Source: Escherichia coli
Lineage (GTDB): Bacteria; Pseudomonadota; Gammaproteobacteria; Enterobacterales; Enterobacteriaceae
NCBI RefSeq assembly: GCF_003334815.1
Contig: NZ_QOWO01000070.1
Length of the DNA: 5,887 bases
Strand: one strand, 5' to 3'
Shown here: positions 1 through 5,887 of the stretch, piece by piece
Layout: each line of letters opens with the position of its first letter
How positions within the stretch are numbered: position 1 is the stretch's first letter
Notes under the pieces: generated by a model
The model's input: the letters and a program-made list of their open reading frames with translations, nothing else
What the model was told of the DNA's origin: nothing
The model's database searches: none
Made by a program: the position numbers and the translations under genes

Positions 1-95
1 ATCGACGATTGCTGGAAAGGCTGGGCCATACTCCTCCGGCAGAAGCAGAAAAAGCTTATTATGCTTCCATCGGAAACAATGATCTGGCAGCCTGA
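1..95 (+). CDS. C-terminal 31 codons of IS3-family transposase OrfB (partial; 5' end outside window)
   Basis: Reading from base 3 gives RRLLERLGHTPPAEAEKAYYASIGNNDLAA then TGA at 93..95. This is the same as the C-terminus of the 290-aa ORF at 3770..4642 except for one D to N change. Confidence 0.8.
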   Translation, partial: RRLLERLGHTPPAEAEKAYYASIGNNDLAA

Positions 96-112
96 GTTCA
101 CAGATAAAACAC

Positions 113-137
113 TCTCCAGGAAACCCGGGGCGGTTCA
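113..137. repeat. Terminal inverted repeat (IRR) of IS629-like copy 1, about 25 bp
   Basis: The reverse complement of the terminus, TGAACCGCCCCGGGTTTCCTGGAGA, matches the IRL at 5811 (TGAACCGCCCCGGGAATCCTGGAGA) at 23 of 25 positions. Exact IR length is approximate. Confidence 0.65.
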
Positions 138-145
138 CTTCCCAA

Positions 146-179
146 CCATAATATTTCTGTCATTTCTGCCCCCTATTAT
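146..179 (+). promoter_or_regulatory. Putative promoter of the phytase-like gene: a perfect Pho-box half-site CTGTCAT (157..163), a 10-bp spacer, and a -10-like TATTAT (174..179)
   Basis: CTGTCAT is the 7-bp PhoB half-site consensus, and its spacing to the -10 resembles PhoB-dependent promoters. The distal half-site (146..152, CCATAAT) is weak, and no canonical -35 is present. Confidence 0.25.
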
Positions 180-226
180 GACGTTGTTTTTACTTCTGAG
201 CGATAACAACGAAAAGAGACAATGAC

Positions 227-1570
227 ATGCACAACTCCAAAATCCGACAAGCTGTACTGGTTGGATGCATGACGCTGAGCGCTAACCTGTGGGCCGAAGC
301 GCAGCCGGTGCAGGCAACGCTGGCTGGGCATGCACTGTTGCCAGTAACATCCGCCGTTTCAACTCCGAAGGATGCGCCGAGCGATCTGCAACAGAGCGGC
401 AAATACACCAGCGGCAAACGCGTCACCGAGCTGGGCAGCGTGGCGGGCAAATCCGCAGATCGTCTGACTGGACTCGGCCTGCCGATCAACGGTCAGCCGT
501 TGCAGGGCCACTCAGGTATCAAACACATGCCCGACGGTACCTACTGGGTGCTGACTGACAACGGCTTCGGCAGCAAAGCCAACTCCCCGGACGCCATGTT
601 GTACCTCAACCACTACAAAATCGACTTCAAAGACGGCACGGTAGTACCGCTGAAGACGCTTTTCCTGCATGATCCGGATAAGAAGGTACCGTTCCACATC
701 ATCAACGAGAGTACCGAACAGCGCTATCTGACCGGCAGCGATTTTGATCCCGAAAGCTTCCAGTTTTCCGACAATGCCTTATGGATCGGTGATGAGTTCG
801 GTCCTTACCTGATCAAGACCGACCTGAACGGCAAGGTGCTGGCGGTGTTCGATACTGAAGTGGATGGAAAGGTGATTAAATCGCCGGACAACCCGACGCT
901 GACCCTACCTGGCGCGCCGGACGGCAAGCAGAATTTCCAGGTTGCGCGTTCCAAAGGCTTTGAAGGCATGGCCATCTCGCCGGACGGCAGTAAGCTGTAT
1001 CCGCTGTTGGAAGGGGCATTGTGGGACGGTGAGCAGTTCGAGAACGTTGGCGGAAAACGCTACCTGCGTATGCTGGAGTTCGACGTCAAACAGCAGGTCT
1101 GGACTGGTCGCAGCTGGCAGTACGTGCTGGAAGACAACCAGAACGCCATCGGCGACTTCAATATGATCGATGACACCCACGGGCTGGTGATCGAGCGCGA
1201 CAACGGCGAAGGCACTACGGATAAAGCCTGCGTCGTCGGTGCGCCGACCAACAACTGTTTCAGTCAAGTAGCCAAGTTCAAACGAGTGTATAAAATCGCT
1301 TTCTCGGACACTAACGTCGGTAAACCTGTCGAAAAACTGAGCTATATCGACCTGATGAATATTCAGGATCCGAACAAGCTGGCACGCAAGCCGCTGAGTG
1401 ACGGTGTGCTGACCTTCCCGTTTGTCACCATCGAGAACGTGGATGTGGTTGACGCGAACCACATTATTGTAGGCAACGATAATAACTTCCCGTTTTCCTC
1501 CAGCCGCTGGCCTAATATGGCGGATGACAACGAGTTTATTCTACTTAATGTGAAGAATTTTCTGAAGTAG
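227..1570 (+). CDS. Sec-secreted phytase-like beta-propeller protein (esterase-like activity of phytase type family), 447 aa; function uncharacterised
   Basis: Long ORF with an N-terminal Sec signal peptide (hydrophobic core LVGCMTLSANLWA followed by EAQ) and a weak RBS (AAGAGA) 8 nt upstream. Repeated motifs (DNGFG, GDEFGP, FEGMAISPDG, ERDNGEG, GNDNNFPF) look like the phytase-like fold. The family call is from memory, not a search. Confidence 0.7.
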   Translation: MHNSKIRQAVLVGCMTLSANLWAEAQPVQATLAGHALLPVTSAVSTPKDAPSDLQQSGKYTSGKRVTELGSVAGKSADRLTGLGLPINGQPLQGHSGIKHMPDGTYWVLTDNGFGSKANSPDAMLYLNHYKIDFKDGTVVPLKTLFLHDPDKKVPFHIINESTEQRYLTGSDFDPESFQFSDNALWIGDEFGPYLIKTDLNGKVLAVFDTEVDGKVIKSPDNPTLTLPGAPDGKQNFQVARSKGFEGMAISPDGSKLYPLLEGALWDGEQFENVGGKRYLRMLEFDVKQQVWTGRSWQYVLEDNQNAIGDFNMIDDTHGLVIERDNGEGTTDKACVVGAPTNNCFSQVAKFKRVYKIAFSDTNVGKPVEKLSYIDLMNIQDPNKLARKPLSDGVLTFPFVTIENVDVVDANHIIVGNDNNFPFSSSRWPNMADDNEFILLNVKNFLK

Positions 1571-1792
1571 GGGGGAGATCATCTCATCGCTTACCTTAAA
1601 ACTATCATAAGGGTTTACTTCCCTTCAGCGGCGCACAAGGCGCAGGCTTCTGGCTTTCAGTCTTATCCAGGAGGAACATACTGAAAGGCCTGAGTAAACA
1701 TGAATAAAAGGAATATTATATAACAGATGATTCTAAACCACGCGACAAAGCGTTGAAGGAAGCCTGCGCGCAGCATGACGGGGCTTTACCAT

Positions 1793-1826
1793 AAAAAAAC
1801 GCAGGCTAACCGCGCCTGCGTTTTTT
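1793..1826. terminator. Bidirectional rho-independent terminator shared by the convergent phytase-like gene and phoX
   Basis: A perfect 8-bp GC-rich stem (ACGCAGGC at 1799..1806 pairing with GCCTGCGT at 1814..1821) with a 7-nt loop, flanked by an A7 run (1793..1799) and a T6 run (1821..1826). It lies 20 bp downstream of the phoX stop. Confidence 0.8.
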
Positions 1827-1845
1827 ATGACGGATGAAGCAGAAA

Positions 1846-3825
1846 TCAGGTGCCGATCATACCGCCGTCGGCTTTCACGATAACGACGGTTGAGGAACGC
1901 GGACGACTGGCCTTATCGCCGTCGGGCCAGCTTGATACTGCCGTCGGATGCTGCGGATCGCTCAGCCCTTCGGCTGGCTCGCCAGGGTGCTGGATGTTAA
2001 TAAACAGCGTCCGGTTATCCGGCGTGAACGCGATGCCGGTGATTTCGCAGCCACGCGGGCCGGTCAGGAAGCGGCGAAACTCGTTGGTACCGGGGATCGT
2101 CGCCACCATCTGGTTGTTGCCCATGCCTTCGTAATCTTTACGGTTGATGGTTGATGACGACACGTCGGTCTGGATCCACAGCACGCCGCGGTGATCGAAG
2201 CTCAGGCCGTCGGCGCTGCCGAATTCCGCGCCCTTCATGCTACCTTTGGCTTCCGGTTTGTCAGTATCGGTGCGACCGCCCATCACCAGAATATCCCAGG
2301 CGAACTGCAGCGCGGTCGGGTCGCCGTTCTGCTCCAGCCAGTGAATGATGTGACCGTAAACGTTTTTGCCGCGCGGGTTGGCCGCATCCACCGGCGCTTT
2401 GCCTTCCTTACCGCGATCGCTGTTGTTGGTGAGCGTGCAGTAAACGCTGCCTGTGTGGTATGGATCAACCGCAATCCACTCCGGGCGGTCCATTTTGGTG
2501 GCGCCCACGGCGTCTGCCGCCAGACGGGTTTTAATCAGCAGGTCGCCCTGGTTTTCAAAGCCTTTGCTGGCGTCAAGCCCGTTTTGGCCGAACACCAGCG
2601 GTAGCCACTCGCCTTTGCCGTCATCGTTAAATTTCGCCACATACAGCGTGCCTTTCTCCAGCAGGCGCATGTTGGCTTTGCGATCCCGCGGGTTGAATTT
2701 GCCTTCCGAGACAAATTTATAGATGTATTCGAATTTCTGGTCATCGCCCATATAAACCACAACGCGGTTATCCGGGGCGAGCGTCACCGCCGCGCCTTCG
2801 TGCTTGATGCGGCCAAGCGCGGTGTGCTTGCGCGGCACTGAATGCGGATCGTATGGATCGATTTCCACCACCCAGCCGAAGCGGTTCGGCTCGTTCGGCG
2901 TGACGTCAACGCTGAAACGCTTATCCACTTCGTTCCAGCGGTAAGAGCCGTCGCTGTCGCTGATGCCGTAACGTTTTTCCAGCGGGTTCATCTCCGCTTT
3001 TTTCACGAAAATATCGGACCAGTTCTCTTCGCACGTCAGATAGGTGCCCCACGGCGTAAAACCGTTGGCGCAGTTCTGCATGGTGCCGAGAATGGTTTCG
3101 CCTTTCGGATCGTCAGCCGTTTGCATCAGCGGGTTATGCAGCGCCGGGCCGGTGATTTTCATCGGCGTGTTAACGGTGATGCGGCGCGCGAAAGATGACG
3201 GGCGCACCACTTCCCAGCCCTGGGCCGCTTTTTTTACTTCAATGACCGACACGCCCATTGCGTTCTGTCCTTTCAGCGCTTTATCAGCGCTCCAGTTGGC
3301 ATCGCCATCTTTAAACAGCAGACCGTTATCGATGTATTCATGGTTCATGGCGAGCAGGCCGTGATCGACGCTGTGCCCGCCCTGCGGCAGGCTAAACCAC
3401 GCCATACCGTCGTGGTGCATCCCGGCCTGCGCCGCCTGCTCTTCCGTGGTGTTGCTGCCGTCGGTTTTAAAAACCGGCTGATTCCCGGCAAGCCCGGTGG
3501 CGTCGCCCCATTTGTATAAGGGCTTCGCGATGTAGCCTTCCGGCACGATAACGGTATCTTCCGTGGAAACCGGCAGACTGGTGAAACCGAGCGCCGTCGC
3601 TTTGCCGAGGTTACCGCTTACGCTGGAGACCGCTTTCGCCAGCGCGTTTTCCGGTTTCAGCAGAAACGGGAACGTTGCCGCGGCACCGGCGACCGCGCCT
3701 GTCTGTAACAGGCGGCGGCGCGACAAATAGACTTCCGCCACCTGCGAAAACGCGCGGTTATCACTCGGGTTGCTGGTCTCTTCACTATGCTCACGTTTGA
3801 ATAAAGTTTTTAACGATCTGCCCAT
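1846..3825 (-). CDS. phoX: PhoX-family alkaline phosphatase/phosphodiesterase, Tat-exported, 659 aa
   Basis: N-terminal twin-arginine motif LSRRRLLQTGAVAGAAATFPFL followed by an AxA-type cleavage region (ALAKA). Size and beta-propeller-like composition are typical of PhoX, including a WGTYLTCEENW motif. An RBS (AAGGAAA) lies about 8 nt upstream of the ATG at 3825. Confidence 0.8.
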   Translation of the reverse strand: MGRSLKTLFKREHSEETSNPSDNRAFSQVAEVYLSRRRLLQTGAVAGAAATFPFLLKPENALAKAVSSVSGNLGKATALGFTSLPVSTEDTVIVPEGYIAKPLYKWGDATGLAGNQPVFKTDGSNTTEEQAAQAGMHHDGMAWFSLPQGGHSVDHGLLAMNHEYIDNGLLFKDGDANWSADKALKGQNAMGVSVIEVKKAAQGWEVVRPSSFARRITVNTPMKITGPALHNPLMQTADDPKGETILGTMQNCANGFTPWGTYLTCEENWSDIFVKKAEMNPLEKRYGISDSDGSYRWNEVDKRFSVDVTPNEPNRFGWVVEIDPYDPHSVPRKHTALGRIKHEGAAVTLAPDNRVVVYMGDDQKFEYIYKFVSEGKFNPRDRKANMRLLEKGTLYVAKFNDDGKGEWLPLVFGQNGLDASKGFENQGDLLIKTRLAADAVGATKMDRPEWIAVDPYHTGSVYCTLTNNSDRGKEGKAPVDAANPRGKNVYGHIIHWLEQNGDPTALQFAWDILVMGGRTDTDKPEAKGSMKGAEFGSADGLSFDHRGVLWIQTDVSSSTINRKDYEGMGNNQMVATIPGTNEFRRFLTGPRGCEITGIAFTPDNRTLFINIQHPGEPAEGLSDPQHPTAVSSWPDGDKASRPRSSTVVIVKADGGMIGT

Positions 3826-4642
3826 TGCGGTTTCCTTTCAAAAAATCGATTTCAAGGGGAATCATTTTTATGCACGTGAGTCTACGGAAAGTATGTTACA
3901 GAAATATAATGAGATACAGCGCGTATACGATGAAAATCATCAGGTGTACGGTGTGCGTAAAGTCTGGCATCAGTTGTTACGGGAAGGAATCAGGGTGGCC
4001 AGATGTACAGTGGCGCGCCTCATGGCGGTTATGGAACTTGCCGGTGTTCTCCGGGGTAAAAAGGTCCGCACAACCGTCAGCCGGAAAGCCGTTGCCGCAG
4101 GCGACCGCGTAAACCGTCAGTTCGTGGCAGAACGTCCAGACCTGTTGTGGGTGGCTGATTTTACTTACGTCAGCACATGGCAGGGCTTTGTTTATGTGGC
4201 GTTCATCATTGATGTGTTTGCCGGATACATCGTGGGATGGCAGGTCTCATCGTCCATGGAAACGACATTCGTGCTGGATGCACTGGAGCAGGCGTTGTGG
4301 GCCCGTCGGCCGTCCGGCACAATTCATCACAGCGATAAAGGCACTCAGTATGTATCGCTGGCCTACACGCAGCGGCTTAAGGAAGCCGGATTACTGGCAT
4401 CAACAGGAAGTACTGGTGACTCGTATGACAACGCGATGGCGGAGAGCATCAATGGTCTTTACAAGGCGGAGGTAATACACCGTAAGAGCTGGAAAAACCG
4501 GACAGAAGTGGAGCAGGCCACACTCACGTGGGTGGACTGGTATAACAATCGACGATTGCTGGAAAGGCTGGGCCATACTCCCCCGGCAGAAGCAGAAAAA
4601 GCTTATTATGCTTCTATCGGAAACGATGATCTGGCAGCCTGA
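3770..4642 (+). CDS. IS3-family transposase OrfB (DDE integrase core), 5'-truncated fragment; the first 45 or so codons of this ORF are not IS-derived, so it is probably non-functional
   Basis: DDE-type motifs are present (WVADFTYV, HHSDKGTQYVS, AESINGLYKAEV) and the C-terminus LERLGHTPPAEAEKAYY is typical of IS3-family OrfB. There is no upstream orfA or frameshift window, and the ORF's 5' end overlaps the phoX start on the other strand. Confidence 0.8.
   Translation: MLVSSLCSRLNKVFNDLPIAVSFQKIDFKGNHFYARESTESMLQKYNEIQRVYDENHQVYGVRKVWHQLLREGIRVARCTVARLMAVMELAGVLRGKKVRTTVSRKAVAAGDRVNRQFVAERPDLLWVADFTYVSTWQGFVYVAFIIDVFAGYIVGWQVSSSMETTFVLDALEQALWARRPSGTIHHSDKGTQYVSLAYTQRLKEAGLLASTGSTGDSYDNAMAESINGLYKAEVIHRKSWKNRTEVEQATLTWVDWYNNRRLLERLGHTPPAEAEKAYYASIGNDDLAA
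3864..3901 (-). promoter_or_regulatory. Candidate phoX promoter: -10-like ATAAAAAT with a weak Pho-box-like CTGTAACATACTTTCCGT about 12 bp upstream (on the phoX-sense strand)
   Basis: Position and spacing relative to the phoX ATG are plausible. The proximal half-site matches the consensus poorly. The site lies at the junction with the truncated IS copy. Confidence 0.2.
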
Positions 4643-4684
4643 GTTCACAGATAAAACACTCTCCAGGAAACCCGGGGCGGTTCA
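3905..4684 (+). mobile_element. 5'-truncated IS3-family (IS629/IS1203-like) copy 2: the 3' roughly 60 percent of the element, with IRR but no IRL and no orfA
   Basis: Recognisable OrfB sequence starts around EIQRVYDENHQVYGVRKVW (about 3911) and runs to the terminus ...CGGTTCA at 4684. Upstream of about 3905 the DNA is the phoX 5' region. The left boundary is approximate, give or take about 15 bp. Confidence 0.8.
4660..4684. repeat. Terminal inverted repeat (IRR) of IS629-like copy 2
   Basis: Same terminus as 113..137. Similarity to 1..137 ends exactly after TTCA at 4684. Confidence 0.65.
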
Positions 4685-4705
4685 CAATTTTCTTCAACTG
4701 CAGGA

Positions 4706-4735
4706 CCTGACGGAAAACAAGTGATTTCCGTCAGG
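4706..4735. repeat. Perfect 11-bp inverted repeat (hairpin) CCTGACGGAAA / TTTCCGTCAGG with an 8-nt loop, 21 bp outside the IS629-like right end
   Basis: The two arms are exact reverse complements, read directly from the sequence. No U-run follows on either strand, so it is not a canonical intrinsic terminator. Confidence 0.6.
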
Positions 4736-4951
4736 GAGAAATCGCTTAGCGGGTGTTATCGCAGAAATTCCCACGGAGCCCCATCAACGCCAACCGGTGT
4801 ATATTTCATTTGTGGAGTCTCCAGTCTGAGGGAGCTTTATGCATCCCGTATTGGGCACTATGATGCCGGAAATCTGCGAGGCTCCACACCTGCCAGTTTC
4901 ACCCTTTTAACCATCATACTGCTCCGTGTTTAATTGTGTGGGATGCGTTCA

Positions 4952-5122
4952 TTACATTTTCACCATTTTGCCACTGCGGCCCCGGAAGACGAAGATATGC
5001 CCGGAGAACGGGTCATCTTTCAGCGTGTTCTGCACCTTCGAAGCTAGGCCGTTGAAGCCACAACGCATATCTGTGATGCCAGCGATGATCCAGATTCTGG
5101 TACCGGTCGGCAGCGTTATCAT
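4952..5122 (-). CDS. tnpB: IS66-family TnpB (orf2), truncated: 56 aa where about 115 aa is expected
   Basis: My own translation of the minus strand gives MITLPTGTRIWIIAGITDMRCGFNGLASKVQNTLKDDPFSGHIFVFRGRSGKMVKM then a stop, carrying the IS66 TnpB hallmarks (TDMR.GF.GL, DPFSGH.FVFRGR). Its ATG overlaps the upstream ORF's TGA as ATGA, the usual IS66 orf1/orf2 coupling. No frame continues the TnpB sequence beyond 4952. Confidence 0.7.
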   Translation of the reverse strand: MITLPTGTRIWIIAGITDMRCGFNGLASKVQNTLKDDPFSGHIFVFRGRSGKMVKM

Positions 5123-5796
5123 CGGATCCCCCCTTTCATTTCGCGAATGAGCACCCTAAGAAGTTCCGGAGTGAGAGGGGCAAACAGTTTTACCACACCT
5201 GATTTAAGATGCAGCTCACACTGTGGTGAGTCTACGGTAGTGTCACTCTGGCTTTCATCAGACTTATTTCGCCAGAAAGGATTTGTCACCGGTTTGACGG
5301 GGTCAGGAGTCTCAGTGATTGCCACCGGAACGGCCTGGCATTCCTGGAGATCCTCATCATTCAGCAAGCCCTCTTCATACAGTCTTTTCCAGTTAAACAA
5401 CAGATTGTCATTAATATTGTGCTCTCTGGCGATCCGTGCAACGACTGCACCAGGCTGTAATGCCTGTTTTACCAGCCTGATTTTAAATTCACGACTGTAG
5501 GAGGTTCGTCGTTCTTTTCGCCATGTGCTTTCGCTGATTTGAGGATCATCAGGTAATTCCTTCTTTCTGTTGGCATAAAGTATGGCATCGAGTTGGGCGA
5601 CTGAAAGTGATTCAGGTAATGGCCAGGTAATACCGGAGGCATTAAATCGTTGAAAGAGATTATGAATGGTGGAATGACTGAGACCTAACTGCAGGGCGAT
5701 AGCCCGGACAGATAATTGCTCGTCGAATCTTAGACGTAATGCGTCTGGCAAATAAGAGCGAAAGCCGGTGATATCTTTTGCTGTCTGAGAATTCAT
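5119..5796 (-). CDS. tnpA: IS66-family TnpA (orf1)-like HTH protein (C-terminal 130 aa or so) with an N-terminal 90 aa or so resembling an IS21-family IstA HTH; a possible in-frame chimera
   Basis: The C-terminal part (RRTSYSREFKIRLVKQALQPGAVVARIAREHNINDNLLFNWKRLYEEG ... ELHLKSGVVKLFAPLTPELLRVLIREMK) has the IS66 orf1 HTH and C-terminal pattern and is translationally coupled to tnpB. The N-terminal part (LSVRAIALQLGLSHSTIHNLFQRFNASGITWPLPESLSVAQLDAILY) resembles the IstA N-terminus with its WPLP motif. Both calls are from memory. Confidence 0.6.
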   Translation of the reverse strand: MNSQTAKDITGFRSYLPDALRLRFDEQLSVRAIALQLGLSHSTIHNLFQRFNASGITWPLPESLSVAQLDAILYANRKKELPDDPQISESTWRKERRTSYSREFKIRLVKQALQPGAVVARIAREHNINDNLLFNWKRLYEEGLLNDEDLQECQAVPVAITETPDPVKPVTNPFWRNKSDESQSDTTVDSPQCELHLKSGVVKLFAPLTPELLRVLIREMKGGIR

Positions 5797-5810
5797 CGTT
5801 CGTGTCCATC

Positions 5811-5835
5811 TGAACCGCCCCGGGAATCCTGGAGA
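5811..5835. repeat. Terminal inverted repeat (IRL) of IS629-like copy 3
   Basis: Matches the reverse complement of the right-end termini at 23 of 25 positions. Confidence 0.7.
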
Positions 5836-5863
5836 CTAAACTTCCTGAGAAAGAGGTAAACAG

Positions 5864-5887
5864 GATGACTAAAAATACTCGTTTTTC
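5864..5887 (+). CDS. N-terminus of IS3-family OrfA (MTKNTRF...), partial at the window edge
   Basis: An ATG 53 bp inside the IRL with an upstream AGAGG. MTKNTRF is the start of the IS629/IS1203-type OrfA as I remember it. Confidence 0.7.

Follow-up and report, generated by a model that had tools for sequence, protein, structure and literature searches.

Escherichia coli rarely carries a phytase-like gene beside phoX. In the 5,887-nucleotide stretch analysed here (the window), this pair lies between same-orientation pieces of an IS629-like element, which raises the question of where the two genes came from, how they were joined and whether the insertion sequences (ISs) move them.

Plasmid location and spread

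By sequence comparison, positions 1–5810 are 100% identical to several Escherichia plasmid contigs, and every match to the gene pair at 99% identity or more is a plasmid. Few E. coli genomes carry either gene (132 and 229 of 5,426), and the two are adjacent in only 4 of 5,426 complete genomes, each time beside IS DNA, with at least 99% identity and on a plasmid in all four. The same inner junctions recur in the module on four or more plasmid backbones from E. coli and Escherichia albertii. The initial annotation regarded this DNA as accessory rather than core chromosome, and its plasmid location, its bracketing by same-orientation IS629-like sequence and the rarity of the pair bear this out. 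That annotation would have given way to an IS-free locus with the adjacent pair; we found none in 80 genomes of species that carry the phytase-like gene, nor in Cronobacter. The gene pair forms an IS-bounded accessory module of mixed origin on Escherichia plasmids, ordinary for its kind and of a structural type that is already known. The carrier appears to be an IncFII plasmid of the virulence-gene-bearing type, with the module as compact mosaic cargo.

Two genes of different origin

The phytase-like gene (227..1570, + strand) encodes a 447-amino-acid beta-propeller protein with a Sec-type N terminus, predicted to be secreted; the reading frame is intact and its PF13449 match spans the full length. 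It sits in a Serratia-type segment (148..1584, + strand) that contains the gene, its promoter and nothing else. Positions 148–1570 share 89–90% nucleotide identity with chromosomes of the Serratia marcescens group, to which homology is limited to this stretch, and the protein shares 92.6–92.8% amino-acid identity with its Serratia counterparts. The likeness to the chromosomal PF13449 gene includes an 80-bp promoter region, but the Serratia neighbours, a CynX-like MFS transporter and an integrase, are absent from the module, and the native terminator has been lost. A 10-bp linker (cttcccaacc, 138..147) separates the segment from the right inverted repeat of the first IS copy; one relative (L002) has four additional bases (ATCC) in this linker.

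The other gene belongs to a Cronobacter-type segment (1594..3909, − strand) made up of the start of a neighbouring gene, an intergenic region, phoX and its promoter. Positions 1594–1608 are, in reverse complement, the first 15 nucleotides of the neighbouring ABC-ATPase gene of Cronobacter, and a bidirectional terminator lies in the intergenic region (1797–1817). The phoX reading frame (1846..3825, − strand) is intact and encodes a predicted Tat-exported alkaline phosphatase of 659 amino acids, with a full-length PF05787 match (E = 4e-167) and a TAT signal at residues 34–53. Residues 72–658 place it in the same family as Pseudomonas fluorescens PhoX (PDB 3zwu/4a9v; E = 9e-168 to 3zwu), with nothing unusual noted; the P. 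fluorescens enzyme is Tat-exported. The protein is 97.4% identical to Cronobacter sakazakii PhoX. At the nucleotide level, 1594–3909 is colinear with positions 10236–7917 of a Cronobacter locus (L088) at 94.4% identity, and 1789–3909 matches the P0139 locus, whose protein bears the name C. sakazakii, at 95.9%. On the Cronobacter chromosome the order is MFS sugar transporter, phoX and metNIQ-like ABC transporter, and the window segment is colinear (94–96%) with a stretch made up of phoX, its Pho-box promoter, the terminator and 15 nucleotides of the next gene. By contrast with the window, the Cronobacter loci examined, in which phoX is native, have no IS and no phytase-like neighbour, and their Pho box is unclipped.

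The two segments meet at a 9-bp filler (catcgctta, 1585..1593) without an IS scar. At none of 80 species loci of the phytase-like gene does a close phoX lie within 7 kb; the phoX genes that do adjoin it are distant (36–37% identity) and come only from two metagenome-assembled genomes of Comamonadaceae. The two had been described as a phosphate-scavenging gene pair; they are not a native pair but a chimera, part Serratia-type and part Cronobacter-type DNA.

Each gene retains a candidate PhoB-dependent promoter. Upstream of the phytase-like gene (146..179, + strand), the Pho-box-like sequence CCATAATATTTCTGTCAT (146–163) is the best consensus match in the window (14/18) and is followed after 10 nucleotides by a −10 hexamer, TATTAT (174–179); the core ATAATATTTCTGTCA and the hexamer are kept upstream of orthologues in Serratia and Yersinia. 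The predicted phoX promoter (3874..3912, − strand) has a Pho box, TCATTATATTTCTGTAAC (3895–3912, reverse complement), 10 nucleotides from the −10 element TAGACT. The native form of this box, (T/A)TGTTATAnnnnTGTAAC, is kept in two Cronobacter-type loci examined (L088 and L103), in Franconibacter, in Klebsiella and in a copy on an E. coli chromosomal island. Where the native form reads TGTTAT the window reads CATTAT, and the consensus score is 12/18, where the native form reaches 14/18 by hand count. The junction with the second IS copy replaced two conserved bases (TG) in the upstream half-site of this predicted box, and phoX induction may be weaker because the junction took away part of it. 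Conservation of the motifs suggests that both genes are under PhoB control. During phosphate limitation PhoB would turn on both, PhoX would leave the cytoplasm through Tat and the beta-propeller protein through Sec, and both would free phosphate from organic esters.

The IS629-like copies and the right flank

Three IS629-like pieces, all on the + strand, had been reported and are present at 1–137, about 3908–4684 and 5811–5887; the second starts at 3908–3911 instead of the proposed 3905. Copy 1 is represented by its right end (1..137; IS positions 1174–1310), with the last 30 OrfB codons at 3–95. Copy 2 (3908..4684) is 5′-truncated and comprises positions 534–1310 of the 1310-bp element. Its OrfB frame is open over 243 codons and matches an NCBIfam IS3-family transposase profile (positions 138–369, E = 7e-81), but the start, orfA and the left inverted repeat (IRL) are missing. 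The direct repeat of 1–138 and 4548–4685 is 98% identical, and chance is ruled out as the source of repeats this long and alike. The 25-nucleotide ends at 113–137 and 4660–4684 are each 92% complementary to 5811–5835, as expected of right (IRR) and left inverted repeats; copy 2 has kept an intact IRR.

Within the window, the mismatches between copies 1 and 2 are exactly those given initially, 35 (T/C), 68 (C/T) and 78 (A/G), and translation confirms that two are synonymous and one exchanges D and N (C-terminal ...ASIGNNDLAA in copy 1, ...ASIGNDDLAA in copy 2). Taking the full copy 1 from near-identical plasmids (99.95–99.98% over the shared stretch), we find 94.3% identity to copy 2 over 777 bp. 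IS629 subtypes differ by 4–5% (PMC3271280), so the two are different subtypes and not copies of one element, as had been supposed; the accompanying claim that they are not a fresh duplication is correct. The complete element in related plasmids resembles the IS629 of E. coli O157:H7 annotated on pO157 Sakai in its length of 1310 bp, its 25-bp ends (TGAACCGCC...), its orfA/orfB programmed frameshift and its end-to-end colinearity (96.2%). Unlike the Sakai element, copy 2 is truncated, and it is 94.3% identical; of the three copies, the window holds only 137, 777 and 77 bp.

The state of copy 1 varies. In L001, L091 and L096 it has its full 1310 bp, and a programmed frameshift is annotated; in L090, L094, L095 and L098 it is an 897-bp form lacking IS positions 369–781; all four contigs 100% identical to the window have the internally deleted copy. 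Other backbones carry it as a stump of 170 bp or 14 bp, or in inverted orientation. In L096, 16 consecutive copy-2-type sites lie inside copy 1 (IS positions 632–868, a tract of 237–302 bp), with only 4 differing sites across the remaining 5.7 kb. This is a real conversion tract and records recombination between the flanking copies. To this extent the direct repeats do recombine, as had been anticipated; no deleted or amplified derivative of the module was found among the relatives searched.

Beyond copy 2 lie the terminal 98 bp of a Tn3-family element (4685..4782, − strand), ending in a 38-bp inverted repeat (4745–4782, reverse complement GGGGCTCCGTGGGAATTTCTGCGATAACACCCGCTAAG) whose form, GGGG...CGCTAAG, we take to indicate that family. 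The same repeat flanks a 295-bp miniature element in L001 (6633–6927). The 5′ fragment of an ISEc11-like IS110-family element follows (4783..4954, − strand; 99.5% identical to the annotated copy on pWP8-S18-ESBL-07_1, L089) and interrupts the tnpB gene of an IS66-family element. The left part of the latter (4952..5810, − strand) includes truncated tnpB (4952–5122, − strand, 56 amino acids; NCBIfam IS66 TnpB, E = 1e-15), tnpA (5119–5796, − strand, 225 amino acids; NCBIfam IS66 TnpA, E = 8e-88) and 14 nucleotides upstream. Copy 3 (5811..5887, + strand; IRL 5811–5835, start of orfA with ATG at 5865) shares 97.4% identity with the copy 1 left end. It is missing from six contigs that are 99.95–100% identical over 1–5810, in which the IS66-like left end runs uninterrupted to its GTAAGCG... 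terminus. Copy 3, initially listed with the other two pieces, is therefore a separate, strain-specific insertion into the neighbouring IS66-like element, and would be a recent event.

Assembly and mobility

The module is probably mosaic plasmid cargo, in which genes from two genera were trimmed to their own Pho-box promoters, bracketed by IS629 and moved mainly by homologous recombination. The Serratia-type and Cronobacter-type genes stand tail to tail, with an IS629-like element as the left bracket and a 5′-truncated IS629 of another subtype as the right. We infer that a series of IS-associated insertions, together with deletions next to them and illegitimate joins, would have united the two chromosomal genes, and that the inner junctions then stayed unchanged during spread across at least four plasmid backbones. 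The order of these events can only be inferred, because no intermediate stage was seen among the relatives, and DNA identities of 89–96%, not 99%, place the donors beyond the sampled genomes. Present mobility would most likely come from homologous recombination among the many IS629 copies of the hosts and from larger carrier elements, and less from autonomous transposition of the unit.

Such transposition, in which the copy 1 transposase would act on copy 1 IRL and copy 2 IRR and carry the whole unit, about 6 kb long, to new sites by a copy-out/paste-in route, has a precedent in Tn3411, a citrate-utilisation composite transposon between direct IS3411 repeats. IS3411 is an isoform of IS629 (PMC3271280). 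Tn3411 likewise carries metabolic cargo on enterobacterial plasmids between same-orientation copies of the IS629/IS3411/IS1203 group; in the window, the copies are of two subtypes and the cargo consists of two phosphatase-type genes that stem from different genera. We consider an active composite transposon unlikely, despite the direct orientation of the copies, the complete copy 1 in three relatives and the intact copy 2 IRR, which adjoins two different sequences in different plasmids. Copy 2 lacks the first ~533 bp, including the left end and transposase start, and copy 1 has an internal deletion in the window-identical contigs and is a stump or inverted in other backbones. The unit has no target-site duplication (...GCAG before copy 1 IRL, CAAT... 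after copy 2 IRR); a check for such duplications, and for complete copies 1 and 3, had been proposed. Copy 1 IRL is found in one context only, within an IS600-like fragment. The stretch shared with pJNE25-005_2 does not stop at the IRR but continues 98 bp past copy 2 to the Tn3-type repeat tip, diverging exactly at 4782/4783.

It is less probable still that the IS pieces are inert debris and the module a static passenger that moves only when a whole plasmid does, or a larger segment such as a Tn3-family element or a large recombination patch. The truncated copy 2, the often degraded copy 1 and the lack of duplications and of deleted or amplified derivatives agree with it, as do the Tn3-type end at 4782 and the Tn3-family transposases that adjoin the module in L004, L093 and L097. 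However, the L096 tract shows that the copies still recombine, copy 1 varies (99.0%, 97.9% and internal deletion) among otherwise near-identical plasmids, and from backbone to backbone the module's outer limits lie at or within IS629 sequence. A native chromosomal locus of the host with chance IS insertions is in practice refuted: both gene families do occur on some E. coli chromosomes, but those copies are 93–94% identical and 20 kb apart in an IS-rich tRNA-Phe island, the genes are rare and all matches of at least 99% are plasmid-borne.

That island (for example, in strain PK8261) resembles the mosaic module in holding both gene families amid IS629-like, IS66 and IS110 elements, and its copy of the phytase-like segment is 93% identical to positions 144–1584. 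By protein identity, each island gene is at least as close to Cronobacter or Serratia as it is to the plasmid version, which makes separate acquisition or an old split likely; an older common history of the plasmid and island versions is possible. As a separate observation, the right boundary lies exactly at copy 2 IRR in two contexts (the window and L001 as against L002), which transposition would likewise predict.

Plasmid setting and the IS629 copies

The window is, judged by its closest matches, plasmid-borne DNA. Positions 1–4782 are 100% identical to the E. coli plasmid pJNE25-005_2, which carries an IncFII replicon, and positions 1–5810 are 100% identical to related contigs that we located through a look-up of the exact PhoX protein (L090, L094, L098 and L099). 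Other contigs found in this way include L091, which differs from the window at 1 position, L096, which differs at 3, and L095, which is 100% identical and contiguous only to 5168 and then continues as rearranged pieces. The gene order along these contigs is a fimbrial usher, a 1,370-amino-acid S6 autotransporter, an IS66-like element, a truncated IS629, phoX (window positions 1846–3825, minus strand), the phytase-like PF13449 gene (227–1570, plus strand), IS629 copy 1, a two-partner secretion (TPS) pair and T6SS gene fragments. The inner junctions are identical on other backbones, including a RepB (RepFIB-type) plasmid with CFA/III pilus genes, a 34-kb plasmid from poultry, E. albertii IncI-gamma/K1 plasmids, an IncFIA/FII plasmid and a contig with a heat-stable enterotoxin gene. 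The adjacent pair occurs in 4 of 5,426 complete E. coli genomes, and we found no description in the literature of this module or of a plasmid-borne phoX in Escherichia. In structure, this is an IS-bounded accessory module of the usual kind. The initial annotation had proposed an IS-captured accessory unit, which its plasmid location, bounding IS copies and rarity bear out, but the pair is of mixed origin and the unit has no target-site duplication.

Three IS629-like pieces lie on the plus strand in one orientation, as first described. Copy 1 (1–137) is a right end and copy 2 (3908–4684) is a 5′-truncated element whose left end is absent, both recognized by the repeat and the right inverted repeat (IRR); copy 3 (5811–5887) is a left end with the left inverted repeat (IRL). 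The start of copy 2, originally placed at 3905, falls at 3908–3911. The 25-nt ends at 113–137 and 4660–4684 are each 92% (23/25) complementary to 5811–5835. All IS629 open reading frames inside the window are partial, and the OrfB of copy 2 matches the NCBIfam IS3 transposase (E = 7e-81). The full copy 1 was taken from plasmids 99.95–99.98% identical to the window; it measures 1,310 bp in pJNE25-005_2, L091 and L096 and has 25-bp imperfect terminal inverted repeats starting TGAAC. The RefSeq annotation of pJNE25-005_2 gives this copy a programmed −1 frameshift between orfA and orfB and an AL1L pseudoknot. In L090, L094, L095 and L098 (13689–14585), copy 1 is instead an 897-bp derivative that lacks IS positions 369–781, and a 266-amino-acid fusion open reading frame has been called across the deletion.

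Within the window, copies 1 and 2 mismatch only at 35, 68 and 78, and on translation two of these changes are silent and one is an N/D change in the OrfB tail; a repeat finder aligned 1–138 with 4548–4685 at 98% identity. This value is a local high, as the two copies share just 94.3% identity over 777 bp. Against the annotated IS629 of pO157 from E. coli O157:H7 Sakai, copy 1 is 96.2% identical in an end-to-end alignment and copy 2 is 94.3% identical. Published IS629 subtypes are 4–5% apart, with IS1203 and IS3411 listed as isoforms (PMC3271280), and copies 1 and 2 at 94.3% identity are therefore different subtypes. They are thus not copies of one element, as had been thought; the accompanying remark that they do not represent a fresh duplication is correct, in that the flanking copies are not duplicates of one insertion.

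Copy 3 had been listed with the other two copies, but its empty site sets it apart from the module. In six contigs that are 99.95–100% identical over 1–5810, the sequence ...gtccatc continues into aatatagatgg...gcgcttac, the rest of an IS66-family left end, and at 5811 the window has the IS629 IRL in place of this continuation. The six contigs thus supply its empty site: copy 3 is an insertion specific to this strain, lodged in the IS66-like element, and it was not involved in how the phosphatase genes were captured. The window starts and stops inside IS629, as expected of a repeat-bounded short-read contig. In the plasmid pWP8-S18-ESBL-07_1 (region 5024–5040), another IS3-family element is inserted 5 bp from the copy 3 point (window 5806–5811), which suggests that the left end of the IS66-like element may be a hot spot for insertion.

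Adjoining copy 2 on the right is the terminal 98-bp stretch of a Tn3-family element (4685–4782), with a 38-bp inverted repeat at 4745–4782; we take its form (GGGG...CGCTAAG, 38 bp) to be the Tn3-family repeat pattern. The window and pJNE25-005_2 part ways exactly at 4782/4783, the tip of this repeat, and the stretch common to both therefore runs past the copy 2 IRR. Beyond 4783, pJNE25-005_2 enters the common IncF pemI region, and the window enters an IS110-family fragment that interrupts an IS66 tnpB. The identical 38-bp repeat also occurs in pJNE25-005_2 (6633–6927), where it and a diverged partner mark the ends of a 295-bp miniature element that interrupts a T6SS sheath gene; the 98 bp in the window belong to a related element. 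A larger Tn3-type transposon at 6633–16662 of the same plasmid was rejected, as its flanks (TACGA versus TTAAA) do not match. An Rfam scan of the window at gathering thresholds returned zero matches.

Origins and promoters of the gene pair

We scanned the phytase-like protein against one genome per species for 100,044 species. It is closest to proteins of the Serratia marcescens group, at 93% identity, and next to those of Yersinia. Serratia DNA homology, at 89–90%, is confined to 148–1570, that is, the gene and about 80 bp upstream, and the genes next to it in Serratia, for a CynX-like transporter and an integrase, were not transferred with it. Among 80 loci with the phytase-like gene, none has a close phoX within 7 kb, and a distant phoX (36–37% identity) appears only in two Comamonadaceae metagenome-assembled genomes.

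The phoX gene falls in a 90%-identity cluster of Cronobacter and Escherichia sequences, with Franconibacter next at 81%. Positions 1594–3909 are colinear with a Cronobacter locus at 94.4% identity, and 1789–3909 match the locus encoding a protein named C. sakazakii at 95.9%. In its Cronobacter setting, which is free of IS copies, phoX has a sugar transporter on one side and a metNIQ-like ABC transporter on the other. Window positions 1594–1608 correspond, in reverse complement, to the 15 nt that open the ABC ATPase gene there. The Serratia-type and Cronobacter-type blocks join at 1585–1593 through nine filler bases without an IS scar, and the terminator of the phytase-like gene itself was lost at the join. 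A bidirectional terminator derived from Cronobacter (1797–1817) probably now also serves the phytase-like gene. Neither at the 80 phytase-like loci nor at the Cronobacter phoX locus do the two genes occur together without IS copies, an arrangement that would have spoken against capture.

Serratia and Yersinia conserve ATAATATTTCTGTCA upstream of the phytase-like gene, with a −10 hexamer 10–11 nt further on, and copy 1 stops just 10 bp short of this conserved region. No other site in the window fits the E. coli Pho-box consensus as well as that at 146–163 (14/18), although such matching is weak on its own, with shuffled sequence yielding about 1.4 sites that score at least 13. Upstream of phoX, (T/A)TGTTATAnnnnTGTAAC followed by 10 nt and TAnACT is found in Cronobacter, Franconibacter, Klebsiella and the E. 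coli island copy. The junction with the truncated IS629 lies within the upstream half-site of phoX, turning TGTTAT into CATTAT in the window and all plasmid copies, and the clipped Pho box scores 12/18 in the window. The positions of these junctions indicate that both genes were trimmed to their promoters and that the phoX Pho box was slightly over-trimmed. From the sequence, we infer putative PhoB control of both genes.

PhoX has a full PF05787 domain and matches Pseudomonas fluorescens PhoX (3zwu; E = 9e-168). It carries a twin-arginine (Tat) signal, SRRRLLQTGAVAGAAA, at residues 34–53, for which the Pfam TAT_signal match (E = 0.003) is weak alone. The phytase-like protein matches PF13449, ‘esterase-like activity of phytase’, over model positions 1–284 of 284 (E = 1e-60), has a Sec-type N-terminus and is predicted with high confidence to fold as a beta-propeller (pLDDT 91); sequence search returned no relative of solved structure. 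No NCBIfam model matched either protein. The putative phosphate role of the PF13449 protein rests on its family name and its conserved Pho-box-like promoter, and the passages of literature that we retrieved contain no statement on PF13449 activity.

Mobility and recombination of the module

Each of the two IS copies that bracket the cargo keeps its outer end intact, as seen for the copy 1 IRL in relatives and for the copy 2 IRR in the window. Extension into related genomes, as originally advised, completed copy 1 in pJNE25-005_2, L091 and L096 but revealed no target-site duplication around it (...GCAG versus CTTC...). The whole unit also lacks one in pJNE25-005_2 and the related contigs (CAG on the left versus CAA on the right), and copies 2 and 3 each have one end only. 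These missing duplications, the absent left end of copy 2 and the 897-bp form of copy 1 in contigs identical to the window speak against simple transposition. The copy 2 IRR is found in two contexts, with different DNA adjoining it in the plasmid pRM14721; the copy 1 IRL is found in only one, copy 1 being truncated or inverted elsewhere. On other backbones the outer limits of the module lie within IS629. The change of context at the copy 2 IRR and the position of these limits favour exchange mediated by the IS copies. In pRM14721, an IS1 has left just the last 14 bp of copy 1, and four added bases (ATCC; 10015–10018) separate the IS629 IRR from cttcccaacc. CP099214.1 has an IS629-like element at the phytase-like junction (4726–6025) in inverted orientation, such that the IRL, not the IRR, abuts ctgcccaacc.

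Copy 1 varies between otherwise near-identical plasmids, which likewise favours such exchange. In L096 it contains 16 consecutive copy-2-type bases at IS positions 632–868, with copy-1-type flanks at 620 and 923. This run, set against only four differences in the adjoining 5.7 kb, marks a gene-conversion tract of 237–302 bp, and the tract shows homologous recombination between both direct repeats or with another copy-2-type IS. The earlier suggestion of recombination through the direct repeats is thus supported by the conversion tract, but we found no crossover product. A search of PLSDB with the joined left and right flanks of pJNE25-005_2 found no single IS629 in place of the module, in a database that holds few close relatives, and no complete E. 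coli genome has the left flank of this plasmid joined to window positions 4685–5810. Both empty-site searches have low power, because a single complete record contains the TPS gene flank.

In Tn3411, direct copies of IS3411 flank citrate-utilisation genes. This is the nearest named precedent, but the present module has no target-site duplication and the second of its IS copies is truncated. The new points are descriptive: the pair combines Serratia and Cronobacter origins, both genes were cut tightly to their promoters, with a clip in the phoX Pho box, copy 1 can carry a conversion tract, and copy 3 stands apart. The general understanding of IS-bounded modules is unchanged. The module is a well-resolved example with a named and testable Pho-type gene pair, in which ongoing recombination between the flanking IS copies is documented, and it illustrates how one compact plasmid unit can be pieced together by insertion sequences out of single chromosomal genes of different genera.

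Chromosomal relatives and possible function

Some E. coli chromosomes, among them that of PK8261, have a tRNA-Phe island (5206–48000 of the extracted PK8261 locus) with separate phoX and phytase-like copies, about 93–94% identical and 20 kb apart. In the PK8261 island ugpB is the neighbour of the phytase-like copy and an IS110 element separates the two; there are also an S6 autotransporter and many IS elements. PhoX of C. sakazakii is 97.4% identical to the plasmid protein and 96.1% identical to the chromosomal protein, and the latter two share 94.4% identity, which points to plausibly separate derivation of the plasmid and chromosomal phoX copies. For the phytase-like protein, the plasmid, chromosomal and Serratia versions are about equidistant (plasmid versus Serratia, 92.6–92.8%; chromosomal versus Serratia, 92.2–92.4%; plasmid versus chromosomal, 93.1%). 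Alternatively, a single capture of phoX may have supplied both chromosome and plasmid: Cronobacter homology upstream of phoX stops within 6 bp of the same point in the two copies. The protein identities argue against such a shared capture.

We consider it possible, albeit unlikely, that the co-occurrence of the two gene families is selected rather than accidental. They would have been assembled at least twice in Escherichia, as the tail-to-tail pair on plasmids and in tRNA-Phe islands; the PF13449 propeller and PhoX would act in sequence on organic phosphate, for example with a diesterase or phytase-like step feeding a monoesterase; and the IS629-bounded unit would disseminate this ability across the virulence plasmids of gut and avian strains. 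If both enzymes aid growth on organic phosphate, a nutritional trait would come along with plasmids that also encode adhesins, autotransporters or enterotoxins.

A 112-bp internal phoX fragment (window 2852–2963; 92–95% identical) recurs on many chromosomes and plasmids of E. coli, BL21-type strains among them, where it is annotated as an ‘alkaline phosphatase’ remnant; it looks like what is left of an older phoX. An IS600-like left end (MKKRNFSAE...) lies directly left of copy 1 in the plasmids (10600–10707 of pJNE25-005_2), and the same type of end is found about 600 bp upstream of the island phoX in PK8261 (17150–17280), which may reflect coincidence or shared history.

Follow-up and report, generated by a model that had tools for sequence, protein, structure and literature searches.

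Organisation of the locus

The window, by which we mean the whole 5,887-nucleotide stretch of Escherichia coli DNA that was analysed, shows 100% identity to the E. coli plasmid pJNE25-005_2 and carries a phytase-like gene, a convergent phoX gene and insertion sequence (IS) material on either side of them (Table 1). The two gene segments are separated by a 158-bp filler (1585–1742), and the hairpin that lies between the two genes is probably a terminator working in both directions. The ORF translation of phoX contains a twin-arginine signal motif (SRRRLLQTG).

Table 1. Features of the 5,887-nucleotide window and their positions.
Feature	Position	Strand	Basis or remark
Right end of full-length IS3-family element (IS629/IS1203-like)	1–137	+	repeat D1, inverted repeats I1/I2
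orfB stop codon (first IS, right end)	93–95	+	
Terminal inverted repeat (first IS, right end)	113–137	+	
Junction spacer CTTCCCAACC	138–147	+	no conservation with Serratia/Yersinia
Pho box (predicted), 18-mer CCATAATATTTCTGTCAT	146–163	+	best matrix match in the window, 14.3 bits
Distal half-site CCATAAT (degenerate)	146–152	+	
A/T spacer ATTT	153–156	+	
Proximal half-site CTGTCAT (perfect)	157–163	+	
-10 hexamer TATTAT	174–179	+	10 bases past the proximal half-site
Predicted 5' untranslated leader	186–226	+	transcription start near 186, placed from the -10 position
Conserved leader block TTTTACTTCTGAGCGATAACAAC	188–210	+	13-sequence alignment
Purine-rich ribosome-binding stretch	~213–219	+	inside the predicted leader
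Phytase-like gene (447 aa, secreted PF13449 beta-propeller protein)	227–1570	+	start codon ATG at 227
Hairpin between the two convergent genes	1797–1817		A and T runs on flanks; minus-strand terminator-like site and direct reading
phoX (PhoX-family alkaline phosphatase)	1846–3825	-	annotation and ORF translation
phoX promoter (predicted)	3879–3912	-	TCATTAT-ATTT-CTGTAAC (3895–3912), 10 bases, TAGACT (3879–3884)
Second copy of the same IS, 5'-truncated	3911–4684	+	orientation as the first; annotated incomplete, N-terminus missing
Right inverted repeat of the second IS copy	4660–4684	+	
IS66-family fragments	between the second IS copy and 5811		
Inverted left end of a third IS629-like copy	5811–5835		repeat analysis

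The annotation of pJNE25-005_2 describes the element at the left of the window as an IS3-family transposase with a programmed frameshift, and related copies of this IS are annotated as IS1203 or IS629. Its terminus had been set at position 137 in the initial annotation, and this is right: the element ends in ...CCCGGGGCGGTTCA, in agreement with the second copy, which ends at 4684, and with the inverted left end at 5811–5835. The sequences that follow the two copies part directly after GGTTCA, and terminal inverted repeats of the form TGAAC...GTTCA are present, with 113–137 and 4660–4684 both pairing with 5811–5835. The left end of the full IS copy lies at position 4692 of locus L001. The spacer that follows the IS at 137 is partly common to other Escherichia plasmids and to the E. 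coli chromosomal allele of the phytase-like gene.

[quoted passage not shown] A sequence search of the PDB and NCBIfam with this protein yielded no matches, and a Foldseek search of the model against the PDB returned only generic beta-propellers, DFPase among them, with TM scores of 0.3–0.4; a specific functional assignment can therefore not be made. In the cyanobacterium Nodularia, phosphate limitation strongly induces a distant PF13449 protein (PMC9846622), and orf34 of the Shigella SRL island also belongs to the family (PMC6980539). No report on expression or PhoB binding of the phytase-like PF13449 family in Enterobacterales was found in the literature, and what is mentioned from Campylobacter was not informative.

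The predicted promoter of the phytase-like gene

The 89 bases between the IS terminus and the ATG at 227 had been read as holding a promoter with a perfect PhoB half-site (CTGTCAT, 157–163), a -10-like TATTAT (174–179) and a degenerate distal half-site (146–152). All of these elements were found where they had been placed: exactly 10 bases (164–173) lie between CTGTCAT and TATTAT, and the distal 7-mer, CCATAAT, matches at four of seven positions and starts at the ninth base past the IS end. The 7-mer CTGTCAT is by itself near chance and not significant, occurring once in the window versus 0.56 times expected, and at least once in 83 of 200 shuffles. No match to the 18-bp Pho consensus was found in the window at up to three mismatches, the 18-mer at 146 having four (14 of 18 positions matching, counted by eye). 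A -35 hexamer is absent at the expected place, where positions 150–157 read AATATTTC and match TTGACA at no more than one of six positions; a missing -35 element is typical of PhoB-activated promoters. A sigma-70 promoter scan of 138–226 predicted nothing, which is to be expected because the promoter would be activator-dependent, and the same null result also argues against a hybrid promoter.

To score the site, a position matrix for PhoB was built from the 43 ChIP-chip sites in Table 2 of PMC3465305, with which the 18-mer at 146 attains 14.3 bits and ranks first of the 11,740 positions on both strands of the window. This score is reached somewhere in 9.7% of shuffles of the whole window, and in 0.3% of sense-strand shuffles of the 89-bp region. 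ChIP-chip sites whose distal half is weak have scores in this range, e.g. yahA (CATTAATATATCTGTGAC, 14.8 bits); phoE (ATTTATTAAATCTGTAAT) and yfdE (GATTAATAAAACTGTAAT) have the same weak-distal layout with higher scores (17–19 bits). The second-best matrix match, AAGTAAAAACAACGTCAT (13.7 bits), is situated at 178–195 on the minus strand, inverted over the -10 hexamer and the predicted start; Serratia and the E. coli chromosomal allele share this match, more distant genera do not. When the matrix was made from six classical sites only, the 18-mer at 146 came second in the window with 10.8 bits; the best window match of that matrix (13.7 bits) is TTACCTTAAAACTATCAT at 1591–1608, within the filler and without a plus-strand gene downstream. 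An Rfam scan for a leader RNA gave no match. The leader block at 188–210 is conserved from Serratia to Yersinia, and partly in Entomohabitans (TTTTTACCTTTGG).

Conservation of the predicted promoter among orthologues

Relatives of the phytase-like protein were retrieved by scanning one genome per species, which yielded 80 loci spanning amino-acid identities from 93% (Serratia marcescens group) to approximately 65% (Betaproteobacteria). The DNA of these loci was scanned, anchored on the protein match, for the strict motif nTGT[CA]A[CT]-N10-TAnnnT. Of the 80 orthologues, 32 have this motif upstream in the sense direction, which does not amount to 32 independent events since the loci are phylogenetically related, and the motif occurs five times on both strands of the remaining 1.07 Mb of the loci (~0.0014 per 300 nt). 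Carriers are found in at least eight genera (Serratia, Yersinia, Citrobacter, Entomohabitans, Providencia, Halotalea, a Neisseriaceae MAG and Polaromonas), and the distance from the motif to the start codon is fixed, at -81 to -84, in Serratia, Yersinia, Citrobacter and Entomohabitans.

The upstream sequence reads ATAATATT(T/A)CTGTCA(T/C)-N10-TATAGT in Serratia and Yersinia, AGGTCAT-ATTT-CTGTCAT-N10-TAATAT in Entomohabitans and AAATCAT-ACTG-TTGTCAT-N10-TATATT in Citrobacter sp., while in Providencia this place is occupied by three half-sites in 11-bp phase (CTGTCTT-aatt-CCATCAC-taaa-TTGTCAT), followed by N10-TATGAT. The distal position reads nnGTCAT in Entomohabitans and in Serratia sp. AKBS12. 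The -10 hexamer varies (TATAGT in Serratia and Yersinia, TACAAT in the E. coli chromosomal allele, TATGAT in Providencia) and always lies 10 bases past the proximal half-site. In an alignment of 13 sequences TGTCA and the T-A of the -10 hexamer are invariant, with unrelated sequence upstream of the distal ATAAT, and at most Enterobacterales loci the site is the single best matrix match of a locus of about 7.3 kb (~14,600 positions).

Within Serratia and within Yersinia the whole 80-bp leader is conserved; conservation in these two genera is therefore not specific to the box, and it is the genera further away that carry the argument. The layout is kept in genera in which the surrounding non-coding DNA has fully diverged, which provides good evidence for an old Pho-regulon membership of the phytase-like family, with 146–179 as its predicted promoter. 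Alignment of the upstream region with IS-free orthologues, which the initial annotation had proposed as a check, places a Pho box at the matching position, and the same layout and the same distance to the start codon recur in IS-free orthologues of many genera. The Pho-box/-10 reading is thereby upheld, and a PhoB-dependent promoter appears well supported by these comparisons. Separately, a perfect 19-base palindrome (GCTATCAATTATTGATAGC; locus L026, 2921–2939) was observed in the leader of the Providencia orthologues, between the -10 hexamer and the start codon, and is missing from the Serratia/Escherichia lineage.

The IS borders the predicted promoter

The initial annotation had raised the possibility that insertion of the IS cut into or changed the upstream part of a PhoB-dependent promoter. 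When the window is aligned with IS-free chromosomes of Serratia and Yersinia, nucleotide homology sets in at 147/148, where the conserved ATAAT begins, and runs to the stop codon, with the IS end ten bases further out; the IS thus lies just outside the conserved block. At the distal half-site, CCATAAT of the window corresponds to GAATAAT in Serratia, to GGATAAT in Yersinia and to TCATAAT in the E. coli chromosomal allele, which is free of IS629, and with a uniform background the box scores 13.4 bits in the window, 13.9 bits in Serratia and 13.9 bits in the E. coli chromosomal allele. Since the same nnATAAT and equal scores are found in IS-free genomes, the weak distal half-site is ancestral, and the suggestion of a clipped box finds no support. 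The chromosomal allele referred to here is a 93% allele of the phytase-like gene that is matched on the chromosomes of 225 out of 5,426 complete E. coli genomes; these matches start at window positions 144–147, beyond the IS end. In a representative chromosome the box reads TCATAATATTTCTGTCAT-N10-TACAAT and is preceded by an IS110 remnant, and the promoter has no IS629-like end beside it. The loss of a third upstream half-site, such as that of Providencia, was also considered and rejected, the IS629-free E. coli allele reading CCCTACC at that place (two of seven matches, by eye). PhoB activates transcription via sigma-70 region 4 and has no need for DNA upstream of its box, so that an IS at about -49 would be expected to make no difference. 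As judged from these alignments, the putative promoter is bordered but undamaged by the IS.

Six plasmids, that of the window included, carry the 99% allele with differing IS junctions, and the phytase-like gene is intact in all of them. Junctions were compared at window positions 134–147, at locus L002 (4990–5010) and at loci L086, L087, L088 and L089. They consist of a right-end IS remnant of about 170 bp followed by ATCCCT(G/T)CCCAACC (E. albertii and two E. coli plasmids), a 14-bp IS-end remnant with IS1 behind it, a full IS whose right end is followed by CTTCCCAACC (this window), or a full IS in reversed orientation whose left end is followed by CTGCCCAACC. Because these contexts differ, no common IS-derived promoter is possible; weak transposase read-through into the phytase-like gene may occur, and is needed by nothing observed. 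An IS629-like terminus was seen 9–13 bases upstream of the conserved promoter block in the six plasmids, in both orientations. The four bases ATCC are present at some junctions and absent from others, a difference seen with the G allele as well as with the T allele.

A target duplication of 3–4 bp was sought at the full IS, and its left flank (...GCGCAG) and right flank (CTTCCC) did not match. The junctions are therefore taken to derive from later rearrangement rather than from a single clean insertion, of which the inverted copy in locus L088 likewise bears no sign. The full IS sits in the first codons of an IS911-like orfA (atgaaaaaaagaaatttcagcgcag followed directly by TGAACC...; locus L001, 4670–4700). 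IS629 is subject to excision-enhancer-mediated deletions of 1–7 flanking bases and to partial deletions of the IS (reviewed in PMC9330008); such deletions would fit both the presence or absence of ATCC and the IS remnants, with renewed insertion beside an old IS end as an alternative source of the junction variants. The recurrence of IS629-like ends near the promoter may reflect selection for retention of the promoter, or targeting of the IS beside an older IS end.

phoX and its association with the phytase-like gene

[quoted passage not shown] The predicted phoX promoter of the window has the same layout as that of the phytase-like gene and shares 14 bases with 147–160 (inverted repeat I7). 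Its distal half-site reads TTGTTAT in E. coli chromosomes versus TCATTAT in the window (as compared with loci L084, 5140–5170, and L090, 4655), the junction of the truncated IS at 3908–3910 having swapped TTG for TCA, and the box score drops from 13.4 bits in the IS-free chromosomal copy to 9.1 bits in the window. The IS junction is located at about -49 for the phytase-like gene and inside the distal half-site for phoX; on these sequence grounds, the clipping idea is true of the putative phoX promoter and not of the phytase-like one.

No phoX gene was found within 3 kb of the phytase-like gene at any of the 80 chromosomal orthologue loci (L004–L083), which rules out phoX as its native neighbour; in S. 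marcescens the phytase-like gene lies between a CynX-like transporter gene and an integrase gene. The phytase-like/phoX pair (138–3910) has the appearance of a mosaic between two direct IS629-like copies, one full and one 5'-truncated, and the outer left and right IS ends could in principle move the whole unit. On a 21.5-kb E. coli chromosomal island (NZ_CP184839.1, 83000–104500), phoX is found together with an orphan ugpB, an IS110 pseudogene and the 93% phytase-like allele, and three of the four best matrix matches of the island lie upstream of the phytase-like gene, phoX and the orphan ugpB. The latter displays six half-sites in 11-bp phase (CCGTCAC, CTGTCAT, CTAACAC, CTGTCTA, ATGTAAT and AAGTTAT; locus L090, 14377–14438). 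It is conceivable, though we would put it forward only tentatively, that the phytase-like gene and phoX constitute a portable, PhoB-plugged phosphate-scavenging cassette of two unlinked genes with IS629-like bounds and minimal promoters; if so, the unit would come under host phosphate-starvation control in any new Escherichia host.

Proposed regulation and alternative explanations

The region 146–179 probably serves the phytase-like gene as its native, PhoB-dependent promoter. When phosphate is limiting, the phosphorylated PhoB of the Escherichia host would bind CCATAAT-ATTT-CTGTCAT head-to-tail, anchored by the perfect proximal half-site, while the weak, A/T-rich distal half-site would be filled cooperatively. 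The box would stand in place of the missing -35 element, and PhoB would recruit the sigma-70 holoenzyme to TATTAT, ten bases downstream; initiation near 186 would then give a leader of about 40 nt and expression of the secreted beta-propeller protein, a member of a phosphoesterase-like family. The gene and its minimal promoter probably came together from a Serratia-like donor, in which case the IS629/IS1203-like end at 137 (about -49) would represent the edge of the mobilised segment, with the box left whole. PhoB binding, induction by phosphate starvation and the start of transcription are what we infer here for the phytase-like gene.

Expression that is mainly driven by the IS, either through transposase read-through or from a hybrid promoter composed of TTCACT (135–140), an outward -35-like hexamer of the IS end, and TGTCAT (158–163), a resident -10-like hexamer, is unlikely. 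It would accord with the position of the IS end, which is only 89 bases from the start codon and in the orientation of the gene, with the lack of a predicted plus-strand terminator from the orfB stop codon (93–95) to the phytase-like gene, and with the capacity of IS3-family ends to form hybrid or junction promoters. However, a junction promoter scan revealed no site reaching nine of 12 matches, and the best hybrid identified by eye (TTCACT-17-TGTCAT) attains eight of 12 and lacks the A at position 2 of its -10 hexamer. Furthermore, sister plasmids retain the intact 447-codon gene behind the 14-bp remnant (IS1 behind), the ~170-bp remnant or the opposite left end, with no single IS-derived signal common to them, and the 225 E. 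coli chromosomes match from 144–147 only, the representative having its IS110 remnant upstream and no IS629-like end. The IS-supplied read-out that the initial annotation had offered as a further possibility is likewise unsupported, there being no predicted junction promoter and no constant IS context among the sister plasmids.

The remaining explanations concern the identity of the motif itself. If TGTCA were the site of another regulator, this could be a different response regulator of the OmpR/PhoB family or a factor acting on the imperfect inverted repeat TGTCAT-N14-ATGACG (158–183), an idea to which the inverted arrangement of the second-best matrix match (178–195, minus strand) with the box lends itself, as does the fact that PhoB-like matrices also catch CusR and HprR sites (cusR and yedW in the ChIP table of PMC3465305). 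Yet the inverted partner is kept only in Serratia and in the E. coli alleles, more distant orthologues have direct repeats in the 11-bp phase that is the signature of PhoB, and both the gene family and its island neighbours phoX and ugpB have phosphate-scavenging functions, all of which render another regulator very unlikely. A chance occurrence of the CTGTCAT/TATTAT pair in an A/T-rich intergenic stretch, with no regulatory role, would be in line with the single CTGTCAT of the window, about as many as expected, and with the four mismatches to the full consensus; such a coincidence is nevertheless very unlikely, as TGTCA and the 10-bp gap to TAnnnT are invariant across genera with fully diverged flanks and the motif has the low background given above.

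Discussion

The promoter predicted for the phytase-like gene resembles classical E. coli Pho promoters (pstS, phoA, phoB, phoE and ugpB) in that the place of the -35 element is taken by a box, here a putative direct repeat with an 11-bp period, whose end lies 10 bases ahead of the -10 hexamer, and in that the downstream gene encodes a secreted, putatively phosphate-scavenging enzyme. As in phoE (ATTTATTAAATCTGTAAT; PMC3465305), one good half-site is combined with an A/T-rich degenerate one. In contrast to pstS, phoA and phoB, the distal half-site of the window is weaker (14.3 versus 21–23 bits for the box), and, unlike the classical promoters, that of the phytase-like gene has a single box with a predicted PhoB site and is situated on a plasmid-borne, IS-bounded segment. 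The locus is also reminiscent of gene activation by IS3-family elements, as an IS3-family end lies less than 100 bases upstream in the orientation of the gene; it differs from such cases in that neither an outward nor a hybrid promoter can be made out convincingly, the resident promoter is ancestral and has all its parts, and the IS at the junction varies by plasmid. Similarly to Pho-regulated phoX genes, the adjacent phoX has a box of the same layout, and the two genes make up a small phosphate-scavenging pair, although the pairing of phoX with the phytase-like gene is secondary (0 of 80 loci).

In the case of phoX, the distal half-sites TTGTTAT and TCATTAT constitute a natural pair for gauging the share of the distal half-site in PhoB activation. 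The phytase-like promoter is an ordinary, tidy case that leaves the understanding of PhoB and of IS biology unchanged. It would illustrate that a gene moved by IS elements between plasmids and genomic islands can keep host-independent regulation in as few as about 35 bases of promoter, and it places the phytase-like propellers of PF13449 among the likely members of the Pho regulon in Enterobacterales and in some Betaproteobacteria, which offers a useful hint to the function of this family.

Follow-up and report, generated by a model that had tools for sequence, protein, structure and literature searches.

The recognition of each new class of alkaline phosphatase, as with PhoX, PafA and Psip1, has altered the way in which phosphorus cycling by soil and ocean microbes is quantified. 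Several described systems share features with the protein examined here. Bacillus beta-propeller phytases (BPPs; PF02333, PDB 1POO) are exported propellers that act in phosphorus scavenging and carry many acidic residues of the Ca-binding type; PhoX (PF05787) is an exported, Pho-regulated Fe/Ca propeller; and GlpQ and UgpQ are glycerophosphodiester phosphodiesterases (GDPD, PF03009), of which GlpQ is periplasmic and Ca-dependent. Psip1, a high-affinity Fe/Ca alkaline phosphatase of marine picocyanobacteria, is a recently recognized Pho-regulated propeller once termed 'hypothetical'; it is reported to lack any conserved domain and to have a six-bladed active site like that of PhoX, and offers a precedent for the family discussed below (PMC11098088). 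PhoAaty, represented by Synechococcus PCC 7942 PhoA and by alkaline phosphatases of dinoflagellates and Emiliania, is a Ca/Mg/Mn-activated enzyme (PMC4548154, PMC6723241).

We analysed a stretch of 5,887 nt from an Escherichia coli assembly (contig NZ_QOWO01000070.1; hereafter the window), in which a plus-strand gene at 227–1570 encodes a 447-aa protein of the Pfam family PF13449 ('Phytase-like'). Our reading, to which we assign a probability of about 0.6, is that this is a Sec-exported, periplasmic, PhoB-induced, five-bladed and divalent-metal-dependent phosphoesterase carried here as the cargo of a mosaic. The gene is real and intact: it opens with an ATG preceded at ~9 nt by a Shine–Dalgarno-like AAGAG, it is under strong purifying selection (dN/dS of 0.07–0.15), and its product is 100% identical to WP_001316853.1, annotated in RefSeq as a plasmid protein. 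PF13449 was the single Pfam match (residues 90–421, model positions 1–284 of 284, E = 1.2e-60) and is present as precomputed annotation in all homologues; at the level of sequence, the protein is a catalogued member of this family with nothing distinct about it. Sequence features and their conservation predict a Sec type-I signal peptide at residues 1–23 (227–295), with a basic n-region, a hydrophobic core, cleavage between LWA and EA, and no twin-arginine; the same n/h/AxA pattern was seen in 23 of the 23 homologues inspected. The mature protein, residues 24–447 (424 residues), is thus predicted to be exported to the periplasm. A lipoprotein reading of LVGC (residues 11–14) was ruled out because the AxA site is conserved and Cys14 is not.

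Five strand-turn-strand units, each closing with an acidic motif, make up the repeats of the protein: DNG at residues 111–113, GDEFGP at 188–193, LLEG at 260–263, ERDNG at 323–327 and GNDNN at 416–420. The initial annotation had described a secreted product with repeated motifs from a largely uncharacterized phytase-like family, and had held that its substrate could not be read from the sequence; all of these points were borne out by our searches. Neither phmmer, a profile hmmsearch nor Foldseek yielded a specific match in the PDB, no NCBIfam model matched the protein even at E ≤ 10, and the literature searched contained no characterized member of PF13449. Secondary structure and motif periodicity, from which both blade number and the placement of a 'top face' were taken, predict a five-bladed beta-propeller. 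Invariant or near-invariant acidic residues number about 13 (D111, D149, D172, D174, E176, E190, E246, E262, E323, D325, D375, E403 and D418); together with the invariant R166, R324, K352 and R427, they are predicted to lie on this top face.

The predicted propeller appears to be nearer in fold to Ca-binding glutaminyl cyclase and YjiK than to Bacillus phytase or PhoX. Both of these nearest structural matches, glutaminyl cyclase and YjiK, are non-phosphoesterases. A genuine phytase, hydrolysing myo-inositol hexakisphosphate as the Bacillus enzymes do, would be in keeping with the Pfam family name, with a propeller rich in acidic, Ca-binding-type residues, with control by phosphate starvation and with the fusion of a true Phytase domain to one relative. 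We nevertheless consider this quite unlikely, as PF02333 was unmatched even at E ≤ 10, a profile search of the PDB matched no solved phytase, the protein is predicted to have five blade repeats versus six in BPPs, and fusion to a real phytase domain favours a complementary over an identical activity. The name 'Phytase-like' is misleading for PF13449. A reported 'Pseudomonas FB15 phytase' was set aside as a characterized member, since by its description it seems to be a conventional beta-propeller phytase.

With PhoX the protein shares a predicted propeller fold, putative Pho regulation and export, and by prediction a probably metal-dependent phosphoester hydrolysis, but there was no PhoX match in Pfam and the hhalign probability was 0.5%. 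Identity with Psip1 is unlikely, because Psip1 has no recognized domain whereas our protein is a clear member of PF13449 without PhoX similarity, a comparison made by description only. Export and repeated D/E-rich motifs, and by prediction induction by P limitation and Zn-independent activity, are common to the protein and PhoAaty. Identity with PhoAaty was ruled out by the motifs given in supplement 5 of PMC4548154 (PDM..VANEGE, EPEY, LQENN and TANEGD), which gave 0 regex matches in the query and 300 family proteins. This identity had been suggested by the Nodularia gene nsp7010, which bears both phytase-like and PhoAaty labels.

PF13449 is a large family, for which a representative search yielded 1,962 clusters (50% identity) at E ≤ 1e-3. 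Its commonest architecture is the stand-alone propeller, whose gene is in most cases monocistronic and has a Pho box to itself. The fusion partners of the 38 multidomain relatives are almost exclusively phosphoesterases: GDPD in 25, PhoA-type alkaline phosphatase, PhoD, PhoX and the purple-acid-phosphatase N domain in three each, Exo_endo_phos in two, and Phytase and Metallophos in one each. In 22 of these relatives the propeller is interrupted between blades 2 and 3, at query residues ~205 to ~210–242, by an insert that bears the HRG motif of GDPD; the 447-aa protein has only a short loop there. GDPD is thus the main partner, and some homologues carry the database name 'glycerophosphodiester phosphodiesterase'. 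The stand-alone protein differs from GlpQ and UgpQ in having no GDPD domain (no PF03009 match, with its HRG...PENT motif, in the Pfam search), so this name has probably spread from the fusion proteins.

The fusions bear on whether the propeller is itself an enzyme. If it were instead a non-catalytic module that captures substrate through Ca binding, or serves as a scaffold or chaperone-like aid to phosphoesterases, its frequent fusion to such enzymes would be accounted for, as would its nesting with many different catalytic domains; binding modules are also among its best structural matches (YjiK and NHL-type propellers), and activity has never been reported for any member. This alternative is unlikely given that the stand-alone, monocistronic form with its own Pho box predominates, that identity of ~70% is kept across proteobacterial classes, and that the conserved acidic residues and Arg/Lys fall in the blade-repeat motifs as they do in catalytic metal sites. 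No activity has been measured, and no structure solved, for any member, so that catalysis by the propeller is inferred, as are its dependence on metal and its class of substrate.

Regulation by phosphate is suggested by the promoter. A Pho box consists of two 7-nt direct repeats at an 11-nt period, and its replacement of the -35 element ~10 nt above a -10 hexamer is the classic geometry of PhoB-activated promoters such as those of E. coli phoA and pstS. This arrangement is present upstream of the phytase-like gene: the plus-strand sequence CCATAATATTTCTGTCAT at 146–163, a putative PhoB site at the -35 position, is the best match anywhere in the window to CTGTCATAAAACTGTCAT (score 13, by simple comparison with a consensus of known sites), and a -10-like TATTAT, read from the sequence, follows 10 nt downstream at 174–179. 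Homologues have TATAGT at the same offset, and the architecture and position of the site are the same in Serratia, Yersinia, Pectobacterium, Providencia, Moraxellaceae and Rhizobiales. Scores of at least 12 were reached by 31 of 83 loci, many of them phylogenetically related, versus 1.1% of random windows, an enrichment of ~35-fold. The ~60% of loci that scored below 12 include some with mis-set start codons, while the others may have diverged Pho boxes.

From this promoter we infer that the gene is switched on by PhoB under phosphate shortage. Behaviour of relatives is in line with such control: P limitation strongly induces nsp7010 and nsp6490 of Nodularia (PMC9846622), and SMc00620 of S. 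meliloti, a putative relative described as a 'phytase type phosphodiesterase', is co-expressed with phoB and sits at the hub of the co-expression network for P stress (PMC8829014). The gene would have a PhoB-type promoter to itself, in which the Pho box substitutes for the -35 element, so that the protein would be made when phosphate is scarce. In the periplasm, a divalent metal, probably Ca2+, would drive phosphoester hydrolysis at the acidic top face of the propeller, releasing phosphate, or a substrate for PhoX or PhoA, from organophosphates. Compounds related to glycerophosphodiesters or phospholipid headgroups may be favoured over phytate as substrates, a preference that derives from the logic of the fusions.

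PF13449 as a whole is highly conserved; in many lineages it appears to be under PhoB control, and its fusion partners cover almost all known types of esterase that scavenge phosphorus. A tentative suggestion, to which we give somewhat less than an even chance, is that stand-alone members form an unrecognized and widespread class of Pho-regulon periplasmic phosphoesterases acting on compounds that GlpQ-type diesterases use or release. Such a class would be five-bladed and Sec-exported with a Ca-type metal site, would be unrelated to PhoA, PhoD, PhoX, PafA, Psip1, PhoAaty and true phytases, and would extend from enteric pathogens, among them Yersinia pestis, Campylobacter and the islands of Shigella and E. 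coli, through rhizobia and cyanobacteria to green algae and a chytrid. If true, it would imply a role in the recycling of phospholipid headgroups during phosphate starvation.

The phytase-like gene has a phosphatase gene as its neighbour. On the minus strand at 1846–3825 lies phoX, encoding a 659-aa Tat-exported PhoX alkaline phosphatase (PF05787, E = 4e-167), whose Tat signal scores above the curated cutoff of TIGR01409 (17.2 versus 16.7 bits) and contains SRRRLLQ at residues 35–41. The initial annotation had proposed that these convergent, terminator-sharing genes form a two-enzyme unit for extracellular organophosphate scavenging that uses two export routes. Convergence, the Tat-exported neighbour and the use of Sec by one protein and Tat by the other were all upheld. 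In the 275 nt between the genes, only one strong hairpin has an A-run on one side and a T-run on the other. This bidirectional element, which resembles an intrinsic terminator (1793–1826; 8-bp GC-rich stem, 1799–1806/1814–1821), lies inside the phoX-derived segment, 20 nt beyond the phoX stop and 223 nt beyond that of the phytase-like gene. The element is present as proposed, and it is plausible that both genes terminate there. An Rfam search over the whole window, this structured spacer included, returned no match.

A weaker Pho-box-like site (TCATTATATTTCTGTAAC, score 11) lies upstream of phoX on the minus strand at 3895–3912, followed after 10 nt by TAGACT. Its 5' end is clipped at an IS junction, with IS3 homology from 3908, and a chromosomal phoX copy has TTGTTATATTTCCGTAAC in its place. 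The call is tentative because a score of 11 arises by chance in 5.8% of 140-nt windows; as phoX retains most of the site, co-induction with the phytase-like gene is plausible.

Matches to plasmids and chromosomes show the window to be a mosaic of E. coli plasmid DNA in which the phytase-like gene is cargo. Its blocks are an IS3 end (1–138), a Serratia-like segment (148–1570), a phoX module (1589–3909) and a truncated IS3 copy (3908–4685). The first, on the plus strand, is the right end of an IS3-family element, with the tail of a transposase ORF and a terminal inverted repeat at 113–137; in the 100%-identical plasmid NZ_AP045059.1 it runs on into a complete transposase of the IS3 family, which has an AL1L frameshift pseudoknot. 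The last, in direct orientation with it, retains only part of orfB and the right inverted repeat; the ORF start listed at 3770 is spurious, transposase homology beginning near residue 42. Positions 1–138 and 4548–4685 are thus 98% identical direct repeats of ends of the same IS that flank the cargo. The intact copies expected of a composite transposon were not found, the right copy being 5'-truncated at 3908 and lacking the left inverted repeat and orfA. The two modules meet at about 1585–1589: in E. coli plasmids with the phytase-like gene alone, the match to the window ends at 1584, and it starts at 1589 in plasmids with phoX alone and at 1743 in chromosomal copies of phoX. The closest chromosomal relatives, in Serratia, match over 148–1570 only (89–90% nt identity) and have no PhoX nearby. 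The two genes come from different sources, and the junction shows that their fragments have been joined. A Serratia-like cassette of promoter plus gene would have been captured between IS3-family copies beside a separately acquired phoX, and the resulting 4-kb mosaic would then have spread among a few Escherichia plasmids. In the SRL PAI, orf34 encodes a protein 99.8% identical to the phytase-like protein and likewise adjoins insertion elements, in that case IS66 (PMC6980539).

Co-occurrence of the two genes across genomes would be expected if they act as a unit, but it proved rare. PhoX was within 10 kb in only three of 86 homologous loci, all three in betaproteobacterial MAGs, of which two have a full-length, co-directional phoX; the phytase-like genes of Serratia, Yersinia, Providencia, Pectobacterium and Rhizobiales stand alone. 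Among complete E. coli genomes, 229 carry the phytase-like gene and 132 a full-length phoX, and the junction occurs in four records, all plasmids. A dedicated, co-selected pair, in which for example the propeller is a diesterase or 'opener' whose monoester product passes to PhoX, could draw on the Pho-box-like promoters of both genes and their complementary export routes, on the 4-kb block, whose copies on Escherichia plasmids of IncF, IncI and other types are ~99% identical, on the independent juxtapositions in the three betaproteobacterial MAGs and on the three PF13449–PhoX fusion proteins. Set against the rarity of the pairing, the solitary genes elsewhere, the junction between two fragments and the dominance of GDPD rather than PhoX as fusion partner, such a pair is very unlikely. 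A phosphorus-scavenging role for the phytase-like protein is better supported than before, given its Pho box, the phosphoesterase fusions and the Nodularia induction; the co-evolved unit, on the low counts and separate origins, is not supported. The pairing at this locus, as judged from these distributions, is a product of mobile-element shuffling on a few Escherichia plasmids and not a conserved two-enzyme system, and should not be taken as operon-like.

No conserved partner gene emerged: none recurs beyond 15 of 82 loci, and the top clusters are generic ABC ATPases and AraC/LysR regulators. A choline/betaine link, suggested by divergent betIBA in Halotalea, was ruled out when the recurring cluster proved to be generic aldehyde dehydrogenases, mostly >4 kb away, and a link to UgpB, prompted by the orphan ugpB of a single E. 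coli island, was ruled out by its absence from all other loci. Genes for phosphorus metabolism were seen in ~8–9 loci, mostly of Rhizobiales, where ppx and ppk are neighbours.

We consider it most probable (about 0.6) that, under phosphate scarcity, PhoB would induce the phytase-like gene at 227-1570 (+ strand), that its product would work in the periplasm as a divalent-metal-dependent phosphoesterase and that the gene would sit in this window as cargo captured by IS elements, next to a phoX acquired independently. As a possible new class of Pho-regulon enzyme, the PF13449 family is attractive and cheap to test. A Shine-Dalgarno-like AAGAG lies ~9 nt 5' of the ATG. The initial annotation had proposed a secreted phytase-like protein with a Sec signal peptide, and profile searches agreed with the family assignment, yielding a single full-length Pfam match (PF13449 'Phytase-like', residues 90-421, E 1.2e-60). 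The N-terminus has a basic n-region followed by a hydrophobic core and an LWA|EA site, a Sec type-I pattern common to all 23 of the diverse homologues inspected. A lipoprotein signal was rejected because Cys14 is not conserved among homologues, and the N-terminus carries no twin-arginine; together these features point to Sec export to the periplasm. The protein is identical to WP_001316853.1, and so is an already catalogued family member, and shares 99.8% identity with orf34 of the Shigella SRL island (PMC6980539). Purifying selection acts on the gene (dN/dS of 0.154 versus the E. coli allele and ~0.07 versus Serratia). An NCBIfam scan returned zero models up to E<=10, no PDB chains were matched by phmmer or a 59-sequence profile, and no characterised PF13449 member was found in the literature searched.

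The top match to the E. coli Pho-box consensus within the window is located at 146-163 (CCATAATATTTCTGTCAT) and is followed, after exactly 10 nt, by TATTAT. In classic PhoB-activated promoters the Pho box replaces the -35 element and precedes the -10 by 10 nt; this consensus and the phoA/pstS geometry applied here are general E. coli knowledge. An equal arrangement at an equal distance from the start codon occurs in Serratia, Pectobacterium, Halotalea, Providencia and the IS1-flanked E. coli allele, and a wider scan detected the arrangement in Yersinia, Samsonia, Moraxella, Psychrobacter, Ignatzschineria, Suttonella, Comamonas and several Rhizobiaceae. Pho-box scores of >=12 were obtained in 31 of 83 loci (140 nt upstream) and in 1.1% of windows drawn at random from these loci; the former count is inflated by related species but nevertheless spans many lineages. 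Published data agree with Pho-box regulation: Nodularia genes annotated as PF13449 are among the genes most strongly induced by P limitation (PMC9846622), and S. meliloti SMc00620, a possible family member whose published description is that of a phytase-type phosphodiesterase, is the most connected gene in a phosphate-stress network (PMC8829014). A weaker Pho-box-like site upstream of phoX (3912-3895, score 11) has its first three bases cut off by an IS junction; the chromosomal phoX counterpart is TTGTTATATTTCCGTAAC, followed by 10 nt and TAGACT.

An AlphaFold2 model built from the 59-sequence alignment was very confident (pLDDT 95.6, pTM 0.92). Five strand-turn-strand repeats, each leading into an acidic motif (DNG, GDEFGP, LLEG, ERDNG and GNDNN), indicate, from secondary structure and conservation, a five-bladed propeller whose last blade is probably closed by the N-terminal strand 31-38. 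Foldseek against the PDB found generic propellers only (TM about 0.3), and the fold-comparison scores for the Ca-activated nucleotidase SCAN (14.8), Bacillus phytase (14.7), DFPase (14.5) and PON1 (13.4) were not above those of unrelated glycosidase propellers. A true phytase would suit the family name; the beta-propeller phytase identity failed in both the Pfam scan and the PDB profile search, and we regard this reading as improbable. A PhoX identity was rejected (no Pfam match, absence from the top 60 fold-comparison matches and an hhalign probability of 0.5% for the family profile versus PhoX), as were those of a GDPD, whose domain Pfam did not detect, and PhoAaty; the protein is unlikely to be Psip1. 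All AFDB50 matches were uncharacterised proteins of this same family, among them a set (A0A1Y1HRK2, A0A836BZP8, A0A835TIR9, A0A139A705) from the green algae Klebsormidium, Edaphochlamys and Chlamydomonas incerta and the chytrid Gonapodya. These align over their full length (39-50% identity, TM 0.8-0.94), which points to an ancient family or to gene transfer between bacteria and eukaryotes.

Invariant or near-invariant residues are mostly Asp/Glu, plus R166, R324, K352 and R427, a pattern that would be expected for a divalent-metal phosphoesterase site. A Pfam scan of 38 multidomain relatives found fusions to GDPD (25 members), RTX repeats (13), PhoA-type alkaline phosphatase, PhoD, PhoX and a purple-acid-phosphatase N domain (three each), Exo_endo_phos (two), and a true Phytase domain and Metallophos (one each). 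In 22 of the 38, an insert with the GDPD HRG motif interrupts the propeller where blade 2 meets blade 3 (from query residue ~205 to ~210-242). Such nested fusions account for the name 'glycerophosphodiester phosphodiesterase' on some single-domain homologues, a name unsuited to the query because it has no GDPD domain. The fusions tie the propeller functionally to glycerophosphodiester/organophosphate breakdown. They would also accommodate a non-catalytic helper module accompanying these enzymes, a reading that we consider doubtful given the conserved acidic and basic residues. Relatives in the alignment A2 (P0170-P0268) are giant secreted proteins of 1,000-3,000 aa, some of them cyanobacterial, with propeller, nested GDPD and RTX repeats; some add PhoA, PhoD, PhoX, purple-acid-phosphatase N-terminal or true phytase domains, and they look like multi-enzyme phosphorus-scavenging proteins.

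The initial annotation had further paired the gene with a convergent, Tat-exported PhoX. The neighbour is indeed such a gene (1846-3825, - strand; PF05787, E 4e-167), with a twin-arginine signal that clears the curated TIGR01409 cutoff. We examined 86 loci: 80 from a one-genome-per-species scan, covering Serratia, Yersinia (Y. pestis among them), Providencia, Pectobacterium, many Burkholderiales, Campylobacter jejuni, Helicobacter, Moraxellaceae, Xanthobacter and Rhizobiaceae, and six native contexts looked up separately. A PhoX homologue lay within 10 kb in only three (tblastn, window's PhoX as query), all betaproteobacterial MAGs; in two of these, phoX follows co-directionally after ~300 bp. 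The phytase-like gene is present in 229 of 5,426 complete E. coli genomes (almost all copies are chromosomal, of the 93.5% allele and inside IS-bounded islands), and full-length phoX in 132; their junction occurs in four records, every one a plasmid. PhoX is therefore not a conserved partner, and a dedicated two-enzyme unit, for which the convergent pair in the window would speak, is very improbable; the proposed role in phosphorus scavenging was itself strengthened. When all ORFs around the gene were clustered, no neighbour family exceeded 15/82 loci, and the gene usually stands alone. Of phosphorus-related genes, exopolyphosphatase (ppx) and polyphosphate kinase (ppk) alone recur as neighbours, in Rhizobiales loci. 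In most members of one set of loci (L070, L071, L074, L078, L080-L082 and L087 of Rhizobiaceae; L039 and L089) the gene lies immediately 5' of ppx and convergent with it, and ppk comes after ppx. The E. coli LH10-b-1 chromosome (L091) has an orphan extra ugpB (4854-6170), 2.8 kb upstream of the phytase-like gene in the same genomic island with IS110 and IS2 between, an association seen in no other locus. UgpB is the binding protein for glycerol-3-phosphate and glycerophosphodiesters.

The initial annotation had the two genes share a terminator. The 275-nt spacer between them contains one strong hairpin (1793-1826); with an A-run on one side and a T-run on the other, it could be a candidate terminator for both directions, and it belongs to the phoX-derived fragment. 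The spacer (1571-1845) folds unusually stably (z = -4.3) and has no Rfam match. A segment of about 150 nt on the 3' side of phoX (1589-1742) is present in phoX-only plasmids and missing from chromosomal copies. Several hundred E. coli replicons, both chromosomes and plasmids, lack most of phoX but contain a 112-bp piece of it (~2852-2963; gene positions 1007-1118) with 93-95% identity; this piece is annotated there as 'alkaline phosphatase' or 'hypothetical protein' and looks like a widespread phoX remnant.

The phytase-like locus in the window is ordinary annotated accessory DNA, and 1-4782 is 100% identical to the E. coli plasmid pJNE25-005_2. The right end of an IS3-family element (1-138) recurs at 4548-4685, closing a second, 5'-truncated copy that starts at 3908. 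The terminal repeat of 113-137 and 4660-4684 returns as its inverted complement at 5811-5835; a further copy thus begins there (5811-5887) and extends past the right edge of the window, adjoining an IS66-family TnpA accessory gene (5119-5796, - strand; NF038385, E 8e-88). A listed 290-aa ORF (3770-4642) runs antiparallel across the phoX start. IS homology starts only at 3908, so the first ~45 codons of this ORF do not come from a transposase and its long start is a junction artefact. Serratia marcescens-group chromosomes align only from promoter to stop codon (148-1570, 89-90% nucleotide identity). E. coli plasmids with the phytase-like gene alone match 144-1584, whereas alignments start at 1589 in phoX-only plasmids and 1743 in chromosomal phoX copies, which places the junction of two unrelated fragments at about 1585-1589. 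IncI plasmids of E. albertii and IncF plasmids of E. coli share, with ~99% identity, the ~4-kb block that reaches from the IS end to position 4080, which indicates that it formed a single time before spreading. On the IncF plasmid CP099214.1 (L093), two copies of astA (171-284 and 8888-9001), the gene for heat-stable enterotoxin EAST1, lie inside IS1414-type elements and distantly bracket the two-gene module, and at another locus (L001) it adjoins genes for two-partner secretion and fragments of type VI secretion genes; these surroundings indicate that the module moves in virulence-plasmid mosaic regions.

Follow-up and report, generated by a model that had tools for sequence, protein, structure and literature searches.

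The 5,887-nt stretch of DNA analysed here (the window) is assigned to an Escherichia plasmid, and its bases 1-4782 are 99.98% identical to the E. coli plasmid pJNE25-005_2. It carries a phytase-like gene of 447 aa on the plus strand (227-1570; Pfam PF13449, 'esterase-like activity of phytase family protein'), which ends in a TAG stop codon at 1568-1570, and, convergent with it on the minus strand, phoX (1846-3825), which encodes a PhoX-family phosphatase of 659 aa and has its TGA stop codon at 1846-1848. The spacer between the two genes measures 275 nt (1571-1845) and contains a predicted bidirectional intrinsic (Rho-independent) terminator at 1793-1826. A search of the literature on the phytase-like/phoX pair on E. 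coli plasmids found nothing.

Upstream of the phytase-like gene lies a candidate Pho-box (CCATAATATTTCTGTCAT, 146-163), which departs at two positions from a loose two-repeat pattern, one that is matched in the window no more often than by chance, and which is followed after 10 nt by TATTAT (174-179). This candidate site would fit phosphate-starvation control of the gene. The upstream stretch 148-226 is 74-78% conserved in Salmonella and Serratia relatives.

The pair of genes (144-3909) is bracketed by IS3-family sequences in the same orientation, namely a full copy represented by its right end at 1-143 and a 5'-truncated copy at 3908-4685 that is 94-98% identical to the former, and one more copy starts with its left end at 5811 (5811-5887). 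In this composite-transposon-like arrangement the window resembles the IS-bracketed mosaic modules of F-type and I-type plasmids, as it does in the module boundary set by an IS66-family remnant in a sister plasmid and in further rearrangements (see below), and nothing about the 144-3909 pair is distinctive when it is compared with such mosaics. The stretch 4686-5810 differs from pJNE25-005_2, where pemI/pemK follow instead; it holds minus-strand ORFs of 225 aa (5119-5796) and 56 aa (4952-5122), and the Shigella plasmids that match across the window carry IS66-family TnpA annotations in this stretch, which may coincide with the two ORFs.

Homology limits within the spacer

Bases 144-1584 are 93% identical to a phytase-like locus on the chromosome of about 225 of the 5,426 complete E. 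coli genomes. The blastn alignment stops at 1584, 14 nt past the stop codon, and the 14-nt 3' flank of the phytase-like gene (1571-1584, plus strand) is the last homology to the chromosomal locus; when window bases 1500-1900 were used as query, the match in the 225 genomes was limited to query bases 1-85. From the other side, bases 1589-3910 are 95% identical to plasmid CP099215, which has phoX and lacks the phytase-like gene, and bases 1743-3909 are 93.5% identical to chromosomal phoX islands of about 95 E. coli genomes. To the left of the phoX flank, CP099215 has an IS66-family remnant, with matches ending at the equivalent of window position 1589, and the neighbour in the chromosomal islands, at the equivalent of 1743, is an iron-ABC-transporter permease gene that is truncated. 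Because these limits are nested in the public records, we assign 1589-1845, terminator included, to the downstream flank of phoX and only 1571-1584 to the phytase-like gene.

The distal part of the phoX flank (1589-1742) is non-coding, is confined to plasmid-borne phoX modules, and diverges at an approximately neutral rate with homopolymer indels; it was found in 4 of the 5,426 E. coli genomes and in 9 of 72,556 plasmids, with phoX next to it each time. The proximal part (1743-1792), also non-coding, is common to all phoX modules including the approximately 95 E. coli chromosomal islands. It is followed by the terminator, which accompanies phoX in every context, and by the 3' untranslated stretch of phoX (1827-1845, minus strand), the distance from the phoX stop codon to the terminator stem being 24 nt. 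Conservation of the spacer in related genomes, lack of which the original prediction had named among its refuting observations, was found nowhere outside this mobile phoX module: in 80 other species no similarity to the spacer was seen downstream of phoX, and when metagenomes were scanned with the best-conserved 22-mer, the hits were three copies of the same plasmid types and two chance matches. A dispersed repeat of the REP, ERIC or MITE type was rejected, since a sensitive blastn search of the 5,426 E. coli genomes located the spacer only beside phoX.

In the approximately 95 E. coli chromosomes, phoX lies within an island of mobile-element debris. The permease pseudogene that follows the shared 100-nt flank is N-terminally truncated (L004, 4450-5004; L005, 3261-4004), and in one strain an integrase fragment is found in its place. 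Another breakpoint occurs in contig L104 (GCA_017739655.4), which is 100% identical to window bases 1-1698 and then continues with different sequence, phoX and the terminator being lost past 1698. Because this contig is rearranged within the spacer, the latter evidently tolerates breakage. From position 4472 on, L104 carries pentapeptide-repeat, ABC-transporter and YcaO genes and resembles a microcin B17 cluster.

The junction of the two modules (1585-1594) holds the string CGCTTAC (1588-1594), which equals the terminal 7 nt of the canonical IS66-family right end, without identity beyond those 7 nt, and the position of which coincides with the boundary of the IS66 remnant in CP099215. These seven nucleotides, weak evidence by themselves, suggest that an IS66-family element was once present at the join and disappeared almost entirely as the modules were brought together.

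The phytase-like gene and phoX lie apart in 79 of 80 phoX loci, among them those of all sampled Enterobacterales, and the same holds for the loci of three phytase-like relatives, those of Salmonella, Serratia fonticola and a metagenome, which are the closest ones. The only other genome with the pair among the 80 phoX loci is a Lautropia metagenome-assembled genome (L054, 1-1932 and 2110-3396), in which a phytase-like gene is convergent to phoX (54% protein identity); this may be a sign that the two phosphate-scavenging enzymes have been paired repeatedly for functional reasons. No phoX donor (>90% identity outside Escherichia) was found among the 80 species, the closest having 81% protein identity.

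It is unlikely that the phytase-like gene, the spacer and phoX formed an ancestral unit acquired from an unsampled donor, with the chromosomal phytase-like locus, plasmid CP099215 and the chromosomal phoX islands as later truncations and the spacer non-functional all the same. The Lautropia pair would agree with such an origin, as the pairing may be older or favoured, and so would the similar divergence of both modules from the corresponding loci on E. coli chromosomes (93% and 93.5% identity) and the fact that the other phoX contexts have visibly been cut by mobile-element debris, the IS66-family remnant in one case and the truncated permease in the other. Against it stand the rarity of the pair, the identity of CGCTTAC at 1588-1594 to an IS66-family terminus at the very point reached by the IS66 remnant in CP099215, and the lack in the window of the stop-proximal hairpin which is present in the chromosomal phytase-like copy and apparently in its relatives (see below). 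A secondary join is favoured over an ancestral pair, and it is in this direction that we infer the modules to have moved.

The terminator and the tail of the phytase-like gene

The hairpin at 1793-1826 consists of an A7 tract (1793-1799), a G+C-rich stem of 7-8 bp (1800-1806 with 1814-1820, extension being possible to 1799/1821), a loop of 7 nt (TAACCGC) and a T6 tract (1821-1826). Its arms of 13 nt are perfectly complementary with 7 nt in between, and on each strand a U tract lies 3' of the stem, encoded by T6 for the plus strand and by A7 for the minus strand. The hairpin region folds with -20.6 kcal/mol on the plus strand and -20.5 kcal/mol on the minus strand, corresponding to z-scores of -6.5 and -5.7 relative to shuffles; a consensus terminator scan flagged the minus-strand site of this hairpin and not the plus-strand site. 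The strong bidirectional terminator predicted for 1793-1826 is well supported by these values and by the A7 and T6 tracts, the symmetry of which should allow termination in both directions.

By linkage, the terminator is taken to be that of phoX, because both homology modules that include it (1589-3910 and 1743-3909) travel with this gene. It is found with phoX in all three contexts, i.e. in the plasmid type of the window, in CP099215 and in the chromosomal islands, and the block 1789-1845 has 0 substitutions at 56 positions compared to CP099215, so that it is conserved relative to the neighbouring non-coding 1589-1788 (14.6% in the same comparison; see below). A hairpin soon after the stop codon is also apparent, by eye and unscored, in phoX relatives at most of the other Enterobacterales loci shown. 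The original description of a shared terminator is thus apt for its geometry between convergent genes and less so for its origin, the hairpin being, by linkage, phoX's own.

Bidirectional intrinsic terminators between convergent bacterial genes are a known concept (bioRxiv 10.1101/2022.10.23.513370). The hairpin in the window is like the known examples in being a single G+C-rich hairpin between convergent genes, flanked by A and T tracts, and in folding equally well on either strand. It is unlike them in its asymmetric position, 24 nt from phoX versus approximately 228 nt from the phytase-like gene, and in that it belongs, by linkage, to phoX, the phytase-like gene simply having access to it.

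The long, ORF-poor tail that had been noted after the phytase-like stop at 1570 was confirmed, and its length, 222 nt from the stop to the A tract and approximately 228 nt to the stem, fits the 'about 220 bp' initially given. No terminator-like hairpin was detected between the phytase-like stop and the 1793-1826 hairpin (1570-1793). In contrast, the chromosomal phytase-like copy has a stable hairpin followed by U5 approximately 42 nt past its stop codon (GAACGGUGC-UGA-GCACCGUUUUU), which was missed by a simple consensus terminator scan, and phytase-like relatives in Salmonella and Serratia have apparent hairpin-like inverted repeats, seen by eye, soon after their stops. In the window, the structure of 1571-1640 is no better than that of shuffles (z = 0.04) and the chromosomal-type hairpin is absent. 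The simplest reading is that the join left the phytase-like gene without its native terminator. Because the native-type hairpin is lacking, the phytase-like transcript would run approximately 228 nt further, presumably reading through the spacer to the hairpin of phoX. Of the possibilities raised in the original prediction, a long 3' UTR therefore holds in a passive sense, in that no earlier hairpin is present and the chromosomal-type one is missing; its transcription is what we infer.

Divergence, reading frames and RNA structure of the spacer

Between the window and CP099215, 29 of 198 positions in 1589-1788 are substituted (14.6%) and 4 indel columns are found in addition, compared to differences at 32 of 323 fourfold-degenerate sites of phoX (9.9%). 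Because of this, the spacer appears to evolve at the neutral rate or faster. The proximal flank 1743-1792 differs by approximately 13% between lineages, and the A run at ~1704-1710 shows length differences of +1, +2 and +3 nt. Among close window-type plasmids the spacer has 4 substitutions and 2-3 indel columns, and the silent sites of phoX differ by 0.6-1.2% in the same comparisons. A block of about 38 nt (~1616-1652) has one substitution and one indel between lineages by our own count, for which the nominal P of ~0.02, an estimate, is not significant when several windows are allowed for. As 1589-1742 is represented by only two well-diverged lineages, the window type and the CP099215 type, tests of selection and covariation have low power in this region. 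The spacer behaves as unconstrained DNA, whether the pair is the product of a join or ancestral.

The reading frames of the spacer are in keeping with this. It contains ORFs of 20, 24 and 37 aa only, which bears out the earlier statement that no convincing ORF is present, and no gene was called within it in 10 public contigs with the locus or in the RefSeq record. We regard it as very improbable that the spacer is a decayed protein-coding gene once located downstream of phoX, or a gene for a small hydrophobic peptide in the form of the 37-aa ORF (1663-1776, minus strand). The product of this ORF is indeed hydrophobic (MLRAGFLQRFVAWFRIICYIIFLLFMFTQAFQYVPPG), a minus-strand frame is open over ~36-77 codons in all lineages, and a truncated permease gene comes straight after the shared 100 nt in the chromosomal islands. 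However, the 37-aa ORF contains indels of +1 and +2 nt that shift its frame in two lineages, and the best-shared minus-strand frame has approximately 50% protein identity, as judged by eye, at 87% DNA identity, which is the reverse of purifying selection. The ATG of the 24-aa ORF is missing in CP099215, no ribosome-binding site was seen by eye before either ATG, and every open frame is altered between lineages because the A run at ~1704-1710 differs in length. NCBIfam gave no match for ten open-frame translations of the spacer, and the longest frame (77 aa), the only one so searched, had no match among 5.8 billion proteins.

A small protein or type I toxin is not supported, as frame and start codon are not kept among relatives, and the small ORFs were rejected in view of frame-shifting homopolymer indels and high amino-acid divergence. 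A pseudogene is not supported at the protein level, no homology having been found for the ten frames in NCBIfam or for the 77-aa frame in the protein database. The suggestion that the tail might be the decayed remains of a lost gene accordingly fails at this level and keeps a softer meaning, that of a leftover flank travelling with phoX and, at the junction, a 7-nt string identical to an IS66-family end.

Two small palindromes that had been pointed out in the tail are both present, CTGCGCGCAG exactly where it was placed (1764-1773) and GAGATCATCTC one base off, at 1575-1585. The latter is a 5+5 inverted repeat with a single central base, and no hairpin is possible. There are 15 repeats of the 5+5 type with a centre of 0 or 1 nt in the window, and at least two occur in 9% of spacer shuffles. 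Plasmid CP141865 and the chromosomal locus have G in place of T1579, within GAGATCATCTC, and every other variant has G in place of A1772, within CTGCGCGCAG. Functional palindromes were rejected, as their frequency is that of chance and each is due to a lineage-specific single-base change.

A perfect inverted repeat of 11 nt is found at 1640-1650 and 1759-1769, with arms 108 nt apart. Four copies of the motif CGCAGGC/GCCTGCG are present, two in the arms of the terminator and two in those of the 11-nt inverted repeat, and GCCTGCG-N6-ATGACGG occurs twice, at 1762-1781 and 1814-1833. The repeated GCCTGCG motif may be the vestige of a duplicated terminator. Neither CP099215 nor the chromosomal type has retained the distal repeat, and the direct repeat 1762-1781 versus 1814-1833 matches at 14 of 20 positions, as is seen in 45% of shuffles; the two exact 7-mers within it are rarer in shuffles, a pattern that was noticed post hoc.

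Small RNAs derived from 3' UTRs are known in enterobacteria, e.g. CpxQ, SroC and DapZ. The tail of the phytase-like gene is like these in being long, untranslated and terminated by the intrinsic terminator of the mRNA with its U tail; it is unlike them in lacking above-neutral conservation, covariation and an Rfam match, as well as an internal promoter or a known processing site. There is accordingly only a very small probability that a plus-strand regulatory RNA, either processed from the 3' UTR or transcribed from an internal promoter of its own, ends at the shared terminator. The strong terminator with its U6 tail would suit such an RNA, as would the better-conserved block at ~1616-1652. 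Folding gives some encouragement too: without the terminator, the plus strand of the spacer folds moderately better than shuffles in two lineages (z = -2.4 in the window and -2.0 in its CP099215 homologue), and a similar long-range stem is found in both spacers.

The alignment of lineages gives weak evidence against a maintained structure. Consensus folding of a five-sequence alignment, which holds two diverged lineages only and has low power, gave 0 compensatory pairs out of 69 and 9 pairs broken in CP099215, among them those of the 1654-1687 hairpin, where four changes are found, none of them compensatory; the covariation term of the consensus fold was +1, i.e. unfavourable. The search for conserved structure with covariance models that had been proposed was run against Rfam, where with permissive E-values no family reached threshold, the best scores being 26.9 and 21.9 bits versus gathering thresholds of 55 and 50, and the sub-threshold matches (STnc50, sroD) align essentially to the terminator. 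A promoter scan detected no promoter-like site inside the spacer. Together with divergence at or above the silent-site rate, indels included, these results count against the small RNA put forward in the original prediction. The chromosomal phoX islands, moreover, retain only 1743-1845, and L104 lacks everything past 1698, the terminator included. Slightly less probable still is that the phytase-like tail of ~250 nt, or a fragment of it, has been co-opted as a regulatory RNA that is carried by the plasmid and induced on phosphate starvation, with a seed at ~1616-1652 and a scaffold formed by 1620-1650 with 1759-1783.

Origin of the interval and its significance

We consider it likely that the 275-nt interval is non-functional intergenic DNA, most probably a recombination scar, and that it contributes neither a gene nor a small RNA nor any regulatory element of its own. 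The phytase-like gene and phoX, two phosphate-scavenging genes, would have been joined tail to tail on Escherichia plasmids at ~1585-1594, with 14 nt of phytase-like flank to the left and the downstream flank of phoX to the right. As the join would have come without a chromosomal-type hairpin, phytase-like transcripts would cross approximately 228 nt of drifting DNA before reaching the phoX terminator, and the outcome would be an accidental long 3' UTR on the phytase-like mRNA. The sole selected element of the interval would then be the phoX terminator at 1793-1826.

We regard the interval as an ordinary non-coding spacer. For annotation, there is nothing to add in 1571-1792, and the terminator is to be credited to phoX. 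The spacer would be of interest in itself only if the tail yields a discrete RNA, which we hardly expect. Its boundaries at 1584/1589, 1698 and 1743 provide markers for tracing the rearrangement of modules among Escherichia plasmids and chromosomes. The oddly long gap between the two genes may be explained as a by-product of mobile DNA assembling two phosphate-scavenging genes on a plasmid, where one gene probably borrows the terminator of its neighbour.

Follow-up and report, generated by a model that had tools for sequence, protein, structure and literature searches.

The long n-region of the Tat signal in a plasmid-borne Escherichia coli PhoX is very probably translated and is typical of its family

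The phoX gene in a 5,887-nucleotide stretch of Escherichia coli DNA (the window; contig NZ_QOWO01000070.1) raises the question of where its translation begins. The gene occupies positions 1846..3825 on the minus strand, with 659 codons followed by a stop codon (1846..1848), as given by the open reading frame list, Pfam and RefSeq. Its 659-residue product, which has the N-terminus MGRSLKTLFKREHSEETSNPSDNRAFSQVAEVYLSRRRLLQTG in the open reading frame translation, carries S35-R36-R37-R38 at 3723..3712 (-). The initial annotation had placed the RRR of a twin-arginine (Tat) motif at residue 36 and had noted that no Met lies between M1 and this motif, and the translation bears out both points. It left two readings, an extended n-region or a start at an internal GTG or TTG, and for the second, codon 29 (GTG) and codon 34 (TTG) are the only candidates in frame. 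The comparison of orthologues strongly supports the first. Translation very probably starts at the annotated ATG at 3825 and would produce a Tat precursor with a signal of about 63 residues, the 35-residue n-region of which is conserved and family-typical rather than an artefact of annotation.

The identity of the protein is straightforward. It has 100% identity to RefSeq WP_059259737.1, a 'PhoX family protein' with the identical start, and its residues 80-615 match positions 2-515 of the 515 in the Pfam PhoX model (PF05787) with an E-value of 4.3e-167. The catalytic β-propeller domain, assigned from this match, AlphaFold2 and Foldseek, is encoded at 1981..3588 (-). In the AlphaFold2 model of the full precursor, which has a mean pLDDT of 91, the predicted fold is the six-bladed β-propeller of Pseudomonas fluorescens PhoX; Foldseek superimposes the model on 4a9v and 3zwu with an E-value of 1e-74, a target-normalised TM score of 0.93, an rmsd of 2.0 Å and 46-47% identity. 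C252, E266, E267, D323, D362, D446, D539 and D554 are invariant in 98 PhoX family members. At E 0.001 or better, neither the PhoX protein nor the phytase-like protein matched any NCBIfam family, which leaves no curated equivalog against which PhoX can be tested. Sequence and predicted fold bear out the earlier identification of the product as a PhoX and a Tat substrate, and the gene is an ordinary, already annotated PhoX, with predicted alkaline phosphatase activity.

The best characterised relative is the Fe/Ca alkaline phosphatase PhoX of P. fluorescens (PDB 3ZWU, 4A9V, 4ALF and 4AMF), which belongs to the same Pfam family. Its mature domain aligns with residues 72-658 of the window protein (E 9e-168), so that the crystallised mature enzyme begins at the equivalent of residue 72. 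Since the crystal constructs do not contain the signal peptide, these structures are silent on the n-region. Among the homologues retrieved there is no close relative of this enzyme, the best being 56% identical.

The signal peptide has all the parts of a Tat signal. The twin-arginine motif, S35-R-R-R-L-L-Q41 (3703..3723, minus strand), is of the S/T-R-R-x-F-L-K-like type at the n/h boundary and fits the TatP pattern RR.[FGAVML][LITMVF], and R36 and R37 are invariant in 98/98 sequences. The Pfam TAT_signal model (PF10518) gives a weak match to residues 34-53 (E 0.003, 17.9 bits). Tat signals are taken here to continue with 12 or more moderately hydrophobic residues (the h-region) and then a c-region that contains an AxA site, and both are found. 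The h-region, residues 42-56 (TGAVAGAAATFPFLL; 3658..3702, minus strand), is Ala/Gly-rich and hydrophobic, a character that is conserved. It leads into the c-region K57-PEN-A61-L-A63 (3637..3657, minus strand), with a predicted signal-peptidase site after A63; the equivalent site in orthologues is AFA, ALA or AWA. Folded, metal-loaded PhoX would be exported by Tat and cleaved after A63, with the loss of a signal of about 63 residues. For other PhoX proteins, such as that of Campylobacter jejuni (PMC4148689), export is abolished in tat mutants.

Among 112 PhoX family representatives, the median number of residues before RR is 29, and 20 or more are present in 79/112. The extension is not obligatory for every PhoX, because 9/112 representatives have 12 or fewer residues before RR as annotated; some of these short leaders may be mis-called starts. 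The PhoX proteins of Cronobacter, Franconibacter, Enterobacter, Klebsiella, Leclercia, Buttiauxella, Neisseria and Snodgrassella, with 65-97% identity to the window protein and 650-665 residues, have the same n-region, and their RR lies at residues 33-38. A comparable arrangement occurs in Bacillus subtilis PhoD, another Fe/Ca phosphatase made under phosphate starvation and exported by Tat, which also has a long signal (about 56 residues) and n-region, with RR near residue 26; its fold is unrelated and resembles that of purple acid phosphatases.

Long PhoX signals are already known from the literature. The metagenomic PhoX 'mAP' from tidal-flat sediment has an 81-residue Tat signal, as confirmed by sequencing the N-termini of both the precursor and the mature form made in E. 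coli from a pET vector (PMC4335783). Its motif, ARRSCPV, occupies residues 39-45, a distance from the N-terminus close to that of residues 35-41 of the window protein, although the mAP signal as a whole is 18 residues longer. PhoX signals have been reported at 26-76 residues (PMC4335783) and those of Ramlibacter at 31-67 (PMC5768637). The PhoX signal of Synechococcus sp. PCC 11901, which has 57 residues and a polar, acidic n-region of 27 residues before RR (PMC13297417), shares the long n-region with the window protein but is cyanobacterial. Given the family-wide leader motif described below, the median of 29 residues and published signals of 26-81 residues, a 63-residue signal with a 35-residue n-region is normal for a PhoX, though long for Tat signals generally, whose mean length is 37 residues (PMC1182353). 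The earlier statement that the leader exceeds a typical Tat n-region therefore holds against Tat signals at large and fails within the PhoX family. To call it unusually long is an overstatement, since an n-region of 25-40 residues is, on the sequences compared, the PhoX norm. What is found for this leader is general to PhoX, and none of it is peculiar to this stretch of DNA.

The extension is retained not only as residues but as codons. All of the best 120 homologues carry it, save a few truncated gene calls, and of 80 gamma- and beta-proteobacterial genomic loci (50-79% identity), about 73 have a start codon 26-36 codons upstream of RR. At least 11 loci (L014, L016, L023, L026, L034, L039, L045, L046, L064, L065 and L070) lack any further start codon within the 25 codons that precede RR; in L023, L026 and L034 the remaining in-frame candidates are all further upstream. 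Across 18 Enterobacteriaceae orthologues, dN/dS is 0.13 for codons 2-34 (3724..3822, minus strand), 0.115 for codons 2-28, 0.09 for the mature domain and 0.34 for the c-region and linker, values obtained with synonymous sites close to saturation (pS 0.65). Differences at codon positions 1, 2 and 3 are 0.18, 0.14 and 0.48 for codons 2-34, the third being about three times the first and second, and 0.167, 0.129 and 0.453 for codons 2-28. M1, N19, S21, S27, R36 and R37 are invariant in 35 orthologues of at least 65% identity, and the extension motif can be traced down to about 40% identity. Purifying selection on the leader motif appears to match in strength that on the enzyme. The initial annotation had named conservation of the full extension, codons included, among orthologues as what would support the long form, and this is what the orthologous N-termini display. 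The start annotated in RefSeq is very probably the correct one and the gene should not be trimmed, and gene callers that choose an internal ATG or GTG near RR (as in P0084 and P0096) probably truncate a real, conserved leader.

The conserved part of the n-region has a distinctive pattern, N19-x-S21-x-N23-x-x-F26-x-x-V29...L34-S-R-R, that occurs throughout the family; no description of it was found in the literature searched. Its core, N19-P-S21-D-N23 (3757..3771, minus strand), is followed by F26-S-Q-V29 (3739..3750, minus strand), where a predicted helix begins and where the V29 codon is the GTG alternative start. In the occupied rows of a 98-sequence family alignment, N19 is present in 69/83, S21 in 66/83 and N23 in 61/97, with F26 in 77/98 and Val or Ile at position 29 in 80/97; the information peaks of the alignment fall at N19, S21, N23, F26, V29, L34, S35 and RR. 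In the AlphaFold2 model of the full precursor, residues 21-30 have a pLDDT of 89 and residues 31-40 of 78, between flanks below 50, with a helix at 26-47 and a β-bridge at residue 25. Since a separate prediction of the N-terminal 78 residues already reaches 77 and 74 for the same two segments, the gain in the full-length model is modest and amounts to a hint that the n-region may dock on the propeller. Residues 26-47 or so would form a helix continuing through the RR motif, with the N-x-S-x-N turn before it.

The most likely role of the n-region, though speculative and weakly supported, would be that of a cargo-specific element that couples export to propeller folding or cofactor loading, either because it docks transiently on the folded domain or because it binds a factor not encoded beside phoX. 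The fuller form of this idea, in which N-x-S-x-N-x-x-F-x-x-V is a PhoX-specific module that acts as a latch, docking on the folded propeller or binding an unlinked factor, so that RR meets TatBC once folding and Fe/Ca loading are complete and not before, or so that the phosphatase is kept inactive in the cytoplasm, is unlikely on present indications. If true, such a latch would exert Tat quality control intramolecularly, and no dedicated chaperone gene would be required. A simple, chaperone-independent device that ties export to folding or metal loading would also account for the poor performance of PhoX signals with foreign cargo.

A dedicated Tat proofreading chaperone could bind the n-region and hold the precursor until Fe/Ca assembly, as in the pairs TorD/TorA, DmsD/DmsA and NapD/NapA. 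A strongly conserved, non-hydrophobic motif directly upstream of RR would suit such a partner, as would a predicted helix through the RR motif like that of chaperone-bound Tat signals; the NapA signal bound to NapD is helical. The genes of known proofreading chaperones, however, usually accompany those of their substrates, and when ORFs of at least 70 codons within 3 kb of phoX were clustered over 81 loci, no family was conserved beyond about nine closely related loci and no dedicated neighbouring chaperone gene was found. The PhoX signal does export foreign cargo poorly (17% for eYFP; PMC13297417), but no PhoX chaperone was found in the literature searched, and we consider this explanation quite improbable.

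The start codon itself can be examined from the same orthologues. The ATG at codon 1 (3823..3825, minus strand), which lies four codons downstream of an in-frame stop, is aligned with ATG in 13/18 orthologues and with GTG in 5/18. It is preceded by the Shine-Dalgarno-like sequence AAGGAA (3832..3837, minus strand), which ends 6-7 nt before the ATG and forms an anti-SD duplex of -5.6 kcal/mol. At the same offset 14/18 orthologues have AGGAAG or AGGAAA and 4/18 have AGGAC or GGGAC, while the flanking bases diverge. Neither internal candidate is maintained in this way. Codon 29 (3741..3739) is GTG in 11/18 orthologues and GTT, GTA, GTC or ATC in the others, and no SD sequence precedes it in the window gene (+1.2 kcal/mol). 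A hairpin at 3751..3731 (-) with GTG29 in its loop was picked up by a terminator scan; it is treated as a chance structure, because the same codons in the 18 orthologues give different, mostly weak folds. Codon 34 (3726..3724) is TTG only in the window gene and its 94%-identical E. coli chromosomal copy; it is CTC in 12/18 orthologues and ATG in one, from Phytobacter (L010). The AGGTGG located 11 nt upstream of TTG34 is not conserved either, even though its duplex reaches -5.9 kcal/mol. The strength of the SD sequence was rejected as a means of choosing between the two starts, as ATG1 and TTG34 differ little in duplex energy and the coding sequence contains many such values: comparable matches occur by chance at 7-16% of in-frame phoX positions, and 16% reach -5 kcal/mol or lower. 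Since SD strength alone does not discriminate, the argument for the start site rests on conservation, and an internal GTG or TTG start is unsupported as a conserved feature.

These observations also bear on dual initiation, in which ATG1 would give the main product and TTG34, in smaller amount, a short precursor whose n-region would be minimal and whose export kinetics might differ. The AGGTGG and TTG pair, with a duplex as good as that of ATG1, is confined to the window gene and its chromosomal copy, Klebsiella homologues have Met (FMSRRR) at the codon that is ATG in Phytobacter, and, judged by the consensus, MSRRRLLQ... would function as a Tat signal. However, the 11-nt spacing is above the optimum, TTG is a weak start that gives way to CTC in most orthologues, and the frequency of chance anti-SD matches detracts from the duplex, so that dual initiation is highly improbable. 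That GTG29 or TTG34 is the sole real start (MAEVYLSRRR... or MSRRR...), with the 28-33 upstream codons an untranslated leader open by chance, is barely credible: both codons are in frame, TTG34 has its AGGTGG and in Klebsiella-lineage sequences some gene callers took the ATG that stands at codon 34 (P0084), but an untranslated leader would not have the low dN/dS and three-fold third-position excess of codons 2-28, GTG29 lacks an SD and is replaced by non-start Val or Ile codons in 7/18 orthologues, TTG34 is mostly CTC, many loci have no internal candidate at all and the motif persists in distant homologues.

The region upstream of the annotated ATG also resembles that of the Enterobacteriaceae orthologues, which have the ribosome-binding site and a Pho-box-like element in common with the window gene. 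Genes of the Pho regulon are recognised by an 18-bp Pho box of two CTGTCAT-like repeats 11 bp apart, which replaces the -35 element about 10 bp upstream of the -10. In the window, the element TCATTATATTTCTGTAAC (3895..3912, minus strand) has 12/18 matches to CTGTCATAWAWCTGTCAY, its left half-site being clipped by an IS fragment, and the elements in the 18 orthologous loci have 13-15/18 matches at an unchanged position. The clipped element of the plasmid reads TCATTAT..., against TTGTTAT... in the intact chromosomal version. The -10-like hexamer TAGACT (3879..3884, minus strand) lies 10 bp downstream of the element, and most orthologues, by eye in the aligned upstream sequences, have a TAnAnT-type hexamer at identical spacing. 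A sigma-70 consensus scan did not pick up TAGACT, as expected of a promoter without a -35. The Pho-box-like element and the -10 would form a putative PhoB-type promoter, about 47 nt upstream of the ATG, from which phoX would be transcribed. Directly after the phoX stop codon, a terminator-like hairpin is followed by a T run (1797..1817, minus strand). The window gene differs from its orthologues in being borne on an E. coli plasmid, between IS629-like elements, one of which has clipped the left half of its Pho-box-like element.

The minus-strand open reading frame at 1846..3825 (1980 nt in the window's ORF listing) encodes a 659-aa product, whose N terminus reads MGRSLKTLFKREHSEETSNPSDNRAFSQVAEVYLSRRRLLQTG. 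The Pfam family PhoX (PF05787) covers residues 80-615 (E 4e-167), and a weak match to TAT_signal is present at residues 34-53. The AlphaFold2 model has a mean pLDDT of 91 and superposes on the structure of Pseudomonas fluorescens PhoX with a TM of 0.93, while the crystallised enzyme aligns with the mature part of the window protein, from residue 72. Residues 36-38 are three arginines, no further Met is found between M1 and these arginines, and the only in-frame alternative starts before them are GTG codon 29 (GTG29, 3741..3739) and TTG codon 34 (TTG34, 3726..3724). The ORF and its translation thus bear out what the initial annotation had observed. Since an in-frame stop is located 4 codons 5' of the ATG, the ORF has no possible start further upstream. 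Of the two explanations offered there, the extended n-region is supported and the internal GTG or TTG start is not, because the leader preceding the twin-arginine (RR) motif is conserved as codons, with a ribosome-binding site and start at codon 1. At the level of sequence comparison, phoX translation is shown to start at the ATG at 3825, with a conserved long n-region.

The same leader, with RR at residues 33-38, is found in 120 of the 120 best homologues, which are 650-665 aa long, a few truncated calls excepted. Among 35 orthologues of at least 65% identity, M1, N19, S21, S27, R36 and R37 are invariant, and P4, K10, N23, F26 and S35 nearly so. When the DNA of 80 genomic loci with 50-79% identity (Enterobacteriaceae, Neisseriaceae, Moraxella, Pasteurellaceae and many Burkholderiales) was read independently of gene calls, a start codon, ATG in most cases, was seen 26-36 codons 5' of RR in about 73 of them. 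At least 11 loci (for example L014, L016, L039, L045, L046 and L064) have no other start within the 25 codons before RR, so that the long form is their sole route to the Tat signal; L023, L026 and L034, which are among them, have a further candidate start, but farther upstream. Locus L056, from a MAG labelled Bordetella parapertussis, has an in-frame stop about 23 codons into the ORF, within the N-x-S-x-N motif (SAN*SF), which points to a pseudogene or else to an assembly error.

In 18 Enterobacteriaceae orthologues, where synonymous sites are close to saturation, codons 2-34 have a dN/dS of 0.13, and codons 2-28, the stretch that would be left untranslated were GTG29 the start, have one of 0.115. 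The ratio is 0.09 both in the Tat motif plus h-region and in the mature enzyme, and 0.34 in the c-region/linker. Mean pairwise differences at the three positions of codons 2-28 are 0.167, 0.129 and 0.453, a pattern indicating that the constraint on the leader acts on protein rather than nucleotide sequence.

In 14 of these 18 orthologues, AGGAAG or AGGAAA is present at a constant offset before codon 1, and the other four have AGGAC or GGGAC; the flanks differ. At codon 1, 13 orthologues have ATG; the remaining five (L004, L005, L006, L008 and L011, from Leclercia, Pseudescherichia and Escherichia sp. ESNIH1) have GTG, which follows the same AGGAAG/AGGAC site. An AGGTGG 11 nt 5' of TTG34 has a duplex energy similar to that of ATG1; it is not conserved, and duplexes of comparable strength are seen at 7-16% of the in-frame positions of phoX. 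Minor internal initiation in this lineage is unlikely and has nothing in its support. Translation from GTG29 or TTG34 in place of ATG1 is not supported: codon 29 is GTG in just 11 of the 18 and elsewhere a non-start Val/Ile codon, GTG29 has no Shine-Dalgarno sequence upstream, and TTG34 is limited to this lineage, codon 34 being CTC in 12 of the 18. Protein conservation, genomic DNA, codon-level selection and initiation signals all agree in indicating that the extension is translated. A hairpin at 3731-3751 (-), flagged as terminator-like and with GTG29 in its loop, is not conserved in the 18 orthologues and is probably due to chance.

The predicted 63-aa signal consists of an n-region (1-34), SRRRLLQ (35-41), an h-region (42-56) and then KPEN-ALA. 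Cleavage is predicted after A63 because of the AxA rule and the residue where the crystallised mature enzyme starts aligning. By the standards of Tat signals overall this signal is long, but by those of PhoX it is not. Whole Tat signals in the TatP training set average 37 residues, the extra length being mostly in the n-region (PMC1182353). Of 150 cluster representatives (clusters at 50% identity), 112 were close to full length and had a Tat-like motif; in these, RR is preceded by a median of 29 residues, by at least 20 in 79 of them and, as annotated, by 12 or fewer in nine. PhoX signals of 26-76 aa have been reported, and for one metagenomic PhoX N-terminal sequencing confirmed a Tat signal of 81 aa, with its motif at residues 39-45 (PMC4335783). 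In Synechococcus PhoX the signal has 57 aa and includes an acidic n-region of 27 residues (PMC13297417), and signals of 31-67 aa are predicted for Ramlibacter PhoX (PMC5768637).

In an alignment of 98 PhoX sequences, with identity down to 37%, information peaks at N19, S21, N23, F26, V/I29, L34, S35, R36, R37 and L40. As read from this alignment, the n-region pattern is an N-x-S-x-N turn followed by helically spaced hydrophobic residues that continue into the RR motif. In shorter members of the family, the F-x-[DE]-[VI]-[LI]-x-x-x-[LM]-S-R-R part is retained. In the AlphaFold2 model of the full precursor, residues 26-47 are helical, residue 25 forms an isolated beta-bridge and the flanks are disordered; pLDDT is 89 at residues 21-30 and 78 at 31-40. 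Since the N-terminal 78 residues folded alone already reach 77 and 74, the gain from the full-length context is modest, and the models give only a hint that the n-region docks on the propeller. No neighbour gene family is conserved beside phoX across 81 loci, which argues against a co-encoded dedicated proofreading chaperone of the TorD/DmsD/NapD kind. A PhoX signal exported eYFP poorly (17%; PMC13297417), which fits a cargo-specific n-region, among other explanations. Speculatively, the motif could link export with folding or with the loading of cofactor, or render the enzyme harmless before export; its function is a question for the entire PhoX family rather than for this window.

By analogy with the family, phosphate starvation would induce phoX via a Pho-box-like element at 3912..3895 (-), with a -10-like TAGACT 10 bp downstream (3884..3879, -). 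PhoX would fold and take up metal in the cytoplasm, and Tat would export it before signal cleavage. The left half-site is TCATTAT in the window, TTGTTAT in a 94%-identical chromosomal copy and yTGTTAT in orthologues, and phosphate regulation of the plasmid copy may be weakened. A 5'-truncated IS3-family (IS629-like) transposase fragment (3911-4685, +) terminates within this half-site.

Direct repeats at 1-138 and 4548-4685, 98% identical, are the 3' end of the same IS3-family element, terminal inverted repeat included, and so bracket phoX and a phytase-like gene like a composite transposon. The product of the latter (227-1570, +), an 'esterase-like activity of phytase family protein' of 447 aa, has a Sec-type N terminus and no NCBIfam match. 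The gene is convergent with phoX, ends about 230-250 nt from a terminator-like hairpin (1797-1817) downstream of phoX, and is not conserved beside phoX in other genera. Another IS3-family copy starts at 5811-5835, where the opposite inverted repeat (TGAACCGCCCCGGGAATCCTGGAGA) is found again. This repeat adjoins a 225-aa ORF (5119-5796, -) that matches TnpA, an accessory protein of the IS66 family (E 8e-88), so that insertion sequences form a patchwork in the right third of the window.

The E. coli plasmid NZ_AP045059 is 100% identical to the window, and RefSeq annotates on it the same 659-aa 'PhoX family protein' with an identical start; the long leader is ordinary for the family and its start already annotated. 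The 94%-identical copy, on some E. coli chromosomes, is likewise annotated as 659 aa, and the nearest named homologue (97% identity) is labelled Cronobacter. Of 5426 complete E. coli genomes, 99 carry a near-full-length phoX. About 390 further complete genomes have, on chromosomes and plasmids, a 112-bp piece of the gene alone (window 2852-2963, query positions 1007-1118; 93-95% identity), annotated 'alkaline phosphatase | hypothetical protein', which looks like a widespread remnant of phoX.

Follow-up and report, generated by a model that had tools for sequence, protein, structure and literature searches.

An apparently inert IS629/IS1203-type remnant beside the predicted promoter region of phoX on Escherichia plasmids

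Insertion sequences (ISs) of the IS629/IS1203/IS3411 group are 1310 bp long and carry orfA and orfB with a −1 frameshift. The IS3 family is recognised by overlapping orfA and orfB frames from which this frameshift produces OrfAB, by imperfect 5′-TG...CA-3′ inverted repeats at both ends, by a DD(35)E rve domain in the orfB part and by flanking target-site duplications of 3–4 bp. Under ISfinder practice, elements with more than about 90% nucleotide identity are isoforms. Transposase-catalysed adjacent deletions begin exactly at an IS terminus, leave the IS whole and join its intact end to new DNA. The IS-excision enhancer (IEE), together with the IS629 transposase, causes deletions beside the IS that range from a few nt to over 40 kb, and IEE shows microhomology-mediated end-joining activity in vitro (PMC9943667).

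We analysed a stretch of 5,887 nucleotides from Escherichia coli (assembly GCF_003334815.1, contig NZ_QOWO01000070.1), referred to here as the window (Table 1). Judged from its sequence, the segment 3911–4684 is the inert right-hand (3′) remnant of an IS629/IS1203-type insertion sequence, and we refer to it as the fossil. It has 94.4% nucleotide identity to the full-length adjacent copy in a matching plasmid (L001), 96.1% to the best intact copy found (L012), 94.3% to the IS629 annotated by its authors on pO157 Sakai (AB011549.2), over 774 ungapped bases, with 233/243 amino acids identical at protein level, and 95–96% to copies named “IS3-like element IS1203 family” by PGAP. Its identity to, and collinearity with, named copies place it in the IS629/IS1203 isoform group. 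The object itself is ordinary, and RefSeq already carries an incomplete IS3 family transposase annotation: PGAP gives this sequence in NZ_AP045059.1 as “IS3 family transposase”, incomplete, partial mid-contig and lacking the N-terminus, and equivalent partial-transposase labels are also found in NZ_CP027106.1, NZ_CP104529.1 and NZ_CP141865.1.

Table 1 Coordinates of the features in the window; L002 and L003 are two other E. coli phoX loci.
Feature	Position	Strand	Details or basis
Copy 1, tail and right inverted repeat (IRR), IS nt 1174–1310	1..137	+	134/137 identical to Sakai IS629
phoX, PhoX alkaline phosphatase with TAT signal, 659 aa, intact	1846..3825	−	Pfam PF05787 2–515/515, E = 4e−167, and TAT_signal
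Non-IS 5′ extension of the mechanical ORF 3770–4642	3770..3910	+	Antisense to phoX codons 1–19 (3770–3825) and the phoX leader
Retained native phoX 5′ region, 85 bp	3826..3910	−	Leader, −10-like TAGACT (3879–3884), most of the Pho-box-like motif
Pho-box-like 18-mer TCATTATATTTCTGTAAC	3895..3912	−	Positional orthology across species
Junction of native phoX upstream DNA (...AGAAATATAAT) with IS nt 537 (GAGATACAGCG...)	3910..3911		Three-way projection against L002/L003 and the full IS
IS fossil, nt 537–1310 of a 1310-bp IS629/IS1203-type IS3-family element	3911..4684	+	774 bp, ungapped alignment, zero indels
Truncated orfB frame, OrfB residues 54–296	3911..4642	+	243 codons and stop 4640–4642
IRR of the fossil, TGAACCGCCCCGGGTTTCCTGGAGAGT read from the element end	4658..4684	−	Pattern search and comparison of left (IRL) and right inverted repeats
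98-bp terminal remnant of a Tn3-family transposon	4685..4782		Abuts the fossil IRR
Copy 3, IRL and orfA start, IS nt 1–77	5811..5887	+	74/77 identical to Sakai IS629

The catalytic part of the transposase is retained. In Sakai IS629 orfB occupies IS nt 378–1268, and in the fossil the D, D and E codons lie at 4157–4159, 4334–4336 and 4442–4444 (fragment residues D83, D142 and E178), and the 35 residues that separate the second D from the E give DD(35)E spacing. Pfam rve matched the fossil ORF over model positions 2–101 of 102 (E = 5.5e−25), rve_3 was also present, HTH_21 matched over positions 10–60 of 60, and the NCBIfam IS3 transposase model NF033516 scored 272 bits, above its cutoff of 160, over model positions 138–369 of 369 only. 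A DD(35)E rve domain of the IS3-family type is present in the orfB part, and the intact DDE core noted in a preliminary description of this DNA was seen here also. The IS3-family right end TGAACCGCCCCGGGTTTCCTGGAGA (− strand) terminates exactly at 4684; the inverted-repeat pattern matched three times in the window (137, 4684 and 5811), where shuffles expect 0.

The left boundary required correction. The preliminary description had started the remnant at 3770, which is only the TTG of the mechanical ORF; local alignment begins at 3908, with no IS homology to the left of this position, the IS boundary was set at 3911, and reading the raw ORF as IS inflates the remnant by 141 bp. Alignment to the full-length references (L001 and Sakai IS629), which had been suggested as a check, placed the deletion endpoint at IS nt 536|537. 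The actual loss is thus 536 bp and not the 400–500 bp first proposed, and the 774 bp retained agree with the earlier figure of 780 bp or so.

The absent 536 bp contain the IRL, orfA, the frameshift region with the ALIL pseudoknot and orfB codons 1–53. Using tblastn, no orfA homology was found beside the fossil in the window, the sole such homology being at 5811–5887 in a different copy; that copy also holds the window's only IRL, at 5811, and none was found at the left of the fossil. Rfam detected no RNA family in the window, the ALIL frameshift pseudoknot included; as a positive control, RF01497 located the pseudoknot at IS nt 336–452 of the full-length neighbour in L001. These homology, pattern and Rfam searches agree with the preliminary description of a one-ended, non-autonomous remnant, ending in an IRR at 4684, that lacks orfA, the frameshift site and the IRL; a contiguous full-length orfA and IRL, named there as evidence that would count against it, were not found beside the fossil in the window. 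The fossil has no overlap of orfA and orfB with a −1 frameshift to OrfAB, and of the two terminal TG...CA repeats it has the IRR only. As the first of these absences is due to the truncation, the fossil is best regarded as the remnant of a family member and not as a functional member, and without OrfA or OrfAB and with a single end it would therefore not transpose by itself. Only one original end remains at which a target-site duplication could be read: the right flank is CAA and the left flank is deleted.

We compared the left edge of the fossil to two independent E. coli phoX loci, one on a plasmid (L002) and one on a chromosome (L003). Both match the window to 3909/3910, and past 3910 they share native AATTGT(C/T)ATAAAAAAC..., which is absent from the window. 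This native continuation in two other loci therefore supports a deletion, and the comparison locates its endpoint to the single base. Beyond the breakpoint, IS2 is reached after 45 bp in L002 and an IS911-like remnant after about 640 bp in L003, with no annotated gene between. The junction string is ...GAAATATAAT|GAGATACAGCG..., and its IS-side breakpoint (nt 536|537) is internal to the element. There was 0 bp of clean microhomology at the junction, with at most an imperfect 2-nt AA overlap, and no IS end, inverted-repeat-like sequence or third element was found at or near 3911. The junction looks like an illegitimate, end-joining type deletion, as far as a single junction, which cannot reveal enzymology, allows us to infer. 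The complete carrier plasmid NZ_AP045059.1 holds neither an orphan IS 1–536 piece nor the lost native sequence, and an inversion instead of a deletion was rejected for this reason. A full-length IS of the same isoform upstream of an intact phoX region, which would represent the pre-deletion intermediate, was not found, and the ancestral arrangement given below is a reconstruction.

The preliminary description had also proposed that DNA between the IS and phoX was lost. The loss itself stands by comparison with L002 and L003; its content, including any lost genes, is not recoverable from the available contexts. In a scan of species representatives for a PhoX donor the best match was 81% at amino acid level (Franconibacter), with none above 81%; the upstream neighbours differ, and DNA homology ends about 15 bp upstream of the ATG.

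The product of phoX is named “PhoX family protein” by PGAP. No NCBIfam model matched PhoX or the phytase-like protein also encoded in the window, and Pfam was used for both. The retained phoX 5′ region is about 95% identical to L002 and L003 up to 3909/3910. A Pho box is 18 bp long, with two 7-bp direct repeats 11 bp apart, and lies about 10 bp upstream of the −10, replacing the −35. At the orthologous site in about 35 Enterobacteriaceae species representatives we found the motif (C/T)TGTTATAAAnnTGTAA(C/T), in which the box ends 51–69 nt from the start codon and is followed 10 nt downstream by a −10-like hexamer. The window's Pho-box-like site scores 12/18, which is insignificant by score (17 sites ≥ 12 in the window vs 8.3 in shuffles), and it is its positional conservation which suggests that the phoX 18-mer may be a working Pho box. 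The motif resembles the E. coli PhoB sites in PMC3465305. CATAAA (about 3866–3871) was dropped as the phoX −10 after the cross-species comparison gave TAGACT at 3879–3884.

The junction lies 85 bp upstream of the phoX ATG and 2 nt within the Pho-box-like 18-mer, so that the truncation point does appear to coincide with the phoX promoter, as had been suggested. The outermost two bases of the motif (3911–3912) are an IS-derived TC, the native form being TTATTAT.../TTGTTAT.... Selection for phoX expression may have fixed this endpoint, and a single endpoint at a motif edge could be coincidence. A deletion that ends on the margin of a conserved Pho-box-like motif would be a small example of how selection on a cargo promoter limits IS-associated deletions.

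The identical junction was found in 8 plasmid records from E. coli and E. albertii (2/8 E. albertii), combining 4 of 5426 complete E. coli genomes with 7 PLSDB plasmids, and the junction string was identical in all 6 carrier plasmids that were fetched. The shared junction points to what may be one inherited event, and it could serve as a clean single-event marker with which one phytase-like/phoX cassette can be followed across at least 8 plasmids in two Escherichia species. The DNA to the right of the otherwise identical fossil varies between carriers. No intact copy more than 96.1% identical to the fossil was found among the 5426 complete E. coli genomes or in PLSDB (72,556 plasmids), so the source lineage was not found in this search; the fossil differs by 4–6% from every intact copy that was. 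These differences fall mostly at third codon positions (22/30, 29/43 and 32/43) and include no indel and no stop, which argues that the divergence predates the truncation and arose in a functional lineage. The fossil probably derives from a distinct functional isoform.

In our judgement the fossil was very probably made by a single non-homologous deletion from a full-length IS upstream of phoX, and has been passenger DNA since. The IS would have had the orientation of today's fragment, and one deletion would have taken its left 536 bp together with a stretch of DNA reaching to phoX position −85, the two breakpoints being joined bluntly. With the phoX-side breakpoint at the outer edge of a PhoB-type promoter, the −10 and 16/18 Pho-box bases would have been kept, and presumably phoX stayed expressible only after deletions of such extent. 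The remnant would then persist as a passenger, linked to the phytase-like/phoX cassette, which has reached plasmids of both E. coli and E. albertii. One possible, if doubtful, route to this deletion is an aborted excision in which a transposase nick or break at the IRL was resected both ways, 536 bp into the IS and some way into the flank, and rejoined, the mode in which IEE acts with IS629; transposase would at most have set off the deletion. The imperfect AA overlap of at most 2 nt is compatible with end joining; however, the events in PMC9943667 remove the whole IS and leave no half, neither an iee gene nor any other direct trace can be seen in the window, and illegitimate recombination of whatever kind, for example replication slippage or a gyrase-mediated event, fits the blunt junction equally well. 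The preliminary description had instead found the truncation consistent with an IS-mediated adjacent deletion. Taken literally, this would be a transposase-catalysed event (intramolecular transposition) in which the left half of the IS was lost along with the DNA as far as phoX. The DNA upstream of phoX is truly gone, and this IS-rich mosaic has at least two further same-family copies which could provide transposase, but we consider such an event very unlikely given a breakpoint internal to the IS, a junction with 0 bp microhomology, no inverted-repeat-like sequence or third element near 3911, and no other IS end at the junction in 6/6 fetched carriers.

Two further explanations leave out the deletion or the passenger status of the fragment. 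A resident IS could have been split at nt 536/537 by a cargo-bearing mobile unit ending at 3910, with its other half beyond the far end, and the cargo at 138–3910 does have IS629-type sequence in the same orientation on both sides. However, 3910 is no element end, as native phoX upstream DNA runs on in L002 and L003; the piece flanking the cargo on the left is nt 1137/1174–1310, an IS tail with IRR, and not nt 1–536; the complete plasmid is without an orphan 1–536 fragment; and there is no target duplication (CAG vs CAA). Together these make a split highly improbable. It is hardly credible, finally, that the fragment was domesticated as a DDE-only, N-truncated transposase which starts at ATG 3893 and has been kept because it regulates IS629 copies or inhibits them in trans. 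Its 243 IS-derived codons are open and undecayed, and this in-frame ATG lies within the ORF 3770–4642, 18 nt upstream of the junction. Against this, the fragment has been shortened further, to IS nt 706 or 795, in 5/8 carriers, with phoX staying intact; the cuts lie either ahead of the first catalytic D or only just past it, so there is no selection on the DDE ORF itself. The third-codon bias is accounted for by divergence before the truncation, and a consensus scan of 3700–4800, which is uninformative for a PhoB-type promoter, found no sigma-70-like promoter on either strand.

We also examined the neighbouring elements. Copy 1 is full length (1310 bp) in L001. A second Pho-box-like site is present at 146–163, 9 nt from the copy 1 IRR. 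The 98-bp Tn3-family remnant is uninterrupted in L007, where it adjoins a resolvase and Tn3-family transposase, and in L006 it lies 53 bp from another IS; in a search for a full-length IS at the Tn3-remnant site of the fossil, this IS, 53 bp away, was the only one found. The minimum for RecA-dependent exchange is roughly 25–30 bp, and the longest perfect runs between the fossil and the other copies are 66–99 bp. The earlier suggestion of a recombination substrate is supported by these runs within 774 bp of homology, and the fossil could recombine with the numerous copies of the IS629 type that such genomes carry, though it is 4–6% diverged from them.

A composite transposon of roughly 5.9 kb running from the copy 1 IRL to the fossil IRR was considered and received no support, with neither a target-site duplication around the whole unit nor its movement as a block to unrelated sites being found: the 3-bp flanks in L001 are unlike (CAG left, CAA right), and in 5/6 fetched carriers the left IS is a 14–174 bp tail or inverted, and hence offers no IRL. 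We think it quite unlikely that the IS junctions trimmed the convergent phosphate-scavenging cassette, a phytase-like esterase with PhoX, exactly to the outer edges of both Pho-box promoters, and that the fossil IRR, itself still intact, can yet be used by transposase together with the IRL of a full-length copy. If this were true, IRR–IRL pairing would help the cassette to move, or to gain new flanks, among the plasmids of E. coli and E. albertii and would help to explain the differences between carriers in the DNA right of the fossil.

Compared with the IS629/IS1203/IS3411 group, the fossil is collinear over nt 537–1310 with the same stop position and shares the 27-bp IRR with its TG...CA terminus and the DD(35)E rve core; it differs by the loss of nt 1–536 with the IRL, orfA, frameshift signal, ALIL pseudoknot and 53 orfB codons. 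It is the same kind of object as the annotated partial IS copies on E. coli and Shigella virulence plasmids, and its one peculiarity relative to these is a breakpoint at the edge of a neighbouring gene's Pho-box-like motif. With IEE-dependent IS629 excision (Kusumoto et al. 2011), as recounted in PMC9943667, it shares IS629, adjacent loss and little or no microhomology; the excision products in that account lose the whole IS, whereas half is kept in the fossil.

Local alignment of positions 3701-4720 to a full-length copy of the IS629/IS1203-type element gave a single ungapped block, in which IS nt 534-1310 corresponded to window 3908-4684 at 94.3% identity. We set the breakpoint by projecting the window onto the IS and onto native phoX loci together: base 3910 (T) matches native DNA and mismatches the IS, while base 3911 (G) does the reverse, which places the breakpoint between them. 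The remnant is therefore IS nt 537-1310 (774 bp). Its right end is at 4684, as the preliminary description had stated, with the IRR stopping exactly there (IR matches were found at 137, 4684 and 5811, n = 3, with 0 expected by chance). The left end had been put at 3770, where there is no more than a TTG that opens a mechanical ORF, antisense over the first 19 phoX codons and the leader, and 536 bp are missing from the 5' side, not 400-500 bp.

Features of the window, with strand and supporting detail where available
Feature	Position	Strand	Detail
Copy 1, IS629-type: tail and IRR	1-137		full length (1310 bp) in plasmid L001
Phytase-like esterase	227-1570	+	Pfam PF13449
PhoX alkaline phosphatase with TAT signal	1846-3825	-	PF05787 over full length
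Native DNA upstream of phoX	3826-3910		
-10-like TAGACT of phoX	3879-3884		
Pho-box-like 18-mer TCATTATATTTCTGTAAC	3895-3912	-	orthologous position
IS remnant under study	3911-4684		
Tn3-family transposon end remnant	4685-4782		98 bp, ending ...CGCAGAAATTCCCACGGAGCCCC
IS66-family remnant (tnpA and tnpB at 4952-5796)	4783-5810	-	
IS66-family tnpB, truncated	4952-5122	-	model positions 1-47/90
IS66-family tnpA, intact	5119-5796	-	NF038385, 293 bits
Copy 3, IS629-type: IRL and first orfA codons	5811-5887		

The translated remnant contains a complete rve domain (model positions 2-101/102), rve_3 and an HTH_21 domain without its first 9 model positions, and it covers only positions 138-369/369 of the NCBIfam IS3 transposase model. 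The catalytic codons are D 4157-4159, D 4334-4336 and E 4442-4444, with DD(35)E spacing. Beside the remnant we found no sequence related to orfA or IS nt 1-536, and an Rfam scan of the window did not find the ALIL frameshift pseudoknot, which as a positive control was detected at IS nt 336-452 of an intact neighbour. From the author-annotated IS629 of pO157 Sakai (orfA IS nt 55-381, orfB 378-1268), what the remnant lacks is therefore the IRL, orfA in its entirety, the frameshift region (A-run and pseudoknot) and the first 53 codons of orfB, in agreement with the original view of a one-ended copy which keeps its catalytic core and IRR. The transposase of IS3-family elements is OrfAB, and the copy-out, circle-forming reaction requires both ends (see also an overview preprint on the IS-excision enhancer). 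With no orfA, no frameshift signal and a single IR, the remnant can therefore neither make OrfAB nor transpose alone, as had been proposed.

Loss of DNA upstream of phoX had also been proposed, and was confirmed by two native E. coli phoX loci, one carried by plasmid CP099215.1 (L002), the other chromosomal in strain 23CRST011 (L003). Identity of each to the window is about 94-95% as far as 3909/3910, and beyond this both run on in native AATTGT(C/T)ATAAAAAAC..., which is absent from the window. Past 3910, L002 has 45 bp more native DNA and then IS2; L003 has ~640 bp and then an IS911-like remnant. Comparison of related genomes for genes lost upstream of phoX thus showed loss of native DNA, but no gene is annotated in the ~640 bp of L003. 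A complete carrier plasmid, one of those with the same junction, held two intact IS copies and the remnant; neither an orphan piece of IS nt 1-536 nor a copy of the lost native sequence was found in it, and the event was therefore a deletion, not an inversion or split.

Transposase-catalysed adjacent deletions begin precisely at a terminus of the IS, which itself stays complete. Here an internal IS position is fused to ordinary DNA, no IS terminus is present at the junction, and the overlap is at most an imperfect 2-nt AA. The "IS-mediated adjacent deletion" named in the preliminary description therefore fails in its strict sense, and an illegitimate end-joining deletion is the simplest reading of the junction. 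A lesion made by transposase at the IRL, then resected on both sides and joined, is plausible but unproven: IS629 transposase with the IS-excision enhancer (IEE), which has microhomology-mediated end-joining activity, produces deletions beside the IS of a few nt to >40 kb, whereas the products that the paper describes have lost the entire IS (PMC9943667) and half is kept here. The earlier account was qualitatively right in its observation, apart from a misplaced left boundary, and partly right in its interpretation, in which the deletion and the coincidence with the promoter stand but the named mechanism does not.

The exact junction was found in 4/5426 complete E. coli genomes, every time on a plasmid, and in 7 PLSDB plasmids, with 8 records overall (E. 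albertii 2/8). The junction string was identical in 6/6 fetched carriers and appears to represent one inherited event. Carriers share the surrounding cassette at 98.9-100% identity; the IS pieces beside it vary. L001 has a full-length left IS and L005 an inverted one, whereas in L008 only a tail of 14 bp is left, and in L009-L011 one of 174 bp. In 5 carriers the remnant has been shortened further, to IS nt 706 or 795, while phoX and the phytase-like gene are intact in all. This pattern argues that the cargo genes, and not the DDE reading frame, are under selection.

The carriers also differ in detail. In L005 (8971) and L010/L011 (8118) the remnant lacks ~40 bp lying between a pair of CGTCAG repeats before breaking off after IS nt 706; in L009 (8208) it breaks after IS nt 795, with a group II intron adjoining. 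The left IS-cargo junction has three states (window 137/138; L008 4014, L009 4171, L010/L011 4169, L005 5025): IRR/ATCC-CTTCCC in L008-L011, with the native ATCC also seen in the E. coli chromosomal phytase-like locus L004; IRR/CTTCCC in the window and L001; and a full-length inverted IS with its IRL against CTGCCC in L005. The three states point to recurrent IS629-type insertion or rearrangement within a 4-bp stretch. In pRM14721 (L008) the remnant is 774/774 identical, but an IS256-family remnant, not the Tn3-family one, lies right of the IRR (4684/4685 vs L008 8564/8565), due either to a later end-specific event at the IRR or to a crossover within the last ~60 identical bases. A similar IS1203/IS256-family junction occurs in 57 other genomes at 85.8% identity, those listed being O111-type chromosomes. 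Full-length copy 1 in L001, by its left flank (4780-4827), sits in IS911-like sequence (...AAAAAAAGAAATTTCAGCGCAG/TGAACC), with flanks CAG and CTT and no matching 3-bp duplication. A composite transposon formed by the copy 1 IRL and the remnant IRR is not backed by any target duplication (flanks CAG vs CAA).

No intact IS >96.1% identical to the remnant was found in the 5426 complete E. coli genomes or PLSDB. Coding differences from intact copies fall mostly at third codon positions (22/30, 29/43 and 32/43) and the remnant has no indel or stop relative to them, so most divergence arose while the element was functional; the remnant stems from a distinct isoform lineage, rather than being a heavily decayed copy. 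A mechanical ORF at 3770-4642 (+, 290 aa) is chimeric, with 47 codons of antisense phoX and leader followed by IS-derived sequence, and translation from its in-frame ATG at 3893 would yield a DDE-only protein of 249 aa. Domestication of such a protein is unlikely: most carriers have lost the intact ORF, and the search for a promoter-like site ahead of it found none. The remnant had also been called a recombination substrate: its 774 bp share 94-96% homology with the other copies, including uninterrupted identical stretches of 66-99 bp, and homologous exchange is possible on this basis, but no mosaic pattern proving exchange was seen. Sequence divergence should depress such exchange.

The window as a whole is a plasmid mosaic, rich in IS elements and of E. 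coli type. Plasmid pJNE25-005_2 of E. coli JNE25-005 (NZ_AP045059.1, L001) is 99.98% identical to 1-4782, and the two part exactly after 4782. The 98-bp Tn3-family remnant is uninterrupted beside a resolvase in comparison locus L007 and lies 53 bp from another IS629-type IRR in L006, and the copy 3 IRL begins 14 nt upstream of the IS66-family tnpA start codon. Two separately sourced segments meet at 1585-1588: L004 is homologous to 144-1584 and other phoX loci (L002) to 1589-3910. The two cargo genes are non-adjacent at 79/80 species-representative phoX loci, the sole exception being a Lautropia MAG (L058). Among 100,044 species representatives, one genome per species, a scan gave no close chromosomal source for the window PhoX: no PhoX was >81% identical, and the best matches (81% aa) were from Franconibacter helveticus and Enterobacter pulveris DSM 19144. 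Relatives at about 94-95% nt lie in IS-flanked islands in some E. coli chromosomes.

At species-representative phoX loci DNA similarity stops ~15 bp upstream of the start codon. The upstream regions of ~35 Enterobacteriaceae representatives share a motif, (C/T)TGTTATAAAnnTGTAA(C/T), which ends 51-69 nt from the start codon and has a -10-like hexamer (TACACT, TAGACT or TATAGT) 10 nt downstream; CTGTCAT-type versions occur in more distant genera. In the window the deletion junction falls within the outer half-site of the corresponding 18-mer, 2 nt from its edge, so that native TT is now IS-derived TC. This site scores 12/18 against the consensus (n = 17 such sites in the window vs 8.3 in shuffles), and is a putative Pho box by positional conservation, unremarkable by score. 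The earlier remark that the truncation coincides with the phoX promoter therefore holds, and is sharpened by a breakpoint inside a conserved motif with a -10-like hexamer downstream. Selection for phoX expression may have fixed the deletion endpoint, a reading drawn from a single event. The top consensus match in the window was CCATAATATTTCTGTCAT at 146-163 (+, 14/18; 0.2 expected at or above that score), which is 9 nt away from the copy 1 IRR and 63 nt upstream of the ATG of the phytase-like gene. Each of the two cargo genes thus has a Pho-box-like site where the cassette ends, beside an IS junction.

The element itself belongs, in truncated form, to the IS629/IS1203 group (IS3 family) and is ordinary as IS remnants go, and the same bases are already annotated in RefSeq as "IS3 family transposase; incomplete; missing N-terminus". 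The sole mildly interesting detail is that the deletion ends at the border of a Pho-box-like motif that is conserved and has the two-half-site architecture of E. coli PhoB sites, for example those of pstS (CTGTCATAAAACTGTCAT) and ugpB (CTATCTTACAAATGTAAC) (PMC3465305).

Follow-up and report, generated by a model that had tools for sequence, protein, structure and literature searches.

A truncated IS629-like element joined to the predicted Pho-box promoter of phoX on plasmids of Escherichia coli and Escherichia albertii

Results

Organisation of the phoX locus

The window analysed here, a 5,887-nucleotide stretch of Escherichia coli DNA (contig NZ_QOWO01000070.1), carries an intact phoX gene and, convergent with it, a gene of the esterase-like phytase family, with IS629-like sequences on either side of the pair and IS66-family remnants further to the right (Table 1). 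Positions 1-4782 of the window are 100% identical to the E. coli plasmid pJNE25-005_2 (L003), in which the left IS629-like copy is intact, and both the phoX gene and the IS fragment upstream of it are already annotated in public records. To the right of this IS relic, positions 4685-4782 match the region of the same plasmid that lies upstream of pemI/pemK, after which the window diverges; the corresponding flank of sister plasmids has astA (EAST1) among other IS remnants. An Rfam scan of the window returned no match.

The phoX product combines a PhoX domain (Pfam PF05787, residues 80-615, E=4e-167) with a Tat signal peptide (TAT_signal, residues 34-53, E=0.003), the pairing that identifies a PhoX alkaline phosphatase, and its orthologues are 60-81% identical over their full length. 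We collected phoX loci from 80 species, including 36 enterobacterial loci (L004-L034, L036, L046, L077-L079) in which the start codon is conserved. The reading frame is intact in every plasmid examined that bears the junction described below, where pN/pS, as a measure of continued selection, rests on at most 12 differences within the clade, too few to be informative. Among 5426 complete E. coli genomes 99 have phoX; 95 of the copies are on chromosomes, with an identity of about 94%, and chicken or APEC strains account for many of these. The three chromosomal loci that we examined (L002, L084 and L085) lie amid transposase pseudogenes and decayed ABC-transporter genes.

Table 1 Features of the window, with the basis on which each was placed
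Feature	Position	Strand	Basis or sequence
Left IS629-like copy, 3' end with right inverted repeat	1-137	+	blastn to IS reference, 99.6% identity
Right inverted repeat of left IS629-like copy	124-137	+	Comparison with IS reference
Second predicted Pho-box promoter, esterase-like phytase gene	146-179	+	CCATAATATTTCTGTCAT (146-163), 10 bp, TATTAT (174-179)
Esterase-like phytase family gene, the module's other cargo gene	227-1570	+	PGAP in identical plasmids; chromosomal homologue, 93% identity
Intrinsic terminator-like hairpin, 3' of phoX in the interval between it and the convergent esterase gene	1797-1817	-	Terminator scan
phoX, intact, 659 codons, Tat-exported alkaline phosphatase	1846-3825	-	Pfam and orthologue comparison
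Predicted phoX 5' leader	3826-3878	-	Inferred from -10 position
Native DNA upstream of phoX, 85 bp	3826-3910		IS-free relatives match through 3910
-10 hexamer TAGACT	3879-3884	-	Aligned with TAnnnT of all relatives
10-bp spacer ATACTTTCCG	3885-3894	-	
Predicted phoX Pho box, classical 18-bp register	3895-3912	-	Positional orthology to the block in 36 orthologues
Proximal half-site CTGTAAC	3895-3901	-	Conserved block
A/T linker ATTT	3902-3905	-	
Distal half-site TCATTAT	3906-3912	-	Only TC (3911-3912) IS-derived
Native/IS junction	3907-3911	.	Most parsimonious break 3910/3911
Truncated IS629-like element (IS3 family), IS positions 537-1310	3911-4684	+	Ungapped blastn
IS66-family tnpB, truncated	4952-5122	-	
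IS66-family tnpA remnant	5119-5796	-	
Further IS629-like copy, left end	5811 onward		14 bp upstream of tnpA start

A broken IS element ends 85 bp upstream of the phoX start codon

To place the edge of the IS relic we used an intact neighbouring copy of the element from plasmid pJNE25-005_2 (L003, 2828-4137), which is 1310 bp long with terminal inverted repeats starting TGAACCGCCCCGG, and which we take to be IS629 from its inverted-repeat sequence and length; PGAP gives 'IS3 family'. In a blastn alignment this copy matches window positions 3908-4685 at 94.3% identity without gaps and shows no similarity to 3826-3907, so that it does not continue through 3826-3905. When the window was compared base by base with both the IS reference and the native relatives L001 and L002, which have no IS at this position, the relatives matched the window through 3910 and the IS match started at 3911, which is IS position 537. 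Beyond 3910 the IS-free copies (L001, L002, L084 and L085) continue into unrelated native sequence, and the AA at 3908-3909 is common to both parents, which gives the junction its formal range. The sequence-only reading had proposed that a truncated IS abuts the phoX upstream region, that 'about 80' bp of native DNA remain before the start codon at 3825, and that everything upstream of the junction is IS-derived; these points hold, the measured distance being 85 bp.

The relic retains the right inverted repeat (4671-4684) and the 3' portion of orfB. The first 536 bp of the element are missing from it, and with them the left inverted repeat, all of orfA, the frameshift region and the 5' portion of orfB, and it is therefore unable to transpose alone. 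Thus, while its 94.3% identity to positions 537-1310 of a complete element bounded by terminal inverted repeats marks it as IS629-like, 3911-4684 does not have the two inverted repeats and the orfA-orfB arrangement with programmed frameshift that make up a complete element. In agreement with this, PGAP annotation of the identical plasmid describes 3911-4642 as 'IS3 family transposase, incomplete, missing N-terminus'. What remains of the element is transcribed divergently, away from phoX.

Since the break lies inside the IS, and not at an IS end, we interpret the junction as the endpoint of a deletion or illegitimate recombination and not as a transposition product. Close to the join there is an imperfect 2-bp (AA) match, and the stretch shared by the two parents is at most 2 bp. 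Both truncated copies of IS629 and deletions associated with it are well documented (PMC3271280; PMC9943667), as is microhomology-mediated joining promoted by IEE (PMC9943667), and by analogy an IEE/MMEJ-type deletion is a plausible origin for the junction.

The identical junction is present in four complete E. coli plasmids and in seven plasmids from PLSDB. In all, eight complete plasmids, from E. coli and E. albertii, have both the junction and the promoter in identical form; the junction region has the same sequence in L003 and in L087-L090. These plasmids have IncF and IncI backbones and come from poultry, pigeons, a dog, humans and pig-farm soil. Its recurrence in several plasmids means that the junction is not an assembly artefact, and its recurrence together with an identical promoter in all eight points to a single old event that was inherited and spread. 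Strain RHB16-SO-C05 carries a junction-type plasmid (CP099214) together with CP099215, the source of L001, and has two phoX copies.

A conserved block in enterobacterial phoX upstream regions resembles a Pho-box promoter

When the upstream regions of the 36 enterobacterial orthologues are aligned, a gap-free block of the form nTGTTAT-AAAW-nTGTAAY-AAAn-6 nt-TAnnnT lies 69-84 bp upstream of the shared start codon. No variation is seen at distal half-site positions 3-7 (GTTAT) or at proximal positions 2-6 (TGTAA), which hold 2.0 bits; distal position 2 holds 1.3 bits, and each of the 12 columns upstream of this holds at most 0.6 bit. The hexamer at the end of the block is TACACT, TAGACT or TATAGT in the relatives, at a fixed spacing of 10 bp from the box in all 36.

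To score this block we built a PhoB weight matrix from 55 E. coli PhoB ChIP-seq sites (PMC10294691), a set independent of the phoX sequences, on which the ChIP sites themselves have a median of 14.5 bits, a lower quartile of 12.6 and a minimum of 6.1. The matrix puts the block first in 35 of the 36 upstream regions, with scores of 10.7-16.0 bits. For 37 more distant orthologues, from Pasteurellaceae, Neisseriaceae, Wohlfahrtiimonas and Chromobacteriaceae, the best sense-strand match reaches at least 12.6 bits in 29; these matches are usually canonical TGTCAT-N5-TGTCAT boxes, they are for the most part located between 68 and 130 bp ahead of the start codon, and in several cases TAnnnT comes 9-10 nt further on. 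A box followed by 9 nt and TAnnnT occurred in only 0.1% of shuffled upstream regions. The spacing between box and -10 is that of the phoA promoter, whose sequence we checked against E. coli genomes (108/108 identical). Pho boxes are known to overlap the -35 position and to need strict spacing (PMC2695467; PMC3511308; PMC10294691), and the orthologue alignment and matrix scores together identify the enterobacterial phoX block as a predicted Pho-box promoter that lacks a -35. A literature search found no data on expression, transcription starts or binding for phoX of any enterobacterium; the Pho box of enterobacterial phoX, though unsurprising in itself, appears to be undescribed in the searchable literature.

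At distal half-site position 5 all 36 enterobacterial boxes have a T (TGTTAT), a base seen there in none of the 55 ChIP sites. This invariant T could reflect a second regulator such as ArcA, whose sites consist of TGTTA repeats.

The junction falls 2 bp inside the distal half-site

Mapped onto the window, the block gives the promoter listed in Table 1, in which the box stands where a -35 would be, with 10 bp between it and the downstream -10. The junction is 2 bp inside the distal half-site, as a result of which the -10, the spacer, the proximal half-site, the linker and 5 of the 7 bp of the distal half are all retained. From the position of the -10, transcription would be expected to start near 3871-3873, within a leader that has a Shine-Dalgarno AGGA at 3833-3836 and is not conserved outside E. 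coli. Relative to the CTGTCAT repeat, the proximal half CTGTAAC matches at 5/7 positions and the distal half TCATTAT at 3/7, with ATTT as linker. At 8.1 bits, a score that is reached or exceeded about once per 1300 nt in the window, the box ranks above the weakest ChIP site and below the lower quartile of these sites.

This register replaces that of the sequence-only reading, which had been right to put the junction at the Pho-box position and had quoted two strings that do occur where it said, and which the 36-orthologue alignment shows to have set box and -10 one half-site (11 bp) out of register. Its box (3884-3901) scores 5.6 bits, lies off the conserved block and is composed of the proximal half-site, the 10-bp spacer and the first base of the true -10, which it thereby overlaps; it was said to end at the junction and ends 9 bp short of it. 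Its -10, ATAAAAAT (3864-3871), is downstream of the conserved TAGACT, is not conserved in relatives and corresponds to about +1 to +8 of the predicted transcript, within the leader. We therefore rejected the register 3884-3901/3864-3871.

A consensus scan of 3700-4100 on either strand found no sigma-70 -35/-10 pair, and in the IS-derived DNA we found neither an extra in-phase PhoB half-site nor a new -35. One candidate for an extra half-site in this DNA, CTGTATC, was rejected as it lies 18 bp from the proximal half-site and out of phase.

Most of the predicted loss in box strength probably predates the junction

Four alleles of the E. coli-type box allow the damage to be divided into steps. 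The ancestral form, TTGTTAT-ATTT-CTGTAAC, is found in the chromosomal copy L085 and scores 14.3 bits; the chromosomal copies L002 and L084 have a T-to-C change in the proximal half (CCGTAAC, 12.2 bits); the IS2-bearing plasmid copy L001 has a G-to-A change in the distal half (TTATTAT, 10.9 bits); and the junction box of the window, with TCATTAT, scores 8.1 bits. Compared with L001, the junction alters a single box base, T to C at distal position 2, where the 36 natural boxes have C in four cases and G in one. The other deviation, A at distal position 3, replaces a G that is present in 36/36 relatives and in the chromosomal E. coli copies, and this G-to-A change at 3910 is common to the window and L001. 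Because L001 is free of the junction, the change was not caused by the rearrangement. L001, on plasmid CP099215.1, is also the closest relative of the window by synonymous divergence, with a pS of 0.10 where the chromosomal copies have 0.18, and for this reason the G-to-A at 3910 was most simply inherited and would predate the junction. By the matrix scores, then, the larger part of the predicted loss in PhoB score belongs to the G-to-A at 3910 and not to the junction.

None of the relatives shows conservation upstream of the box, which means that no other element was lost, and, since conservation starts at distal position 2, the junction removes only one conserved position. The native DNA that is missing from the window beyond 3910 is represented by L002 5160-5200 and L001 6323-6352. 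In L001, which represents a second phoX lineage, an IS2 (6353 onward) is inserted 35 bp upstream of the position of the window's junction, at a distance of 33 bp from the box; this IS2 is oriented like phoX, and its right end faces the promoter. We looked for the native sequence beyond this IS2 and found that it does not continue. In chromosomal copies the distal half-site forms half of a 16-bp palindrome, perfect in L002 (TATAACAATTGTTATA), imperfect in L001, L084 and L085 and absent in other genera, which the window junction cuts 2 bp from its centre; judging from this distribution, the palindrome is probably fortuitous.

The neighbouring esterase gene has a second predicted Pho box close to an IS end

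The predicted Pho box of the esterase-like phytase gene scores 12.0 bits, the third-best match in the window, and begins 8 bp past the end of the left IS629 copy. It is conserved in a chromosomal copy (L086) whose homology to the window begins at about position 144, and its distal half, CCATAAT, resembles the phoX hybrid half-site, both containing CAT(A/T)AT. From the two predicted promoters it would follow that both cargo genes keep little more than minimal Pho promoters.

The two genes sit in segments with different relatives. The esterase segment (138-1588) is 93% identical to a chromosomal island beside a second ugpB-like gene, the phoX segment (1589-3910) is 94-95% identical to other plasmids and chromosomal islands, and their join near 1585-1589 bears no IS trace. 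Among relatives, an esterase gene beside phoX was found only on one distant Lautropia contig (L049, 54% identity) and in no enterobacterial relative. A composite transposon (IS629-cargo-IS629) was considered and rejected: no matching target-site duplication of 3-4 bp was found around either the intact copy or the module as a whole, and both flanking IS copies are further truncated in other plasmids.

Discussion

The simplest account of these data would be that an old deletion or illegitimate recombination fused IS position 537 to the phoX promoter, 2 bp inside the Pho box. phoX would be driven by a classical PhoB-type promoter, in which a pair of 7-bp direct repeats, spaced with an 11-bp period, stands in for the -35 ahead of TAGACT. 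Phosphorylated PhoB would still bind the intact CTGTAAC and the degraded TCATTAT and recruit RNA polymerase under phosphate limitation, on a box that is predicted to be weaker and of lower affinity than the ancestral TTGTTAT-ATTT-CTGTAAC. Most of this weakening would come from the earlier G-to-A at 3910 and not from the junction, and the IS fragment, reading away from phoX, would contribute no promoter. On this evidence phoX has probably retained its Pho control in a weaker form.

The sequence-only reading had suggested that the rearrangement may have changed phoX regulation or uncoupled it from phosphate. For uncoupling, the junction and the G-to-A together would have destroyed the distal half-site, so that PhoB no longer activates and phoX on these plasmids is silent, expressed by read-through only, or constitutive. 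Of the six distal positions that are conserved, two (2 and 3) do deviate, one of them the otherwise invariant G, and the drop from 14.3 bits in L085 to 8.1 bits takes the box below three quarters of the ChIP-bound sites, while the minus-strand IS66-family genes upstream (4952-5796) could in principle read through to phoX. However, the base that the junction itself introduced is one found in 4/36 natural boxes, and there is no damage to the -10, to the spacing or to the proximal half-site, which is the one in contact with sigma-70. Poor distal half-sites are, moreover, found at ChIP-bound, strongly PhoB-dependent promoters, such as phnC (ATTAAC) and phoB (TTTCAT) (PMC10294691). The gene is intact, its promoter is identical in eight plasmids of differing hosts and replicon types, and no alternative promoter was detected; read-through, for its part, is no general solution, because the right-hand context varies among the plasmids. 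As only one conserved position was lost at the junction and the rest of the promoter was kept, uncoupling is less likely than weakened Pho dependence, and we regard it as an unlikely outcome with a chance that is still appreciable.

A bolder extension of retained control would be that successive IS-associated deletions trimmed the esterase-like phytase gene and phoX to minimal Pho promoters and so produced a compact, self-regulated phosphate-starvation cassette that is spreading between plasmids, with the hybrid half-site raising the induction threshold of phoX. This idea draws on the closeness of IS sequence to both boxes, the left IS end stopping 8 bp short of the esterase box and the right junction cutting 2 bp into the phoX box, and on the range of the module over IncF and IncI plasmids, over E. 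coli and E. albertii, and over birds, dogs, humans and a pig farm. We hold it to be speculative and rather improbable.

Less probable again, and in our view distinctly so, is that the block is the site of another regulator of the OmpR/PhoB family with 11-bp-period repeats, for example ArcA, so that the junction affects a different input. The distal TGTTA of all enterobacterial copies, with a T unseen at this position in E. coli PhoB ChIP sites, would suit such a regulator, as would the partly palindromic nature of the block, whose reverse strand scores 7-12 bits. Yet the block is the top PhoB-matrix match in nearly all upstream regions, canonical TGTCAT boxes occupy the same place in distant orthologues, and the location of the block in place of the -35, spaced as at phoA, is that of an activator, which suits PhoB but not a repressor. 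Likewise, phoX belongs to the Pho regulon elsewhere, being PhoB-regulated in V. cholerae (PMC4714964), and PhoB binds TGTAAC/TGTAAT half-sites in vivo at yibT, mglB, omrA and phoE (PMC10294691). Finally, the notion that there is no real junction, either because the IS continues through 3826-3905 or because the assembly is chimeric, is already refuted by the dissimilarity of the IS reference to 3826-3907, the match of native relatives through 3910 and the same join in eight independently assembled complete plasmids, and we give it practically no weight.

The junction is therefore a real but ordinary mobile-element scar, truncated IS629 relics and Pho-box promoters both being of textbook kinds. 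The analysis locates a previously unannotated promoter and predicted Pho box of enterobacterial phoX, and it describes a disruptive-looking IS scar that leaves nearly the whole regulatory unit in place, which is of practical use for annotation and for making sense of the accessory phosphate-scavenging genes that plasmids of E. coli and E. albertii carry. A phoX that turned out to be de-regulated would provide a small natural case of IS-driven rewiring of a Pho-regulon gene; neither outcome alters the understanding of IS elements or of PhoB.

Among known elements, the relic compares with the IS629, IS1203 and IS3411 isoforms: like their truncated E. coli relics it is a broken IS3-family element, and it differs from the isoforms themselves in its internal break and in the loss of its first 536 bp. 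IS1, IS2 and IS5 can alter promoters by forming hybrid promoters or by read-out activation. As in such insertions, IS sequence here lies directly upstream of the phoX core promoter; unlike them, the relic faces away from phoX, presents internal orfB sequence in antisense and no IS end, and makes no -35-like hexamer or outward promoter.

Compared with the PhoB-activated promoters of E. coli, the window differs in its distal half TCATTAT, where the T2 and G3 that are usual are missing and the IS has supplied the outer 2 bp, and enterobacterial phoX in general has TGTTAT in place of TGTCAT in the distal half of its predicted PhoB site. In its overall design the predicted phoX promoter nevertheless follows phoA, pstS, phnC and phoE, with two 7-bp repeats and a 4-bp A/T linker replacing the -35, and, as at phoA, the box lies 10 bp upstream of a TAnnnT -10. 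Its proximal CTGTAAC resembles the ChIP-bound TGTAAC/TGTAAT half-sites, and it shares a weak distal half with phnC and phoB.

Follow-up and report, generated by a model that had tools for sequence, protein, structure and literature searches.

An ISEc11 start and a Tn3-family transposon end with a candidate resolvase site next to an interrupted IS66-family tnpB gene of Escherichia coli

Mobile-element fragments at the locus

The DNA analysed here (the window) is a stretch of 5,887 nucleotides from E. coli contig NZ_QOWO01000070.1 (assembly GCF_003334815.1). Two IS629-like right ends lie in it in direct orientation (positions 1-165 and approximately 3870-4684) and bracket two genes, one for a phytase-like esterase (227-1570) and one for a PhoX family protein (1846-3825, minus strand). 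This module resembles a composite transposon and is found on several E. coli plasmids with 99-100% identity. Between the two convergent genes is a perfect 13-bp stem (AAAAAACGCAGGC...GCCTGCGTTTTTT, 1794-1826) with A-runs and T-runs on both sides, which looks like an ordinary bidirectional intrinsic terminator; the window's only two Rfam hits, weak and sub-threshold matches to STnc50 and sroD, fall on this terminator (approximately 1790-1830).

The second IS3-family (IS629-like) sequence is the 3' part of an element on the plus strand (3870-4684, the left limit being approximate) and comprises an orfB fragment and the right terminal repeat. PGAP annotates an "IS3 family transposase, missing N-terminus" in plasmid pJNE25-005_2 at the equivalent of window positions 3911-4642. 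The right end (...GGGGCGGTTCA) stops at 4684, where two relatives with other flanks also lose their match; this is the base at which a first-pass annotation of the sequence had ended the IS629-like similarity. The right part of the window contains two IS66-family genes on the minus strand: tnpA (5119-5796), which encodes 225 amino acids (aa), and the 5' part of tnpB (4960-5122; codons 1-55). IS66-family sequence ends at 5810, 14 bp upstream of the tnpA start, and an IS629-like left end (TGAACCGCCCCGGG...) begins there (window 5797-5811). Unrelated plasmids drop in homology exactly at 5810; this position may mark a genuine left end, unusually short, of the IS66-family element and not a truncation.

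The segment between the IS3- and IS66-family sequences had been described as an unassigned unit of 267 bp (4685-4951), neither IS629-like nor IS66-derived. The second part of this description is correct, as the matches are to a Tn3-family transposon end and to ISEc11. A megablast search with 4685-4951 against 5,426 complete E. coli genomes and 72,556 plasmids returned dozens of 100% matches, all confined to 4783-4951, and no full-length match. The two homologies meet at 4782/4783 without gap or overlap. Because two independent homologies abut exactly at this point, the reading of the segment as a single unknown element is rejected, and the palindrome within it belongs to a fourth element rather than to the one that cuts IS66. 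From these comparisons the segment is very probably transposon debris, a Tn3-family end abutting the start of ISEc11, with no new feature. Elsewhere each half is essentially ordinary non-coding DNA beside an intact gene, as the leader 5' of the ISEc11 transposase gene in one case and, in intact Tn3-family copies, as the interval from the terminal repeat to tnpR in the other; this is the kind of match that the first-pass annotation had itself taken to speak against its proposal. An open reading frame of 70 aa (4721-4933) runs across the junction and has no recorded counterpart; a protein-coding reading was therefore rejected as spurious.

ISEc11 is placed in the IS1111 family, within the IS110 group of ISfinder, and was reportedly the subject of an earlier study by Prosseda et al. 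in 2006. Positions 4783-4959 (minus strand) are ISEc11 bp 1-177, from the left end through the 5' non-coding region to codon nine of the transposase gene. The reference was the full copy on plasmid 55989p (locus L006), annotated "IS110-like element ISEc11 family transposase", to which the window is identical at 177 of 177 positions; the same annotation is given in the dozens of records that match 4783-4951 at 100%. No further ISEc11 sequence is found in the window by comparison with the full copy, and 12% of the element remains. In the 55989p copy, tnp spans bp 151-1170 and encodes 339 aa; this length agrees with Siddiquee et al. (2024; PMC11187229), as does the end of the gene, since their 3' non-coding region begins at that coordinate. 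In the window, the DEDD transposase gene has its ATG at ISEc11 bp 151 and reads MKYTPVGVD (4783-4809, minus strand) before the Tn3-family terminal repeat cuts the element at 4782/4783, leaving 330 codons missing.

The IS1111 family is defined by sub-terminal inverted repeats of 11-13 bp (PMC11187229), with a left extension of 6-7 bp. The left repeat is present in the window (ATGAACGCATCCC, 13 bp, 4940-4952, minus strand), 7 bp from the end of the element and preceded by the terminal extension AAATGTA (4953-4959, minus strand; boundary convention from PMC11187229). Its partner, GGGATGCGTTCAT, is found at the right end of the full 55989p copy and is absent from the window, as are the right end itself and the 3' non-coding region that encodes the seekRNA. 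ISEc11 requires this seekRNA, which pairs with both target strands, and inserts at GTGAAAATACTG via a circular intermediate (PMC11187229). Sequences matching the two target strands are found in the 3' non-coding region of the 55989p copy (CAGTATTTT at bp 1284 and GTGAAAATA at bp 1309). A bridge RNA or seekRNA inside the window fragment was considered and rejected: the IS1111-type guide RNA sits at bp 1170-1442, none of which lies in the window. A simple sigma-70 scan of the reconstructed right-end/left-end junction did not recover the published circle-junction promoter. With only nine transposase codons left and the seekRNA region gone, 4783-4959 is a fragment of an ISEc11 member and not a functional member.

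The tnpB flank beside the ISEc11 end reads ...GGTGA(AAAT) and corresponds to GTGAAAAT (4956-4963, minus strand), the left half of the published 12-bp target. The insertion is at GTGAAAATACTG without added bases, with the left flank GTGA(AAAT) at 4956-4963 and the right flank outside the window. When the two flanks of the 55989p copy are joined (...GGTGAAAATACTGTGG...), the product matches the uninterrupted IS66-family tnpB of many E. coli plasmids at 206 of 206 positions. The window is homologous to intact IS66 tnpB down to 4956 and to ISEc11 up to 4959; the AAAT at 4956-4959 (minus strand) is common to ISEc11 and the uninterrupted target, and the junction is ambiguous by these 4 bp. Earlier work took the same overlap as a target duplication (PMC11187229). 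The first-pass annotation had placed the IS66 truncation at 4952, past which no frame continued tnpB. The frame does stop at 4952-4954, but its TAA codon is ISEc11 sequence (4953-4954 from the extension, 4952 from the sub-terminal repeat), so the true junction is at 4955-4959. The range outside IS629-like and IS66-family DNA is accordingly about 4685-4955/4959 rather than 4685-4951, because tnpB homology reaches 4956 and ISEc11 homology 4959. The suggestion that the terminus of a third, unrecognized element had cut IS66 holds for 4783-4959, except that the element is the well-known ISEc11.

Insertion of ISEc11 changes the tnpB product from ...GKMVKILWADRDG... to ...GKMVKM-stop, giving a protein of 56 aa. 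The assembly collection contains this truncated TnpB in 1,144 blocks; all eight loci shown have ISEc11 transposase sequence, either the gene or a fragment, after it, and at four of these the IS66 tnpC gene comes next. The uninterrupted target region was found in 760 E. coli records (at least 80% coverage) and the occupied ISEc11/tnpB junction in 29. The location of GTGAAAATACTG inside an IS66-family tnpB gene (window 4956-4967; positions 2720-4180 of the 55989p locus) is a case of one IS guided into another, and IS66 is not mentioned in PMC11187229. The E. coli 536 chromosome (locus L001, 1635-2840) contains an independent decay product of the same arrangement, in which IS66 tnpA and a truncated tnpB are followed by a 150-bp fragment of the ISEc11 transposase gene that is cut by a different IS3-family integrase-core fragment.

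The remainder of the segment, 4685-4782 (minus strand), is the terminal 98 bp of a Tn3-family transposon, comprising its terminal repeat and the outer edge of res. The terminal inverted repeat is 38 bp in length (GGGGCTCCGTGGGAATTTCTGCGATAACACCCGCTAAG, 4745-4782, minus strand), with its outer end at 4782. A sensitive search with 4685-4790 found matches of 97-98% identity in many plasmids, with annotation that varied on one side only. At three loci, DNA 87 bp upstream of a resolvase gene is 97-98% identical to 4685-4787, and the resolvase gene is followed by a Tn3-family transposase gene or fragment. Five different outer flanks diverge right after ...CACGGA(G/A)CCCC.

An intact copy of the element is present on plasmid pCP52E-IncFIB (locus L007, 371-4158). 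It is 3,788 bp in length, has no passenger genes, and is arranged as terminal repeat, res, tnpR, tnpA and terminal repeat, with tnpA encoding a Tn3-family transposase of 988 aa. The terminal repeat of the window is found at 371-408 with one mismatch, and its inverted partner at 4121-4158 matches at 35 of 38 positions (three mismatches) and overlaps the 3' end of the transposase gene. The repeats are thus approximately 38 bp long, start with GGGG, end in ...TAAG (CGCTAAG) and flank tnpR and the transposase gene in inverted orientation. In intact copies, tnpR begins 146 bp inward from the terminal repeat; its product (WP_000904945.1) is a small serine recombinase of 207 aa, which matches Gin with an E-value of 6e-50 and gamma-delta resolvase with 5e-26 (about 1e-24 to 5e-26 across the gamma-delta/Tn3 resolvases). 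The tnpR and tnpA genes and the accessory res sites are all absent from the window, where the IS3-family element cuts the Tn3-family end at 4684/4685, inside what is the terminal repeat-tnpR region of intact copies. No Tn or IS name for this element was found in PGAP, UniRef or the literature searched; its tnpA and tnpR clusters carry only generic names, and a full-text literature search with the terminal repeat and hairpin sequences gave no match.

The 5-bp flanks of the pCP52E-IncFIB copy differ (TTGTT versus GGTAC) and there is no 5-bp target duplication; the window holds only one end. This intact copy (366-375 and 4154-4165) is flanked by two fragments of an ISEc8-like IS66 transposase gene. 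The mismatched flanks and the IS66 fragments suggest recombination between copies after insertion.

The palindrome and its place in the transposon

The Tn3-family end contains the palindrome CCTGACGGAAA-8 nt-TTTCCGTCAGG (4706-4735), which we propose as the site at which the transposon's serine resolvase would carry out crossover (res site I). Its arms (4706-4716 and 4725-4735) are perfectly complementary and 8 nt apart, exactly as first described. If one mismatch is allowed, each arm lengthens inwards to 14 nt, leaving 2 nt at the centre, and the 26-bp core (4708-4733) forms a 12+2+12 dyad, TGACGGAAAACA-AG-TGATTTCCGTCA, in which 11 of 12 positions are symmetric. First-order Markov simulations produced a perfect inverted repeat of 11 bp with a loop of 0-20 nt in 1 of 3,000 runs for the 267-bp segment and in 11 of 300 for the whole window. 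Such rarity speaks against a chance origin, and the hairpin is genuine.

In intact copies, 10 bp separate the palindrome from the terminal repeat on its outer side and 108 bp from the start of tnpR downstream; of the symmetric sites it is the farthest from tnpR. On pCP52E-IncFIB the dyad is at 420-445, motifs resembling half-sites are at 503-513 and 520-530, and the tnpR ATG is at 555. The arm-like motifs between the dyad and tnpR in intact copies are CCTGTCGGAAT and CTGTACGGAAA; by eye, TTTGCGTGACA is also arm-like, as is GTTTGTCGTACA, which overlaps the ATG. In the window, a possible further resolvase half-site, TGAAGAAAAT (4687-4696, minus strand), is tentatively the last res motif before the IS3-family breakpoint; its GAAA(A/T) is conserved in seven of seven aligned sequences, and by eye it resembles the half-site TGACGGAAA.

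A 12+2+12 geometry is typical of serine-recombinase crossover sites (res site I, gix and hix). In Tn3-family elements with a co-linear res-tnpR-tnpA arrangement, site I occupies the position farthest from tnpR; a resolvase dimer binds it and cuts at the central dinucleotide, resolving cointegrates. The palindrome has the corresponding geometry (a dyad of approximately 26-30 bp with a 2-bp centre, within res and distal to tnpR).

Diverged relatives of the element occur on plasmids of Serratia, Pantoea, Rhizobium and Roseateles. Both 10-bp arms are identical to those of the E. coli element at 10 of 10 positions in Serratia and Pantoea, with 6/8 in the 8-bp centre, and identity in the adjacent stretches (409-418 and 447-485) ranges from 5/10 to 30/39 (50-77%). 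No compensatory substitutions were found in the arms of these relatives. Arms that are conserved but do not covary are what a dyad bound by protein, rather than an RNA stem, would be expected to show, and we read the hairpin as a protein-binding site in double-stranded DNA and not as an RNA structure. In Rhizobium and Roseateles the right arm is conserved at only 6 of 10 positions. In a widespread variant of the p13P477T type, the dyad is largely deleted and the tnpR-proximal motifs are kept. The dyad is thus dispensable for the persistence of at least some remnants, being degraded or deleted in Rhizobium, Roseateles and the p13P477T-type variant. The copy on E. coli plasmid p13P477T-7 (locus L011, 1495-1720) shows 84.5% identity across its terminal repeat and res; in variants of this type, which are found on plasmids of Salmonella, E. 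coli, Klebsiella and Citrobacter, the dyad is reduced to CTGAAAGAAATCTTCAG, the tnpR-proximal motifs match at 67 of 70 positions, and no intact tnpR is annotated adjacent to them.

From its position, symmetry and conservation, the hairpin is likely to be a res subsite bound by the resolvase, and it is probably site I specifically. Among the options raised in the first-pass annotation, a recombination site is therefore the one that best fits the hairpin. The same properties must be weighed against a role in the Tn3-family element other than crossover, such as an accessory resolvase site, an operator, or a host-factor site that modulates binding of the transposase. In favour of such a role, the dyad starts only 10 bp inside the terminal repeat; three clean dyads cannot be assembled from the other res half-sites, so that the res layout is provisional; and the dyad is degraded in Rhizobium, Roseateles and the p13P477T-type variant, whereas the tnpR-proximal sites are conserved at 57-67 of 70 positions. 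Such a role is nevertheless unlikely, given that the dyad is the most symmetric site, has a 2-bp centre and is the farthest from tnpR, and that its arm TGACGGAAA resembles the other motifs upstream of tnpR. A function as RNA (terminator, attenuator or small structured RNA) has a basis in the stability of the stem, which folds on either strand at -18.4 and -18.7 kcal/mol (z about -3.3 and -3.7), and minus-strand transcripts of IS66 tnpA, the truncated tnpB and the ISEc11 leader could extend into it. This function is very hard to reconcile with the remaining data: no T-run follows the hairpin (in line with the first description, which noted no flanking U-run), the terminator scan makes no call, and a whole-window scan at E ≤ 1 gives no Rfam match in 4685-4959. 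Relatives keep the sequence of the arms rather than compensated pairing, while the loop varies, and in intact elements the hairpin lies upstream of tnpR beside the terminal repeat and not at the end of a gene. The hairpin therefore lacks the U-run, Rfam family and covariation of a terminator or structured RNA, and the earlier option of an orphan structured RNA is abandoned in favour of a predicted resolvase site.

Order of events and the 4782/4783 junction

The nesting of the fragments suggests the following order. ISEc11 would have inserted into the IS66-family tnpB gene at its seekRNA-specified 12-bp site, GTGAAAATACTG, after which the 3.8-kb Tn3-family transposon would have entered codon 9-10 of the ISEc11 transposase gene. 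An IS3-family (IS629-like) element would then have broken the transposon in res at 4684/4685, leaving the outer 98 bp, and a later rearrangement would have removed the remainder of the transposon. We infer transposition into ISEc11 from the form of the junction: the terminal repeat is complete and the break falls exactly at its outermost base, as is characteristic of a transposition end. If this is correct, the target would have been TTGAT (ISEc11 bp 173-177), and the other terminal repeat would have been placed beside TTGAT-ATCGCAAAAC....

The exact junction between the Tn3-family repeat and ISEc11 was not found elsewhere in the 5,426 E. coli genomes, the 72,556 plasmids, or 100,044 species-representative genomes (the last searched by exact-match scan). 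With a single record of the 4782/4783 junction, the order of events is provisional, and an origin by illegitimate recombination, deletion or assembly chimera has to be considered. Besides the uniqueness of the junction among the genomes and plasmids searched, plasmid pJNE25-005_2 is 100% identical to window positions 1-4782 and then diverges into pemI, which places the same 98-bp fragment with its IS3-family end in a second context, and the 98-bp fragment could not have transposed alone. The 38-bp repeat is, however, complete and the break coincides with its outer limit, unlike random breakage, and the flank TTGAT|ATCGC is a plausible A+T-rich target of the Tn3 type, so that a non-transpositional origin seems decidedly improbable to us.

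An IS5075-like scenario, in which ISEc11 targeted the Tn3 terminal repeat, was also rejected, because no part of the repeat is missing and it borders an internal position of ISEc11. A complete repeat at ISEc11 bp 177, together with the ISEc11 target in IS66 tnpB, implies that the transposon end entered ISEc11 and not the reverse.

Both relics are most likely inert, because the trans-acting functions, the second ends, the seekRNA and the accessory res sites are all absent. There is only a slim chance that the orphan terminal repeat and site I are still acted on in trans by the transposase or resolvase of intact copies, through one-ended transposition or recombination at site I. Such activity, if real, would explain how the 98-bp fragment and its IS3-family end came to be joined to pemI in pJNE25-005_2 and to ISEc11 bp 177 here, and would make relics of this kind active drivers of plasmid mosaicism. 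An isolated site I is not known to be a substrate for the Tn3 and gamma-delta resolvases.

Comparison with known elements

All components of the locus are of kinds already known, and current understanding is not challenged by them. For annotation, the analysis fills a gap in plasmid DNA rich in IS elements and corrects the ISEc11/IS66 junction to 4955-4959, and the locus provides a clean case of four nested mobile elements (an IS66-family element, ISEc11, a Tn3-family transposon and an IS3-family element). The loose ends concern the transposon, which has no name and whose res site is predicted only. This 3.8-kb element is widespread on E. coli plasmids, and its candidate crossover site is now pointed out.

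The window fragment shares with ISEc11 its sequence (177/177), the 13-bp sub-terminal repeat, the published target and the usual orientation. In contrast to ISEc11, it would be unable to excise, to form the circle-junction promoter or to guide insertion, because the seekRNA region and the right end are absent and the transposase gene is cut after codon 9. IS4321 and IS5075 are IS1111-family elements that target the terminal repeats of Tn21-family transposons (Partridge & Hall 2003, cited in PMC11187229), and here too an IS1111-family element adjoins a Tn3-family 38-bp terminal repeat. The relationship is reversed: IS4321 and IS5075 occupy a fixed position inside the repeat, whereas here the complete repeat abuts internal bp 177 of ISEc11.

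The unnamed element shares the 38-bp GGGG...ACGCTAAG repeat and the co-linear res-tnpR-tnpA order with the Tn3-family layout of Tn21, Tn501 and Tn163-like transposons. Its resolvase is nearer in sequence to the Gin invertase than to the gamma-delta/Tn3 resolvases, and of the intact element the window keeps the outer 98 bp only. The predicted crossover site resembles res site I, gix and hix in its inverted 12-bp arms, its 2-bp centre, its location upstream of its own recombinase gene and the conservation of its arms among relatives. It differs from them in that the dyad centre is AG/CT and not a palindromic AT/TA, and that the accessory sites which a resolvase needs are missing from the window.

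Follow-up and report, generated by a model that had tools for sequence, protein, structure and literature searches.

The minus-strand open reading frame of 56 codons at positions 4952 to 5122 of the Escherichia coli DNA analysed here (5,887 nucleotides, hereafter the window) is, by profile and homology searches, the broken 5' part of an IS66-family tnpB gene, and ISEc11 is located in this tnpB at its target site, where the gene is interrupted. With high confidence, the locus is interpreted as the wreck of an ISSfl3-like IS66 element whose tnpB was split by ISEc11 at its target and which later decayed, leaving inert remnants. The features that carry this interpretation are collected in Table 1.

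Table 1. Features of the tnpB region and its surroundings in the window
Feature	Positions	Strand	Basis or remark
IS3-family 3' 778 bp, with 5'-truncated orfB and right inverted repeat ending at 4685	3908..4685	+	94.3% identical to the full copy in pJNE25-005_2
Plasmid backbone, 97 bp	4686..4782	.	In pJNE25-005_2 between the IS3-family right end and pemI
Blunt junction of ISEc11 nt 177 with plasmid backbone	4782..4783	.	Adjoining matches without overlap
ISEc11 left end, nt 1-177 of 1442	4783..4959	-	177/177 nt identical to the complete copy in p15648-3
ISEc11 transposase start, first 9 codons (MKYTPVGVD)	ATG at 4809	-	Preceded by the 5' untranslated region
ISEc11 subterminal inverted repeat ATGAACGCATCCC	4952..4940	-	
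7-bp extension AAATGTA of ISEc11	4959..4953	-	Extension as defined in PMC11187229
tnpB 5' part, IS66-family	4956..5122	-	167 nt = 55 codons + 2 nt; the called reading frame extends to 4952
tnpA, IS66-family, intact, 225 aa, two HTH regions	5119..5796	-	Profile matches and comparison with the intact element of pTD225C4_139
IS66 left-end leader, last 14 bp, directly upstream of the tnpA ATG	5797..5810	-	Alignment with p15648-3 and pWP8-S18-ESBL-07_1
IS3-family left end, IRL TGAACCGCCCCGGGAATCC..., orfA ATG at 5865	5811..5887	+	97.4% identical to the left end of the full copy in pJNE25-005_2

The translation of the reading frame, MITLPTGTRIWIIAGITDMRCGFNGLASKVQNTLKDDPFSGHIFVFRGRSGKMVKM*, matches the Pfam family TnpB_IS66 (PF05717) with an E-value of 4.5e-16 over residues 9-56, which correspond to model positions 2-49 of 101. 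In a profile search with NCBIfam NF033819 (IS66_TnpB), it scores 57.3 bits over model positions 1-47 of 90, above the curated cutoff of 50 bits, and it falls short of the full length of approximately 115 aa and of the whole domain. A full-length TnpB, rebuilt from a split copy in another replicon, was used as a tblastn query and matches the window over residues 1-56 only (96.4%, E=2e-34), with no further TnpB in the window beyond the stub. The closest intact counterpart, the 115-aa TnpB of plasmid pTD225C4_139, is identical at 55 of the 56 residues, and at 166 of 167 nt in the tnpB 5' part, and goes on with ...KMVKILWADRDG. The first-pass annotation had proposed a truncated IS66 TnpB ending just before a VKILW segment and had suggested TBLASTN as the check; the profile matches, confined to the N-terminal half, the tblastn results and the continuation of the intact protein bear this out. 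These comparisons confirm a similarity to TnpB far above chance, rule out a chance reading frame, and indicate a gene fragment of the IS66 TnpB family rather than a functional member. RefSeq/PGAP labels the same fragment in p15648-3, in pWP8-S18-ESBL-07_1 and in the E. coli 08-00022 chromosome as a tnpB pseudogene ('IS66 family ... TnpB, incomplete'), and the 56-aa stub is best regarded as a pseudogene product of which no function is expected.

Upstream of the stub, the 225-aa tnpA remains an open frame. It scores 293 bits against NCBIfam NF038385 (IS66-like accessory TnpA; cutoff 150 bits) over profile positions 1-189 of 190, contains Pfam HTH_Tnp_1 (E=1.4e-18) and a second, N-terminal HTH region (Pfam HTH_23), and is identical to the TnpA of the intact element in pTD225C4_139 at 222 of 226 compared positions (225 residues plus stop). 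The ATG of tnpB (5122-5120) overlaps the TGA of tnpA (5121-5119), reading ggatccgATGAtaacg, which is the ATGA coupling anticipated in the first-pass annotation. The same 4-nt overlap, at 5122-5119 in the window, is present in p15648-3, pWP8-S18-ESBL-07_1, the 08-00022 chromosome and pTD225C4_139. A literature search on ATGA coupling in IS66 elements returned nothing usable, and the conserved overlap is documented here from these annotated loci instead.

A megablast search of positions 4600-5887 against complete E. coli genomes reveals that homology passes the end of the reading frame and extends from 5810 down to 4783. The tnpB sequence itself stops at 4956 (...GTGAAAAT), and the G of the final Met56 codon together with the TAA stop (4955-4952) is supplied by the end of ISEc11, not by tnpB. 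Base by base, the left junction reads ...ATGGTGAAAAT|GTAATGAACGCATCCC..., in which the 4 bp AAAT (4959-4956) are assignable to either tnpB or ISEc11. ISEc11 belongs to the IS1111 group of the IS110 family. Its short target is GTGAAAATACTG, at which it inserts in a fixed orientation with no extra bases generated, and it moves via a circular intermediate; one copy of the 4 bp formerly called a duplication is assigned to the ISEc11 left end, within the 7-bp extension (Siddiquee et al. 2024, PMC11187229). The element requires a seekRNA from its 3' non-coding region that base-pairs with both target strands, and the essential region is nt 1170-1374 (PMC11187229).

The window carries the left-end identity, the subterminal repeat and the 7-bp extension by which ISEc11 is recognised (Table 1), and the right end of a complete ISEc11 copy contains GGGATGCGTTCAT, with which ATGAACGCATCCC pairs. 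The complete copy in p15648-3 is 1442 bp long with the ambiguous AAAT included, and its transposase gene bears the PGAP name 'IS110-like element ISEc11 family transposase'. The break falls inside GTGAAAATACTG, the published target, which in tnpB is read as GTG AAA ATA CTG (V-K-I-L); the left flank is retained in the window as ...GTGA(AAAT), and the right target half is absent from it. As in the known element, the left end, the extension, the transposase start and insertion at GTGA^AAATACTG are all present, and the orientation relative to the target is that of every other copy examined. Unlike the known element, the window copy has no seekRNA region and no right end, and it can therefore neither excise nor transpose. 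From the DEDD transposase gene and the 3' non-coding region encoding the seekRNA, only nine transposase codons are present, and ISEc11 nt 178-1442 have no match anywhere in the window.

In the complete copy of p15648-3, the 3' non-coding region contains ACAGTATTTT at nt 1283-1292 and GTGAAAATA at nt 1309-1317, each of which matches one target strand and both of which lie within the essential nt 1170-1374. This complementarity and the published experiments suggest that a seekRNA guided ISEc11 to the tnpB site. An Rfam scan of the window (E<=1) matched no family of seekRNAs or bridge RNAs, in line with the absence of the ISEc11 3' non-coding region from the window; it returned only two sub-threshold sRNA matches near 1771-1898, which are unrelated to the tnpB break.

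The same junction is found elsewhere, together with the parts that the window lacks. In p15648-3 (NZ_CP009053.1), the order is tnpA, tnpB 5' pseudogene, ISEc11 transposase, tnpB 3' pseudogene and tnpC, and the same split arrangement occurs in a Shigella dysenteriae pINV-type virulence plasmid. The right junction of the split copy reads ...GGGATGCGTTCATAT|AAATACTGTGGGCC..., and in silico removal of the ISEc11 insert from p15648-3 restores a 115-aa TnpB containing the segment seen in the intact protein. A search with 4783-5122, which spans the tnpB::ISEc11 junction, finds this stretch covered in full in 28 records from 27 genomes, out of 5,426 complete E. coli genomes; many Shigella plasmids carry it as well. 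Across these modules, which lie on plasmids and chromosomes of E. coli, EIEC and Shigella (including p15648-3 and S. dysenteriae NZ_CP026841.1), the junction is identical to that of the window. In the other modules, a complete or internally deleted ISEc11 is followed by the tnpB 3' part (the 08-00022 chromosome excepted), whereas in the window ISEc11 stops at nt 177, where DNA from upstream of pemI takes over.

The unoccupied form of the element is present in pTD225C4_139 (NZ_CP035861.1; nt 2433-5189) as an intact copy of 2757 bp that begins with the IRL GTAAGCGC... at 2433 and ends with ...GCGCTTAC at 5189. It contains tnpA, the 115-aa tnpB with an empty GTGAAAATACTG site and, 19 nt after tnpB, tnpC, whose product is 95% identical (500/527 aa) to a transposase PGAP-named 'ISSfl3 family'. 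Nucleotide identity with the window is 99.0% in the tnpA region and 99.4% in the tnpB 5' part. The neighbours umuD, an ISEc47 remnant, an ISEc60 remnant and a YopT-type protease gene are common to this locus and to that of pWP8-S18-ESBL-07_1, in which ISEc11 occupies the site; given the same surroundings, the two loci therefore constitute an unoccupied/occupied pair. In pWP8-S18-ESBL-07_1 (6002-6340 of the compared locus), ISEc11 at the same tnpB site has suffered a large internal deletion, with approximately 330 nt of the transposase gene left and directly joined to the tnpB 3' part (...CGCCGTAAAAATACTGTGGG), a route of decay that differs from that of the window.

The loci differ in how similar their parts are. 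The tnpA regions of the window, p15648-3, pWP8-S18-ESBL-07_1 and pTD225C4_139 are only ~79% identical to those of the S. dysenteriae plasmid and the 08-00022 chromosome, whereas identity stands at 98-99% for the tnpB 5' part in every locus compared and at ~96.5% for tnpB-3'/tnpC. The IS66 variants are mosaics, which suggests that IS66-family elements have recombined close to the boundary of tnpA and tnpB. Independent ISEc11 insertions into diverged IS66 variants were initially suggested by the identities against the last two loci (82.7% in the IS66 part versus 100% in the ISEc11 part); this idea was withdrawn when the per-gene split placed the divergence wholly in tnpA (79%), with the tnpB 5' part at 98-99%. 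The insertion in the window may have arisen independently or may have been inherited with the tnpB::ISEc11 module of other plasmids. To the right of the complete ISEc11 in the 08-00022 chromosome (6277-6330 of that locus), only 9 bp of the target, AAAATACTG, remain, followed by unrelated DNA (a tyrosine recombinase pseudogene) in place of the tnpB 3' part. The same locus also contains, at 8828-9026, the tnpB of ISCro1, a different IS66-family element, which reads ...IKVLWADSDG... at the equivalent position, and no copy of the exact 12-bp ISEc11 target occurs on either strand of the locus. ISEc11 may thus be confined to the ISSfl3-like members of the IS66 family.

On its downstream side, the ISEc11 remnant ends abruptly. 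Window positions 1-4782 are 100% identical to pJNE25-005_2, and 4783-5810 match the IS66::ISEc11 loci; in pJNE25-005_2 the sequence runs on past this point into pemI/pemK, with pemI starting 65 bp further on. The first-pass annotation had placed the edge of an unassigned segment at the tnpB break. The break stands; its cause, the ISEc11 insertion, had gone unseen, and the segment now resolves into ISEc11 nt 1-177 and then 97 bp of plasmid backbone. At the crossover (4782/4783), there is only loose similarity (6/10 bases), and absent from the window are ISEc11 nt 178-1442, with the transposase gene, the seekRNA and the right end, as well as tnpC, the 3' half of tnpB and the right repeat of IS66. 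The junction is attributed to illegitimate recombination or deletion because it coincides with no IS terminus, the nearest being the IS3-family right repeat ending at 4685. It is found in no other record among 20,395 E. coli records, 72,556 plasmids and the species-representative genomes, the last collection having been searched with the exact 30-mer of the junction. The junction implies the loss or relocation of the adjoining pemIK addiction module in the source replicon, and, being unique, it could be used to mark a strain or a plasmid lineage.

The IS66 element is also damaged on its 5' side, which was absent from the first-pass annotation. IS66 homology to p15648-3, pWP8-S18-ESBL-07_1 and pTD225C4_139 ends at 5810; the IRL GTAAGCGC lies ~68 bp further out in p15648-3, the S. 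dysenteriae plasmid and pTD225C4_139, and in the window this segment is replaced by the IS3-family end beginning at 5811. No terminal inverted repeat (GTAAGCG...) is present at either end, the IRL having been replaced and the IRR being absent. A tblastn search of the window with a 533-aa ISSfl3-type TnpC yields no match (best E about 1), in agreement with the earlier expectation that no orf3 transposase follows. Compared with the element of pTD225C4_139, the window keeps only element nt 69-923 of 2757 and lacks the IRL, tnpB codons 57-115, tnpC and the IRR. The IS66 copy is thus, judged from its gene content and ends, a remnant rather than a functional element, and the description of a dead remnant in the first-pass annotation holds for the full length, tnpC and the terminal repeats alike.

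Further IS3-family sequences surround the locus. The 3' portion at 3908-4685 scores 274.6 bits against NCBIfam transpos_IS3 (profile positions 132-369 of 369). The listed 290-aa reading frame at 3770-4642 (+) does not begin at a real gene start: IS3-family homology is confined to the part from 3908 onwards, and the first ~45 codons are read through from unrelated DNA that overlaps the start region of phoX. At window position 5811 and at approximately 4996 of the pWP8-S18-ESBL-07_1 locus, the IS66 leader is bordered by two different, oppositely oriented IS3-family elements at points ~4-5 bp apart, and the region just upstream of tnpA could be a local insertion hot spot. Window positions 139-3907 hold a two-gene module, in which the reading frame at 227-1570 (+) encodes an 'esterase-like activity of phytase family protein' (447 aa) and that at 1846-3825 (-) a TAT-signal PhoX-family phosphatase (659 aa). 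This module is bracketed by same-orientation IS3-family fragments (a right end at 1-138 and the 3' part at 3908-4685), whose right ends are 97.8% identical, and it is also present on E. coli and E. albertii plasmids and some E. coli chromosomes; it looks like IS-flanked mobile cargo.

The proposed history begins with an ISSfl3-like IS66-family element, 2757 bp in its intact form, with the gene order tnpA-tnpB-tnpC and the ATGA overlap of tnpA and tnpB. As the comparison of loci shows, ISEc11 then entered tnpB at the 12-bp site GTGA^AAATACTG in the same orientation as tnpB, its choice of target probably directed, as published work suggests, by a seekRNA from its 3' non-coding region. The outcome was a tnpB split after codon 55, to which the ISEc11 end adds the G of the Met codon and TAA. 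A deletion or illegitimate recombination, the presumed origin of the junction seen at 4782/4783, would have joined ISEc11 nt 177 to the backbone upstream of pemI, with the loss of the remaining ISEc11 sequence, the 3' half of tnpB, tnpC and the right end of IS66. In a further step, which may have preceded or followed this deletion, an IS3-family element came to abut the IS66 sequence 14 bp upstream of tnpA, as its junction in the window shows, so that the IS66 left inverted repeat is gone from this position. Both the IS66 remnant and the ISEc11 remnant are immobile as a result.

A simple truncation or deletion of tnpB, followed by unrelated DNA and with no specific cause of the break, would account for the absence of TnpC and for the impression by eye that nothing recognisable follows the reading frame within the window. 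This reading has virtually no probability left: it is refuted by the complete identity of the 177 bp past the break to the ISEc11 left end, by the position of the break within the published 12-bp target, and by other replicons in which this junction is accompanied by an entire ISEc11 and the remainder of tnpB. The downstream junction raises a different doubt, namely that 4782/4783 is an assembly chimera formed from repeated IS sequences and that ISEc11 and IS66 are complete in the real replicon. The junction is indeed blunt, lies at no IS terminus, occurs in no other record and is situated in a region packed with repeats. However, no repeat boundary that an assembler would be expected to collapse lies at ISEc11 nt 177, the sequence on the backbone side is unique, and illegitimate deletions are common in nested IS clusters on such plasmids, as exemplified by the internal ISEc11 deletion in pWP8-S18-ESBL-07_1; an artefact is considered unlikely.

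It is extremely improbable that TnpA and the 56-aa stub are kept and expressed as a unit working in trans on other IS66 copies, for example as a regulator. The intact 225-aa tnpA, the preserved ATGA overlap and the persistence of the tnpA/tnpB-N/ISEc11 arrangement in 27 E. coli genomes and in Shigella plasmids would be in keeping with such a role, but descent and plasmid spread account for that persistence. Only 14 bp of the native leader are left in front of the ATG, and scanning 4650-5887 for promoters revealed no sigma-70-like site, which is weak negative evidence; moreover, the stub covers model positions 2-49 of 101 only, and no evidence of selection was obtained. A broader proposal makes ISEc11 a dedicated 'IS-on-IS' parasite that inactivates ISSfl3-like elements, its natural target being a site within the coding region of some IS66-family tnpB genes. 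This proposal, with TnpA and stub modules that might act in trans, is judged very unlikely. The splitting of an ISSfl3-like tnpB by ISEc11, followed by ordinary decay, remains the preferred explanation.

The 12-bp target is given in PMC11187229 with its genetic context unnamed and with zero mentions of IS66. The link between ISEc11 and IS66 may therefore be under-described, although any RefSeq annotation shows it and the original ISEc11 paper (Prosseda et al. 2006, J Bacteriol 188:4681, cited in PMC11187229) probably noted it.

For annotation, the 56-aa reading frame should be recorded as a tnpB pseudogene fragment, positions 4783-4959 as an ISEc11 left-end remnant and 4686-4782 as plasmid backbone from upstream of pemI. 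Beyond correct annotation, the locus is of little importance, and it is no departure from known biology: it is an instance of the ordinary, documented and already known decay of nested insertion sequences on an enterobacterial plasmid. It is, at the same time, a clean natural example of what would be a seekRNA-guided insertion of an IS1111-group element at its published target, followed by decay.

Follow-up and report, generated by a model that had tools for sequence, protein, structure and literature searches.

A long-form IS66 TnpA in Escherichia coli carries an N-terminal module homologous to that of the IS21 transposase IstA

The 225-residue open reading frame (ORF) at positions 5119..5796 (minus strand) of the window, the whole 5,887-nucleotide stretch of Escherichia coli DNA analysed here, is very probably a native tnpA, the first gene of insertion sequences in the long-TnpA group of the IS66 family. 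This group includes the 2.7-kb E. coli tnpA-tnpB-tnpC elements together with copies whose tnpC is named ISCro1-family by RefSeq. We are also highly confident that the two-module architecture of the protein is long established and inherited in this subfamily, and that it was not produced by an insertion at the locus. Its N-terminal module shares, by sequence and profile comparisons, a real domain homology with IS21-family IstA, which is best read as old sharing between IS21 and IS66 elements in either direction.

The gene is intact, with an ATG start and a stop codon at 5119-5121 in the ORF list, and is directly followed downstream by tnpB through a stop/start overlap (ATGA) at 5119-5122. When compared with NF038385, the curated NCBIfam equivalog "IS66-like element accessory protein TnpA" (cutoff 150 bits), residues 12-206 of the protein matched profile positions 1-189 of 190 with a score of 293 bits, and the N-terminal 90 residues alone were also matched by this model with an E value of 1e-30. 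The phrog_2422 family of PHROGs aligned with residues 1-225 over its positions 1-221 of 221 (E 1e-105), and near-identical proteins carry the RefSeq annotation IS66-like TnpA. A natural long-form TnpA had been offered as the alternative in the sequence-only reading, and it is this alternative that the fit of NF038385 and phrog_2422 over the whole length bears out. The long-form IS66 TnpA of the 225-aa type is thus an already known protein, with which the ORF agrees at the protein level by every measure of the family: its length, both helix-turn-helix (HTH) modules, the C-terminal motif and the ATGA-coupled tnpB are all the same as in the long-form proteins described by these two models. No differences from the family were seen in the protein itself; what sets the window copy apart is its surroundings, from which the left inverted repeat, the whole of tnpC and most of tnpB have gone.

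Compared with the short-form IS66 TnpAs, the ORF is longer by ~95-110 aa, in good agreement with the earlier estimate of about 90 aa beyond a typical IS66 orf1. The short-form TnpA found beside an ISEc8-family tnpC in the comparison record L004 has 126 aa, the short-form TnpA model NF047595 has 113 positions, and IS66 itself is presumably a short-form TnpA carrier. The alignment of the short forms with the 225-aa protein starts at about residue 93 and extends over residues ~93-225, with 31-33% identity to the ISEc8-family TnpA. The part held in common comprises HTH_Tnp_1 and the C-terminal hairpin-helix, whereas the first ~92 residues of the long form, which include the IstA-like module and the linker, are absent from the short-form proteins.

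From the AlphaFold2 model, TnpA is predicted to consist of two independently folded HTH modules connected by a disordered linker of ~20 residues. The overall confidence of the model is low (mean pLDDT 66.5, pTM 0.32) because the domains are independent of each other. The N-module was modelled as confidently helical at residues 11-76, with pLDDT values of 77-90 over residues 11-70 and helices at 6-24, 30-37, 41-54 and 66-74. The linker between the modules (residues 77-96; 5509..5568, minus strand) has pLDDT values below 50, is poorly conserved and is predicted to be disordered; at its residues 85-94, the identity in diverged relatives drops to 0-30%. A junction had previously been estimated near 5510..5545, corresponding to residues 85-96, which lies inside this predicted linker; the domain boundary had been correctly placed.

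The second module, HTH_Tnp_1 (PF01527), spans residues 95-164 (5305..5514, minus strand) with a Pfam E value of 1.4e-18, and NF047595 matches residues 96-219, in line with the earlier view that the remainder of the protein is IS66-TnpA-like. A second HTH at ~100-145 was modelled with confidence by AlphaFold2, followed by a disordered Pro/acidic stretch at 151-189. The C-terminus, identified from conservation and the model as a beta-hairpin plus helix (residues 193-220, CEL..G..L...LTPELLRxLIREMKG; 5137..5220, minus strand), is predicted to form two strands (193-197, 200-204) followed by a helix (210-220), and its columns C193, E194, G200, T209, P210, L213, L216, I217 and E219 are invariant among the long-form TnpAs aligned. 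The second module belongs to the same Pfam family as that of the IS3-family OrfA and IS2 repressor-type proteins, and NF006928 and NF033516 indeed match residues 95-149. These IS3 and IS2 proteins, however, possess a single HTH, a leucine zipper and a DDE fusion made by frameshifting, and neither a zipper nor a frameshift fusion is present in TnpA.

The N-terminal module itself spans residues 16-78 (5563..5751, minus strand), comprising an HTH, a WPLP segment and the next helix. Pfam HTH_23 was detected at residues 23-56 (E 3.3e-5), and the W58-P59-L60-P61 motif after this first HTH is read directly from the translation (5614..5625, minus strand). W58, P59 and L60 occur in every one of 17 long-form TnpAs compared, and the W and P of WPLP are almost invariant in 11 IstA N-termini. 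When residues 1-92 were used as the tblastn query against 72,556 plasmids, the istA gene of ISPpu7 was matched with 47% identity over residues 18-83 (E 2e-8), other IS21-family istA genes of the ISSso4 type with 40% identity (E 8e-7), and the istA genes of ISAs29 and ISIde2 were also among the matches. Pairwise BLASTP of the TnpA N-terminus with IstA gave E values of 7e-16 and 2e-13, and hhalign of ten long-TnpA N-domains against eleven IstA N-termini gave a probability of 99.8% and an E value of 2.2e-29 over 65 columns at 45% identity. The N-terminal HTH and WPLP motif had been noticed as reminiscent of IstA from the letters alone, and the tblastn (E 2e-8) and hhalign (E 2e-29) results confirm this resemblance.

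One could argue that such a resemblance is no more than the generic likeness of small HTH domains to each other. Many unrelated Pfam HTH families do match residues 19-56 weakly, a PDB sequence search with residues 1-92 retrieved the TyrR HTH alone (E 0.024) and did not reach the IstA structures, and a Foldseek search of the AlphaFold model against the PDB gave generic HTH matches, all with E values above 0.1, in which IstA (8B4H) was ranked 17 with an E value of 0.42, too weak to count as evidence. A word-indexed protein search with residues 1-92 returned short E. coli and Shigella fragments only and has no bearing on IstA. The likeness to IstA, however, extends into the non-HTH WPLP segment and the helix that follows, amounts to 45-47% identity over 63-72 columns with an hhalign E value of 2e-29, and reaches annotated istA genes at the database level with a tblastn E value of 2e-8. 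We therefore consider a merely generic likeness to be very improbable, and read the N-terminal resemblance as homology.

The extent of this homology was clear from a comparison of the full-length TnpA profile with that of IstA residues 1-~140, in which it was restricted to TnpA 16-78 and IstA 4-65, a span covering HTH-1, the WPLP segment and the following helix; no homology to IstA HTH-2 or the DDE core was found in TnpA by this comparison. A homology of the whole bipartite region had been considered from a tblastn of ISPpu7 IstA that aligned residues 6-139, into HTH_Tnp_1, but was dropped since the full-length profile comparison confines the homology to TnpA residues 16-78. In the structural study of IstA, HTH-1 comprises residues 1-39 and HTH-2 residues 55-104, with a minor-groove-binding linker between them; each HTH recognises a single conserved block in the terminal repeats, and the contacts of HTH-1 are base-specific (PMC10122671).

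In spite of this shared N-terminus, the TnpA protein is not an IstA, since it has no DDE core, has no istB, and scores far under the cutoff of the IstA model. The N-terminal ~65 residues are homologous to those of IS21 IstA (ISPpu7, ISSso4-type; structures 8B4H and 8Q4D) at 40-47% identity, whereas HTH-2 homology, the DDE/rve core, the beta-barrel and the istB neighbour are missing from TnpA. NF033546 (IstA) gave just 16.7 bits against a cutoff of 160, over profile positions 1-42 only, and no rve domain was detected by Pfam in the 225-aa protein. No istB-like ORF is present in the ORF list of the window, the downstream gene being IS66 tnpB.

The presence of an IstA-type module in front of an IS66-type remainder had been taken to suggest that one element inserted into the other at this place and fused the two in frame, that is, IS66 into an IS21 istA or the reverse, with a junction at ~5510-5545. 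In keeping with such an event, the closest relatives differ between the two modules, and the module boundary coincides with the proposed position. The same 225-aa protein is, however, the first gene product of complete IS66 elements at many sites: the TnpA encoded in L010 (plasmid pE1246_1) shares 224 of 225 residues with the window protein, and such end-to-end agreement with TnpAs from intact elements refutes the idea of a fusion made here. Complete ISCro1-family and related plasmid elements also encode TnpAs of 225 and 216 aa beside their transposase gene.

The same architecture is kept well beyond the near-identical copies. Full-length homologues from Escherichia, Shigella, Klebsiella, Citrobacter, Salmonella and Buttiauxella, with lengths of 204-227 aa and identities of 41-99%, have the same two-module build, PF13384 and/or PF01527 being detected in all of them; both modules are retained in the distant relatives at 41-76% identity from the latter five genera, and relatives at 41-54% identity, which are built alike, speak against a recent fusion. 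Identities of the N-module and HTH_Tnp_1 across relatives were 79/81, 67/79, 51/51 and 38/51%, respectively, indicating that the two modules co-diverge.

Nor did the DNA of the window hold any trace of a local fusion. No IS66 terminal repeat of the GTAAGCG type was found at 5500-5560; the only GTAAGCG matches elsewhere in the window, at 1588 and 3615, do not adjoin the IS66 fragment, and the inverted repeat (IR) of the element itself had 0 matches in the window even when 3 mismatches were allowed. A tblastn search with ISPpu7 IstA found no further IstA-derived sequence (catalytic domain) or istB remnant in the window, and no break in GC content or composition was observed across the proposed junction. 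A chimera formed at this locus is accordingly scarcely credible, and the inherited two-module TnpA is retained as the explanation.

Complete copies of the element have a length of 2710-2712 bp, the gene order tnpA-tnpB-tnpC, and GTAAGCGC inverted repeats at both ends. The copy in L004 (3049-5760) is a complete 2712-bp element with a tnpA of 224 aa followed by tnpB and tnpC, and 642 E. coli records, including chromosomes and many different plasmids, cover at least 80% of it. Among complete E. coli genomes, tnpA DNA was found in 908 records, 695 of them with a single match covering at least 80% of the query. The near-identical copies in L004, L010 and L011 all possess tnpC, and those in L004 and L011, with ~98% nucleotide identity, have tnpA, tnpB and tnpC all intact. 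IRs of the GTAAGCG type are present at both ends of the copies in L004, L005, L010, L011 and L012, and IS66 ends reportedly start with GTAAGCG. The copy in L011 (61-2772), likewise of 2712 bp, may be an IS679-like element. L010 and L012 share one common insertion site. Since no 8-bp target-site duplication flanks any of these five complete copies, recent mobility of the 2.7-kb element is not demonstrated.

When the L004 element (3049-5760) was compared with those in L005 (2048-4757) and L003 (2267-4757), a mosaic was observed. In 100-bp blocks of tnpB and tnpC, the identity between copies ranges from 94 to 100% and is mostly 98-100%. It is mostly 73-88% over the stretch that starts within tnpB, ~50 nt from its 5′ end, crosses tnpA and reaches the left IR (window ~5070-5810), with one 100-bp block of L003 reaching 96% within this diverged left part. 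There are thus two diverged left modules (left IR plus tnpA) on one common right part. The breakpoint of the mosaic lies at the tnpA/tnpB boundary, outside tnpA, and the tnpA of the window is the rarer allele, with ~100 E. coli records at 95% identity or above versus 776 at 80-90%. In E. coli C11 (L002), a second partial IS66-family left end is located at 6190-6345, ~150 bp beyond the first left IR; it finishes in ...GGGGCGCTTAC and has kept the first few tnpA codons, pointing to IS66-family end remnants that are nested or in tandem.

How the module came to be shared with IstA concerns the origin of the architecture only, and an ancient domain exchange is compatible with the inherited, native TnpA favoured above. 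We hold it to be fairly probable that the long-TnpA ancestor gained the HTH-1/WPLP region from istA, or that IstA gained it from TnpA. The strong homology is limited to TnpA 16-78 and IstA 4-65 and spares HTH-2 and the DDE core, and the module is missing from the short-form IS66 TnpAs. A search of 1.84 billion representative proteins with the N-domain profile further gave 5851 clusters at E values of 1e-3 or below, and among the best 150 of these 5851 matches, the module was accompanied by the TnpA C-part in 29 and by the IstA core in 15, the rest being mostly short fragments. An equally possible origin is a stand-alone HTH protein from which both the IstA and the TnpA module descend.

Two other arrangements of these modules were encountered among the proteins examined. 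In P0142 (442 aa), the long-TnpA N-module and the first part of HTH_Tnp_1 (of the L009 type) are continued by ~330 aa of unrelated Gly/Ala-rich sequence; the protein probably reflects either a true local fusion or an artefact of truncation, and would serve as an example of a real chimera of a long-form tnpA. P0125, P0147, P0151, P0159, P0165, P0171 and others, of 570-820 aa, are built from 7-10 tandem units of ~45 aa that resemble the HTH-1 of IstA and TnpA (for example, ...VxRLYFDEKLTQKEVAKKLGVSxxTIxRIFKxxGW...).

The copy in the window is much reduced, its IS66-derived part being confined to 4956-5810. The truncated tnpB (first ~55 codons; 4956..5122, minus strand), the ATG of which overlaps the tnpA stop, was recognised by NF033819 (IS66_TnpB), with residues 10-56 matching profile positions 1-47 of 90. 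It is cut at 4955/4956, with the homology to the L004 tnpB beginning at 4956, and is interrupted by a 173-bp remnant of ISEc11 (IS110 family; 4783..4955, minus strand) comprising the upstream region and first few codons of that element. In L001 and L002, tnpB is split at the identical point by an ISEc11, partial or complete, and the E. coli C11 record (L002) has the complete ISEc11 at this point of the same element. On the other side, the left end of an IS3-family element (left IR and start of orfA; 5811..5887, plus strand) interrupts the IS66 element at 15 bp before the tnpA ATG; the homology to intact IS66 copies ends at 5810, and 5811-5835 matches 113-137 and 4660-4684 in inverted orientation. 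Since the IS3-family element begins at 5811, the left IR and the upstream region have been lost. The window has no tnpC: beyond the truncated tnpB come the ISEc11 remnant and debris of other mobile elements. Both the left and right ends of the IS66 element are missing as well. Thus, tnpA is intact, but the element is dead and cannot move by itself.

The surrounding DNA holds further mobile-element remains. Positions 1-138 of the window are a 97.8% direct repeat of 4548-4685, both being IS3-family right ends, and the IS3-family copy at ~3893-4685 is devoid of its 5′ part, with NF033516 matching at profile positions 132-369 only. Between the direct repeats, a phytase-like esterase gene (227-1570) and a PhoX-family phosphatase gene (1846-3825) were found; this block is also present on several E. 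coli and E. albertii plasmids, and may be a present or former IS-flanked cargo unit. The ~105 bp at 4686-~4790 contain a hairpin (4706-4735) and a terminal repeat of the GGGG...CGCTAAG type, and represent the end of a Tn3-family transposon. This end is located, in other records, just past a resolvase gene and abuts interrupted target genes such as ydeQ, mbeA, traI and an autotransporter gene; in the window, it survives as an orphan, flanked by the IS3-family end and the ISEc11 remnant. The tnpA gene sits amid accumulated broken mobile elements, on a plasmid of the E. coli type.

Upstream of tnpA, the IS3-family insertion at 5811 has split a palindrome in its middle. From a comparison of the window with the upstream regions of L004, L002, L005 and L003, the surviving half was located at 5801..5810 (minus strand), the other half being missing from the window together with the left inverted repeat. 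In all four complete or near-complete relatives examined, the palindrome CGCGTCCATC-TATATA-GATGGACACG is situated 6-31 nt upstream of the tnpA ATG; it lies at 5682-5709 in L004 and in the matching region of L002, L003 and L005. This palindrome could be an operator for TnpA. Related repeats of the GTCCAT/ATGGAC type were seen near the tnpA starts of ISCro1-type elements.

Transposition of IS679 is said to need tnpA, tnpB and tnpC. We propose that TnpA would act as a sequence-specific DNA-binding accessory factor, the two HTH modules of which, in tandem, may recognise sites at the ends of the element and/or the palindrome near its own start codon, and that the C-terminal hairpin-helix part may contact TnpB or TnpC. 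Extending the analogy with IstA, the long-TnpA branch of IS66 might have placed an IstA-type end-recognition module on a separate small protein, making these elements "split" transposition systems, a tentative suggestion that we regard as rather doubtful. If true, end recognition by TnpA and catalysis by TnpC would reside on different polypeptides, and if the TnpA module together with HTH_Tnp_1 forms a bipartite end reader, this would parallel the HTH-1/linker/HTH-2 arrangement of IstA. The N-module would then also be a record of an old IS21-IS66 exchange.

A full-text literature search, covering sources other than the main IS66 papers and reviews, returned nothing on the domain make-up of IS66 TnpA or on its homology to IstA, and the TnpA-IstA homology is not claimed as new. 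The locus itself is of little consequence, and it would be wrong to describe its ORF as a new chimeric transposase. The DNA contacts of the HTH-1/WPLP region of IstA are known from cryo-EM, and the homology thus provides a concrete hypothesis for the uncharacterised IS66 TnpA, namely that it may recognise the DNA of its element, and singles out the TnpA residues worth mutating.

Follow-up and report, generated by a model that had tools for sequence, protein, structure and literature searches.

What has inserted itself immediately upstream of a 225-aa open reading frame near the right-hand end of an Escherichia coli contig, and did its arrival destroy the end of the element to which that frame belongs or only displace it? 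The window analysed here (the whole stretch of DNA, 5,887 nucleotides) closes with 77 nucleotides (5811-5887, plus strand) that correspond to positions 1-77 of the 1,310-bp insertion sequence IS629/IS1203, of the IS3 family, before running off the window. As references we used the copy annotated in RefSeq as 'IS3-like element IS1203 family' in an O157:H7 chromosome (L006:1822-3131, 1,310 bp) and a full-length 1,310-bp IS629 variant on an E. coli plasmid (L027, NZ_CP025917.1). The terminal stretch agrees with the former at 76/77 positions without gaps (L006:1822-1898; E=2e-34) and with the latter at 77/77, and the exact 77-mer is found in thousands of E. coli records. Its first 25 nucleotides, the left inverted repeat (IRL) TGAACCGCCCCGGGAATCCTGGAGA (5811-5835, plus strand), start with 5'-TG, are identical to the IRL of both references, and form an inverted repeat with the IS629-like right ends at 113-137 and 4660-4684, to which 23 of the 25 positions (92%) are complementary. 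The ATG at 5865 falls on IS position 55, the annotated orfA start in both references, and 5865-5887 (plus strand) translate into the first seven codons of orfA plus two bases; the seven visible residues, MTKNTRF, are those that open OrfA of L027. By these alignments the stretch is a genuine IS629 left end, with a similarity far beyond chance. The earlier sequence-only reading had named an IS629-type left end 14 bp upstream of the reading frame, and both the identity and the coordinates are borne out: the repeat begins at 5811, and the minus-strand ATG of the 225-aa frame, read directly from the sequence, occupies 5794-5796, so that the two genes diverge. The name 'copy 3' given to this end overreaches, as what is present is a stub of 77 nucleotides at the end of a contig. 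We suggest, with a probability of about 0.8, that the stub is the left end of an IS629 that arrived by ordinary, strain-specific transposition into an already broken element of the IS66 family.

How much of this picture is cut short by the assembly can be judged from the two ends of the window taken together. One common 1,310-bp variant of IS629 contains both terminal 77-mers exactly. The left end belongs to an IS629-like copy (copy 1, 1-137, plus strand, in the same orientation as the stub) that spans IS positions 1174-1310 including the right inverted repeat and agrees with IS1203 in L006 at 135/137 positions and with the L027 variant at 136/137; the single mismatch with the latter lies at window position 78, the first base past the initial 77-mer. 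Each end of the window thus consists of exactly 77 nt of generic IS629, which is what a de Bruijn assembler run at k=77 leaves where unique sequence meets a collapsed multi-copy IS; the window therefore resembles an entire short-read contig, and the features at its ends likewise look truncated by assembly rather than by biology.

The reading frame beside the stub had been taken for a chimera containing an IS21-like fragment, and this part of the sequence-only reading is overturned. The 225-aa product (5119-5796, minus strand) matches the NCBIfam model NF038385 (IS66_access_TnpA) end to end with 293 bits against a cutoff of 150, its residues 12-206 covering profile positions 1-189 of 190, and identical or near-identical proteins bear the RefSeq name 'IS66-like element accessory protein TnpA'. 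Pfam places HTH_Tnp_1 at residues 95-164 and a generic N-terminal helix-turn-helix at 23-56. Downstream, a 56-aa frame (4952-5122) holds the 5' fragment of an IS66-family tnpB (4956-5122, minus strand), which begins with an ATG at 5122, in a 4-nt overlap with the tnpA stop, and scores 57.3 bits against NF033819 (IS66_TnpB; cutoff 50) over profile positions 1-47 of 90, the rest being cut off by ISEc11. The TnpC DDE transposase is absent from the window and present in an intact relative (L005:980-2536). This relative, a 2,712-bp tnpA-tnpB-tnpC element sitting within an IS100 istB, has the ends GTAAGCGCACCG… and …CGGAGCGCTTAC with terminal repeats GTAAGCGC…, and is flanked by an 8-bp target duplication, CTTCATGA; its positions 1790-2644 correspond to window 4956-5810 at 98.6% identity over 855 nt. 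The same DNA occurs in approximately 25 complete E. coli records, where RefSeq annotates it as tnpA, a tnpB fragment and ISEc11.

That IS21 could have been suspected at all is due to a weak likeness between the N-terminal helix-turn-helix of the frame and those of IS21 transposases (NF033546, 16.7 bits, E=0.0039), from which one might suppose that the frame has an IS21-like 5' part and that the IS629 insertion removed the 5' sequence and terminal repeat of that element. However, this score is far under the cutoff of 160, reflects generic helix-turn-helix similarity confined to the N terminus, and involves residues that lie inside the 293-bit match to IS66 TnpA. Furthermore, the full 225-aa protein is found unchanged in intact IS66-family elements that possess tnpB, tnpC, GTAAGCG repeats and an 8-bp duplication, and neither the IstA catalytic (rve) domain nor IstB of IS21 was found in the window with Pfam and NCBIfam. 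We therefore consider an IS21 chimera extremely improbable. Given the TnpA equivalog match and the intact relative, the frame is a normal, intact IS66-family tnpA in which IS21 plays no part, and the annotation that it calls for is IS66 TnpA, not an IS21 chimera. Upstream of it the window retains a 14-bp remainder of the IS66 element (5797-5810, minus strand; CGTTCGTGTCCATC), identical to L018:12571-12584, L018 being one of the sibling contigs described below.

The siblings are draft E. coli contigs of the same architecture, found by searching for exact copies of two proteins of the window, TnpA and the phytase-like protein. Window 1-5810 is 100.000% identical to L018:6775-12584 and likewise to L025 (5,810/5,810, no mismatches or gaps), and ten further sibling places are 99.94-100% identical across the compared portion. 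Where the window has IS629, all twelve places continue AATATAGATGGACGCGATTG…GGAGCGCTTAC, the next bases being AATATAGATGGACGCG…; that is, …GTGTCCATC is followed by the 68 bases AATATAGATGGACGCGATTGTTGCCAGACAGGACAACCATCACAAGACGTTACAGACGGAGCGCTTAC, which terminate in the IS66 terminal repeat (…GCGCTTAC). The GTAAGCG… repeats expected of the family thus lie outside the window, and are found 68 bp past the insertion point in the siblings, and in L005. The right-hand flank of the siblings then carries an H-NS/StpA-like gene, a CxxCxxCC-domain gene and a gene for a 1,370-aa Peptidase_S6 serine-protease autotransporter. Identity between window and siblings ends exactly at the first IS629 base, as expected of a joint made by a transposase, and of 555 complete-genome E. 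coli records that have this IS66 end, most pass the insertion point without a break and reach the GCTTAC terminus. Since the siblings are identical to 1-5810 and proceed over 68 bases to a normal IS66 terminus, this comparison identifies them as the empty site of the IS629 insertion, and since these otherwise identical plasmid backbones are without IS629, the insertion would be a recent, lineage-specific event.

The junction itself gave no match as a 34-nt pattern in IMG/VR, the GTDB representative genomes or the JGI metagenomes, nor by BLAST in 5,426 complete E. coli genomes and PLSDB. Its absence from all of the collections searched, together with the resemblance of the window to a whole short-read contig with ends in a collapsed repeat, is what could be said for an assembly artefact, in which unique sequence was misjoined to a repeat node and IS629 does not adjoin position 5810 in the genome. 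We hold this to be most improbable. A de Bruijn misjoin requires a shared k-mer, for which reason it would not hit the terminus of a transposon precisely, but here the join falls precisely on the outermost nucleotide of the IS, and 5734-5810 shares no sequence with the IS end. Moreover, comparison of the stub with the 5' end of copy 1 as it stands in the siblings shows 2 mismatches in 77 positions, which speaks against a fold-back of the assembly onto the neighbouring copy.

A genuine insertion can be placed in what is known of the family. IS3-family elements move by copy-out/paste-in through a circular intermediate with abutted ends that is excised by OrfAB, and they integrate by a 3-4-bp staggered cut that leaves 3-4-bp target duplications; the precise terminus at 5811 fits this mechanism. 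In the course of events that we propose, an E. coli plasmid carried a degenerate IS66-family element, and IS629 would have entered its left end between ...GTGTCCATC and AATATAGATGG...; this point is separated by 14 bp from the start codon of tnpA, on its upstream side, and lies 68 bp within the element as counted from its terminal inverted repeat. Because IS629 makes target duplications of 3-4 bp (PMC3271280), the ATC at 5808-5810 is a plausible candidate for a 3-bp duplication. Simple insertion would put ATC (or CATC) and the 68-bp IS66 end beyond IS629, and the predicted right junction would read …GGGGCGGTTCA, then ATC, then AATATAGATGG…, with the right end of IS629 giving way to ATC (or CATC) and AATATAGATGGACGCGATTGTTGCC. 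This predicted junction, allowing a spacer of 0-8 nt, gave no matches in IMG/VR. We infer a full-length copy with ATC (or CATC) duplicated on its far side and the 68-bp IS66 end next to it.

Had the end of the IS66 element been lost after all? The sequence-only reading considered the 5' sequence and terminal repeat on this side to be gone, which is probably wrong, as the siblings keep the 68-bp end and, in a comparable case, an insertion merely displaced it. In that case (L001), a different IS3-family element, with ends TGAACTGCGCCCC…, sits 5 bp further along, is flanked by the 4-bp duplication ATAT, and has the remaining IS66 end intact on its far side. A second precedent is the exact IS629 variant in L027 (L027:1601-2910), which is bordered by a clean 3-bp duplication, ATA. 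The L027 copy lies in the IS66-family element ISEc47, between tnpB and an upstream transposase gene, a second case of IS629 within an IS66 element; in general, IS629 commonly inserts beside or within other mobile elements (PMC3271280).

Alternatively, IS629 may have transposed here and then been followed by an adjacent deletion, inversion or homologous recombination, in which case the 68-bp end and the downstream genes would truly be gone and no duplication would be present. Such an outcome would have parallels, since of the 47 IS629 sites that Rump et al. describe from four O157:H7 genomes no more than 21 had matching duplications of 3-4 bp, and IS629 showed no sequence-specific target, so that later rearrangement at IS629 copies is common (PMC3271280). 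The locus itself also contains a 5'-truncated copy 2 and, in the siblings, an internally deleted hybrid copy 1, and the directly oriented IS629 ends that flank the window constitute a substrate for recombination. However, the right-hand flank is kept in all twelve sibling places, and both comparable insertions, in L001 and L027, are clean and have duplications. Later rearrangement is thus conceivable but rather unlikely in our judgement, and simple insertion, with the 68-bp IS66 end merely displaced, is the probable course.

For the host element, the insertion would have mattered little. According to our reconstruction the IS66-family element was dead beforehand, through ISEc11 in tnpB and then through the breakpoint 4782/4783, and as tnpC and half of tnpB had already been lost, the insertion would be functionally neutral for it; it would detach tnpA from its upstream region, with no other obvious functional effect. 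A scan of 5600-5887 for sigma-70-like promoters and terminators returned none, leaving a hybrid or outward promoter that drives tnpA unsupported, and no Rfam family reached its gathering threshold anywhere in the window. None of the three partial IS629-like copies of the window keeps the region of the IS3 frameshift pseudoknot.

The insertion is the latest layer of a stack. The first layer is the IS66-family element, and the second ISEc11 (IS110 family), which entered tnpB in a configuration common to many plasmids and chromosomes; a full ISEc11 splits tnpB in L003, and the first ~173 bp of ISEc11 remain in the window (4783-4955, minus strand, aligning to L003:3501-3673; RefSeq name 'IS110-like element ISEc11 family transposase'). 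The breakpoint 4782/4783 is the third layer; the greater part of ISEc11 disappeared there, as did the remainder of tnpB, all of tnpC and the element's right end, and what was left became joined to an unannotated plasmid backbone segment of 98 nt (4685-4782) that flanks copy 2 and whose right boundary is the deletion or recombination joint. L023 (AP045059), which shares this plasmid backbone, matches window 1-4782 and then diverges, and the matches to ISEc11 and IS66 begin at 4783. The 5'-truncated IS629-like copy 2 is a further layer, and the latest is IS629 at 5811. The sequence-only reading had counted at least three layers of IS insertion or deletion within about 1.2 kb; the count stands, and the identities were partly wrong, IS66 having been taken for IS21 and ISEc11 having been missed.

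Several further features of the stack deserve mention. At the breakpoint 4782/4783, which is without microhomology, the plasmid backbone is joined to the ISEc11 transposase gene at its codon 9. The 98-nt segment occurs in 145 plasmids and includes a near-perfect hairpin (4706-4735; CCTGACGGAAAACA/TGATTTCCGTCAGG, 2-nt loop), and a 77-nt stretch including this hairpin occurs twice in L023. Copy 2 (3911-4684, plus strand) comprises IS positions 537-1310 and is 5'-truncated; it matches NF033516 (transpos_IS3) over profile positions 137-369 of 369, is 94.4% identical to IS1203 (L006) and agrees with the L027 variant at 733/774 positions, being an older and more divergent IS629-like copy. In the siblings, copy 1 (L018:6015-6911) measures 897 bp and is an IS629-like hybrid with an internal deletion, in which IS positions 1-368, at 99.2% identity, are joined to positions 782-1310 at 95.5%, which suggests recombination between two diverged IS629 variants and then deletion. 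The possibility that the stub and copy 1 are the two halves of one IS bridging a circle was ruled out, as ATC precedes the IRL and CTT follows the right inverted repeat; the two differences in 77 described above set the stub apart from copy 1 as well. Finally, in L026 (CP167118.1) a complete IS66-family element with tnpA, tnpB and tnpC (L026:11942-14471) is inserted in the tnpA itself, identity to the window stopping at window position 5168 and resuming at 5157; this is a fourth kind of IS nesting at this locus.

The insertion point coincides with a structural feature. Just upstream of the IS66-family tnpA the empty site contains the palindrome TCGTGTCCATC-AATATA-GATGGACGCGA (L018:12574-12601), with 11-bp arms and a 6-nt loop, of which the window retains the left arm (5800-5810); as single-stranded DNA it would fold into a hairpin of -10.2 kcal/mol (z -3.96). 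IS629 has inserted where the left arm meets the AT-rich loop, and two different IS3-family elements lie within 5 bp of each other at the AT-rich centre of this palindrome, namely IS629 in the window and, in L001 and plasmids related to it, the ATAT-duplicated element. The breaks in H102 and H103 fall there too. One might speculate that the palindrome is a preferred, structure-dependent target for IS3-family transposases, in which case one IS family would systematically disable another. We regard this idea as unlikely: there are only two insertions, which may be a coincidence. The palindrome might serve as an operator or form a minor hotspot of insertion.

With regard to its surroundings, the window carries a two-gene module consisting of a phytase-like esterase (227-1570) and a PhoX phosphatase (1846-3825, minus strand), which is found in IncF-type and other plasmids of E. 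coli and E. albertii. The module recurs at ≥99% identity in many such plasmids in differing surroundings, and seems to behave like composite-transposon-like cargo. Two-partner-secretion and autotransporter genes lie nearby in the siblings. The window thus comes from the accessory DNA of large E. coli plasmids. The earlier suggestion that such a hotspot often marks the boundary of a plasmid or island is correct to the extent that a plasmid accessory region is involved; there is no mark by which the junction would be an island boundary and not simply one more mosaic joint. The main structural effect of the insertion is the addition of a third IS629 homology tract. Because window 138-5810 is bracketed by directly oriented IS629 ends, the phytase-like/PhoX module could be mobilised or lost by recombination. 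In itself, the IS629 insertion is useful at most as a lineage marker.

Compared with known systems, each of the elements in the stack has a counterpart. IS66 elements of the IS679/ISEc47 type have the gene order tnpA-tnpB-tnpC, GTAAGCG… ends and an 8-bp duplication, and the tnpA and tnpB fragment of the window match the corresponding models, whereas tnpC and the right end are missing and the left terminal 68 bp are separated by IS629; as tnpC is lacking, the window holds a remnant and not a functional member of the family. The ISEc11 segment at 4783-4955 is the same ISEc11 end at the same tnpB position as in the approximately 25 complete E. coli records, but the window keeps only ~173 bp of it, the transposase gene being cut after nine codons at 4782/4783. 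IS629/IS1203, which belongs to the IS3 group of the IS3 family and occurs in E. coli and Shigella, produces its DDE transposase through a programmed -1 frameshift. The window differs from annotated copies in showing 77 nt, with the frameshift site, orfB, the right end and the duplication lying outside it, and its insertion site is in none of the collections searched. It is a known IS at a new, strain-specific site, reached by ordinary transposition. From the 25-nt terminal repeat through the 5' untranslated region to the start of orfA it is in register with the annotated 1,310-bp copies, and the joint lies exactly at the terminus of the IS.
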